Source: a virus
Lineage: Duplodnaviria > Caudoviricetes
Strand: one strand, 5' to 3'
Length of the DNA stretch: 64,000 nt
Virus record (IMG/VR): IMGVR_UViG_3300037424_000434
Coordinates: 1-64,000 of that record
The position numbers were made by a program, and so were the translations under genes. The notes under the pieces were generated by a model. That model was not told the DNA's origin and did not search any database. It saw nothing but the letters and a program-made list of their open reading frames with translations. Positions 1 through 64,000 of the stretch are shown here, piece by piece. The first letter of the stretch is position 1, and each line of letters begins with the position of its first letter.

Positions 1-9397: not shown

Positions 9398-9433
9398 TAT
9401 AAATACTCTTAGAATATTAGACAGGAGTATTTT
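9398..9433 (+). promoter_or_regulatory. T4-like late promoter inside an RBS-sequestering hairpin
   Basis: TATAAATA at 9398-9405; AAATACTC pairs with GGAGTATTT just before ATG 9434. Confidence 0.7.
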
Positions 9434-9745
9434 ATGTCCAGAAATGAAAAGTTTATATCCAAGCTTGGATTTTTTATATCCCTTATCTCAGAAAGGAATG
9501 AGAAAGGAAAGTATGCAAATATTTCGATAGGCAGAATTTCCTTCTGGATCGTCTTCCTTCTTGCCCTGTGGATATGGACTACTACAACAGGGGATATACA
9601 GCCAGCTCATCTACAAATGCTGTATATCACAACAACATATAACTTAATGAAAAAAGCTTCTTGGTTTGGTAGTGTGAAAACGGGGGATAATCAAATATCG
9701 ATTACCCATGAGGCCGAAACAGATGATCCCGCCCCAAGAATATAA
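9434..9745 (+). CDS. probable holin
   Basis: small TM protein with SIGRISFW motif, directly upstream of spanins, under a late promoter. Confidence 0.6.
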   Translation: MSRNEKFISKLGFFISLISERNEKGKYANISIGRISFWIVFLLALWIWTTTTGDIQPAHLQMLYITTTYNLMKKASWFGSVKTGDNQISITHEAETDDPAPRI

Positions 9746-9757
9746 GGAGTAAAAAAT

Positions 9758-10189
9758 ATGTGGTGGATGACATTGGGAAAAGGTTTATTGAAGCGCCCAT
9801 GGATTATAGCATTGATTGTTATGACGCTTGCGACGAGTGTACAGTGGGTTAAAATCACCTCTCTAAGAGGTGATGTGGTTCAACTTCAATCCGAGATTGT
9901 ATCAATCAAAACCGATTTCAAAACATGCAAATCCAATGAGGTAACATTAAATGATGTTATTGATCAATGTAAAGGTGAGACAGGGGAATTCAAAGACAAC
10001 ATTGCTTTATTGGAGGATCAACTAGATATCGAAAAGGCCAGAGTTGTTGTGTGGAGAGATAAATATGCCAATAAGATTTGCTTTGAACCTAAAGATGAGG
10101 TTTCCGTTAAGAAAGACGAAGTGAGGATATTAAACGATGAAAAAAATGCTGAAGCTATTAATCGTATTAACAATCTCTTTAAGCCTTAG
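9758..10189 (+). CDS. inner-membrane spanin (Rz-like)
   Basis: N-terminal TM helix plus coiled coil; overlaps downstream lipoprotein. Confidence 0.75.
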   Translation: MWWMTLGKGLLKRPWIIALIVMTLATSVQWVKITSLRGDVVQLQSEIVSIKTDFKTCKSNEVTLNDVIDQCKGETGEFKDNIALLEDQLDIEKARVVVWRDKYANKICFEPKDEVSVKKDEVRILNDEKNAEAINRINNLFKP

Positions 10190-10454
10190 TGGTTGTGCTT
10201 GGTTTGCAAATCCCAAACCACCCGAACCGATTATTAAGATAGAACATGTTTATCACTATACCCCATGTGCCAAAGATGATCCTCCAAATTATGTACAGTT
10301 GTTGCCCAACAAACATATCGGGTCTGCCGAGAATATAAATATACTGATAGGTAACCTCGAAGTACAAAAAGACTATGGACAAAGCCTGAATACAACCATT
10401 GAATGTTATGAGAAACAAATTAAGAACTCGGAGATATCAAATGAAAATCGATGA
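10137..10454 (+). CDS. outer-membrane lipoprotein spanin (Rz1-like)
   Basis: signal peptide with lipobox LSGC, then a Pro-rich segment. Confidence 0.8.
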   Translation: MKKMLKLLIVLTISLSLSGCAWFANPKPPEPIIKIEHVYHYTPCAKDDPPNYVQLLPNKHIGSAENINILIGNLEVQKDYGQSLNTTIECYEKQIKNSEISNENR

Positions 10455-10620
10455 AGTAGTCAACAAATATCTGACAGAACAGACCGAATATCAAAAATTC
10501 TTTCAAAAGAAATTGGAGAAATTTGGTGTCAAGACACAAGCAGAATTGAAAGGCGACCAGAAAAAGAAGTTCTTTGATGAAGTTGATCGCGAATGGAAAG
10601 CGGACAAAGAGACTGACTAA
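10441..10620 (+). CDS. small protein with capsid-targeting-like N-terminus
   Basis: MKIDEVVNKYLTE; GGAG RBS. Confidence 0.7.
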   Translation: MKIDEVVNKYLTEQTEYQKFFQKKLEKFGVKTQAELKGDQKKKFFDEVDREWKADKETD

Positions 10621-11012
10621 TGAGATTCCAACACTACATATATGAAATGGCCGATGATACGGTTGATCTTCGTGGCCAAACCATCTTTAAACACGCTGGG
10701 GTTACCCTTGCCGATACTCATCATGCGGTCCAGAGGATACAGCAACGTAACGAGTTGACCATGGAAGAACTTAAAAGGCTCTTCGCTGAAGCTCTCGATA
10801 AGTTTAAGAAGATCAAAACCTATGTTGGGGAGAAGCTAGTCTTTTACTCCAAATCGCTAAAGCAATCTTTTATAGCCGCTGTTGAAGGCAAAAATGATCT
10901 AACATTAATAACCTTTTATCCAAGAAAGGAACGCCCTAATGCGTACACTCATCCGGACAACCATGATGTTGTTTTGGAGGGTGTTGTTTGCAGGTTGGTG
11001 GAAATTGATTAG
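10620..11012 (+). CDS. hypothetical protein, capsid-targeting-like N-terminus; possibly RelE/nuclease-like fold
   Basis: MRFQHYIYE; HAVQRIQQR...TLITFY pattern. Confidence 0.6.
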   Translation: MRFQHYIYEMADDTVDLRGQTIFKHAGVTLADTHHAVQRIQQRNELTMEELKRLFAEALDKFKKIKTYVGEKLVFYSKSLKQSFIAAVEGKNDLTLITFYPRKERPNAYTHPDNHDVVLEGVVCRLVEID

Positions 11013-11090
11013 ATGAAATTAAAGGACTATTATTTATTTGAAGCTACTATTTCGGGGACATATCCCACTGATGGTACGGGTGTTTCATGA
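11013..11090 (+). pseudogene. orphaned 25-codon N-terminal stub duplicating the gene at 11956
   Basis: MKLKDYYLFEATISGTYPTDGTGVS* vs MTKLSNFLKESTVAGNYPTDGTGVSG; 17-nt identity 11070-11086 = 12013-12029. Confidence 0.8.
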
Positions 11091-11959
11091 ACAAGTATGC
11101 TATGAGGTTTGAAAAGATTCTGAACACAAATGGATATGATTTGTTAACAGAATATATTGCAACACACACAAAGGTATATGTTAAGTGCCCAGAAGGTCAC
11201 ACCTATTGGGTAGAACCAAGTAAATTCAAGATTGGCAGAAGATGCCCAAAATGTTCTAATAGATGTTCAGATCAAGCAATGGAACAGCTTATTACTCTAT
11301 TAGATAAGGAAGGATATAAGTTAATATCCGAATATATTAACACACATACAAAAGTTGAAATATTATGTGCCAATGGACATAAATATTGGGCAGAACCAAA
11401 TTCATACAAAAGTGGGCACAGATGTCCACAATGCTCAAAAAATAGTTTGAAGTATGCAAAAAAACAATTCGTAGAACTATTGGACAGTGAAGGGTATAGT
11501 TTACTTTCATCATATAAGAATGCTCGTACTTGTGTTAAAGTAGAATGCCCCAAAGGGCATGACTGGGAAATAATACCAGATAATTTTAAAAGAAAATACT
11601 ATAGATGCCCCCATTGTGCGGGTTCTTCTGGTCAACGATTATTACAAGAAAAGATAGAAGAATATATTAAAGAAGATGTGATTTATAATGACCGAAAAGT
11701 TTTGGATGGACTTGAATTAGATATTTATTATCCTAAATTAAAAATAGCAATAGAATACCAAGGTAATTATTGGCATTCTTTGCCTGAACATATAGAGAGA
11801 GATGAAAGAAAAAAACAATTATGTAAAGAATTGGGTGTAAAATTGATCGAAGTATGGGATAAAGATTTTTTACAAGATCCAGATAATATCATTACTGGCT
11901 TAATGTCTAATTACTTTGAATACGAACCATGCGATATCACGGAGAACAAAAAGAAGTGA
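11087..11959 (+). mobile_element. free-standing homing endonuclease (zinc-ribbon repeats + Vsr/DUF559-like nuclease)
   Basis: three CPxGH..W..P..F..G.RCP.C repeats, then ELDIY...IEYQGNYWH. Confidence 0.8.
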
Positions 11960-12666
11960 CGAAACTATCTAATTTCCTTAAGGAATCAACAGTTGCAGGT
12001 AACTATCCAACAGATGGTACGGGTGTTTCGGGTGATGATGACCTGCCGACAGGTACGGTTATACTGGGAGACAAATTTGTCCCGGAGATTGTGCCTAACA
12101 GACTGACGGGAGCAACGAAAAGATATGTACCGGCTACCACCCACTGGAACTGGGATGAGTTTGACAATTGTTCGGGGATGGGTTCACAGGTAAACTATTC
12201 AACCACACTGGATAGTATGGAAGCCGTGTTTGGCGAAAGATTTTGGTCCCATATCGCACCAAAACGCTCTTCTGCTCTACAGAAGGATAAAGCAGAAATA
12301 CGTAGATCAAACGATATTGATCAAACAGCTAACTTGGGAGATGATAAACCCGAATCGGCTGAGGAAATAAGGCAACCCCCTCAGGGGGTAACTGAACAAA
12401 TTGAAAGGTATTTGTATGAAGAAGACCTAGGTTCGGCAGAGCGCCGCGACATATCCAAGGCAATAATGGGCCATAGGTCATTAAAGATCAAGATAAAGAA
12501 CATGAATCTTGAAGTGAAGATTACGGACTTGAAAAATGGTACAAAGTTCGAGTATCCAGAAAACATTGATTTTACTCTTGCATTAGTTGATATTTCTGAT
12601 ACAATGGGGTTGAAGTTTACAGAGGAAACAAAAAACAAAAAAACAATATTTATTATAAAGGAGTAA
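11956..12666 (+). CDS. hypothetical protein with capsid-targeting-like N-terminus
   Basis: GTG start overlapping the endonuclease stop; NFLKE motif. Confidence 0.7.
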   Translation: MTKLSNFLKESTVAGNYPTDGTGVSGDDDLPTGTVILGDKFVPEIVPNRLTGATKRYVPATTHWNWDEFDNCSGMGSQVNYSTTLDSMEAVFGERFWSHIAPKRSSALQKDKAEIRRSNDIDQTANLGDDKPESAEEIRQPPQGVTEQIERYLYEEDLGSAERRDISKAIMGHRSLKIKIKNMNLEVKITDLKNGTKFEYPENIDFTLALVDISDTMGLKFTEETKNKKTIFIIKE

Positions 12667-12670
12667 AAAC

Positions 12671-13003
12671 ATGGGGCAAGGAATTGCATATTATCTATCA
12701 GAGAATATTTCGAAAAGCTCTGTTATGTTTGACGTTGAAGTAAAAAGCATCGCATCAATGGTTGCCGGTAATGATCATTCTGGGGCCTATCTTAAAGGGG
12801 CCGAATTAATGAATAAGATTAATAAAGGTAAATATAAAAAGTTGGTGGAAATCTTCAAACATCTTGAAGCAATCCAAGATTTGGAGAAACATATGCCAAG
12901 TGATCTTGGGAAATATCAGAATGCTACTTTAAAAGATATGTTGAGCTATGCCAAGAACGATCTAGATTCAGTACAATATGATAAATTCTACAAGGCATTC
13001 TAA
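12671..13003 (+). CDS. hypothetical protein (YYLSE motif)
   Basis: AAGGAG RBS, 110 aa. Confidence 0.7.
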   Translation: MGQGIAYYLSENISKSSVMFDVEVKSIASMVAGNDHSGAYLKGAELMNKINKGKYKKLVEIFKHLEAIQDLEKHMPSDLGKYQNATLKDMLSYAKNDLDSVQYDKFYKAF

Positions 13004-13053
13004 TGAATTAACATAAAACACAAAAAACAATATTTACACCAAAGGAGTGATGT

Positions 13054-13338
13054 ATGGATATTTTGGATAAAATTAACGGTATGATCAATGAAAAATCACA
13101 AGACGCGGATGTGGTTAAAGTTGCGGGAATTATTAAAGGTGGGGTTGCTCTTATGGGCCTCAGAACTCCACTTGAAGGGATTTTCAATAAAAAAGATATC
13201 GATTTTGTGCTATCACCTGTTGCACATTTTCGCATCAAAACAAAGAAAGGTACTCTGATTATTGTCAATAAAAAATATGCCGATGACGCCGAAGAAGTTG
13301 TTGGGGAACTGGCTATTGGATACGAAGGCAAGATCTAA
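13054..13338 (+). CDS. hypothetical protein (MDILDKI...INE motif)
   Basis: AAGGAG RBS, 94 aa. Confidence 0.7.
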   Translation: MDILDKINGMINEKSQDADVVKVAGIIKGGVALMGLRTPLEGIFNKKDIDFVLSPVAHFRIKTKKGTLIIVNKKYADDAEEVVGELAIGYEGKI

Positions 13339-13979
13339 TGAAATTAAAGGAATGGCTTGCCATAGACCAATCGGGGATGGATATCTGTGAGATGGCTTTG
13401 CTACCGACCGAAATAGCACCAAAAAGAACAGTAAAAGCTTATAAGCTTTTCAAGATTAAAGGGGGCAAATTGTATCCTTTATATGTTCTTGCTAATGAAC
13501 CAGTGCCATTGAACAAGTGGATTGAAGCCGATATTGGTGAAATGAAAGATGGTAAGGTAAAATCCAAACTTGGACCTTTGGCGTTTAGACCCGGATGGCA
13601 TTCAGGTGATATGCCAATGGCTACCCATATAGGTGGTATATCAGTTCCCGGTCAGAAGGGGGGTAAGCCGGATTATCGCCCCGATGATCAAGTGTGGGCC
13701 GAAATAGAAGTCCCGGCTGATGTGGATTGGCAAGAAGAAGCCAATAAACGAGCAAAGAAAACAAAGGATGGCAAGATTGTGCCCCGTACCGCTCAGATAT
13801 CAGATCAAGTGCCAAAGGGTGGTTTTTATAAATACAAGACGAATAGTAACATGACTGGTACGTGGCTCATTAGCGGTGCTATGAAGGTTATTCGAGTTCT
13901 GTCTGACGACGAAGTTACCAAGATAAACAAGAAGTTTGGGGTGTCTGATTTGCCTAGATTGAAAGATAGAGCACTGTAG
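13338..13979 (+). CDS. polyvalent-protein-type domain, possibly ADP-ribosyltransferase-like fold
   Basis: AYKLF...LYPL...RPGWH...VWAEIE...W.ISG.MKV.RVL pattern recalled from phage/plasmid polyvalent proteins. Confidence 0.45.
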   Translation: MKLKEWLAIDQSGMDICEMALLPTEIAPKRTVKAYKLFKIKGGKLYPLYVLANEPVPLNKWIEADIGEMKDGKVKSKLGPLAFRPGWHSGDMPMATHIGGISVPGQKGGKPDYRPDDQVWAEIEVPADVDWQEEANKRAKKTKDGKIVPRTAQISDQVPKGGFYKYKTNSNMTGTWLISGAMKVIRVLSDDEVTKINKKFGVSDLPRLKDRAL

Positions 13980-14016
13980 ATAAAGTTTGATCCACACAAA
14001 CGCGGAGGCATATAGC

Positions 14017-14397
14017 ATGGATATTTTAAACCGAATAGATATTGTCTTGAATGAGACTCGTACTGCTGTAAAAAAGGGCATCTATTCACAGGATGGTCGA
14101 AAAATCGAAGGAAGCCGTCAAAGCAAGATGTTGCTTGCAATTGAATATGATGATGGTACTGTTGACAACGTTACTTGGAAGCAATTCAAGGACAGTAAAC
14201 TTCCTTGGGTTGGTGGCCAAGAAACCAGAAAACAAGAATTTTTAATGAAGCTCATCAGTCAAGAAAAGCAATTCAACAAAAAAGTTGAATATAACTCATG
14301 GGTAAGAAAGAACCAAGATGTTGAATGGGAAGTTAAAGTAGACCAAGCAATGAACATGATGAGCGTCAAATACGCCAAGGCAGGGATGAGTAGATGA
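14017..14397 (+). CDS. hypothetical protein (MDILNRIDIVLNE)
   Basis: GGAGG RBS, ATG 14017. Confidence 0.7.
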   Translation: MDILNRIDIVLNETRTAVKKGIYSQDGRKIEGSRQSKMLLAIEYDDGTVDNVTWKQFKDSKLPWVGGQETRKQEFLMKLISQEKQFNKKVEYNSWVRKNQDVEWEVKVDQAMNMMSVKYAKAGMSR

Positions 14398-14714
14398 AAA
14401 GCATTAACGAAACAATTGACAAATATTTAATAGAATCCTATGATGAGGATGTGGTTGATGAATTGGTTCAATCCATTATCAGTGACGGGGCCATATATAA
14501 AAATAAAGTAACACCTATTATATAGAGTTTAAAAAAGAAAGCTGCCAAAGGAATGTTCAAAAAAGAGGCTTCCTTGGTTTCGTGGAGACGTTTGGTTGAC
14601 GATGAGGCTAAACTATATACCAAAAAATATGGTACAATGTTTTCCGTTGAAGACAAAAAACAGGTAGCGGTTGAATTGGCCGATTATTACGACGAACAAA
14701 TACAAGGGAGATAA
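14394..14714 (+). pseudogene. 106-codon ORF interrupted by one in-frame TAG (14523-14525)
   Basis: MKSINETIDKYLIES...KVTPII*SLKKKAAKG...LADYYDEQIQGR; not in the supplied ORF track. Confidence 0.75.
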
Positions 14715-14716
14715 TT

Positions 14717-15127
14717 ATGAGATTTCACAGACACTTGAACGAAACATCCCATATGAGAAAAATTTATCAAGTCAAAAAAGACGGAGAAATCTGGTTTGCA
14801 TATGGCCCCGGTAGTGGTTCGACTACTAAAATAAAGGGTGGGTATATTACCGACAAGAAAGATGATACCAAATATAACCAAACAACACATGCTTTCGTTG
14901 AATATGCAAAAGCTAATAAACCCATGGCAACAAACAAAGACAAGTCGGTGGGGATGTATGCGCTCCCAGTATATGATTCAATGGATCACTCAATGTTTGA
15001 TGTATGGGGTGGGGACAAAAAACCAGCTAAAGTGAGATATTTTGTGGTATCCAAAGGCGAGATCAATGTAGTTAATTTTTTCGAAACTAAAGGGGAAGCG
15101 TCAAACTGGATCAAACATACCGCATAA
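14717..15127 (+). CDS. hypothetical protein (MRFHRHLNE)
   Basis: GGGAG RBS, 136 aa. Confidence 0.7.
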   Translation: MRFHRHLNETSHMRKIYQVKKDGEIWFAYGPGSGSTTKIKGGYITDKKDDTKYNQTTHAFVEYAKANKPMATNKDKSVGMYALPVYDSMDHSMFDVWGGDKKPAKVRYFVVSKGEINVVNFFETKGEASNWIKHTA

Positions 15128-15140
15128 CACGAGGGATATA

Positions 15141-15878
15141 ATGACTATTGATATTATAATGTGGAAGCATCTATCTTCCTTAGATGAGGGTACGACTAAC
15201 CCGGCTTTCAAAAATGACAAAGAAATCGCTGAATTCGAAAGAAATTTAAGGACAGATAAATTACCGCTGGCCCAACTGTCAACAGAGCTACGAGAAATTA
15301 TTAAAAACAAAAAAGAGTTGTTTAAGAAGACTCTTGACGATTTGGCGACTTTTGTTAAAAAAGATTTACGAAAGTACAACAAAACCAAGTTCATGTATCA
15401 AATAAAATCTATTGAATCCATTATCGACAAAGCCGTTGTTCGGAAGAAAGGGTTATTGGCGTTGAATGATTTGGTTCGTGGGGCTGTTCTCCTTGAAACC
15501 AAAGAAGATGCAGACGATTATGTTAAAACGTTTATACGAAAAAACAAAAGTTCGGTTATTTGGTATGAAGAGAAGCAAAGAGGGCAGGATAAGGAATATG
15601 GATACTACGGATCTCATCACATAGATTTGATCATCAATGGCCTCGTTGTCGAGTTACAGGTCATGACCAAAAAATTATGGTCTTACAAAGAAGCCGCCCA
15701 CCAAATTTACAATGCTAACCGCAGCAAACAGGATGGAAGTGTGAGCAAAGAAGATCAATATGATTCAAAGAAAATATTTTCATTGGGGAATAAAAAGAAA
15801 TATGTCAGGGAATCATTTACTGATGAAGAGCTTGGAGAAATGATTTATGATGATTGGAAAACGCTTGACTTGGAATAA
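15141..15878 (+). CDS. RelA/SpoT-family synthetase-like nucleotidyltransferase (small alarmone synthetase-like)
   Basis: QIKSIESIIDK, LNDLVRG, YYGSHH, VELQVMT, AAHQIY follow the SYNTH motif order. Confidence 0.75.
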   Translation: MTIDIIMWKHLSSLDEGTTNPAFKNDKEIAEFERNLRTDKLPLAQLSTELREIIKNKKELFKKTLDDLATFVKKDLRKYNKTKFMYQIKSIESIIDKAVVRKKGLLALNDLVRGAVLLETKEDADDYVKTFIRKNKSSVIWYEEKQRGQDKEYGYYGSHHIDLIINGLVVELQVMTKKLWSYKEAAHQIYNANRSKQDGSVSKEDQYDSKKIFSLGNKKKYVRESFTDEELGEMIYDDWKTLDLE

Positions 15879-15917
15879 GTAACCTGTTATATTTGTTATA
15901 TAGTCAGGAGATGCGTT

Positions 15918-16304
15918 ATGCAAAAAAAATTCAAGGTCGGTAAAATCGTGTATGTAGCAAACTTTGAAAACAGTGAGTTTGAGTTTTATATCGACTCCAA
16001 AGAGTCAGATAACACTCTTTGGTTGGACAAAGATTCATTTGATTATAAGTTTGGGGATCTCCCCCCTGACAGGGTTTATGGGTTCTTCCCTTCGGAAAAT
16101 CCAATGGCTGTGCTTTCAAACATGATGAAATTTGTCGAAAGCGCAATCAAAAGCAAAGCCCCATTTTTCTTCTTCTTTGAGGCTAATTGTGTCGAAAAAG
16201 AGGGGGTGTATGATAAGATCGCGAAAAGAATCGCCAACAAATACGGATACTTTCTGAGCGAAGAACGAGCTTTTCGTAAAAAATATATGTTCTACAAAAG
16301 ATAG
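15918..16304 (+). CDS. hypothetical protein
   Basis: AGGAG RBS, 128 aa. Confidence 0.6.
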   Translation: MQKKFKVGKIVYVANFENSEFEFYIDSKESDNTLWLDKDSFDYKFGDLPPDRVYGFFPSENPMAVLSNMMKFVESAIKSKAPFFFFFEANCVEKEGVYDKIAKRIANKYGYFLSEERAFRKKYMFYKR

Positions 16305-16353
16305 AGCAAAAAGGATTTTAAAAAGCATTTTGATAGATAATTAACAATACCAT

Positions 16354-17835
16354 TCAACTAAGAGTGGGGTTTTTCTGTTGTTCCCCAAACAGAGAGCTTT
16401 CAAACATATCAGTACCCTCTAATATATATTTCTCTTCTACTTTGAAACCTTCTATATTGTAATGTTTCAACCTTGTGTATGAGTGTTTTTCAAGAAATTT
16501 AACACTGTCACATATATCCCATACCAATGCACCATTCTTTTTATCAACGTGAAGTCTCAGAGCACGTCCAATTGATTGGAGAACTCTAATTTTGCTTTTA
16601 AAGGGTGAAGCTAATATTAGATTCCTCAAGCTTTTAATATTAATCCCTTGTTGAAAAACACCAAACGTCGCTATCAATAAAACGTTGTTTTGTGTGTCCA
16701 TGTATTTACGCCATGCTTCACGGTCCTTGGCGCTATCTCGTCCAGACAAAAATTCAACCTCATATTCGGCTAATTCGGGAGCCTCCTGTAACACTCTTTT
16801 TAGAACCTCACCTTCGTCTTCAACTTTTCCTACTAACAACAAAACAGACCCCTCGGACTCGGCGATAATATTACGAAGTACCCCCATACGATAATCATTA
16901 GTAAACACAAAGTCCTTGACTTCATTATAAGTAAACTTGGACGGAGGATTCTTAAGGTAACCTATGTGTACCATATTGATCTTACATTCAGCCACATAGC
17001 CAAGTTTGGCCAATTCAACAGACCCATATTCTTTCAAGATAGGACCAAGAAAAGACATGATTTGCAGACATTCCAGTTCTTGGTGGGGCATAGTACCCGT
17101 GAACCCATATCTAAATCGGGCCTTCGGTGCCTGTTGAAGCAGCTCGTTTAATATTTTAGCTTTTGTTCCGTGACACTCATCAACAATAACTAAATCCATG
17201 CGTTCCATGTGCTCAGGAACATTTTGAAGAGATTGCCATGTGCTGATAACGAGAGGTTTGTCCCATTCCCTCCAATCCTCACCAACACGTCCAATATTGG
17301 ACATGTCAATGCCGTACTCCACCATATCAGTATAGAATTGAATAACAAGGCCGACAGATGGTACTATAATAATGCCGTTTTTGACCAGACCAGAGGCAAA
17401 CAATGATCGCTGGACATATGAAATCATAAGCGACTTTCCACTAGCGGTAGCTGATCTGATAATACCTTTTGAGGTCTTTAAACAAGCATTGATACAGTCC
17501 TCTTGATAGTCATATGGGGCAAATAAGAGGTCTTTGGGATAATCCGGTACTATGCCCCTAAAAATCAATTTAACCTCGTTAGATATATCATATTGAAGCT
17601 CTGGCCACTCTTTTTTGTGGAACTTCAAAAGTTCCAACAACAATCCAAAAGGAATGGTTCTGTCCATGGAATTAAACATAGAAGTGCGTCCATCCCATTG
17701 ACCGAGCTTGTAACGAGGCTGAAATTTATAATTTTCTACATAATGAGAGAAATACTCCTTGACTGCTCTAAGATAATCCCAATTGTCTGTCTCTATCCGC
17801 ACGTGTAGTGGGCCATGTAATACAAAATTAATCAT
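16354..17835 (-). CDS. uvsW: SF2 DNA helicase UvsW
   Basis: ATASGKS, IVDECH, GFTGT, FQQGINI, QSIGRALR; T4 UvsW architecture. Confidence 0.93.
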   Translation of the reverse strand: MINFVLHGPLHVRIETDNWDYLRAVKEYFSHYVENYKFQPRYKLGQWDGRTSMFNSMDRTIPFGLLLELLKFHKKEWPELQYDISNEVKLIFRGIVPDYPKDLLFAPYDYQEDCINACLKTSKGIIRSATASGKSLMISYVQRSLFASGLVKNGIIIVPSVGLVIQFYTDMVEYGIDMSNIGRVGEDWREWDKPLVISTWQSLQNVPEHMERMDLVIVDECHGTKAKILNELLQQAPKARFRYGFTGTMPHQELECLQIMSFLGPILKEYGSVELAKLGYVAECKINMVHIGYLKNPPSKFTYNEVKDFVFTNDYRMGVLRNIIAESEGSVLLLVGKVEDEGEVLKRVLQEAPELAEYEVEFLSGRDSAKDREAWRKYMDTQNNVLLIATFGVFQQGINIKSLRNLILASPFKSKIRVLQSIGRALRLHVDKKNGALVWDICDSVKFLEKHSYTRLKHYNIEGFKVEEKYILEGTDMFESSLFGEQQKNPTLS

Positions 17836-18008
17836 TATATCGACATCTATATCCTTTGTGATGGTATTGTTTTCCTCTAGCGACAGCCGACATCAATTCA
17901 TGTGTTAAGCTATGCTCTCTGCAATATTGGCGAAGACCTTTGATATACACCTCTTTACCTTCGGGGGTAGTCACTATATTCCTTGGAATGAACGCTTTTA
18001 TCTCCCAT
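17828..18008 (-). pseudogene. degenerate homing endonuclease remnant (NUMOD1/IENR1-type C-terminus)
   Basis: reverse frame TTPEGKEVYIKGLRQYCREHSLTHELMSAVARGKQYHHKGYRCRYND*, overlapping the uvsW start; ATG 18008 coupled to stub stop. Confidence 0.7.
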
Positions 18009-18085
18009 TAACTGCATCGCAGATAGTCCCAATTTTCCGTATCGATACGGATATTCATTTGATCGTGAAGTTCTAATTTTACCAC
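18008..18085 (-). pseudogene. orphaned 25-codon stub duplicating the UvsW N-terminus
   Basis: MVKLELHDQMNIRIDTENWDYLRCS* vs UvsW MINFVLHGPLHVRIETDNWDYLRAV. Confidence 0.8.
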
Positions 18086-18091
18086 TAATGA

Positions 18092-18577
18092 TTAGTACCC
18101 CCCGCGAGACAAGTCCACGTAATTTCGTATATTCCAACCCATCTTATCAAATGCGCTATGTACAGCTTCAAAATATTGTGCTCTCATTTCCTGTTTTCTC
18201 AACAATCCCTTGAGATTCAATATCTCTACATCGGTGGTTAGATAATACTTTTCAATCTCTGTTTTACTTAGTGAAACAGCACCATTACGGAGAGATTGAT
18301 ATTTTTCCCCTGTAACCTTATCCAATCGGTCTTTTATTGCTTCCACTTTGGCTAGTTCCTGAAGGTATTTTAATTTAAAATCCTTCATATGAAAAGCTAG
18401 TCGTTCAAGTCGTTCTTTTAGATTGAATTCGTTGAAGTTCAGGAGGTCATACACATCATAATCAGTTTCGAGTCTGGAAAACATGGCATCTGCATTAAGC
18501 TCGTCACGGATTTTTTGGATCATTATTTGAGTGCCATTGTTATAGACATTCAACAGTTCGTCATAGTTTCTTTCCAT
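18092..18577 (-). CDS. uvsY: recombination mediator UvsY-like
   Basis: helical about 161 aa, SKTEIEKYY..D...GWNIRNYVD; adjacent to uvsW; late promoter TATAAATA at 18629-18636 (minus strand). Confidence 0.7.
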   Translation of the reverse strand: MERNYDELLNVYNNGTQIMIQKIRDELNADAMFSRLETDYDVYDLLNFNEFNLKERLERLAFHMKDFKLKYLQELAKVEAIKDRLDKVTGEKYQSLRNGAVSLSKTEIEKYYLTTDVEILNLKGLLRKQEMRAQYFEAVHSAFDKMGWNIRNYVDLSRGGY

Positions 18578-27232: not shown

Positions 27233-28087
27233 ATGCGTGTGCAAATTTGTTCAGATTTACATTTAGAATTTGGTCGTATTAATAAATTACATGATAAGAT
27301 GGTAGATACCAAAGCCGATGTTCTGGTTTTGGCGGGCGACATTACGTGTGGGGACTCCATTGTAGATGATATCCACCAAATACAACAAGATTCTGGGAAA
27401 ATAGTTGTGTTTGTTCCGGGTAATCATGAATATTATGGTCGCAACAGATCATCATTGGACCCCGAAATGTTGGCATTGGAATCAATAAACCCAAAGGTCC
27501 ATGTGTTGATAGAGAAGGACTTTTGTTTAAATGGTGTTTGTTTCCTTGGCTCTACAGGATGGTGGGATGGTTCCAATGGTCCCATTGGGATGGCACAAAA
27601 ACACAGTCTTAACGACTTCACTAGGATATATGATTTATTAGATGAAGGCAATCTAGATGGGGTTGTGTGGGGAGAAAAATCCCGGTCATACCTAGCCCAT
27701 CGGATGCATTGGTTGCGCCAACATATGCCTGACCTGAAATTATGTGTAATCACTCACCATTATCCTCATCATCGATCACTTGACCCTAGGTTTGCGGGAA
27801 GTTCGTTGAACAGATGCTTTGGTAATTCATGGGAATGGATGTTTGAAAAATATCACCCAGAAGTATGGATTCATGGGCATACTCATGCATCCTTTGATTA
27901 TATTGTAACCTCGGATAACAAAAAGTCTAGGGTTGTGTGTAACCCCCAAGGGTATCCCGAGAAATATATCATAAACAAGGAACGTTTTTCGGATCACTAT
28001 GATATTGTGTCCACCGATGCTGACAATATAATCTATCTAACCAAAGAGAACAACGCATATGATCCACAAAAAACTATCAATCTGTGA
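27233..28087 (+). CDS. calcineurin-like metallophosphoesterase
   Basis: SDLHLE, LAGD, PGNHEYY, THH.P, HGHTH. Confidence 0.9.
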   Translation: MRVQICSDLHLEFGRINKLHDKMVDTKADVLVLAGDITCGDSIVDDIHQIQQDSGKIVVFVPGNHEYYGRNRSSLDPEMLALESINPKVHVLIEKDFCLNGVCFLGSTGWWDGSNGPIGMAQKHSLNDFTRIYDLLDEGNLDGVVWGEKSRSYLAHRMHWLRQHMPDLKLCVITHHYPHHRSLDPRFAGSSLNRCFGNSWEWMFEKYHPEVWIHGHTHASFDYIVTSDNKKSRVVCNPQGYPEKYIINKERFSDHYDIVSTDADNIIYLTKENNAYDPQKTINL

Positions 28088-28120
28088 ACTACCTACGGAC
28101 TAAAGATCCAGTGGTTTACG
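28085..28120. mobile_element. possible IS200/IS605-type end hairpin remnant
   Basis: TGAACTACCTACGGACTAAAGATCCAGTGGTTT resembles the AACTACCCACGxCTAAAGxCGTGGG end motif; no transposase nearby. Confidence 0.35.
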
Positions 28121-28164
28121 CTCGACAATAAATACTTGCACAAAAACGCTACAAGGAGATTGTT

Positions 28165-28356
28165 ATGGACATTGTTGAGAAGATTGGTGTGCTTTTAGGA
28201 GAACTTAGTGCCGAGTTGAGCAATACCCGTATGGCGATTGGCGCACGTATGATACAAAGTCCAGTAGAACGTTATAAGGCCCGTCAAGCAGAACGTCTAA
28301 AGAAGAAGAAAAAAGATGATACGGATGATCAAACATCACAATCAGTTTCTCCTTAA
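28165..28356 (+). CDS. small protein (MDIVEKI...LLGE motif)
   Basis: AAGGAG RBS; AATAAATA upstream. Confidence 0.65.
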   Translation: MDIVEKIGVLLGELSAELSNTRMAIGARMIQSPVERYKARQAERLKKKKKDDTDDQTSQSVSP

Positions 28357-28413
28357 TTTACATCCACCTTCAACCATGCTATACTGACAAAAAAAGTATA
28401 AAGAGGTGTTTAT

Positions 28414-31179
28414 TTGTCATTAGTTAACGTATTTTACGACACAAAACGTTCAAGAGTTCATCTATGGGAAACAATAGAAGGAGAACGTTTTTATGATATT
28501 ATCAATTGGGTGCCATATGTGTTTACCCCCGATGATAACGGTATAATTAAAACGATTGATGGAATTTCGGTAAAGAAAAAGGAATTCCAAACCTACCAAG
28601 AATATAACGAATATCAAAGAACATTCAAAAACCACATTTACGAAAACGAGGTATCTAAGGAGATACAATATCTCGCTGAGAGATATCACACGGTATCCGA
28701 TGAAGATATTGATGTTCCTGTTTTAAAAATATATTCATTGGATATAGAGGTCCACTCTGAAAGGGGGTTTCCTCATGTGACAGACGCCGCGCATACCGTA
28801 GTTCTCATTAATGTTCGTGAATTTGGTGGTGGAGTCAATAAAACATGGGGGATCAAACCATATTGGGGGGACAACCCCGAAGGCATTGAATATACTCACT
28901 GTCAAAATGAAGTTGAACTTTTGCGCAAATTTTTTGATTGGTGGCATATAAATGCGCCCGATGTTGTCACGGGTTGGAATATTTGCCCAAACAACAAAAT
29001 GAACAAAAGGGGTGGCTTCGACCTTGGATATCTGGTAAATAGATCAAAAAATATTTTTGGCCCCAAAACAGAGGAATACAAGAAATTATCTCCTATTGGT
29101 ATAGTTCGTGTATGGGAAGACGAAGAGTCTGGGGCTGTTAACGTGGATATCGCCGGGGTATCCGTTATGGACTATTTTGCCCTATATAAATGGTATTCTC
29201 CGGAACATCCTGAGAACTACAAACTTGATACCATTTCAAGGTTCGAGCTTGATCTGGGGAAACTGGACTACTCCGAGTTTAATGATTTAAGAACCCTTTT
29301 CCATCAGAACTGGAATCTATACGTAGATTACAATGCGGTTGACTGTCGATTGATTGAACAGATGGAGGATAAGCTAGGTTACATACGTTTGGCACAGAAC
29401 TTGGCGCTACTCTGTCGTTGCAAGATGGAAAACTATACAGCATCAACTCATTTGGTGGAAGGTCTTATGTTGACCCACTTCCGCCGTAATGGTTTGTGTG
29501 CTCCGAGAATGGTTGGTGGTGACCAAGAATGGTTCCCAGCGGCCTATGTCAAGCCGCCACAACGCGGGCAACATGATTGGGTTGTGGACCTTGATATCGC
29601 ATCATCTTATCCGACTGCGATTATCACCCTCAATATGTCACCAGAAACATATTATGGTCGCCTGATCGCGTATCAAAATGATTTTGGTGGATGGATTGAC
29701 ACAATGGCAGGCCGGGGAGATATGGACATTGAACAAATAGTTGCGATGGAAGCCCCTGTTGCTGATATGGTTAAAGTTCGACGATTCAAACCGTTCAAAT
29801 TACTCAAGGAAACAGGCATATCCATTGTTGATGGGGCCAAATTGGATAAATTTAATTTGGCTCTTGAGAGAGGATTGATATGTGTTGCTCCATGTGGATC
29901 AATGTTTATGCAGAACCGTCAAGGAGCATTTGCACAGGTTGAGTATGAGACGTATTTGAAACGTAAAGCTGTCAGGGCACTTGAAAAGGAAATGAAGCAG
30001 AAAGCACAGAGAGCGAGAATTCCAGAGAAAAAGGCTGAATATACTCGCAAAGCTGACAATTACTATGCTTTACAGTGGGCACTTAAAATCGTTCTTAACT
30101 CTGCATATGGGGTTACTGGGGTGCCTTATTCTCGATATTTCAATATCAATGTTGCAGAAGCAGTCGCCTCCTGTGGGCGTAGAGCTATTATCAATGGGGA
30201 AAAATACGTGAACAGGTTCTTTCATTCCGGTGAATGGACCAACCCCGAAATTCTCACGGCAATCAGATCACTCAGCGGTGATATTGTAATTGATACAACC
30301 AAGACATTAGAGGACGATTATGTAGCTTATATCGATACTGACTCTGTTTTCATCAAAGTAGGGCATTTCCTTGACCAAGTTCTGACTAATGAATGGAAAA
30401 GTTTGGACCAAGAATTGATCATTGATGGTATATTAAAAATTTCCAAGATCGTCGAAGATTATGTCAATGAATGTGCTTATAATGAAACACAGGTTGGAGA
30501 GTATAACTCAAGGATGTCCAAAGAGGAATTCTCTATTGTATTCAAGCAGGAAATTGTGTGCAAATCAGCACTATTTATACAGAAAAAGAAATATGGATAC
30601 CATGTGGTAAACAAAGAGCATATCCCCTGCGATAAGATTGATGTTACTGGTCTGGAAATTGTCCGGTCAGAAACCCCCTCTGTGTTCCGGGAAGCATTAA
30701 GAGACATGCTAGGGATGATATTGCGAAACTCTGATGATACTGCTATATTTGATGCATATACGGAGTACAAGAGACAGGCACGAAATGCTTACCCCGAGGA
30801 AATATCAGAAAACAAAGGGATCAAGGGATTGTCTAAATATATAATCGACGGCGAACCAATCAAAGGAACCCCGTATCACGTTAGAGCGGCTTCACAGTAT
30901 CATAAAATGTTACTAGAATTGAACATAGAGGACATATATCCCGAGATCGAAGAGGATACAAAAAATAGGCTAGTCTATGTTAAACCTAACCCATACAACG
31001 TAAAATGCATTATGTATGACAGATGGCCTAGTGAGTTCACAGCGGTGGGGGTTGAACCGGATTATGAAAAAATGATCGATAAATTCCTTTATCGGAAAAT
31101 GGTAGCATTACTTGAGCCTATGGGGAAAGCCCATATTCTAACACAAAATCAAGCATTTAATTTCTTTTTTGGAGGCTAG
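28414..31179 (+). CDS. gp43: family B DNA polymerase (T4 gp43-like), uninterrupted
   Basis: LDIEV, VTGWN, DYNAVD (exonuclease); DLDIASSYP, KIVLNSAYG, YIDTDS (polymerase). Confidence 0.96.
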   Translation: MSLVNVFYDTKRSRVHLWETIEGERFYDIINWVPYVFTPDDNGIIKTIDGISVKKKEFQTYQEYNEYQRTFKNHIYENEVSKEIQYLAERYHTVSDEDIDVPVLKIYSLDIEVHSERGFPHVTDAAHTVVLINVREFGGGVNKTWGIKPYWGDNPEGIEYTHCQNEVELLRKFFDWWHINAPDVVTGWNICPNNKMNKRGGFDLGYLVNRSKNIFGPKTEEYKKLSPIGIVRVWEDEESGAVNVDIAGVSVMDYFALYKWYSPEHPENYKLDTISRFELDLGKLDYSEFNDLRTLFHQNWNLYVDYNAVDCRLIEQMEDKLGYIRLAQNLALLCRCKMENYTASTHLVEGLMLTHFRRNGLCAPRMVGGDQEWFPAAYVKPPQRGQHDWVVDLDIASSYPTAIITLNMSPETYYGRLIAYQNDFGGWIDTMAGRGDMDIEQIVAMEAPVADMVKVRRFKPFKLLKETGISIVDGAKLDKFNLALERGLICVAPCGSMFMQNRQGAFAQVEYETYLKRKAVRALEKEMKQKAQRARIPEKKAEYTRKADNYYALQWALKIVLNSAYGVTGVPYSRYFNINVAEAVASCGRRAIINGEKYVNRFFHSGEWTNPEILTAIRSLSGDIVIDTTKTLEDDYVAYIDTDSVFIKVGHFLDQVLTNEWKSLDQELIIDGILKISKIVEDYVNECAYNETQVGEYNSRMSKEEFSIVFKQEIVCKSALFIQKKKYGYHVVNKEHIPCDKIDVTGLEIVRSETPSVFREALRDMLGMILRNSDDTAIFDAYTEYKRQARNAYPEEISENKGIKGLSKYIIDGEPIKGTPYHVRAASQYHKMLLELNIEDIYPEIEEDTKNRLVYVKPNPYNVKCIMYDRWPSEFTAVGVEPDYEKMIDKFLYRKMVALLEPMGKAHILTQNQAFNFFFGG

Positions 31180-31181
31180 AA

Positions 31182-31412
31182 ATGATAGACGGAAACATTT
31201 TTGGGGATGAATATTCCCCTCTAAGAGAATCACCCAAGTTCCGTAGATATATGGAAGAATACAAAATCCTAGACAAAAGGGTAGATGACTTACAGAGAAA
31301 CAGAGGTACCCTATCATACGAGGAAGTTATTGAACTAACAAAGCTGAAAAAATTAAAATTAGCGGTTAAAGATGAAATGGTGCTAATAGAAAAGAGAGCA
31401 CGAACCAGATGA
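31182..31412 (+). CDS. YdcH/DUF465-like coiled-coil protein
   Basis: FRR..EEY..LDKRV...LKKLKLAVKDEM. Confidence 0.6.
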   Translation: MIDGNIFGDEYSPLRESPKFRRYMEEYKILDKRVDDLQRNRGTLSYEEVIELTKLKKLKLAVKDEMVLIEKRARTR

Positions 31413-31684
31413 ACCATATGCGAGAAATTATGAGAGGGGAAGTAAAGGTTGATGTTTATGGGGAAGAGAACTGTGATGAACATCGAAAGTATTGGAATCT
31501 TTATTGTGAAGGGGATATGGAAAGTCAGAACACAGTGGAAGATGTTGTTCTGACTTTGAGTTCGTTTCCCGCTGGAGCAAGGATAAGCATAAGAGTACCA
31601 ATATGTCCTCGTTGTGAGGAAGGCGAAGATACATGTGATTGTGGGTTCGATTGGAAACAGTGGACAGAAGAGGAATATTCGTGA
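31409..31684 (+). CDS. hypothetical protein
   Basis: CPRC...CDCGFDW. Confidence 0.6.
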   Translation: MNHMREIMRGEVKVDVYGEENCDEHRKYWNLYCEGDMESQNTVEDVVLTLSSFPAGARISIRVPICPRCEEGEDTCDCGFDWKQWTEEEYS

Positions 31685-31733
31685 ATGTAGTTAAAGATTG
31701 GATAAATCACATAAATGAACAGGAGAAAGATTT

Positions 31734-32267
31734 GTGATTACAATAAACATGTTTGCTGGACCCGGAGCAGGTAAAAGCACCACCGCTGCTGGTGTATTTT
31801 CTTTGCTTAAACAAGAGGGAATAAGTTGTGAGTACGTGCATGAATGGGTAAAATGGCCGGTGTGGGAAAACAGAAAAGCTATATTTGATGATCAACTGTA
31901 TATCTTTGCAAAACAACACCATATGTTATACACTCTAAAAGGACAGGTAGATGTTGCCATATGTGACAGTCCTTTGTTGTTTAGTAATATTTATGGAAAA
32001 CTGTACACAGGATCGGGTATGGCAAAAAATCCTTCATTCTTTAGCCTAGTTGAAGAATGTTTTTGTGACTTTGATAATGTCAATTATGTAATCGAGAGAA
32101 CAAAAGCATATAACCCGAAGGGGAGAATTCAAACGGAACCAGAAGCCCAAACATTGGATACTGTAATTGAAACCTATCTCAAAGAAAACAACCATGCATA
32201 TGAAAAAGTGATTGGGGACAGGATGGCTATCAGAGGAATCACAAACAAAGTGTTGGAGCTGCTATGA
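31734..32267 (+). CDS. NadR/AAA-type P-loop ATPase/kinase
   Basis: GPGAGKST, EYV.E, ICDSPL, GR.Q. Confidence 0.75.
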   Translation: MITINMFAGPGAGKSTTAAGVFSLLKQEGISCEYVHEWVKWPVWENRKAIFDDQLYIFAKQHHMLYTLKGQVDVAICDSPLLFSNIYGKLYTGSGMAKNPSFFSLVEECFCDFDNVNYVIERTKAYNPKGRIQTEPEAQTLDTVIETYLKENNHAYEKVIGDRMAIRGITNKVLELL

Positions 32268-32464
32268 AAGACGTTATGAAATACAAAGGATTCATTGGTA
32301 GTGCTGAACTTGACCCGAATGGATCTGTTCACGGAAAAATTCTGTTCATCTCTGATCTTGTTACATACGAAGCGCATTCCGCAAAAGAAATCACGGTAGA
32401 GTTTGAGGCGGCAGTTGAAGACTATCTAGAGACTTGTAAGTCCCTAGACAGAGACCCCGTATGA
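32264..32464 (+). CDS. hicB: solo HicB-family antitoxin N-terminal domain
   Basis: MKYKGFIGS...HGKIL.ISDLVTYE..S..E...EF..AVEDYLETC. Confidence 0.8.
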   Translation: MKDVMKYKGFIGSAELDPNGSVHGKILFISDLVTYEAHSAKEITVEFEAAVEDYLETCKSLDRDPV

Positions 32465-32871
32465 AGCCATGCAAGGACTATATTGATAGCATAGTGACAA
32501 CCGAATATCTAAAAGAAAACCCTACTCATATATTCGTGTATGGGGATAATATGCTAGGATGGGGCAAAAAAGGAGCAGCAATACATAGAGATGAACCCAA
32601 TACTTTTGGGTTTGTCACAAAAAAACGTCCATCTTATTCGTTAGATGCATATTTCAAGCCAATGGAATATAAAGACGTTTTTGACAAAGAATTATCAAGA
32701 CTCATGAGAAGAATAGAGGCAAATCCTGAACAAACATTTCTTATATCACGGCTAGGGTCGGGATTGGCTGATAGATATTTGATATGGGAGAAAGTTATCC
32801 ATGACGGACTCAAAATATTACAAAAATACGATAATGTCCGGTTTTTGTTTGATTTTGACAACGAGATATAA
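32461..32871 (+). CDS. macrodomain-like phage protein
   Basis: IFVYGDN..G.GKKGAA...FLISRLGSGLA. Confidence 0.5.
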   Translation: MKPCKDYIDSIVTTEYLKENPTHIFVYGDNMLGWGKKGAAIHRDEPNTFGFVTKKRPSYSLDAYFKPMEYKDVFDKELSRLMRRIEANPEQTFLISRLGSGLADRYLIWEKVIHDGLKILQKYDNVRFLFDFDNEI

Positions 32872-32917
32872 ACAGAAAACAAAAATATAAATAAAGATAA
32901 CCAAGGAGGTTATCTTT

Positions 32918-33547
32918 ATGAAATTGAAAATATATGTGTGGATGTTGGTGTTGTTTGTTGTTTTAAGTGGAAATGTTTTTGCTACAGATTTTGATAATAT
33001 TGACCGTGTAATGTTTGCTGTGGCCTCTTTTTCGTTGTTGGCCGATGCGTCACAGACCATGCAGATCCAGTATCACGAGAACCATTTTGAACGGAATCGG
33101 ATGTTAGGCAAACACCCAACAAACGAGAGGGTCACCCTGTATTTTGGGTTGGTTATCCCCGCGACATTTGTCATAAGTCGATATATTTTGGATGGACCAT
33201 GGCGAAAAGTCTATCTGGGTGCAGTCACATTATACGAATTAAATACAGTAAGAAACAATAGTTTAAATGGATTAACTAATGGATTTTCATTGGATACTCA
33301 TAGCTATTTTCATTTCGGTATCAACGTTATTAGTGGGGTGGCAGTACAGAGCATTTTTCCTGAATGGAATGCCCCAACTAAAGTCATTGTGGCCACATTG
33401 CCCATGATGTATAAAGAATTTTTCATGGACGGTTACATCGATGCTGGGGATATATTTTTTAATCTTCTTGGGGCATATGTGGGAGTGGCCACTACTGGTC
33501 ATTTAACCGTCACTAAAAATATGGTTTATTATACGAAAAGGTTTTGA
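32918..33547 (+). CDS. exported/membrane protein
   Basis: signal peptide (ends VFA), hydrophobic repeats, C-terminal F. Confidence 0.6.
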   Translation: MKLKIYVWMLVLFVVLSGNVFATDFDNIDRVMFAVASFSLLADASQTMQIQYHENHFERNRMLGKHPTNERVTLYFGLVIPATFVISRYILDGPWRKVYLGAVTLYELNTVRNNSLNGLTNGFSLDTHSYFHFGINVISGVAVQSIFPEWNAPTKVIVATLPMMYKEFFMDGYIDAGDIFFNLLGAYVGVATTGHLTVTKNMVYYTKRF

Positions 33548-33939
33548 TGTTCATTGCCATTTTTGTGATTGACCTTTCATACACTATATGCTATAAAAGT
33601 GTATCTCAAAACACCCACAGCATAGAAAGGTAGCATAATGCATTGGTTTATCTTGCTGATTCCCATATTAAGTGCTTGGTTCGCAAAGTTTGTATTAAAA
33701 TCAACAATTACGTGGAAAGAAATGGCCGTTCAGTATGATTTCATTTTTTCTAACCGATTTTGTTCGTTTCGTGTTTGAGTTGTTCTGGTGCGGCATCAAA
33801 TCATTACTTGACAAGATCCGCAAACGGGTTCTGGGTGTTGCCGCCCGTGATTTGGATTAACTTTTGTTGTTGACATAAACCACACAAGATGCAATACTAA
33901 ACAAAGCTGATCAATCAATTTGGTCCGACTGGAAAAGAG

Positions 33940-34176
33940 GTGAGTGAGATGTTGCATATTAAAATGGTGTCGCCGGAGATTCTTGAAGTAGAAGAGATAA
34001 TTCACGGTTGGAAGAAAACTTACCGAAAGTTCTATTACACCAATATTAAAACATGGCAAGACTTGACCAACCCCCGTGCCACAAAACAAACCGAAAATTT
34101 TAAAGTGGCAGGAAAATTGGCCGATGGCAGTATAGATTGGATTAAAAAATACCATTTACCAAAAATTACTCAGTGA
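33940..34176 (+). CDS. hypothetical protein
   Basis: GAGG RBS, GTG start. Confidence 0.55.
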   Translation: MSEMLHIKMVSPEILEVEEIIHGWKKTYRKFYYTNIKTWQDLTNPRATKQTENFKVAGKLADGSIDWIKKYHLPKITQ

Positions 34177-34207
34177 CTTATACGCGTATCTCATAACAGG
34201 GAGAATT

Positions 34208-34609
34208 ATGTTAAAGAAGGCATTCAATATAGCAAATACATATCACTCAGATCAGGTGGATAAAGCTGGTCGGCCATACATCCTCCACCCCATTGCTGTT
34301 TATCTCAAAGCAATGACAGAAGACGAAAAAATTGTGGCGATACTCCATGATGTTGTCGAAGACACGATTTACACGGAAGAAATGCTTAGATCGGATTTCC
34401 CCGAGCATGTTGCCAATGCTGTAATGGCGGTGACGAAAAGAGAGGGAGAAAGTTACACTGAATTCATCTTGAGGGCCAAAGAAAACCCTATCGCAAGGGC
34501 TGTAAAGGGGTACGATATGGAGCACAACATGAGCTCTAGGGGTGTAGCCATTCCAGATAGTTTAATGGACCGATACGTCAAACACTATAAAATTCTGAAA
34601 GAGGATTGA
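34208..34609 (+). CDS. HD-domain alarmone hydrolase-like protein (Mesh1/SAH type)
   Basis: H..QVDKAG.PYILHP, AILHDVVED, D..HN. Confidence 0.88.
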   Translation: MLKKAFNIANTYHSDQVDKAGRPYILHPIAVYLKAMTEDEKIVAILHDVVEDTIYTEEMLRSDFPEHVANAVMAVTKREGESYTEFILRAKENPIARAVKGYDMEHNMSSRGVAIPDSLMDRYVKHYKILKED

Positions 34610-34878
34610 TCATGAAACTCAAATGTGTTGTATGTGGTGAAGTCGTGGAAAAGCGTCATGGAGCCCAATTCCGTAATCCCTCAAAGATTAATTCTGGGGG
34701 TGGACAAATTATGTTCCCGGTTGCCCATATTAATCCCCAAACAAATGATCCATGCCACGGATTTTACATGGAAGCTTTTGAAGAAGTTGAATAACTGTAT
34801 TTGTGTCACGGCCCCACGCGGGGTATGAGTAGTTAAAAATATATTAATATATCATAATATTTTCCGAAAGGTTATACC

Positions 34879-36105
34879 ATGACCCCAGTATTGATCGAAA
34901 GCATGTTGGACACTGATCTATACAAGCTTACTATGTGGCAAGCAATGTTCCACAAGTACACCTCAGCAAACACCAAATGGCGATTTAAAGCGCGTAAAGG
35001 AAATGGTTTCCCAAAAAACGGAACATCCGATACTGATTTCCTGTTGGCTCTAAACCAAAGCCTTGATCATCTATGCACTCTGGGGTTTCTCCCAGAAGAT
35101 CTCACATACCTACGTAACCTACGAACAAAAAATGGTACATTGTTGTTTAAGGATGATTTTCTGGAATATCTGCGATTGTTCAAATATAACAGGGAGTATA
35201 TACACGTCTCCGTTGCGGTGGATGGATCATTGGATATTGTCTTGGATGGTCCATGGATGGCTGTTACTGGGCTTGAGGTGCCTGTGCTTGCTATAGTATC
35301 CGAATTGCATAGCATGACCAAGTTTCAGGGTTCAACCCTTCCAGAAGGTAAATCAAGGCTGAAGGAGAAGATTTCTTTTCTGAAAACGAAAGACTCTATG
35401 GGTAAGTTGGCTGGATTTGCTTTTGCTGACTTTGGTACTCGTCGGAGATATAGCTTTAAGTGGCAAAACTATGTATTAGCCGAACTTGTTAAGGAGTTAT
35501 CTCTTGGTGTTCTGGTTGGCACCTCTAATGTATATTATGCCCGGAAGTATAATCTAACTCCAATTGGTACTATGGCTCATGAATTCATACAATGCTTTCA
35601 ACAGCTTGGTGGTCGGTTGGTCGATAGCCAGAAAGCCGCACTTGAGGCATGGGTGCAAGAATATAGAGGCGAATTAGGCATTGCTTTAACTGACACTGTT
35701 GGATTTGATGCTTTTCTGCGAGACTTTGACCTGTACTTTGCCAAACTCTTTGATGGGTGCCGTCATGACAGTGGTGACCCCCAAATATGGTGTGAAAAAC
35801 TTATTGCTCACTATCGAAAGATGGGTATTGACCCAAAAACCAAGACAGCGGTTTTTTCTGATGGGCTTGATTTCGAATTGGCTTATAACTTGTACTACAT
35901 GTTTCGTGACTTTATCAAGGTGAGTTTTGGTATTGGTACCAACCTCATGAATGATATGGGATGTGATGCAATCAGCATTGTGTTAAAGGTGGTCATGCTC
36001 AATGGTGCTCCGGTTGCAAAAGTATCAGATAGCAGGGGCAAGGGAATGTGTGAAGACCCCGAATATGAGTCTTACGTAAACAAAGTGTTTGGGATTGGAG
36101 GTTAG
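34879..36105 (+). CDS. pncB: nicotinate phosphoribosyltransferase
   Basis: DTDLYKLTM, DFGTRRR, GTSNV, GTMAHE, RHDSGDP, SDGL, FGIGTNL, AKVSD. Confidence 0.95.
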   Translation: MTPVLIESMLDTDLYKLTMWQAMFHKYTSANTKWRFKARKGNGFPKNGTSDTDFLLALNQSLDHLCTLGFLPEDLTYLRNLRTKNGTLLFKDDFLEYLRLFKYNREYIHVSVAVDGSLDIVLDGPWMAVTGLEVPVLAIVSELHSMTKFQGSTLPEGKSRLKEKISFLKTKDSMGKLAGFAFADFGTRRRYSFKWQNYVLAELVKELSLGVLVGTSNVYYARKYNLTPIGTMAHEFIQCFQQLGGRLVDSQKAALEAWVQEYRGELGIALTDTVGFDAFLRDFDLYFAKLFDGCRHDSGDPQIWCEKLIAHYRKMGIDPKTKTAVFSDGLDFELAYNLYYMFRDFIKVSFGIGTNLMNDMGCDAISIVLKVVMLNGAPVAKVSDSRGKGMCEDPEYESYVNKVFGIGG

Positions 36106-36107
36106 TC

Positions 36108-36305
36108 ATGAAAGCATTTGATGAGATGACCGAAAGTGACCTTGAGGCAATCGCGCGTCTTGCCATTAGTACCTCAACTGTGGTACAGTGGGTCTGTGAA
36201 GCATGTTTGCCTGACATTCACAAGGCATTCAATGCAGGACAACCAGAGCATCACAAATGTGAGGTCTGTTTTAAACCCCGAAAATGTTATGAGGTGTTAT
36301 GTTGA
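36108..36305 (+). CDS. small zinc-binding hypothetical protein
   Basis: VCEAC...CEVC...C. Confidence 0.55.
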   Translation: MKAFDEMTESDLEAIARLAISTSTVVQWVCEACLPDIHKAFNAGQPEHHKCEVCFKPRKCYEVLC

Positions 36306-36529
36306 GTGAATATACTGGTGGTGTTATTGATTCGTTTACTAAAGTGGTTGTGTGCAAGGATTATTTGGATGGTACTAGTCAGGTATTATTCAGAGGTCTA
36401 GCACAAGATGTACATCAATTCATAGAAGAAAATATGAGTGTTTATTGTGATGACATAATGAATGGTCAGCTTTTTGTAATGACTCTTGAGAATTTCACAA
36501 AAGACGCTACTAACGTAACATATAATTAG
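36299..36529 (+). CDS. hypothetical protein
   Basis: GAGG RBS, in the NAD operon. Confidence 0.5.
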
Positions 36530-36543
36530 GAGATCCCAAACAA

Positions 36544-36990
36544 ATGAACATTCCAATGTATCCAAGAAATCCATACTTGACAGTTGATGCTGTTGTACTA
36601 AGATATGCACCCGATGAGTTTGGATGGTTTGCGCCCGAAATTCTATTGGTGAAACGCAAACGCGAACCCATAGGATGGGCTTTGCCCGGTGGGTTTGTTG
36701 ATTACGGGGAATCAACCAAATCAGCGATTATCAGGGAACTTAAAGAGGAAACCGGTTTAACAGTGAAAAACACTCCCGAGCTACTTTGTGTTAGATCAGA
36801 TCCTGACCGTGACCCCAGACAACACACTGTATCAGTGGTGTATCTATTTAACTACTACGAGGGAGAACTGAAAACGAACGACCCCGACGAGGTTGACGAT
36901 ATTAAGTTTTTTCCCTTATCAGAGTTGCCTGATATGGTGTTTGACCACAAAGAAATTCTGAACCTCCATTTGGACTGGATTGGTAGATGA
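36544..36990 (+). CDS. Nudix hydrolase, ADP-ribose pyrophosphatase-like
   Basis: [13 protein letters not shown]...[16 protein letters not shown]. Confidence 0.92.
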
Positions 36991-37562
36991 AAATTTTAAT
37001 TTATGGCGGAGCATTTGATCCCGTACATATGGGGCACCTTTCAGTGGCGGATAATGCCCAAACAATGTTTGGATATGACAGGGTGTTGTTTGTCCCCTGT
37101 TATTCATCGATGTATGGGAAAAAAATGGCATCTTTTACGAGCAGATGGGAAATGTTAACCCGCGCTATCAATGATTATAAAAACCCAACATTTCTTGTCT
37201 CTGCCGCCGAAAGGGAACACCCAATAGAAGGAAAAACCTATACTCTCCTTGAATACTTAAAAGTGAAATTTCGGGACATAAACGCCCAAATGGACATATT
37301 GATTGGGTCTGATACCTTAAAACACATCCAGAACTGGTATGAGTTTGAGAAGATAAACGATGAATATGTGTTTATTGTGATGGAGAGATACGGATATCCC
37401 ATCGAAAGTAAGGTGTTAAAGAGAGCGTTCTATGCTTCCTTTCATAACGATTTCGAGATATCATCGACCACAACAAGACATCAACTAAAAACCGTTGGAA
37501 CCAGTTCATTGGTGCCACAAACCGTTGAAAAATATATCAAGGAAAACAACTTATATATCTAA
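36987..37562 (+). CDS. nadD: nicotinate-nucleotide adenylyltransferase
   Basis: [23 protein letters not shown]. Confidence 0.92.
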
Positions 37563-37638
37563 TGCACTGAATACAGATGTTATATTTGAAAAAACGGTAC
37601 TTTATATAAAGAAGTACCCAATATACGGAGGTACAAAA

Positions 37639-38487
37639 ATGCACAAAATTTCTACGGAATATGAGAAAATGTTTAACAATATCACCCAAACCTTTGCTGA
37701 ATACCTAACCAAGCATGATATCAGGACAGTGGTTCTTGGTGTTAGTGGTGGGGTAGATTCGGCGTTAATTGCTGCACTGGCGTTAAACACCAAACCATTG
37801 CTAAGTTTTCCCCTTAACATCATTGGTCGATCTATTACCATTGATAGCAATAAACCAGACGAGATTGCCCGTGCAAAGGCAATTGGTGAGTTGTTCTGTG
37901 ATGACTTCAAAGAACTTGACTTAACCTATGCTTATGGTAACCTGAAGTATTTGATTGAAGCACCAACATTTGTTTCGGTTAATGATAAATTAAATCAAAA
38001 TTTAACGGCAAAAGAGCTTGCTATTGCTAATGGGAACATAAAAGCACGGATTCGAATGATTCAATTATATCACCTTGCTGGTATAAATAAGGGCATGGTC
38101 TTAAGCACCGACAACCTCACAGAGCTTTACATGGGCTTCTGGACCTTGCACGGTGATGTGGGTGATTATGGTATGATCCAAAATCTCTGGAAGACCGAGG
38201 TTTATGGTCTTACTAAACATATAGCCGCAATTTATGACAAAACAGGTGCTAGGGAATGGGGTAGTGCCCTGAGAGCATGTGTAAGAGCCGTGCCAACAGA
38301 TGGTCTTGGTATTACTAATTCGGACCTTGACCAACTGGGAGCGAGGACATATGAAGATGTTGATAGTATCATAATCGACTATTTAAACACAAAACGCGGG
38401 AAACATCCGGTTATTGATCGATATGAAGCAACTCACTATAAGAGGACAAATCCAGTGCATATCCCTCGAAAGGAGATTTTATCATGA
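37639..38487 (+). CDS. nadE: NH3-dependent NAD+ synthetase
   Basis: LGVSGGVDS, GNIKARIRM, STDNLTE..MGF.TLHGD, KTEV, PTDGL; ATG 37639 with GGAGG RBS. Confidence 0.92.
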   Translation: MHKISTEYEKMFNNITQTFAEYLTKHDIRTVVLGVSGGVDSALIAALALNTKPLLSFPLNIIGRSITIDSNKPDEIARAKAIGELFCDDFKELDLTYAYGNLKYLIEAPTFVSVNDKLNQNLTAKELAIANGNIKARIRMIQLYHLAGINKGMVLSTDNLTELYMGFWTLHGDVGDYGMIQNLWKTEVYGLTKHIAAIYDKTGAREWGSALRACVRAVPTDGLGITNSDLDQLGARTYEDVDSIIIDYLNTKRGKHPVIDRYEATHYKRTNPVHIPRKEILS

Positions 38488-39005
38488 AAAAAGTATTAAT
38501 TGTTGTTGATATGCTTAACGATTTTATTGACAAAGATGGGGTGCTTTCGTTGGGTCAATCAGGTTTTGATATTGTACCGGTTATCGCTAGGAAAGTTTAT
38601 CTGGCAAGACGACAAGGAGACATGGTTCTGTACCTCAATGACGCTCATGATATTAACGACAAGGAGTTCAATAGATTTCCCTCCCATGCGGTTGTGGGTA
38701 CATGGGGGGCAGAGGTTATCCCGGAACTAACGCCGGTGGCGGGAGATATCATTATACCCAAAAAACGGTATAGCGGATTCTTTGGAACATGTCTACAGGA
38801 AACACTATCAACAGAAAACCCCGATATCATTGAGGTGTGTGGATGTTGCACAAGCATTTGTGTGGCAGGTACTATCGAAGAACTCGCAAACAGGGATTAT
38901 ACAGTGGTTGTTGACAGAAAAGCAGTTGCTGACTTTGATCAAGATGCGCACGAATTCTTTTTAGAATACCAATTTCCTCGTATCTTTGGAATTAATGTTC
39001 TATAA
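38484..39005 (+). CDS. pncA: nicotinamidase (cysteine hydrolase)
   Basis: VVDMLNDF, metal ligands D-x-H and H (DAH...PSHA), KKRYSGF, GCCTSICV. Confidence 0.82.
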   Translation: MKKVLIVVDMLNDFIDKDGVLSLGQSGFDIVPVIARKVYLARRQGDMVLYLNDAHDINDKEFNRFPSHAVVGTWGAEVIPELTPVAGDIIIPKKRYSGFFGTCLQETLSTENPDIIEVCGCCTSICVAGTIEELANRDYTVVVDRKAVADFDQDAHEFFLEYQFPRIFGINVL

Positions 39006-39135
39006 GATTGTCGATGAAATCGAAGATTAATACATTATAATCACACTTTCTCTTTGATTAGGGGAGGTGTACTTATATATACAGAAAGGAACAGTAAACA
39101 AAAAAATACGGCCACTAGTGGTTGTCGGAGATTAA

Positions 39136-40368
39136 ATGACTGATCTAGAACAGAATATAATGAATGATGTTATGGAAAATCCTGATATAGGTAGACGTAA
39201 CTTATCAAGAAAATATGGGGTTTCTGAGAAAAAAATCAGACCCATCCTCAAGAGATGTAAATTGATATTACAAGAACAACGAGAGGAAATTGACGACCCG
39301 GACGAACGGTTAGTGGTATATCTCGCTAAACTAGAAAAACAAAAACAACGACTGATGGACCAACAACGGATTGAACGCAAGATCCGCAACCAAATAAGAG
39401 TTGACAATTCCTTGGCAGACTATGGTGCCGAGATATTAAAGATATTTAAGGAAAGAGAGGTAAACTATACTCTCCCGGTACATCAAGCCAACGACGATGT
39501 AGTTGGTATTTTCCAGATATCAGACACACATTTTAATGAACTAATAAACATTACAGGCAATCAATATGACTTTAAAATCGCAGCAAGGCGGTTACAGAAG
39601 TATGTGAATGTGGCAAAAAAACAATTCAAAACCCATAATATTCAAAAGGTTGTTGTTGCAATGACCGGGGATCTATTAAACTCTGATAGACGATTAGACG
39701 AATTGCTCAACATGGCGACCAACCGGGCAAAAGCAACATCATTGTCGGCGATATTACTGGAACAAGTAATAGTGGATTTGGCCCAAGACTTTGAGGTTAC
39801 GTTGACCTATGTTACCGGGAACGAGTCTCGTGCTGGAGAGTATATGGGTACAACAGAAATTATGATTTCTGACAACTATGATGTAACCATTTTTGAAATG
39901 TTAAAACTGATGTTCAGGGACACGAATGTAAATTTTATCGAAGGATCTGTTGGAGAAAAGGTTGTTCAAATAAAAAACAAAAATGTGTTATTGATCCATG
40001 GACATCAAATGAAAGGAAGTATATCAAAACAATCACAACAAATAAAAGGAAAATACTCCGATCTAAACATTAAAATCGATTATATATTGTTTGGCCATAT
40101 TCACGAATGTTTGATCGCTGATTTTTATGCTCGAAGTTCATCCCTGTGTGGTGCCAATGCATACTCCAACAATCTACTTCAACTGACATCAAGAGCCTCA
40201 CAAAATATCCACTTCGTATCAAACACATCTATTAACTCAATGAAAATCGATCTTCAGGAATATGAGGAGTATGAGGGATACGATATTGACGCTTCGTTGG
40301 AGGCATATAACGCCAAAAGCAGTGAAAAGGGTAAAGATAACACTTTCATTGTTGTTAACATTTTATGA
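39136..40368 (+). CDS. HTH + coiled coil + metallophosphoesterase/nuclease
   Basis: ISDTH, GDLL, GNE, HGH, FGHIH. Confidence 0.75.
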   Translation: MTDLEQNIMNDVMENPDIGRRNLSRKYGVSEKKIRPILKRCKLILQEQREEIDDPDERLVVYLAKLEKQKQRLMDQQRIERKIRNQIRVDNSLADYGAEILKIFKEREVNYTLPVHQANDDVVGIFQISDTHFNELINITGNQYDFKIAARRLQKYVNVAKKQFKTHNIQKVVVAMTGDLLNSDRRLDELLNMATNRAKATSLSAILLEQVIVDLAQDFEVTLTYVTGNESRAGEYMGTTEIMISDNYDVTIFEMLKLMFRDTNVNFIEGSVGEKVVQIKNKNVLLIHGHQMKGSISKQSQQIKGKYSDLNIKIDYILFGHIHECLIADFYARSSSLCGANAYSNNLLQLTSRASQNIHFVSNTSINSMKIDLQEYEEYEGYDIDASLEAYNAKSSEKGKDNTFIVVNIL

Positions 40369-40482
40369 AAAATATACTGAAGAGATATTTGACTTGACAA
40401 ACTCTGATGATAATGTAATACTCACTAAGGATGAAAAATAAATAAAATTCTCCCAAAACAGAATGGACATTATAAAGGATTA

Positions 40483-41805
40483 ATGATGTACGAAATTAAC
40501 GGAAAATATACTAATGCCAAGGTGATGATCGATGATTTAGATGCGTCGGCAGTGAGTCAGATAGTCGAAATGGTAAACAACCAATGTTTCACTAATCCGA
40601 TAGCAATCATGCCCGATGCCCACGCTGGCAAGGGATGTGTTGTAGGTTTTACAATGGAATTATCGGACAAATTGATACCAAATATCATAGGTAGCGATAT
40701 TGGATGTGGTATGCTGTCGTTCAATGTCGGAAGTAACCTATTGTCCAATGAAAAGATGCCATTGTTGGATGAGGCTATTCGTGAGCGGATCCCATTTGGT
40801 GCCTCTGCTAGGGGCAAAATGTCCAAAGATGCCATGTTTGACTGGAAATCCATCAACGATGAACTACGAAAACTCTGTATGGAATACAACACTCGATACA
40901 ACATGTCAATGGCACCTGTTGTTATGGATACGGAAAAGTTACGCGCCATCTTTGATCGAGTAGGATGTGACTATCATAGGGGGATGTTATCTATAGGTTC
41001 ATTGGGGGGCGGCAACCATTTCATTGAGATTGGTAAAGACGAAAACAATGACTATTGGGTAACTATTCATTCCGGTTCGCGTAACTTTGGAAAATGTATT
41101 GCTGAATATTGGCAAAAGATCGCCCATAAGAACATGAACGAGCCTGCTTTATCAAAGACTGATTATGTCGAATTCGTTAAGGCAAATTTCGATAAAATGA
41201 AATGGCAAGACGAAATAGCAAAATACGAGACGTTAGTGGGCGGCAAATCTCGTGTGGGGAAAGGAACCGAATATCTTGAGGGCAAAGATGTTTATGGGTA
41301 TTTGGTTGATATGTTTGTTGCTCAGAAGTACGCCGAGATGAGCCGGTACGTCATGTCATGCGAATTAGTGAACTCTATCCGTGTGGTTTCTGACACGTTT
41401 AAGGGTGTAGTCCAGTGTATTGAAACTGTACACAACTTTGTAGACTTCAAAGACTGGATTATTCGTAAAGGGGCTATTCGTTCATACAAAGGGGAGTTGA
41501 TGATAATCCCCTTCAACATGGAAGATGGGTTGTTGATAGTCGAAGGCAAGTCCAACAACGACTGGAACAACTCAGCGCCTCATGGTGCCGGTCGATTATT
41601 TTCCCGATCTGCGGCAAAAGCCAACCTCGATCTTGATATGGCAACAAAATCAATGAAAGACAATGGTATATATTCTTCGTCCATTCCCTTAGATGAAGTC
41701 AAGGGTGCATATAAGCCTTGTGAAGTCATTGAAGCTTGTATTGAACCAACAGCAACCATCATCCACAGAATAAAACCCGTCATGAACCTGAAGGATGGAC
41801 AGTGA
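40483..41805 (+). CDS. rtcB: RNA ligase RtcB
   Basis: MPDAHAGKG, DIGCG, GGGNHF.E, HSGSR, HN, RKGA, HGAGR. Confidence 0.95.
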   Translation: MMYEINGKYTNAKVMIDDLDASAVSQIVEMVNNQCFTNPIAIMPDAHAGKGCVVGFTMELSDKLIPNIIGSDIGCGMLSFNVGSNLLSNEKMPLLDEAIRERIPFGASARGKMSKDAMFDWKSINDELRKLCMEYNTRYNMSMAPVVMDTEKLRAIFDRVGCDYHRGMLSIGSLGGGNHFIEIGKDENNDYWVTIHSGSRNFGKCIAEYWQKIAHKNMNEPALSKTDYVEFVKANFDKMKWQDEIAKYETLVGGKSRVGKGTEYLEGKDVYGYLVDMFVAQKYAEMSRYVMSCELVNSIRVVSDTFKGVVQCIETVHNFVDFKDWIIRKGAIRSYKGELMIIPFNMEDGLLIVEGKSNNDWNNSAPHGAGRLFSRSAAKANLDLDMATKSMKDNGIYSSSIPLDEVKGAYKPCEVIEACIEPTATIIHRIKPVMNLKDGQ

Positions 41806-41855
41806 ATTTTCGTATATCAAAGTTATAGAATGCCATCAGAAGACGTTAGAGGAGA

Positions 41856-41890
41856 GTTGAGCACAGCGGCGGTAAATCCGCTGTGTTTGA
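41856..41890 (+). terminator. hairpin after rtcB
   Basis: CACAGCGG-cggtaaat-CCGCTGTG, extendable with G.U pairs. Confidence 0.55.
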
Positions 41891-42124
41891 TTATCCCGGT
41901 GGTTGCTACCTCAAAATATTTACTTGACAACGCAACCGTTTGTGATAAGATATAGGTAAATCAAGGCTACGGCATCCGAACAGAGATGTGCGCATTGTAT
42001 GGATAGAGGCCTACAAGTCAGAAACAGTCAACGGGCAAGAAATGGTAAGCCTCCGGTCAATCATATTTTTGATAAGGGATAACAATGAACATTCAGACTA
42101 TAACAAAAAGAGGAGATTGAGAAC

Positions 42125-42430
42125 ATGGTGAATTATCGAGTAGCACGGATGGTCATTCTGTTAGCGTTTATTTTATTATTATGTGTGTCTCTCACGGGAT
42201 GCGCGGATACAATGACATTTATTCAGGCAGCAAAAGCCGAACCGGTTGGGTTTTGGTACGGATTTTGGCACGGGACGATTGCCCCTTTTGCTTGGTTTGT
42301 TTCTCTGTTTAGCGACTCGACCGCCATCTATGCCATATACAACAACGGTGGGTGGTACGATTTTGGTTTTATGTTGGGGATAGGAGGACTATCGAGCAGC
42401 ACGTCAAGTGCGGCCTACGGGTGGCGATAG
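42125..42430 (+). CDS. probable lipoprotein/membrane protein
   Basis: LTGC lipobox, GFWYGFWHG, WYDFGF. Confidence 0.7.
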   Translation: MVNYRVARMVILLAFILLLCVSLTGCADTMTFIQAAKAEPVGFWYGFWHGTIAPFAWFVSLFSDSTAIYAIYNNGGWYDFGFMLGIGGLSSSTSSAAYGWR

Positions 42431-42505
42431 CAGATAACGACCAAGATCAGCGGATTGTCCGCTGATCTTGCATGATTAGCTGATTTTTATTAATGGGAGA
42501 GATAT

Positions 42506-42694
42506 ATGGTTTACGTATTTGTGTTCACTATGGCAGTGGTTGTTTTGAACTCCGTTCATCTTATTTCAATTATCGTCGGACACCAAATAAGTTGGCCGAG
42601 ACTTGGCGTAATAACGCCAACCGCTTGGTTCTTTTTTTACCCAAGTTTGTTATGGCAGATATGGTATTGGGCACCGTGCTTGATGCACAGCTAA
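42506..42694 (+). CDS. small membrane protein
   Basis: hydrophobic 62 aa, GGGAG RBS. Confidence 0.5.
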   Translation: MVYVFVFTMAVVVLNSVHLISIIVGHQISWPRLGVITPTAWFFFYPSLLWQIWYWAPCLMHS

Positions 42695-42822
42695 CGAACC
42701 AGCTCAGGGGGTGCAAGCGTAGGGTTGGGTGTTTGAAAATATACCCTCGTGCCTCAAATGTTGTGTATTTAGAAAGAGGGAAATGACCCGCCTAACATTG
42801 ATATCAAAAAAGAGGAAGAATA

Positions 42823-43101
42823 ATGGAAACGATTATTGCTTACATAACACCATTTGTCTCATGGCATGGATTAATCTTCTTATGTGTCTTATATATCACG
42901 GGAATGATAATCCAAGGATGCATTTCGTCTGCTGTTATGGTGAAACGGAGACATATTCTCCGAGAAGAATATGAATTCTCTGACTCCCAAATCATGGGAT
43001 TTTTCTGGAAAAGTGTTTTACTTTTCCCACTCACGTGGTCTTTATTTGCATCGCATGGGATGGGGATGTTTAAGAAAAAGATTTTTAACAAAAAAAGATA
43101 A
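42823..43101 (+). CDS. membrane protein
   Basis: two hydrophobic segments, AGAGG RBS. Confidence 0.6.
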   Translation: METIIAYITPFVSWHGLIFLCVLYITGMIIQGCISSAVMVKRRHILREEYEFSDSQIMGFFWKSVLLFPLTWSLFASHGMGMFKKKIFNKKR

Positions 43102-43113
43102 CCGGAGAATTAC

Positions 43114-43656
43114 ATGCAACATGAACCACGCCAACAACCACGTAATAACGGCAGAATTTTGTACTTGTCGGGAGAAATTCACGAGATAGCAGCACAAGAC
43201 ATCAACTGTGAGATGTTGAAAATGCAGAGAGATGACCCACTCGAAGATATTACTTTGGTGGTAGACAGCTATGGGGGTAATTTGTTTGCGGCATTTGCCA
43301 TTGTAGATATGATGGATATTATCTCATGTGATATACAAACAATCTGTATCGGCAAAGCAATGTCAGCAGGACAATTTATCTTCAGTACAGGAAAGAGAGG
43401 CAAGCGTTTAATGGCACCTCATGCACGATTAATGCTTCATAATCCAGTAGCTGGATATGAAGGATCGGTGCCTGATATCGAGATAGAAATTGAGGAACTT
43501 CAACGTTGCCGAGACTTATATGTAAAACACATTTCAGGTCGATCTAATCTAAGCACAGATGAGGTAAAAGACTTGATTCAACGTAATGCCTATTTAAATG
43601 CGGAGCAAGCAATTGCCCATGGATTTGCTGACGGCATTGTAACCAAAATAAGATAA
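43114..43656 (+). CDS. clpP: ClpP-family protease proteolytic subunit
   Basis: DSYGG, GKAMSAG, MLHNP, YL.AEQA..HGFAD. Confidence 0.9.
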   Translation: MQHEPRQQPRNNGRILYLSGEIHEIAAQDINCEMLKMQRDDPLEDITLVVDSYGGNLFAAFAIVDMMDIISCDIQTICIGKAMSAGQFIFSTGKRGKRLMAPHARLMLHNPVAGYEGSVPDIEIEIEELQRCRDLYVKHISGRSNLSTDEVKDLIQRNAYLNAEQAIAHGFADGIVTKIR

Positions 43657-43667
43657 GGAGAAAAACG

Positions 43668-43943
43668 ATGAGCACAAAGCATATTATGGGATGGGTATTA
43701 ATCGCGCTGGGTATTTGTATGGGACTATATGTGGGGGTATGGTGGGCTTTTATCGGCGGAAAAGCTGCGGTGGCTGAAGCAATCAAAATGGACCCAATCA
43801 ATTCAATGGATGTTGCATTGGGGATTGCTAGAATCTGCTGTTCGGGGCTTGTTGGCACTATTGCTGGTTATACTGCCATTATTCCCGGTGTTGTAATGGT
43901 AACATCTTCCACAAAAACTCGCCGCTTTAAATACCGTGGATAA
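43668..43943 (+). CDS. membrane protein
   Basis: AAGGAG RBS, two TM segments. Confidence 0.65.
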   Translation: MSTKHIMGWVLIALGICMGLYVGVWWAFIGGKAAVAEAIKMDPINSMDVALGIARICCSGLVGTIAGYTAIIPGVVMVTSSTKTRRFKYRG

Positions 43944-44061
43944 GGGCAGGCTACTCGCTATCGGCGATATCCATGGGTGTGCAAACACACTCAAAGCCCT
44001 AATCACCAAAGTCAACCCCACGGAAGAAGATCAATTGATCTTCCTTGGTGATTATCATTAA
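43936..44061 (+). pseudogene. orphaned 41-codon stub duplicating the phosphatase N-terminus
   Basis: MDKGRLLAIGDIHGCANTLKALITKVNPTEEDQLIFLGDYH* vs MSRLLAVGDIHGCANTLKALMSRVKPTEEDQVVFLGDF. Confidence 0.9.
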
Positions 44062-44101
44062 AACATTATAATTCTCTTAGGTGATTATTATCCACAAAGA
44101 A

Positions 44102-44144
44102 TCTCCCAAAAATATAAATACAAGTGTAGATATATTTAAGGAGA
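44102..44144 (+). promoter_or_regulatory. late promoter inside an RBS-sequestering hairpin
   Basis: TATAAATA 44113-44120; TCTCC..AAATATA pairs with TATATTT..GGAGA. Confidence 0.7.
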
Positions 44145-44149
44145 GTTAT

Positions 44150-44926
44150 ATGATAATCAAAATTGAGATGCCCTGTGAGTCATGCAGTACACTAAGAAAG
44201 TTCAAATACAGTACAACAACAGAGAAAATATATGGTTACAAACCTGTGTGTAAAAAATGTACACTGACCGAGAGGAACAAAAAGCAGAACTTCTCACCAA
44301 GAACATATCCAATAGTGGATATGTTTGAGAAAATAGATACCCAAGAGAAGGCGTATATATATGGATTTCTTTGGGCTGATGGGTATATGAAATTCCAGAA
44401 ACGCGCAACACGCAAATCCATAAAAAGTTTGGAGATGAACTTAAACTATAGAGACGTAGAGGTACTAGACTTCATAGTGAAACATTTTGGTGGAGCCTAT
44501 CAAGAAAGAAGTGTGCCTGACAAACGTACCGGTAAATGCTATGATATGGTTCAGTGGCAATTAAACTCCAAGGACGTGTATGATAATTTTTTTAAACTGG
44601 GATTCAGGAACCATTCAAATGCTGTACCTGATGAGCTATTCTATCATTTCCTGAGAGGATTAATAGATGGTGATGGTTATATTAGGATGAGAGGCAACTC
44701 CATTGAAATAAAGATATCATCAAACTATGAACAGGATTGGAGCTATATATCCGATAGGATAAAAAATCCATCTCATGTATCAAGATATATTGGAGAAAAA
44801 AGTAGAAGCTCTGATCTTTATATAAAAGGTGATAGAAGAGATATTCTAAGAGAATTATATAAAGATGCTTCGTTTTATTTGAAGCGAAAATATAATATAA
44901 TAAGAGAGGTAATAGAGAATGAGTAG
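44150..44926 (+). mobile_element. free-standing LAGLIDADG homing endonuclease
   Basis: YIYGFLWADG and FLRGLIDGDG motifs, N-terminal CxxC..CxxC; ATG 44150. Confidence 0.88.
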
Positions 44927-45638
44927 ATTACTCGCTGTAGGCGATATACATGGCTGTGCTAATACCCTTAAAGCTCTCATGAGTAGAGTCAAACCCACGG
45001 AAGAAGATCAAGTGGTCTTCCTTGGTGATTTTTGTGATAGGGGAAATGGGGTGATAGAAACAATTGATTTTATGATCGACTTAAAGAATAGGTTACCTAA
45101 AACCATATTCCTTAAAGGAAATCATGAGGATTTGTTTCTGCGATATCTATTAAATGGCCCGGAAATAAACAAAAAGGATTATATTTTGAACGGGGGTGGG
45201 ATCACTCTTTTTGATTATACTCGTCTATTAGGAAAAATGCTCCCAGAAGGTCTCGACGACTTTGAGCTGGAATTTCATGAGTTACCAAAGAGACACCAAA
45301 ACTTCTATAACGAATTAAAACTCTTCCATGTTGAAGGTGGTTGTATATTTGTACATGCTGGTTTGCGTCATAATGTCCCTTTGGAAGGCCAACACGAAGA
45401 CGATGTACTGTGGTTGAGGGAGACTTTCATGTACAATCCCATTAATACATGGGGTGGTAAAACAATCGTTCACGGCCATACCCCAATGAAGGTGCCCGAT
45501 GCAGTTCGATACCACCAGAAATATCCAGACAGATATGATGTTGACAATGGATGTGTTTTCGGATATGATTTGACATGCCTTGATTTATATTCAAAGGTTA
45601 CGTGGAAGCAAAAATTAATTGATGAGAGGTTAGAATAA
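44919..45638 (+). CDS. PPP-family Ser/Thr phosphatase (lambda NinI-like)
   Basis: GDIHG, GDFCDRG, GNHE, FVHAG, HGHTP, DNG. Confidence 0.92.
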   Translation: MSRLLAVGDIHGCANTLKALMSRVKPTEEDQVVFLGDFCDRGNGVIETIDFMIDLKNRLPKTIFLKGNHEDLFLRYLLNGPEINKKDYILNGGGITLFDYTRLLGKMLPEGLDDFELEFHELPKRHQNFYNELKLFHVEGGCIFVHAGLRHNVPLEGQHEDDVLWLRETFMYNPINTWGGKTIVHGHTPMKVPDAVRYHQKYPDRYDVDNGCVFGYDLTCLDLYSKVTWKQKLIDERLE

Positions 45639-45964
45639 TGTACGATGATTTTTTGGCTTATGTAAAAGAGAACGAGGTAGAAGCAGAAGAGATTTTTCGG
45701 ACATATTACACCGAAAAGGCTATTGAAGAGGGATGTGATATGCAAGGAGACGAAAGATATACTCTTGAAGCTTTTACCGATGATATGTCTCCAGAAGAGT
45801 TGTATGAAGAATTTGCTTACTGTGTGGATTACTCGGCTTCGTACGCTGGTGCGGCTGGTGTAATTTTGGAGTTTACACAAGAGTTAAATGATGATACTCT
45901 AGATCCAAACGACGTAGAACTACAAGAATTAGTATTGGATGTCCTTGAGCAAAGCGTAAATTAA
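45638..45964 (+). CDS. acidic hypothetical protein
   Basis: 108 aa, highly Asp/Glu rich. Confidence 0.65.
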   Translation: MYDDFLAYVKENEVEAEEIFRTYYTEKAIEEGCDMQGDERYTLEAFTDDMSPEELYEEFAYCVDYSASYAGAAGVILEFTQELNDDTLDPNDVELQELVLDVLEQSVN

Positions 45965-45978
45965 CGAAAGGAAAATTC

Positions 45979-46407
45979 GTGACAAAAACTGACTCCCAAT
46001 TATATTTAGAACGAATGGGCATCATTGAATCTTCTACATCAACCTTTGATTCGGATTTTGATGAAGTAGATGAAGAGGATCTACACAAGCGAGAAGCCAA
46101 GTTGAGATCCGACTTGGCTGATCTGGTGTCCCGGATATCAGTAGTATCTCAGCGAGAAAATGAGGTTCGACGCAGAGAAGCCTACCTAGATGAACTGGAA
46201 CGGAACATATATGAGCGTGTACAACGCCTGTGTCGCCTAGAATCCAATGCAAAAAAGGCACCATCAGCAACAGAGATTGATAGTTCTGATAGATCTACAT
46301 CAAACGACCCTGCTGTCACTGTAGTATCAGTTGATGATTGGTCATCCATATTTGCTAACACTGCTACCGATTGGAGTAGACTGAAAACTGACAAGGAGAC
46401 TTTATGA
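45979..46407 (+). CDS. coiled-coil hypothetical protein
   Basis: AAGGA RBS, GTG start. Confidence 0.6.
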   Translation: MTKTDSQLYLERMGIIESSTSTFDSDFDEVDEEDLHKREAKLRSDLADLVSRISVVSQRENEVRRREAYLDELERNIYERVQRLCRLESNAKKAPSATEIDSSDRSTSNDPAVTVVSVDDWSSIFANTATDWSRLKTDKETL

Positions 46408-47012
46408 GAAACTACGTAATGGCCGCTGTTTTGACCATTATGGTTTTTGTGGGAAGCAATACCTCTGCGAAAGTCATTGAATTAGAACAATCACAGATTA
46501 CATGCATCAACATAGCATATACGGAAGGGAACAAGATTCAATTGTTTGGTGAGGGGTGGGGAGAAACCGCCGCAGCAGTTATGTATCAAGAATCATGGTG
46601 TAATTCTAACATATGGCAAAAAAGTGGAGTGGTTGTAGGTGACCTTAACCGTAAAGGGAAACCAAAATCACTTGGACCCTCTCAAATACAAGTCGCAACC
46701 GCCAGATTCATCAACACCAAGTACCCCCGTATATTCAAAAAGAGGTATGGCAAACGTGTCCCCTCTGACGAAGAACTAACCATAGATTTGCTCATTGATA
46801 TACCATTCAACATTAAATTAGGGGTACGGTATTTTTCTTACCTGTTGGAGCTGAAAAGGGGAGATGTTGATGCTGCTATATTAGCATACAACAGGGGACC
46901 ACATGGATTAATTGATGTTAATAATTATGTTCAAAAAGTCAAAAAATGGCGCACAACTCATATTAGACCTTTTTTAAGAGGTCACTATAAAATTGTAAAG
47001 AGAGAAATTTAA
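46404..47012 (+). CDS. lytic transglycosylase (SLT domain) with signal peptide
   Basis: AVMYQES, GPSQIQ, N..LG..Y, AYNRG. Confidence 0.85.
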   Translation: MRNYVMAAVLTIMVFVGSNTSAKVIELEQSQITCINIAYTEGNKIQLFGEGWGETAAAVMYQESWCNSNIWQKSGVVVGDLNRKGKPKSLGPSQIQVATARFINTKYPRIFKKRYGKRVPSDEELTIDLLIDIPFNIKLGVRYFSYLLELKRGDVDAAILAYNRGPHGLIDVNNYVQKVKKWRTTHIRPFLRGHYKIVKREI

Positions 47013-47149
47013 TGACGACCAAAAGATGTTGCATGTCTTGTACTGCACCACAATGATGATTAATATGCACAATTATAGTAATATCTCATATACTTATGTA
47101 TATTGGAAACAAGTTTGGTGGACTAAAAAACTAAGGAGAAATGTGGTAA

Positions 47150-48049
47150 ATGGGTAAGACGAATAAACGTGACATTCCAGTGCTTGTGATTCATCACACC
47201 GACGCCGATGGACATTGTTCAGCCGCAATTGTGGATTATTTCGAACAAGATTGTCTCCTACACGGCATCAACCATGGTCATAATGTTCCATGGGGATTGA
47301 TCAAAAGAGCCCGTAAAATTTATATGGTTGATTTTTGTTTTCAACCATTCTCAGACATGATCAAAGCTCGGAATCTGGTCGGCAGGGAGAATTTTATCTG
47401 GATAGATCATCACAAAACCGCGATACAAGACAAATCCAATTCGGGTCAGACGTTCATTGGACTTCAAGTGATCGGTAAAGCTGGGTGTGAATTGGCATGG
47501 GATTGGTTTACTGGTGCTGATTGTGACTCATCAATGCCAAAGGTAGTAAGGATGCTCGGGCGATATGATGTATGGGATTTGGACCACCACCAAGACATTA
47601 TGCCTGTCCAGTTCGGAATTAAATACTATAACCCAACCGCTGAGTCAAAGCTGTTTTGGAAACATCTGTTTAATCCCGAAGATTCAGAGAAATATTACAA
47701 TGAACTGAAAGAAAAGGGATCAACGTGTTATAATTATCAAACAGCTATGTACACAAATTATTGCAAATCCCATTCCTTCGATCTGGATTGGGAGAATCAT
47801 CGATTTTTGTGTGCAAATGCTCTACATGTTAGCTCTCAGTTGTTTGATGATAAATGGGATCATGATGAATATGATGCTATGTTGGTTTTTGGGTTTACAA
47901 ATGGGGTTTGGTCATGTAGTATGTATACAGACAAACCCGGTATTGATGTAGGGGAAATAGCAAAGCGATATGGGGGTGGCGGTCACAAGGGAGCCGCTGG
48001 AATGAGTTTTGATAAACTACCCTTTGATCTACAAAAAAAGAGAGGATAA
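47150..48049 (+). CDS. DHH/DHHA1-family phosphoesterase
   Basis: HHTDADG, MVDF, IDHH, GGGHKGAAG. Confidence 0.9.
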   Translation: MGKTNKRDIPVLVIHHTDADGHCSAAIVDYFEQDCLLHGINHGHNVPWGLIKRARKIYMVDFCFQPFSDMIKARNLVGRENFIWIDHHKTAIQDKSNSGQTFIGLQVIGKAGCELAWDWFTGADCDSSMPKVVRMLGRYDVWDLDHHQDIMPVQFGIKYYNPTAESKLFWKHLFNPEDSEKYYNELKEKGSTCYNYQTAMYTNYCKSHSFDLDWENHRFLCANALHVSSQLFDDKWDHDEYDAMLVFGFTNGVWSCSMYTDKPGIDVGEIAKRYGGGGHKGAAGMSFDKLPFDLQKKRG

Positions 48050-48052
48050 ATT

Positions 48053-48637
48053 ATGGGCACCCGAGGAAGCTATGGTTTTAGAGTAAATGATAGAGATAAA
48101 CTGACATATAACCACTTTGACAGTTATCCCAGTGGACTAGGCAATACTATAATCGCCTTCATCAAAGAAACGTCAGACGAAGAGCTAACAGATATAGCTA
48201 ATCGATTGGTTTTGGTGGATGGAGAAAGTATCCCAACCCCACAACAAATAGAAGATCTTCGACAATATTTCAACGGAGAAGTATCAACACAAAACATTGA
48301 TGATTGGTATTGTCTTTTAAGAGAAGCGCAAGGAAATCCCTTTGAATACAAAAACGGTCTTAATGTTATGCTGGAGGACTCTGGTTTTGTTTTGAATTCG
48401 TTGTTTTGTGAATATGCCTACATCATCAATGTTGACAAAAAGGTTCTCGAATTTTATGAAGGATTCAACAAAAATATTCTAGCAGAAGGCCGGTATGCAA
48501 TCTTTTCTGTCGGACAGCGGTGTTCTGTGGATGATTATTATGGGGTAGCATTGGTGTATGAGTTCGATTTTGCGGATATCCGCAAAAGAGAAGTCGATAG
48601 TATTGTGGAAGAAATGGAACTTCTGAATACATGGTAA
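48053..48637 (+). CDS. conserved phage hypothetical protein (MGTR family)
   Basis: MGTRG...YNHFDSYPSGLG...CEYAYII..D. Confidence 0.75.
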   Translation: MGTRGSYGFRVNDRDKLTYNHFDSYPSGLGNTIIAFIKETSDEELTDIANRLVLVDGESIPTPQQIEDLRQYFNGEVSTQNIDDWYCLLREAQGNPFEYKNGLNVMLEDSGFVLNSLFCEYAYIINVDKKVLEFYEGFNKNILAEGRYAIFSVGQRCSVDDYYGVALVYEFDFADIRKREVDSIVEEMELLNTW

Positions 48638-48699
48638 TAAAAAAGGGGCGGTCCGAAGATCTTTTCTTGCTTTATTCTCAAATTGGGTATGATATAACA

Positions 48700-48731
48700 A
48701 ATGAGGTTAATGGTTAGCCATTAACCTCATT
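48700..48731. terminator. 14-bp perfect inverted repeat between convergent genes
   Basis: AATGAGGTTAATGG-ttag-CCATTAACCTCATT. Confidence 0.7.
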
Positions 48732-48744
48732 GCACAATCCCTCA

Positions 48745-48767
48745 AGAGAGAGAGAGAGAGAGAGAGA
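48745..48767. repeat. (AG)11 microsatellite
   Basis: directly visible. Confidence 0.95.
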
Positions 48768-48828
48768 AAACAACGGTGACATGTGCCCATAATCCACACA
48801 GATCAGGGTTTTGCAGAAGTATTAATTA

Positions 48829-50088
48829 TTATATCGAGAGCATATACATATAAGCTTTGCCTGACTCGGAACCACCAGCATCATCTTCATTGTATGCGCC
48901 AACAATAGCATAAGAATCACTTATACCAACCGAATAACCAAAGTAATCGTAAGAAGACGTATCATAGGCATTTGGATTATCTAATGTCCATAATAAACCA
49001 CCCGTAGCAGGATTAAATATATAAGCTTTTCCTGAATCGGTGCCCCCGGCATCGTCTTCTGTATATGCCCCAACAATTGCATATGATTCACTTATAGCAA
49101 CTGAATAACCAAACCTATCAGTGGCAGACGTATCATAAGCATTTGGATCGTTTAACGTCCATAATAAACCACCTGTAGCAGGATTAAATATATAAGCTTT
49201 TCCTGACAGTGTGCCACCAGCATCATCTTCTGTATAGGCACCAACAATTGCATATGTTTCACTTATACCAACCGAATATCCAAAAAAATCATTAGCAGAG
49301 GTTGAATACGCATTTGGATTATTTAACGTCCATAATAATGCTCCAGTAGCATTATCGAATATATAAGCTTTTCCGGAAGAACCCCCACCAGCATCATCTT
49401 CGTCCCTTGCGCCAACAATTGCATAAGATTCGCTTATAGCGACAGACCACCCAAACCTATCATTGACAGGGGTTGAATAAGCATTTGGGTTATTTAATGT
49501 CCATAATAATGCTCCTGTAGCAGGATTAAATATATAAGCTTTACCTGAACTGAGGCCACCCTCATCTTCATTGTGCGCACCAACAATTGCATATGATCCA
49601 CTTATGGCAACTGAATATCCAAAAAAATCCATGGCAGAGGTGCCGTAAGCATTTGGATTATCTAATGTCCATAATAATGCTCCAGTAGTTGGATTAAATA
49701 TATAAGCTTTACCCGAATCTCCACCACCAGCATCATCTTCACTATATGCGCCAACGATTGCATATGATTCACTTATGGCGACAGAAAACCCAAAAGAGTT
49801 TCCGGCAGAGGTACCATACGCATTTGGATTATCTAATGTCCATAATAATGCTCCTGTAGCATTATTATATATGTAAGCTTTTCCTGACAGTGTGCCACCA
49901 GCATCATCTTCCCCGTCTGCACCAACTATCGCATACGAAGCACAAACACCAACAGAACGTCCAAACCAGTCAGCAAAGGAGGTATCATAAGCATTTGGAT
50001 TATCAAATGTATACACCGGCACCGTTGGATCGGCTATCGGGGGTGGGGCCAACAACAATTGGATAAAAGAAATAGTTCCTACACTCAT
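48829..50088 (-). CDS. FG-GAP repeat beta-propeller protein
   Basis: about 7 repeats of FG.SVAIS.SYAIVGA..EDDAGG..SGKAYIF...G.LLWTL.NPN. Confidence 0.9.
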   Translation of the reverse strand: MSVGTISFIQLLLAPPPIADPTVPVYTFDNPNAYDTSFADWFGRSVGVCASYAIVGADGEDDAGGTLSGKAYIYNNATGALLWTLDNPNAYGTSAGNSFGFSVAISESYAIVGAYSEDDAGGGDSGKAYIFNPTTGALLWTLDNPNAYGTSAMDFFGYSVAISGSYAIVGAHNEDEGGLSSGKAYIFNPATGALLWTLNNPNAYSTPVNDRFGWSVAISESYAIVGARDEDDAGGGSSGKAYIFDNATGALLWTLNNPNAYSTSANDFFGYSVGISETYAIVGAYTEDDAGGTLSGKAYIFNPATGGLLWTLNDPNAYDTSATDRFGYSVAISESYAIVGAYTEDDAGGTDSGKAYIFNPATGGLLWTLDNPNAYDTSSYDYFGYSVGISDSYAIVGAYNEDDAGGSESGKAYMYMLSI

Positions 50089-51569
50089 TAATTTTCATCC
50101 CTCTCTTCGCCGTCTTGGGGTTTATCTGTCTCTTCTAATTTTTCTGTAACCGCGTAAACTTTGCCGGGGTTAATAACAGACCCGGAGCGAATCATAAAGT
50201 CTTTATTGATCAGCACCGGGGTAGATTTGTGGCTCCTATCATTAAGATTGAATAATACTCCCTTATACTTAACCCCTTCAAACGTAACATCAAGTTTAAC
50301 AATAGGGCGTTTGTCCATTTTTTCATCTGATGTATGATTGGCTTTGATACGTACACTATCGTATTTCGTTCCTGTCATGCTTTTACCATTAGTGGTCCAC
50401 GTAACCTTGCGTCCTTTGATTTCGATGTCCTGAGCATCCAATGACGCACTCTCAGCAGCATTCCCTGTATCAAACCTTGCGGCAAAATCACCAATACCTT
50501 CAATTGTGATAGTTTCTAGAACCCCAACCTCCTGAGAGGGTCTTGTCCAATTAACGCCATTCTTGACATATTCCATTACCTCTGATATAATGTCTTTTTT
50601 TGTTAATGCCTCAATACCATCTGTGCCAGCGGAGGCATTAACCTCCAGTACATAGGGGTTACCGTCCTTGTCAAACATAATATCAACGCCAAGCCATTTG
50701 CCTCTGACCGCCTTGGCAGCACGTATGGCTAGTTTGGCAGTTGCTTTATCAGGTTCATACTCTCTTGTTGCCCCCCCAAGATGCACGTTACTTCTAAAAT
50801 CCCCTTTCACAACATCTCGTCTCATCGAAGCAATGACTTTATCCCCCAGAACATGGATTCTAACATCATGGTCTGATTGTATATATTCCTGTATCATAAG
50901 TTCTACACCGGAACCAACGGACCATAGCGCCTGTAACGTGGATCTGAGGGCTTTGGCATCTCCTGCAATAGCAACCCCCTTCCCCTGAGTTCCGCTAAGT
51001 GTTTTGATAATTACAGGAAACTGGCCACCAACCTTTTTGTGGGCATACTGGATCATATCCTCATTTGATACCAACATTGATTTGGGGGTGGGAACATTGT
51101 TTTCTGTTAACTTAAGGTAAGTTAGATATTTATCTTCGCATATTTCAAACACAGTGAGTTCGTTGAGAAAACAGAATTTATAGTGCTCCAATTGAGATAT
51201 GAGGTTGCGTGAATATCCATGGAACACAACGCCTCTTCGGGCAATAACAAAGGTTTTGTCTCTGTTAATTCTGAAACCATCGTCATCCCCTACATTGTGG
51301 ATGGTTACCTTTCCGTCTTTCTTTGTCTCCAAATAAGCGGTGTCGGCAAATGCAGTATAGTATTTTATATCATTTCTGGTACAATATGCTTCAAACTTTT
51401 TGATAGTGGGGTTCTTGGAACTTCTGTTCCCCTTGGAATCAGTGGATGATGTGAGCAAAAGAATACTAAGACCGTGAACCTCGTCGATTTTGTCGTTATC
51501 TTCCTCTGGGTCATGTTCTGTTTTTTCTTTAAGTAACCTTAATTGCTCAAACTCTTCTTTTAGTGTCAT
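50088..51569 (-). CDS. rimK: RimK-family ATP-grasp ligase fused to RimK-associated (retropepsin-like) protease
   Basis: DK...L....VPTP, PVIIK...GTQGKGV, QEYI, D.RIHV, FRSNVHLGG, G.DI, EVNAS.G; C-terminal ARFDTG. Confidence 0.88.
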   Translation of the reverse strand: MTLKEEFEQLRLLKEKTEHDPEEDNDKIDEVHGLSILLLTSSTDSKGNRSSKNPTIKKFEAYCTRNDIKYYTAFADTAYLETKKDGKVTIHNVGDDDGFRINRDKTFVIARRGVVFHGYSRNLISQLEHYKFCFLNELTVFEICEDKYLTYLKLTENNVPTPKSMLVSNEDMIQYAHKKVGGQFPVIIKTLSGTQGKGVAIAGDAKALRSTLQALWSVGSGVELMIQEYIQSDHDVRIHVLGDKVIASMRRDVVKGDFRSNVHLGGATREYEPDKATAKLAIRAAKAVRGKWLGVDIMFDKDGNPYVLEVNASAGTDGIEALTKKDIISEVMEYVKNGVNWTRPSQEVGVLETITIEGIGDFAARFDTGNAAESASLDAQDIEIKGRKVTWTTNGKSMTGTKYDSVRIKANHTSDEKMDKRPIVKLDVTFEGVKYKGVLFNLNDRSHKSTPVLINKDFMIRSGSVINPGKVYAVTEKLEETDKPQDGEERDEN

Positions 51570-51592
51570 TTAATACCTCATTAACATTTTCG

Positions 51593-51826
51593 CTATATCA
51601 AGTCTTTGTCCCAGTTTTTGTCACCACTTGTCCACTTAAGATATGCTTCGTGGTCTTTTCCTGTTAACTCGAACGGGTCATCTTCGTTTGTATGGGCTGA
51701 TTCTATCTCAAACGCTAACCGGTATCTTATTGCGCCTTTAGCCCATTTCATATCATCACCAAATCGTTGAAGTAGGTTGCCTTTCTTTTCGATCAGATAT
51801 TTATTAGCTATTTCATTTATATCCAT
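51593..51826 (-). CDS. small protein (MDINEIANKYLIE)
   Basis: GGAG RBS; capsid-targeting-like motif. Confidence 0.65.
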   Translation of the reverse strand: MDINEIANKYLIEKKGNLLQRFGDDMKWAKGAIRYRLAFEIESAHTNEDDPFELTGKDHEAYLKWTSGDKNWDKDLI

Positions 51827-52052
51827 TAATCTCCCCAATATCTTTGATGATGTCAAATTCCATCTGTCTCAACTCTTTCAACATTGCTTTGATTTTTGGT
51901 TTGTATTTTGCTGGCAATAACTTGTGGTCAAGAATGGTATCCAACCCAAAAGTAGCATCTTCAAACATTTGCCCATATGCCTCTTCAACAACTTCTTGTT
52001 GAGGTGATTTCTTAGACTCACCCAATAAACATTCTCTTAATGTTTTGCTCAT
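51813..52052 (-). CDS. small protein (MSKTLRECLLGE)
   Basis: GAGG RBS. Confidence 0.6.
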   Translation of the reverse strand: MSKTLRECLLGESKKSPQQEVVEEAYGQMFEDATFGLDTILDHKLLPAKYKPKIKAMLKELRQMEFDIIKDIGEINGYK

Positions 52053-52768
52053 CACGCATTCCTCTCATTTCCGACTGCATCCCCAAACGCTCTGGATAAC
52101 GCAATCAGTTCGTTTATTGGTAGATCAATACGCAATACATGTACATGCATTTTGGGCTTGAGGAGCATCCCCGACAACCATCTATGGTGTCCATCAATAA
52201 TAAAATCGTCTTGACTTACAATAAATACTGACTTCCCTAGGAATGCTATAGTGCTATCAACGGTTCTGCCATCAAGAGAATCAAGTACCTTTGATACATA
52301 TATCTGTTTCTGGATCGGTTTGAGTTTCCAAATGGCTTCGTGACCCTTCGTAACCCGAACAACATCGTCTTCTTTTCTGCCATTGTCTTTCTGTGGTTCA
52401 CCGGCACTTAACCATCCTTTTGCCCTACTTCCCTTTAGGCGCTCCGGAAACAATTCATCTTGGTCGGTGTCGGGTGAGAAGGGAGCATATATATCAATCT
52501 TACCTTTGGCCAAATGATCTTGGAGACTTTTAACATCACCAGAACTTATAACAGGCATATCTTTTCGTTTAGTGTGCCCCAAACTCGCCGACTGTTTAGC
52601 TTTCTCGTATTGATCATCAAACTCTGGAATCTCTTTGTCCAGTTCTTTGTTGTTTGATTTGAACATTTTTTCAAACATCATTCGTGCTTTTTCAAGGGGG
52701 GTATTAAGGATCTCAAGCGTTCCCGGTTTCTCCCCTCCACCCTCTATCAAATATTTAATAAATCTCAT
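52052..52768 (-). CDS. ParB/Srx-like domain protein (MRFIKYLIE)
   Basis: LKPIQKQIY...IVS.DDFIIDGHHRW; late promoter TATAAATA at 52793-52800 (minus strand). Confidence 0.8.
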   Translation of the reverse strand: MRFIKYLIEGGGEKPGTLEILNTPLEKARMMFEKMFKSNNKELDKEIPEFDDQYEKAKQSASLGHTKRKDMPVISSGDVKSLQDHLAKGKIDIYAPFSPDTDQDELFPERLKGSRAKGWLSAGEPQKDNGRKEDDVVRVTKGHEAIWKLKPIQKQIYVSKVLDSLDGRTVDSTIAFLGKSVFIVSQDDFIIDGHHRWLSGMLLKPKMHVHVLRIDLPINELIALSRAFGDAVGNERNA

Positions 52769-52843
52769 AAAATCTCCCAATCCTCATGTTGGTATTTATA
52801 ACATTTTACCATACCACATCCGATACTATTTGTCTGTCTATAA

Positions 52844-53599
52844 CTAGAGTTTCACTAATGGGATTTTGTTTTTCATTACAGCCATGGCTTTTTGTGGTAT
52901 CTGATGTTTGACGCTATGCTTGACGGAAGTATATACAATAGCAAGCACCAAATTGTATGTCGCTTTACCCAACCATGGAGCAGAAATAATACCGCCAGTG
53001 GCGAACAATAACAGAAGCATCAACCCCTCCGGAGACATGAAAAGCTTTTCCAAACTATACTTTCCGGCTAATGCTAATGCTATGTTACTGAAGTCAAAAT
53101 CATAATCCATGTTTCCAATGAACGTCATATTCAACCATATAAAAAACAACAGTCCAGCCACGGCGGGGCCAGTCACTTTTGCTAAAAGGGGATGTTCGAT
53201 GATAAATTCGTCCATCTTCTTCGCACCTGATGTTGTCTGTTGAAATGCCCCTGTTTTGTGTAAATGCTTAAATACATCCAATAATCCTTGTTGCAGAAGA
53301 CCTGAGAATTTATTTATGGATTTGATCAGCTTGGTCAAACTCCATCCAATAGATTTAAACAAGTCAAACAGAGATTTGTTTTTGAGAGCATCCACAATAT
53401 CACCAACTCCAATTTGAAAATCAGTGCCTATGGAAAATAATTCGTCTTTTATGGGAGTAATTATCTTTTTTACAGCCGCGTTTTTTATGTCACGAAGAAC
53501 ATCGACCACTCCTTCGTTGGTGCCGAATACCGTGTCAACAGCATAACAATAGTCATCAAAGGTAATGTTTTGCTCTGTTATGTATCTATTAAACTGCAT
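52844..53599 (-). CDS. hypothetical protein with hydrophobic C-half (MQFNRYITE)
   Basis: 251 aa, AGGAG RBS. Confidence 0.65.
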   Translation of the reverse strand: MQFNRYITEQNITFDDYCYAVDTVFGTNEGVVDVLRDIKNAAVKKIITPIKDELFSIGTDFQIGVGDIVDALKNKSLFDLFKSIGWSLTKLIKSINKFSGLLQQGLLDVFKHLHKTGAFQQTTSGAKKMDEFIIEHPLLAKVTGPAVAGLLFFIWLNMTFIGNMDYDFDFSNIALALAGKYSLEKLFMSPEGLMLLLLFATGGIISAPWLGKATYNLVLAIVYTSVKHSVKHQIPQKAMAVMKNKIPLVKL

Positions 53600-54101
53600 G
53601 TTCTCTCCTATTATGCCACTCTTCTAATCTAACAAATACCATATCTATAAGTTTCTTCATTATATATAGAAATATTGGGATAATTATGCTATTAACTAGT
53701 GGATTATCTACCTTTATTCCTTTGAACACGCTAACCGAGTCTTCTATTACGCTTTTTATGTAAAACTTGTCTCGCTCTAATTCCAGTTTCTCTCTTTCCA
53801 ACTCAGCAATACGAGACTCAAGTTCTTGTTTAAGAGGATCGATGGATGCGGGGGATCTTTGTGGACCCTCTTCAGCTTCCTCGATCTCCTGTTGCACCAT
53901 TTTTAGGTTACCTACTTCTATTGTGATATCTTTGGTTGTTTCGTCTATCAACGCGATATTTTTTTCAATTTTTGCTTGACCTCGTTCGGTGCTTTGAGTA
54001 TAATTGGAGTAATTATAGGACACCCATAAACCAAAACAAAATATACCAACAATCAAGTATACAGCAAATCTATACCATTTGAATCTCATAAAACGCTCCA
54101 A
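53589..54101 (-). CDS. membrane-anchored coiled-coil protein
   Basis: N- and C-terminal TM segments flanking a coiled coil. Confidence 0.65.
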   Translation of the reverse strand: MERFMRFKWYRFAVYLIVGIFCFGLWVSYNYSNYTQSTERGQAKIEKNIALIDETTKDITIEVGNLKMVQQEIEEAEEGPQRSPASIDPLKQELESRIAELEREKLELERDKFYIKSVIEDSVSVFKGIKVDNPLVNSIIIPIFLYIMKKLIDMVFVRLEEWHNRREHAV

Positions 54102-54199
54102 ATTCTATTATATAGGTATTTATTCATTTGACGCTCATGTTTGAATTATGATAGGATATTTTTTGGGGGACACACAGAAATAGAAAGGAAAATAAGCCA

Positions 54200-54511
54200 A
54201 TGACCATCGCTTTCTGGGATCGTATTACTAGGATACATTCCAAACAGAACACGAAACTTGTGTGTCTGATATGGATAACGTCATTTCCCAATATGTTTGG
54301 AGCAAATGAGTGGGTTGCCGCTAAAAGCGTTCTGTTGGGATTTTTAATGATAGAACTCCAATTATTAGTATGCATATATACTATGGTATTCATTGTATTG
54401 GGTTTATATGGTATATGGAAAGTCAGTCAATACGAGAAAAAACAGCAGCGACAAGAAGAAGAAGCCCAGTATCGCCGGAGATCCCGTGCGGGGGGTCGAG
54501 CACGAAGCTGA
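54200..54511 (+). CDS. membrane protein
   Basis: AAGGA RBS, TM segments. Confidence 0.55.
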   Translation: MTIAFWDRITRIHSKQNTKLVCLIWITSFPNMFGANEWVAAKSVLLGFLMIELQLLVCIYTMVFIVLGLYGIWKVSQYEKKQQRQEEEAQYRRRSRAGGRARS

Positions 54512-54551
54512 CGATTTTTTGTTAATACTGAAACCGTAGGGGATCACAAAT

Positions 54552-54848
54552 ATGGACCAAATTCAAGTAGAGCATTATCCCGTGGGTTTGTGTTGGCAAA
54601 CTGTAAACTACACCTGTACCATTGTTTCGGTTTCACTAAAAACCGGCCCGCTTGCTCGGGAGAACAGGCCAACAATAACCCACACATGGGCCTCTCATTT
54701 GGTGGAAGGCATCTCAAAAAAACATTCCATCAGGAATTACAGAAAAGAATATAGCTTCAAAAAACTACAGAAAGAGTTAAAAAGGGCTAATATTGAAATA
54801 CCCCCCAACCCGCCTACTTACTTTGACAGTGGTTTGTTTGTGGTATGA
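54552..54848 (+). CDS. hypothetical protein ending EIPPNPPTYFDSGLFVV
   Basis: shares a 74-bp 3' repeat with 55349-55714. Confidence 0.6.
   Translation: MDQIQVEHYPVGLCWQTVNYTCTIVSVSLKTGPLARENRPTITHTWASHLVEGISKKHSIRNYRKEYSFKKLQKELKRANIEIPPNPPTYFDSGLFVV
54758..54831 (+). repeat. 74-bp direct repeat, copy 1 (copy 2 at 55618-55691)
   Basis: 70/74 identical by direct comparison. Confidence 0.9.
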
Positions 54849-55028
54849 TATTGACTCGATATCACGCTATGGTGGGCTATTGAGTATCCTATTATGGAGA
54901 TAAAACATGACAGAAGCCAACGAAACCCTCGATGACACAAAAACCCGGCTGTTTGTATTTTTCCCCTTGACTTAAGTAACACTCCTTGCTAGAATGTTAT
55001 TACAACAAACAACGGCAAAGGAGTCTAT

Positions 55029-55338
55029 CATGGATATGGCAAAAAGAAAAGAAATCGCAGCAACAATCCTTCGGCAGATGGGTGGCACGGGTCGGCTCGT
55101 TGCCATGACCGGAGCAAAAGACTTTTGTGCCCACGAATCTGGGGTATCATTCAATTTCAAAGGATCTAAAGTGGCCAACTATATCAAGGTTATCTTGAAC
55201 TCTATGGATACCTATGACGTGGAATTCGGAAAAATCCGTGGATACACCTACCGTGTAGCAAAAGAGATGAGCGGCCTGCACTTCGATCAGCTCAAGGAGC
55301 AGTTCGAAGAGGTCACGGGATTGCATCTGACACTATGA
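55029..55338 (+). CDS. conserved early phage protein
   Basis: IAATILRQMGG..RL.AMTGAK; preceded by a TTGACT-17-TAGAAT promoter. Confidence 0.7.
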
Positions 55339-55348
55339 AAGGTGGTAC

Positions 55349-55714
55349 ATGTTAAAAACATATAAAGTCATTGTTGATGAGTTCCCCAGACTAGCAACCG
55401 CATTAAAGGAATTTATTGTTTTAGAGAACAATACACACGACGAGAGGCTGACAAATGTTCGCAACCAAATAAAGACTTTGGTGGGATTGTATTATCCTGA
55501 ATGGGATGTTAATATGCTGGGTCGTACAGGAACAGCCGGGAGTAGCGTCTGGATCGAAATAAAAAAAGAAATATGTATCACGGTCAAAGACAACGAGGTC
55601 AATCATCAATTGGACAACAAAAAACTACAGAAAGTGTTAAAAGGGGCTAATACTGAAATACCCCCCAACCCACCTACTTACTTTGACAGTGATATGTTTG
55701 ACTTAGAGAATTAA
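55349..55714 (+). CDS. hypothetical protein ending EIPPNPPTYFDSDMFDLEN
   Basis: AAGGTGG RBS; repeat copy 2. Confidence 0.65.
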   Translation: MLKTYKVIVDEFPRLATALKEFIVLENNTHDERLTNVRNQIKTLVGLYYPEWDVNMLGRTGTAGSSVWIEIKKEICITVKDNEVNHQLDNKKLQKVLKGANTEIPPNPPTYFDSDMFDLEN

Positions 55715-55846
55715 TTAAAGAAATTCCACAAACCCAACGACGAGTGTTGATTGACAAAAATATCTCGTTATCCTCAAAAATAAATATTGACTTTCATAGG
55801 TAACCTTGTTATTATGTAGTTGTGGTTAGGACGAACCCTTTGACGA

Positions 55847-56473
55847 ATGGAGAAAGTCATGGCATATGTATCTCAGGAAGACAAAAAGCGGTTGGCACCC
55901 GGCATCAAAGCTGTTCTAAAGAAATATGGAATGAAAGGTTCTATTGGTGTTCAGCACTATTCCACTCTGGTAGTTAAACTGAAAAGCGGGAAACTTGATC
56001 TGATCGGTAACTACAACGAGAATGCCCGTGACGAACACAAACGCCCTGACATGAAGCACTTGGACATCAACCTTTATTGGGTTGACACTAATTACAGTGG
56101 CAAGTGTCGTGACTTCATCAAAGAAATCCACAGCGCAATGAGAGGGGATGAGTATTTCGATGAATCGGATTCCATGTCTGATTATTTCCATTGCAGTCAT
56201 TACATGACGCTAACAGCCGGTGATTACAACAAGCCCTATGTCTTTGAGGGTGCCGTTGTTGAAGAAGTGGTTGAGGCTCCTGTTGTTGAAGAAGTGGTTG
56301 AGGCTCCTGTTGTTGAAGAAGTGGTTGAGGCTCCTGTTGTTGAAGAAGTGGTTGAGGCTCCTGTTCTTGATTGGCTTGATATCCTCAAACTGGAAAATGA
56401 AGAATTGCGTGATCGAGTTGCGGAGCTGGAAGCAAAACTTAAAAAAGTAAGTGAATTCGTTGCTACTTGTTAA
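55847..56473 (+). CDS. early protein with (VVEEVVEAP)4 repeat
   Basis: 27-bp tandem repeat 56255-56362; promoter TTGACT-17-TATTAT at 55787. Confidence 0.75.
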   Translation: MEKVMAYVSQEDKKRLAPGIKAVLKKYGMKGSIGVQHYSTLVVKLKSGKLDLIGNYNENARDEHKRPDMKHLDINLYWVDTNYSGKCRDFIKEIHSAMRGDEYFDESDSMSDYFHCSHYMTLTAGDYNKPYVFEGAVVEEVVEAPVVEEVVEAPVVEEVVEAPVVEEVVEAPVLDWLDILKLENEELRDRVAELEAKLKKVSEFVATC

Positions 56474-56762
56474 TAAGGCACTATACCGCTCAATGGATAC
56501 CGACAACCAGATGTATTCCCCAAAAACACAAAAAGGACAGTTGGTAAAATGTATATCAAAAACTCCACCTGTTGGGCTTGAGTGGGGGGAGGTATACACG
56601 GTTAAAGATGTCTGCAAATCATCGTTTCTTGACCCCCATACCAATAAACAAACATCAATGATATTATTACAGGTTGAAGGTGATTTTAGATGGCACCTGT
56701 CAGCACATTTCGCCCTACATACACCACCCCCGTTATTTGATGATGAGTTGTTCACTCTATAA
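56451..56762 (+). CDS. hypothetical protein ending PPPLFDDELFTL
   Basis: shared C-terminal motif; start may be 56492. Confidence 0.6.
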   Translation: MNSLLLVNKALYRSMDTDNQMYSPKTQKGQLVKCISKTPPVGLEWGEVYTVKDVCKSSFLDPHTNKQTSMILLQVEGDFRWHLSAHFALHTPPPLFDDELFTL

Positions 56763-56829
56763 ACAATAGACCTGCCACAAAATGATAAATACTCTTGAGA
56801 CTTAATGACTTGGGAGTATTTTTATATCT

Positions 56830-57288
56830 ATGAGACTACAACGTTACCTACAAGAAAAATATTTCAATACCATTGGTGGGTCAGGTACCGGCCAATATGA
56901 AATATTCCTCAATCCTGACCGCAAAGAATACAATGACCTGAAAATGAATTCAGCATATGGTGTTAGATTCATTCTCGACTTCAAAAACAAAAACTTTTAT
57001 GTCTTCCCTGCCGCAACCTTTCACGAGAGAGCCTTTAAGGTCATACGAGGGTTTCCCACTTTCGACAAATTCTGGGATAAAGGAGAAGGGATTGAGTGGA
57101 TATTGACCGGGGATTATTATGTTGCGGGTGATAAATACGGATCTGATGCATTAAATATGTTTGGTAAATTCCCCGGATATGACAAAAAATTAGAAATTTT
57201 GTTGAAGCAAGATTTCTCGTGGGCAAAAAGATATATTGACATACCAACGATAAAGAAATTAATAGAAGACGCTATACACAAGGAGTGA
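56830..57288 (+). CDS. protein with capsid-targeting-like N-terminus, paralog of 58910-59410
   Basis: MRLQRYLQE; EIF.NP.R.E..DLK...RFI.D.K.K. Confidence 0.75.
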   Translation: MRLQRYLQEKYFNTIGGSGTGQYEIFLNPDRKEYNDLKMNSAYGVRFILDFKNKNFYVFPAATFHERAFKVIRGFPTFDKFWDKGEGIEWILTGDYYVAGDKYGSDALNMFGKFPGYDKKLEILLKQDFSWAKRYIDIPTIKKLIEDAIHKE

Positions 57289-57294
57289 GTAGAT

Positions 57295-58011
57295 ATGATT
57301 CAGTTAAGAGGTGGAGCACAAACAGGTTCGGTTAAAATGGACCGTATTCAAGAATTTGACGATAGAAGCAGAAATTTTCCTATTAGGCAATTAATAGGCG
57401 CAAGCACACCAAGATCTTATACTTGGCGCTGTAATGCTCAGCTTGACCAAGGGGCCGAGGGGTCGTGTGTGGGGTTTGGTGTAACACACGAACTCATTGC
57501 CCGGCCTGCCGAAGTCAAAGGTCTTGATGAGAAATATGCCAAAGAACAAATATACTGGGAAGCCCAAAAAAATGATCCATGGGATGGTGGTTCGTACCCC
57601 GGAGCAACACCTTTTTATGAGGGAACCAGTGTGTTGGCCGGAGTTAAACAGGCACACAAACTTGGATGGATGGAGTCTTATCACTGGGCATTCGGGATTG
57701 AAGACCTGAAAATGGGGGTAGGATATCATGGTCCTGCTGTTATCGGTATCAACTGGTATTCTGGCATGTTTATCCCTGACAGTAATGGATTTATTCATGC
57801 ATCGGGATATGTTGCCGGTGGGCATTGTATTCTAGTGAATTCTGTTAACATAAAAAAGCAAAGATTCACTCTTCATAACTCTTGGGGCGCAAATTGGGGT
57901 ATAAAGGGTGAGTGCTATATATCATTTGATGATATGAATCTTTTGTTGAAAGATCGAGGAGAAGCTGTATTCTTTTTGAAACGCCATAATAAACCACAAT
58001 TGGAGCAATAA
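57295..58011 (+). CDS. papain-like (C1) cysteine peptidase
   Basis: LDQGAEGSCVGF, GGHC, LHNSWG. Confidence 0.88.
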   Translation: MIQLRGGAQTGSVKMDRIQEFDDRSRNFPIRQLIGASTPRSYTWRCNAQLDQGAEGSCVGFGVTHELIARPAEVKGLDEKYAKEQIYWEAQKNDPWDGGSYPGATPFYEGTSVLAGVKQAHKLGWMESYHWAFGIEDLKMGVGYHGPAVIGINWYSGMFIPDSNGFIHASGYVAGGHCILVNSVNIKKQRFTLHNSWGANWGIKGECYISFDDMNLLLKDRGEAVFFLKRHNKPQLEQ

Positions 58012-58012
58012 T

Positions 58013-58378
58013 ATGAGGTTTGCCCAATATTTGACAGAAGAGATGAGATAGGAAACAAAGAAATATGATGGGGATTTTCCGTGGAAAAGTGATGTATATC
58101 CCGATTTGATCATTAAAGTATGGAATGAATCCAAAATTATTGCATTAATTTATGCAACAAAACTTTCAACTACAGGTATTCAGGTTGAATATGCCGTAAT
58201 ACTTGATGAAAAGATGAGAGGAAAGGGTGTCTATACAGAAATCATATCTCATTTAAACAAACAATATGAGATTGTATCGGACGAAGATAGCAATAACTCA
58301 GCAAAAGAAATATATAAAAAACTGGGAGCAGATTACCAACGAGGTAGATATGTTCTTAAAAGAGGTACAGTGAAATGA
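58013..58378 (+). pseudogene. GNAT-like ORF with an in-frame TAG at codon 13 (58049-58051)
   Basis: MRFAQYLTEEMR*ETKKY...EKMRGKGVYTEII...SAKEIYKKLG; the track reports only the part from 58106. Confidence 0.7.
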
Positions 58379-58653
58379 GATTAGAAAAACTTATAAATGA
58401 GGGGCTGTTTAACAACAAGAAAAGACAGGCTCTCATTGAATCTATTCCCGAAATCAGAGAATTAGAATTCACCAAGCATCAACATCAAACCTTTGAACTG
58501 TGTCCATCGTGGATCGAACGACTTGAACAAAAGGGAATAAACGAAACCTTGTTTAAAAAGAGACAACAATTGGTTGCAACTATTCACAGGAAAATAGATG
58601 AGTCTGATCTAACAGAAAAAGACAAAGAGAACTTGAAAAAGAGGTATTCATGA
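58375..58653 (+). CDS. small protein (MRLEKLINE)
   Basis: GAGG RBS. Confidence 0.65.
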   Translation: MRLEKLINEGLFNNKKRQALIESIPEIRELEFTKHQHQTFELCPSWIERLEQKGINETLFKKRQQLVATIHRKIDESDLTEKDKENLKKRYS

Positions 58654-58913
58654 AATTACGGAAATATTTAACTGAAGACAAAGAATTTGCACAATACTTG
58701 TTCGGTCAACTAGATTCCAGAGCCAATGATCTTAAAAGAGGTGTATCCAAAGGATCAATGCTTGCCGCAGAATTTGCGGATATGACGAAAAGTGATAAAT
58801 TAAAGTTTTTTAATGAAAAAGTTATACCCTTGTACCGTAAACACAGATCACCAGAGAAATGGTCGGAAGAATTGCATTTATTTATACGAAACGTTTTTGG
58901 GGAATTGTCATGA
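58650..58913 (+). CDS. small protein (MKLRKYLTE)
   Basis: GAGG RBS, ATGA overlap. Confidence 0.7.
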   Translation: MKLRKYLTEDKEFAQYLFGQLDSRANDLKRGVSKGSMLAAEFADMTKSDKLKFFNEKVIPLYRKHRSPEKWSEELHLFIRNVFGELS

Positions 58914-59410
58914 AATTTCAACGTTACCTACAAGAAGAATATGTAGATACTGTTGTATATAAACAATATCAATCAGAATTATTCGTCAATCCATCCCGGA
59001 GTGAGTTGACGGATTTAAAAGACGCTTCTCCCGGTGGATATCGGTTTGTGGTTGACACCAAATACAAAAAAATCTATATGGTTTCAAGTGAAATTTTACA
59101 TGAGGATCTGTTTGAAATAAAACCCAATTTATTGCCAAACTTCGATTTTGCCGATTATTACACCAAAGGATTGAATACTGACAGGGTTTTTACTGGAAGT
59201 GGGGAGTGGGGCAAAAAAATTATATCTGATTCATGGAGTATTCATGGGGATATACAACGATACGCAGGCAATGATAAAACTGTAAAAAAGATGACAAAAC
59301 TCTATAATACTGATATGACATGGATTAACCGATACATACCCCAAAAAGACATTAAGGAAATAATAGACAAGCTAATAAAAAGGATTGAGAGTTTTCCCAA
59401 AAAATACTGA
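58910..59410 (+). CDS. paralog of 56830-57288 (MKFQRYLQE)
   Basis: ATGA overlap; aligned motifs. Confidence 0.75.
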   Translation: MKFQRYLQEEYVDTVVYKQYQSELFVNPSRSELTDLKDASPGGYRFVVDTKYKKIYMVSSEILHEDLFEIKPNLLPNFDFADYYTKGLNTDRVFTGSGEWGKKIISDSWSIHGDIQRYAGNDKTVKKMTKLYNTDMTWINRYIPQKDIKEIIDKLIKRIESFPKKY

Positions 59411-59631
59411 AATAAAGTATTGACACCCATTCTATTTTGTTCTATGCTGTATTTGTGTTTAGACCCGAACTATAAAGGTTATGGATCATGCCTCTTGTTG
59501 AAATAATATGTTGTGATTGTCAATGTCATTTGGGCTGGCTGGTCGATACGGGCCATGACAGCATGTCTTTTTGTGACGAATGCGTAGAAGAAGACGAAAC
59601 CATTCAGGATGAAGAGGAAAGATAAGGAAAG

Positions 59632-59925
59632 ATGGTAAACTATACAGACTACCATTATAGACCCACTCGACCAGATGAAAAATATACTGTATTCATGATG
59701 TATGACCAACATGGCCACAAAACAGAATATTATGCAGTGAAAGAATGTACCAGTCCACCGCTCAAACCGCTATTACTAGCACATTTATGTGTCATGGTCA
59801 CATATGATCACGAAAAGGAGACACATATACTTATAAAAAACCGAATGAGTGTTAGAGTGCCCAATATTGTGTACCACAGAAAACCCGAACAACATAACCT
59901 ACCCGAAGAATTGTTCATTATATAA
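59632..59925 (+). CDS. hypothetical protein ending NLPEELFII
   Basis: AAGGA RBS; shared C-terminal motif. Confidence 0.65.
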   Translation: MVNYTDYHYRPTRPDEKYTVFMMYDQHGHKTEYYAVKECTSPPLKPLLLAHLCVMVTYDHEKETHILIKNRMSVRVPNIVYHRKPEQHNLPEELFII

Positions 59926-60041
59926 AATTGATAAATACTCCCGAATGGCTATGTTCGGGAGTATTTTGACTTTAAGGAAAATACCCAATCAATAAATAAA
60001 CAATTGTTCAATATTTTGACAATATAAAAAGGAGAGATACG

Positions 60042-60269
60042 ATGACAGATATTAATGAAATCACAAACAAATACCTTGGAGAAGCACTCTCGGGTGACCA
60101 AAAATCCATGCTAAAGGATCAAGATGTTATCCTTGACGCTATTATGGACATGACAGACAAATCCGAAATCAAAAAAATTAGTCAAATGATTAAAGACTTC
60201 AAATCCAAATATCCCGGCCATGGTGCTGACCTAACCAAGCTATTGGACAAAGAGGCGAGAGGTCTGTGA
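60042..60269 (+). CDS. small protein (MTDINEITNKYLGE)
   Basis: AAGGAG RBS. Confidence 0.7.
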   Translation: MTDINEITNKYLGEALSGDQKSMLKDQDVILDAIMDMTDKSEIKKISQMIKDFKSKYPGHGADLTKLLDKEARGL

Positions 60270-60595
60270 AGAAAATCACAAAAAACATTGCAACAATTGA
60301 ACACAACGGGCAGGAGTTCACTCGAACCCTATCCGAAATATACTAACCCCCTAATATCGGAATGTGTATGCTTGATAAAGAGATTGTTATTATATTCCTA
60401 ATGCGTAAATATTCCATTTCAATGGATCAAGCGTGTGAATACCTTGATGATCTAATCGAATCTTTGTATGAAGAGAAAAGGGTTACAGAATTTCGGATGG
60501 AATCATAGTAAACACTAATACTCCCTTCATATTGTCATTTAACCCTTGGCGTGTTATGTTCGTCCAATGGTTTTCTTTTCCTAAAGAGGTATTAT

Positions 60596-60907
60596 ATGTC
60601 CCATTTTACGTTATCGGCCAGAGTCAAGTCAAGTATAACAGACAGGGTTGCTGTTAGTCCAGACTACCGAATAGCAAAAATTAGCGACAGGGTTGATACA
60701 TCCTTATGTGCATGTCATGTACAAGGACAACGGGTACTGTTGAAACCCGCTGACCACAACAACGAACTATTTTATTTTGTTGACAATGACACTTACATCG
60801 TAGTACGATATGCTATGGTGTCTATCCATGACATAGACTATATTTTGGATGATGAGGCCCCCCTCATGCCTTGCATCAAATTAGATGAAGAGCTATTTAT
60901 TCTATGA
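60596..60907 (+). CDS. hypothetical protein ending KLDEELFIL
   Basis: AGAGG RBS before ATG 60596. Confidence 0.65.
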   Translation: MSHFTLSARVKSSITDRVAVSPDYRIAKISDRVDTSLCACHVQGQRVLLKPADHNNELFYFVDNDTYIVVRYAMVSIHDIDYILDDEAPLMPCIKLDEELFIL

Positions 60908-61116
60908 TATATGCACAGGGAACCGTTTTGTATAGAGACCCCGATATCCGTTGTACTGTATTGGACTATGACATGAAGACAGGAACATATTGTTTATATT
61001 GGATCAAATCGGGAGCGACGGCATATTGGGGGGCGTATACGGTCAATACTTACCTAAAACCATTACCACCACAACCAACCATTTTCGAGGACAACGAGGA
61101 GTTGTTTCTGTTATGA
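60904..61116 (+). CDS. hypothetical protein ending FEDNEELFLL
   Basis: ATGA overlap. Confidence 0.65.
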   Translation: MIYAQGTVLYRDPDIRCTVLDYDMKTGTYCLYWIKSGATAYWGAYTVNTYLKPLPPQPTIFEDNEELFLL

Positions 61117-61421
61117 AGAAATTCAAAAAGGGAGATAGAGTTGTTTTAAATACACCCAATAACGTGGGATCATTTGGTGCCTACAGTGTTTTGTGGAAAA
61201 AGTTTTGGCGGGACAACAAATCAACCATATTTATCATCGATACAGTTCACCCGAAACGCCCTTCGTACACTATAAAAACAGAAAGTGGTTCATCTGTATA
61301 CTACCAAGATTTCCCCGAAACCGGTACTGTCGCCCATTTTTGGGAAAATGAGATTATAGCAACACCAACACTTCCAGCAATACAACCAATCACGTTTGAT
61401 GAGGAATTGTTCCTACTATGA
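61113..61421 (+). CDS. hypothetical protein (KKGDRVV, SH3/KOW-like start) ending FDEELFLL
   Basis: ATGA overlap; GAGGAG upstream. Confidence 0.65.
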   Translation: MKKFKKGDRVVLNTPNNVGSFGAYSVLWKKFWRDNKSTIFIIDTVHPKRPSYTIKTESGSSVYYQDFPETGTVAHFWENEIIATPTLPAIQPITFDEELFLL

Positions 61422-61441
61422 TGTTCTGAAAAAAGTTCAAC

Positions 61442-61723
61442 TTGAAACCACGAATTGTCGTTATTACAGTCGAGGGAAGAGAACCCCAGTATGCAATAAA
61501 ATGTTTTTGGTTATATTTGGACATACTAGGTTACAACAAACAACGTTGGTTTACACGAAGTTCTCCTTTGTTTGGGTGTTGTTTAACAGTAAGCAAAGAT
61601 AAAATAATGCGCATACATCAACAGCTTGGCCGGAAGACAAAAAAACGTGTCCATATAGAGACACTTCTTGAATGCACCCCTCCTACACTCATAGACCCGC
61701 CCCCCGGAAGATTCCCATATTGA
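61442..61723 (+). CDS. hypothetical protein
   Basis: 93 aa, Pro-rich C-terminus. Confidence 0.5.
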   Translation: MKPRIVVITVEGREPQYAIKCFWLYLDILGYNKQRWFTRSSPLFGCCLTVSKDKIMRIHQQLGRKTKKRVHIETLLECTPPTLIDPPPGRFPY

Positions 61724-61820
61724 TCAGTCCCTCCATCGAATGGGAATAATCAAATAACATTTGTTTACATCTAGTACCATATATGATACCTTCTTATAAT
61801 CAAATACAAGAAGGTATCAC

Positions 61821-62294
61821 ATGTCAAGGACAGAAAGGTTTAAATCAAAAAAAGACACCGCAGAAGAAAAACAAATAGTATCAATACTCAACAAAAGACT
61901 CACACCTCTGTTCAACGTGATTCACAATGAAACACCCAATAACCATTACGACTTTGATCTATATAATAATCAAGGAATAAGAGTATCAATTATAGAATTC
62001 AAACGTCGATATATCAACTCTGATACATACCCAACATGGGTAATAGCCAAGATAAAACTGGAAAGACTCGTCTCCATAGCACAAGAACTGAACTGCAAAC
62101 CCATATGGATCTTTGGTTTCAACAATGAATATAGATTTGTTAATGTCTTGAAACTATCACCCGATGACCTAGGACAAGTGACGGAAATTAGAAGAGACAA
62201 ACCACGATATGGTAATAGAGTAGGGGTGTCTGATGTGGAAGACGGATACAAAGTGAAAGATTCACCTGTATGGAAGAAAATATCAATTAATTGA
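61821..62294 (+). CDS. PD-(D/E)xK nuclease-fold protein
   Basis: E..I...YDFDLY...IEFKRR. Confidence 0.65.
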   Translation: MSRTERFKSKKDTAEEKQIVSILNKRLTPLFNVIHNETPNNHYDFDLYNNQGIRVSIIEFKRRYINSDTYPTWVIAKIKLERLVSIAQELNCKPIWIFGFNNEYRFVNVLKLSPDDLGQVTEIRRDKPRYGNRVGVSDVEDGYKVKDSPVWKKISIN

Positions 62295-62313
62295 GAGGAT
62301 ATAGGTAACCACT

Positions 62314-62592
62314 ATGAGAAAACAAGACAATCTACCAACAAACCCTGTATACCAAGATACACTATACCGCATCATGATAAGAATGGGCCGGGATGAAGTG
62401 TTTAGATATAGAATATATCAAAAGAAATTCGCTTTCTGGATATTTCCTTATTGGGAGGATATTGATGATTGGGATCTTGGCTGGGACACCAAAAAAGATG
62501 CCATGAATCATATTGATTATATCCGCAAAGAAAATAAAAAATATGACGAAAGAAAAAAGAAAATAAAACAGTACAGGAAAAAAGGATATTAG
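62314..62592 (+). CDS. hypothetical protein
   Basis: GAGGA RBS. Confidence 0.6.
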   Translation: MRKQDNLPTNPVYQDTLYRIMIRMGRDEVFRYRIYQKKFAFWIFPYWEDIDDWDLGWDTKKDAMNHIDYIRKENKKYDERKKKIKQYRKKGY

Positions 62593-62676
62593 CCAAAATA
62601 ACCGTTGACTCCTAAATATTACTTTGATAAACTCTATTTGTAAACAAGATGACACAACAAATAAAAGGGGTCCATC

Positions 62677-62934
62677 ATGAAACGGAAGCTTTCTTTCGAA
62701 AAAGCAAAAGCTTTATATGTTTATCGGTATACCATGGACCATGTTCCAGTTTGGGCAAAAAAGCCCTGTTCTGCCGGGAAATATTACGCTCCCCAATATA
62801 AATCCGATCTTGAGTGGTTCGAGAACACTGTCTTTCCCGGTGAAAAAGGTGTTCATAGTACCAGTACGAAATGCGATACCACCAATCAATCATGGCCTCT
62901 CGGTGTCTGGCTAGATTCACCTTACTCGAAATAA
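62677..62934 (+). CDS. conserved hypothetical protein
   Basis: YVYRYTMDHVP.WA...YAPQY.SD.EWFENT.FPG. Confidence 0.65.
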   Translation: MKRKLSFEKAKALYVYRYTMDHVPVWAKKPCSAGKYYAPQYKSDLEWFENTVFPGEKGVHSTSTKCDTTNQSWPLGVWLDSPYSK

Positions 62935-62958
62935 TAAAAAAATAACTGAAAATAATCC

Positions 62959-63010
62959 TTGACTTTTATAAGTAACCTTGATAAGATGTATATGTAAGAC
63001 GGACGGAACA
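62959..63010 (+). promoter_or_regulatory. early promoter/leader, copy 2
   Basis: TTGACT-17-TAAGAT; matches 25161-25212. Confidence 0.8.
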
Positions 63011-63035
63011 CTAACTCTAAAAAAGGAGAATCACC

Positions 63036-63218
63036 ATGAAATTCGGATCTGTGGTAAACGTGTCCAAGGGTAGCAACAAATCGGTGGTCGGTAAAGTTGT
63101 CGGCATGAAAGGCAAAATGGCCAAAGTCAAGCAGGAATCCTACTCCAAACAAGAAGCTCTCGAAGCCGAATTGTTCGGTGGTGTCTGGGTTCGCAAATCC
63201 CAAGTGTCTTCTCTCTAA
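63036..63218 (+). CDS. small KOW/SH3-like early protein
   Basis: AAGGAG RBS; VVGKVVG..GKMAKV. Confidence 0.65.
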   Translation: MKFGSVVNVSKGSNKSVVGKVVGMKGKMAKVKQESYSKQEALEAELFGGVWVRKSQVSSL

Positions 63219-63755
63219 AAAAGACACTTCACCAAAACAAAAAGCGCAATATTCAATGATTGCGCTTTTTGTTATCCAATGGGGGGCAAATGAATCACTA
63301 TAAATGGCTAAACAATAACCTGAAAGAATTTTTCGACAAGCTTAATTTGAACTCAGATTATTGTGATGGCATTATTTCTGCCGATGGGGACAAATGTTAC
63401 CAATACCGGGATACTTGGGAAAAACATGGCATTCCTTTTAATCATATATCCATCCAAATGAACCCCTACAAGCAATCTTTCTCTCCAAAGATGCCATAAC
63501 CGTATTAGAAGAAATTTGTAATAAGGATTATTAATAAAACACAGTCTCTTTACATTTTCACCCCAATATGATATCCTTCTATTAATGAACCAGTAGAAGG
63601 ATATTTTTTATCCATAATCACTGACCACAAAAAACCCCAAAAACAATTCTCATGGCTGGTAATGCAATTGAACCACGCAAATGACTAGTTTAATATACAG
63701 TAAACCACTCATTGAATAATATACTAGTCATTATCATAAAAAAGGAAGGTCAAAT

Positions 63756-64000
63756 ATGTTAGAAAAAGGGGATATTGTATACTTTACATCCGAACGTATT
63801 AAGAGAGCTCAAATTGATAAAAACAACCCCAATAGAGCAGATCAATATATACTGAAAAACGCCTACAAAAAATGTATCGTTGATCGTGTCTCATATTGGG
63901 ATAATAAAAGACATATCCGATTAGTCGGTTATCGAAGAGTGTATAATGAAAACTCTTTGACCAAAATAAAACCACCATCACCCTCACAATACATGTTAAA
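63756..64000 (+). CDS. partial ORF running off the window (MLEKGDIVYF...KPPSP)
   Basis: AAGGAAGG RBS; no stop before the window end. Confidence 0.6.
   Translation, partial: MLEKGDIVYFTSERIKRAQIDKNNPNRADQYILKNAYKKCIVDRVSYWDNKRHIRLVGYRRVYNENSLTKIKPPSPSQYML

Follow-up and report, generated by a model that had tools for sequence, protein, structure and literature searches.

A tight gene cluster of an uncultured sediment phage very probably encodes the classical four-step pathway of deamidating nicotinamide salvage, which would sustain the NAD+ pool for the phage's NAD+-dependent DNA ligase (LigA) and against NADase defences. The source record is an IMG/VR virus of 235,765 bp (236 kb), estimated to be 98% complete; the window analysed here corresponds to its first 64,000 nucleotides. 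Within the window, the genes for PncB, two small ORFs, a Nudix hydrolase, NadD, NadE and PncA follow one another at positions 34879-39005, all on the + strand:

34879..36105, +, pncB, nicotinate phosphoribosyltransferase of the proteobacterial/PncB type, 408 aa (TIGR01514)
36108..36305, +, orfA, Cys-rich predicted ORF without family, 65 aa, between pncB and the Nudix gene
36299..36529, +, orfB, orphan putative ORF, 76 aa, between pncB and the Nudix gene
36544..36990, +, Nudix hydrolase, 148 aa (PF00293)
36987..37562, +, nadD, nicotinate-mononucleotide adenylyltransferase, 191 aa (TIGR00482)
37639..38487, +, nadE, single-domain NAD+ synthetase of the NH3-dependent type, 282 aa (TIGR00552)
38484..39005, +, pncA, short nicotinamidase of the isochorismatase family, 173 aa (PF00857)
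39043..39070, +, terminator-like hairpin 3′ of pncA, possible 3′ end of the unit (consensus scan, pattern match only)

From pncB to pncA, the junctions between successive genes measure +2, –7, +14, –4, +76 and –4 nt; neighbours mostly overlap or stand a few bases apart. The end of the Nudix gene and the start of nadD share 4 nt, as do the end of nadE and the start of pncA. Translation of nadE most likely begins at ATG 37639, which has a GGAGG box upstream and gives a protein of 282 aa. The longest ORF would start at TTG 37495 and overlap nadD by 68 nt; ATG 37639 was preferred. A preliminary description of this DNA had reported the five enzyme genes as co-oriented with intact motifs, and family scores together with a motif check confirmed this for every enzyme of the cluster. 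Overall, the sequence features argue for a real and coherent operon, resident in a phage and probably functional. In the consensus scan, sites of the region, including the hairpin, were not clearly above shuffled expectation. Promoter-like sites in particular were no commoner than in shuffled sequence, which counts against our explanation.

PncB, NadD and NadE were each assigned to their families above curated cut-offs. PncB scored 415 bits with NCBIfam TIGR01514 (cut-off 269) and 489 bits with NF003704, matched both the NAPRTase_N and NAPRTase domains of Pfam, and aligned with PDB entry 1YIR at E=1e-115. It carries the motifs FGTRR at 185-189 and GTMAHE at 230-235, the histidine of the latter (H234) being invariant in alignment A1. 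TIGR01514, 1YIR and the GTMAHE motif place the protein in the PncB class, as opposed to Nampt. NadD obtained 126.5 bits with TIGR00482 (cut-off 112.45) and its best PDB match was the NaMNAT of B. subtilis (1KAM, E=3e-23). The HxGH motif lies within residues 8-17, and ISSTTTR at 158-164 corresponds to ISSTxxR. By these signatures it is a NadD-type adenylyltransferase, a class within which a preference for NaMN or NMN is unreadable from sequence. The gene is the only nadD copy and the only cytidylyltransferase-like gene of the genome. NadE scored 116 bits with TIGR00552 (cut-off 63.65) and has the PP-loop SGGVDS (SGGxDS) at 36-41, as expected of an NAD+ synthetase. The protein is devoid of a glutaminase domain, most of its PDB matches are NH3-dependent NAD synthetases, and it is 61% identical over its full length to its homologue in the related phage contig L002.

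PncA has the isochorismatase fold (PF00857, 114.7 bits), and its PDB matches include the nicotinamidases 3O90, 3S2S and 1ILW. Residues D9/K93/C126 and D53/H55/H68 are invariant among 25 homologues; from solved nicotinamidases, we take the former to be the Asp-Lys-Cys triad and the latter to be the metal site. With the fold, the triad and the Asp/His/His site all present, the protein is predicted to be a nicotinamidase. A Desulfosarcina widdelii homologue (50% identity) is encoded by a gene overlapping the start of that genome's pncB.

The Nudix protein, encoded by the single Nudix gene of the genome, is probably an ADP-ribose (ADPR) pyrophosphatase. It scored 93.8 bits with PF00293 and its Nudix box GX5EX7REUXEEXGU is intact at 50-72 (G50-L72). 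In NCBIfam it best matched the Nudix portions of NadM-Nudix enzymes and NtrR, a repressor that responds to ADPR, and its PDB matches include 2FML/EF2700 (NrtR), 3GZ5 and the NadM-Nudix 2QJT. Both features, the intact box and a closest likeness to ADPR-specific members, thus point to ADPR, and the protein groups by family and PDB matches with ADP-ribose pyrophosphatases, NrtR and NadM-Nudix, in line with the ADP-ribose type first proposed. We consider it unlikely that the enzyme instead trims NAD(H) or NaAD, removes NAD caps from RNA or degrades an ADPR-derived immune signal. Substrate specificity of Nudix proteins is notoriously hard to infer from sequence, 2YYH, which heads the PDB matches, carries the label of an 8-oxo-dGTPase domain, and according to two comparative-genomics papers the Nudix domain of NadM cleaves NAD+ and thereby regulates its level. 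However, among the matches whose biology is known, ADPR pyrophosphatase domains and the ADPR-binding NrtR rank best, whereas the NCBIfam models for NudC, RppH and MutT match about 20 bits lower than the best families. Moreover, the translational coupling of the Nudix gene to nadD mirrors the NadM-Nudix fusion.

The NAD salvage genes reside in a phage. A phage DNA polymerase gene flanks the cluster on the 5′ side and genes for a phage exonuclease and RtcB on the 3′ side, all on the same strand. G+C content is uniform, the cluster (0.41) matching phage core genes such as the DNA polymerase gene (0.405). The order PncB-x-Nudix-NadD-NadE-PncA recurs in two related phage contigs (L002 and L176/L177). 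In the phylogeny, PncB belongs to a clade of 12 tips (local support 95) in which 10 viral rows and one MAG contig accompany the window; this clade is nested in a 47-tip group with 45 viral rows. Bacterial operons do exist that resemble the phage set: Burkholderiales have NrtR with pncA-pncB-nadE-nadM/Nudix, and Kangiellaceae have Nudix-nadD divergent from pncA-pncB-nadE. Several 'phage' database matches to PncB also turned out to be host sequence. Misassembly of a bacterial NAD operon into a viral contig, or recent capture of genes that play no part in the phage, is nevertheless highly improbable here. Besides the flanking genes, the uniform G+C and the viral clade, bacterial PncB proteins reach no more than about 50% identity, as compared to up to 71% in phage relatives that keep the order, and NadE is of the short NH3 type, in contrast to the enzymes of about 570 aa found in similar bacterial operons.

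We surveyed 40 PncB-bearing IMG/VR viral records for co-occurrence, as the preliminary description had called for. NadE was found in 33/40, an isochorismatase in 21/40 and NadD in 19/40, while all four pathway enzymes were present in about 10. Several of the records surveyed are complete genomes bearing terminal repeats. LigA was found in just 14/40, which counts against our explanation.

The salvage operon appears to be the only NAD route of the genome, since NAMPT, an Adps/Prs-like enzyme and PnuC were all absent from it. Searching the genome gave no PF13793 or PF14572 match (PRPP synthetase or Prs-like Adps) and no PF04973 match (PnuC), and PncC was not found; PF04095 matched only the PncB-class enzyme itself, which scores as TIGR01514. 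Therefore, of the known phage NAD+ reconstitution pathways, neither NARP1 (a Prs-like ADPR pyrophosphokinase with a Nampt-like transferase) nor NARP2 (which requires a nicotinamide phosphoribosyltransferase, the single NAPRTase-family gene being pncB) nor NARP3 (PnuC with a NadR-like kinase/adenylyltransferase) is encoded in this genome. The phage does encode a full-length LigA with adenylation, OB, HhH and BRCT domains. This is the sole DNA ligase detected, an ATP-dependent one not being detectable in the genome, and neither Tpt1 nor a macro-domain NAD+ consumer was found there.

In the proposed route, PncA would convert nicotinamide to nicotinate and NH3, PncB would join nicotinate to PRPP (with ATP) to give NaMN, NadD would adenylylate NaMN with ATP to NaAD, and NadE would convert NaAD, ATP and NH3 to NAD+. 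The claim that a complete deamidating route from nicotinamide to NAD+ is encoded is upheld as far as sequence can tell. NH3 set free by PncA might be used by the NH3-dependent NadE of the adjacent gene, and the deamidated intermediates would avoid passage through NMN. The Nudix enzyme would most likely split free ADPR into AMP and ribose-5-phosphate. PRPP had been expected from the host or from elsewhere in the genome; as the phage has no PRPP synthetase, only the host would remain as the supplier. The job of the operon would be to keep up the NAD+ pool in the course of infection. This pool would serve the phage's own ligase and would also buffer NAD+ loss to host NADase defences. Most hosts probably own the pathway already and the gain from a phage copy is an assumption, which likewise counts against our explanation.

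Two readings of the role overlap with this explanation or narrow it, and we regard each as possible but somewhat doubtful when taken alone. Because the only detected ligase depends on NAD+, plain cofactor supply competes with counter-defence. The operon might then simply provide more NAD+ to a large phage after host expression is shut off, with replication consuming NAD+ stoichiometrically through LigA and defences playing no special part. Consistent with this, the cluster stands among genes of replication and nucleotide metabolism (DNA polymerase, a thymidylate-kinase-like gene, exonuclease). LigA releases NMN, not nicotinamide; this fact, together with the absence of PncC, means that the ligase cycle alone does not explain PncA and PncB, neither of which it needs. 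The low frequency of LigA among the surveyed records also argues against mere cofactor supply, as does the lack of a Tpt1 or macro-domain consumer. Many NAD+-consuming enzymes are however reported in NAD-jumbo phages (2024 survey, PMC11662467), and the NAD cluster of phage G contains the NAD+-consuming KptA/Tpt1 gene. An ADPR-type Nudix enzyme and a nicotinamidase better fit the recycling of products from NADases or ADP-ribosyltransferases.

Alternatively, the operon might be a dedicated fourth NAD+ reconstitution pathway, selected against Thoeris, DSR, SIR2-HerA, SEFIR or RES-type systems, which would rebuild NAD+ from released nicotinamide while the Nudix enzyme recycles ADPR. This reading departs from the explanation that we prefer solely in the selective force that it assumes behind the module. 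NARP1, NARP2 and NARP3 prove that phage NAD+ synthesis overcomes NAD+-depleting defences, and in a phage devoid of all three the operon would fill their niche. RtcB and a SpoT-like HD hydrolase, neighbours with a flavour of repair or counter-defence, and retention of the module in a mostly viral PncB lineage point in the same direction. Requiring no more than nicotinamide and PRPP, the route would, like NARP2, be independent of the fate of the ADPR moiety; it may for this reason also act against defences that spoil this moiety and hence block NARP1. On the other hand, four enzymes, about three ATP and a host PRPP per NAD+ make the route slower and costlier than NARP1, and the variable composition of the module (NadD and isochorismatase each in about half of the records) is more suggestive of flexible metabolic tuning than of a fixed device. 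In addition, no experiment on the deamidating route in phages was found in the searchable literature. That PncA-PncB-NadD-NadE, with or without Nudix, represents a fourth and widespread pathway defeating NADase defences is a tentative proposal, slightly less probable than the counter-defence role of this one operon. We retain deamidating salvage that serves both LigA and protection from NADases as the best explanation.

Several known systems are related to the operon. NARP2 (Nampt + Nmnat, Vibrio phage KVP40; Osterman et al., bioRxiv 10.1101/2024.02.11.579819) also uses nicotinamide and host PRPP as input with NAD+ as the end product. However, it proceeds in two amidated steps via NMN, whereas the present route would take four, via nicotinate, NaMN and NaAD with final re-amidation. 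Nampt is absent here, and the defeat of defences shown experimentally for NARP2 is only a possible role in our case. NadM-type enzymes, that of KVP40 included, fuse an adenylyltransferase to a Nudix domain, an arrangement resembling the coupling of the Nudix gene to nadD here. NARP1 (Adps + Namat) and NARP3 (PnuC + NadR) are likewise NAD+-restoring phage pathways, as is predicted here, but the former makes NAD+ directly from ADPR via ADPR-PP using an Adps that is absent here and the latter imports nicotinamide riboside through PnuC, also absent. Bacterial NrtR-regulated operons (Rodionov et al. 2008, PMC2330246) similarly link PncA, PncB and NadE with a Nudix-family protein recognising ADP-ribose, and the rationale of returning ADPR via ribose-5-phosphate to PRPP was already proposed there for bacteria. 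In contrast, the phage Nudix protein is short and stand-alone; because its catalytic box is intact and a DNA-binding domain is absent, it would be an enzyme, not a repressor. The phage NadE and PncA also differ, being of the NH3 type and of the short 173-aa type, respectively.

The set of genes is already known: cultured jumbo phages carry annotated copies, a metagenomic study of 2024 reported it, and it turns up widely in IMG/VR. The 'third route' of the preliminary description is therefore outdated as a framing. The name NARP3 is taken by the PnuC + NadR pathway (2026; PMC13464706), and Preiss-Handler clusters of NAD-jumbo phages, such as pncB-nadD-nadE of Kuafu_71, were published from metagenomes (Microbiome 2024, PMC11662467), where phage pncA is also mentioned and a counter-defence role is suggested without test. 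As in those clusters, PncB, NadD and NadE are phage-encoded and physically grouped, here inside 4.1 kb of a 235,765-bp genome (>200 kb). The present operon differs in that a nicotinamidase and an ADPR-type Nudix enzyme join the same tight unit, in belonging to a T4-like sediment virus instead of gut phages of Bacteroidota, and in its order PncB-Nudix-NadD-NadE-PncA, which is specific to the lineage of the present phage. Nor is the route new as a gene set. In the GenBank records of two cultured jumbo phages, Bacillus phage G (gp273-gp283) and Sinorhizobium phage Phosso (genes 368-377), stretches of about 6-7 kb are annotated with all five enzyme types in one orientation: Nudix, isochorismatase/hydrolase, NAPRTase, NaMN/NMN adenylyltransferase and NAD synthetase. 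Their gene order is unlike that of the present phage and small unrelated genes are interspersed; phage G additionally holds KptA/Tpt1 in its cluster. Phosso PncB is about 32% identical to the window PncB, and tblastn with the latter as query missed the NAPRTase of phage G. These clusters and the present one may have been assembled independently.

Of the two small ORFs, orfB has a G+C content of 0.33 as compared to 0.41 for the cluster, no match in Pfam, NCBIfam or PHROG and no homologue among the fetched loci; its coding status is uncertain. OrfA also gave zero matches in these three collections and has a counterpart (41% identity) in the equivalent slot of L002.

As a discovery the operon adds little. 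NAD+ stands at the centre of the contest between phages and bacterial immunity. Three phage pathways that restore NAD+ have been proven experimentally, none of them the deamidating route. Being compact, complete and the sole NAD route of its genome, the operon is therefore a convenient candidate for probing the four-step route as a counter-defence, as are the corresponding genes of G and Phosso, both of them cultured phages.

The IMG/VR virus record that holds the cluster measures 235,765 bp, with a completeness of 98% (CheckV), and the window covers its first 64 kb. Seven ORFs, all on the + strand, lie within window positions 34879-39005 and are listed here with a predicted hairpin at their 3′ side.

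Genes and features of the cluster (window coordinates, strand, description)
34879-36105, +, PncB; TIGR01514 at 415 bits against an NCBIfam cut-off of 269; PDB match 1YIR (the Pseudomonas PncB2 structure), E=1e-115
36108-36305, +, orfA, Cys-rich, 65 aa; without family match
36299-36529, +, orfB, orphan; without family match; G+C 0.33
36544-36990, +, Nudix protein, 148 aa
36987-37562, +, NadD; TIGR00482 at 126.5 bits against a cut-off of 112.45
start at 37639, +, NadE, 282 aa; TIGR00552 at 116 bits against a cut-off of 63.65
38484-39005, +, isochorismatase-family protein (pncA), 173 aa; last gene of the cluster
39043-39070, +, predicted terminator-like hairpin, 3′ of pncA

The longest nadE ORF begins with TTG and overlaps nadD by 68 nt, and its Pfam match starts about 60 residues inside. 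The ATG at 37639 is preceded by a GGAGG box, and the resulting 282-aa protein aligns from residue 1 with its homologue in the related phage contig L002. The start was therefore placed at 37639. The junctions between consecutive genes are +2, -7, +14, -4, +76 and -4 nt. The 76-nt nadD-nadE spacer showed no significant hairpin (z = -1.35). A scan for sigma-70 promoters stayed at chance level, with 28 sites for 26.4 expected. The T4-type late-promoter motif TATAAATA is absent just upstream of pncB, the nearest copies being at 32886 and at 38082, within nadE. Searches of Pfam, NCBIfam and PHROG found no family for orfA or orfB.

Family scores and motif positions confirmed the preliminary description, in which pncB, Nudix, nadD, nadE and pncA were said to be co-oriented with intact motifs. 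PncB carries FGTRR at residues 185-189 and GTMAHE at 230-235, NadD carries ISSTTTR at 158-164 and a second motif at 8-17, and NadE carries SGGVDS at 36-41. The NadE is a single-domain protein and its PDB matches are mostly NH3-dependent synthetases. In the Nudix protein, the Nudix box is complete (residues 50-72). Among relatives whose biology is known, the top scores go to the Nudix halves of NadM-Nudix proteins, including that of Francisella (2QJT), and to the ADPR-responsive repressor NtrR/NrtR (2FML, 3GZ5). Most NrtR proteins lack an intact catalytic box, whereas the window protein keeps the box and has no DNA-binding domain. Because of these relatives, and because an intact box is tied to ADPR pyrophosphatase activity (Rodionov et al., PMC2330246), the protein is most likely an ADPR pyrophosphatase.

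General models were insufficient to call the last gene a nicotinamidase, since RutB and biuret-hydrolase models outscored the E. coli PncA model. Three lines of evidence beyond these models support its assignment as a predicted nicotinamidase. The nicotinamidases 3O90, 3S2S and 1ILW are among its PDB matches. Aligned with one another, 25 homologues show no variation at D9, K93, C126, D53, H55 or H68; from solved nicotinamidases, we take the first three to be the catalytic triad and the last three to be the metal site. Finally, a 50% identical homologue overlaps the start of pncB on the Desulfosarcina widdelii chromosome, pncA-pncB adjacency being a classic arrangement.

With these enzyme assignments, the deamidating pathway of the preliminary description appears right. 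Nicotinamide would be converted to nicotinate, NaMN, NaAD and then NAD+, along the textbook route, each NAD+ costing one PRPP and about three ATP. NH3 from the PncA step would formally balance that used by NadE. The Nudix protein would cleave ADPR to AMP and ribose-5-P, whose conversion to PRPP could only be carried out by the host. PRPP had been expected from the host or from elsewhere in the genome; the first source stands and the second does not, as no PRPP synthetase was found in the genome. Searches of the genome likewise found no second NAPRTase or Nampt, no PnuC, no PncC, and neither Tpt1 nor a macro domain, and the Nudix and NadD of the cluster are its sole copies. Overall, we regard the cluster as probably a working NAD+-maintenance operon.

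Such a module may be selected through NADase defences, as PncA and an ADPR-type Nudix suit the recycling of products of NADases or ADP-ribosyltransferases. It may also be selected through the ordinary supply of NAD+ to DNA ligase. A full-length NAD+-dependent ligase, LigA, with adenylation, OB, HhH and BRCT domains, is encoded outside the window (at 214659-216470 of the complete record), and a search of the whole T4-like genome for an ATP-dependent ligase domain (PF01068) found none. Therefore, judging from gene content, replication of the phage probably consumes NAD+ directly. That LigA is the only ligase detected, and that the make-up of the module varies among phages, both speak for ordinary supply. 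Of 40 other viral records with PncB, 14 have LigA. The two readings are compatible and not exclusive.

The preliminary description had presented the pathway as a new third route. This does not hold. NARP1 and NARP2 were defined by Osterman et al. (bioRxiv 10.1101/2024.02.11.579819), who do not mention a deamidating route, and NARP3 already names the PnuC/NadR pathway (PMC13464706). The phage NAD genes described by Iyer et al. (2021, 2022) are NadV, NadM and NadR only. Li et al. (Microbiome 2024, PMC11662467) described salvage or Preiss-Handler pathways in 174 'NAD-jumbo phages', and pncB, nadD and nadE are named among auxiliary genes in a phage paper of 2026; both speculate on counter-defence. 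Among cultured phages, the module itself is carried by Bacillus phage G, with co-oriented genes for Nudix (gp273), isochorismatase (gp275), NAPRTase (gp277), NaMN adenylyltransferase (gp281) and NAD synthetase (gp283), and by Sinorhizobium phage Phosso, whose genes for NadE, PncB, MutT-like Nudix, adenylyltransferase and hydrolase form a single block. Bacterial clusters are similar: NrtR with pncA-pncB-nadE-nadM/Nudix in Burkholderiales, and Nudix-nadD divergent from pncA-pncB-nadE in Kangiellaceae. This kind of module is thus already known and the window holds a further instance. The searchable literature yielded no experimental test of the deamidating route in phages.

As to how common the module is, GenBank phages gave no match to the cluster by megablast. 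Because a single-sequence scan of IMG/VR gave two loci only, a scan based on the PncB alignment A1 was used afterwards and gave more than 552 PncB relatives. All five gene types lie within 10 kb of pncB at 5 of the 89 viral or phage-database loci examined, four at 13 and three at 24. Forty viral records with PncB were searched over their full length; several of them are complete genomes, with terminal repeats or with a T4-type capsid gene. NadE is present in 33 of the 40, a NadD-like gene in 19, an isochorismatase in 21 and the full set of four pathway enzymes in about 10. Among GenBank phages these genes are rare (PncB in 14 of 50,697 records, in some of them as host flank; PncA in 12; NadE in 30), and neither PncB nor NadD has a family of its own in PHROGs. 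The best GenBank 'phage' matches to PncB were both rejected: 'Acinetobacter phage MD-2021a' (CAKLQH020000008.1) is bacterial chromosome with the housekeeping genes ribH, nusB, thiL and phoBR, and the match in Moraxella phage Mcat17 (KR093641.1) lies beyond the annotated attR. The commonest phage combination is PncB, NadE and PncA without NadD (16 of the 89 loci; IMG/VR, L003-L094). There, either host NadD would complete the route, or some of these NadE proteins would act on NaMN by analogy with the Francisella NMN synthetase.

The genes that flank the cluster share its orientation and encode a phage DNA polymerase (phrog_262), a thymidylate-kinase-like protein, a phage exonuclease (phrog_284) and RtcB. 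The G+C of the cluster, 0.41, matches that of the polymerase gene, 0.405. The order PncB-x-Nudix-NadD-NadE-PncA is common to the window, L002 (IMG/VR, 51 kb) and L176/L177 (a 217-kb ENA scaffold). The pncB-Nudix slot differs, with orfA and orfB in the window, orfA alone in L002 (11237-11368) and a gene for a 316-aa DUF723 endonuclease-like protein in L176 (4773-5723). PncB is about 50% identical to the best bacterial proteins and 71% identical to those of the phage contigs L002 and L176/L177. A FastTree of 162 PncB sequences groups it with 10 viral rows and a single Desulfobacterales MAG contig in a clade of 12 tips (local support 95), which is nested in a group of 47 tips, 45 of them viral rows. 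Because this tree is quick and its sampling biased toward the query, it shows only that PncB seems long resident in phages; it names no donor. An 11-kb 'Desulfobacterales MAG' contig (CAZOEW010000131.1), with a PncB placed inside the viral clade, may come from a phage and have been mis-binned.

Of the proteins of the module, NadD differs most between the window, L002 and L176 (34-42% identity), against 71% for PncB, 56-61% for NadE and 58-68% for PncA; NadD looks like a labile or replaceable slot of the module. Among named cellular proteins, those closest to the short PncA belong to Desulfobacteraceae and Desulfosarcina (~50% identity), and the nearest non-viral PncB belongs to a Desulfobacterales MAG. 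These relatives hint at a sulfate-reducing sediment bacterium as a possible host. Three sediment metagenome DNA runs, and no RNA run, were listed as containing the sequence.

Upstream of pncB, a 133-aa HD-domain protein (34208-34609, +; phrog_990) corresponds to the hydrolase part at the N terminus of RelA/SpoT (TIGR00691, E=6e-19). Its counterpart in L002 is 68% identical, and four further loci (L017, L018, L022, L070) have a homologue within 10 kb of pncB. A possible function is that of a small alarmone hydrolase or, by analogy with MESH1, of an NADP(H) phosphatase supplying the NAD pool. Between this gene and pncB, a short ORF (34612-34794, +; 60 aa, CxxC motif) has no family match and weakly resembles an L176 ORF downstream of pncA (36% identity, E=1e-5). 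On the 3′ side of the operon, an exonuclease-like metallophosphoesterase (39136-40368, +; phrog_284) is followed by the RNA ligase RtcB (40483-41805, +). RtcB is also near pncB in L002, L023, L040 and L065, and the NAD cluster of phage G includes a gene for the NAD-dependent KptA/Tpt1, which points to NAD salvage and RNA repair as a recurring neighbourhood.
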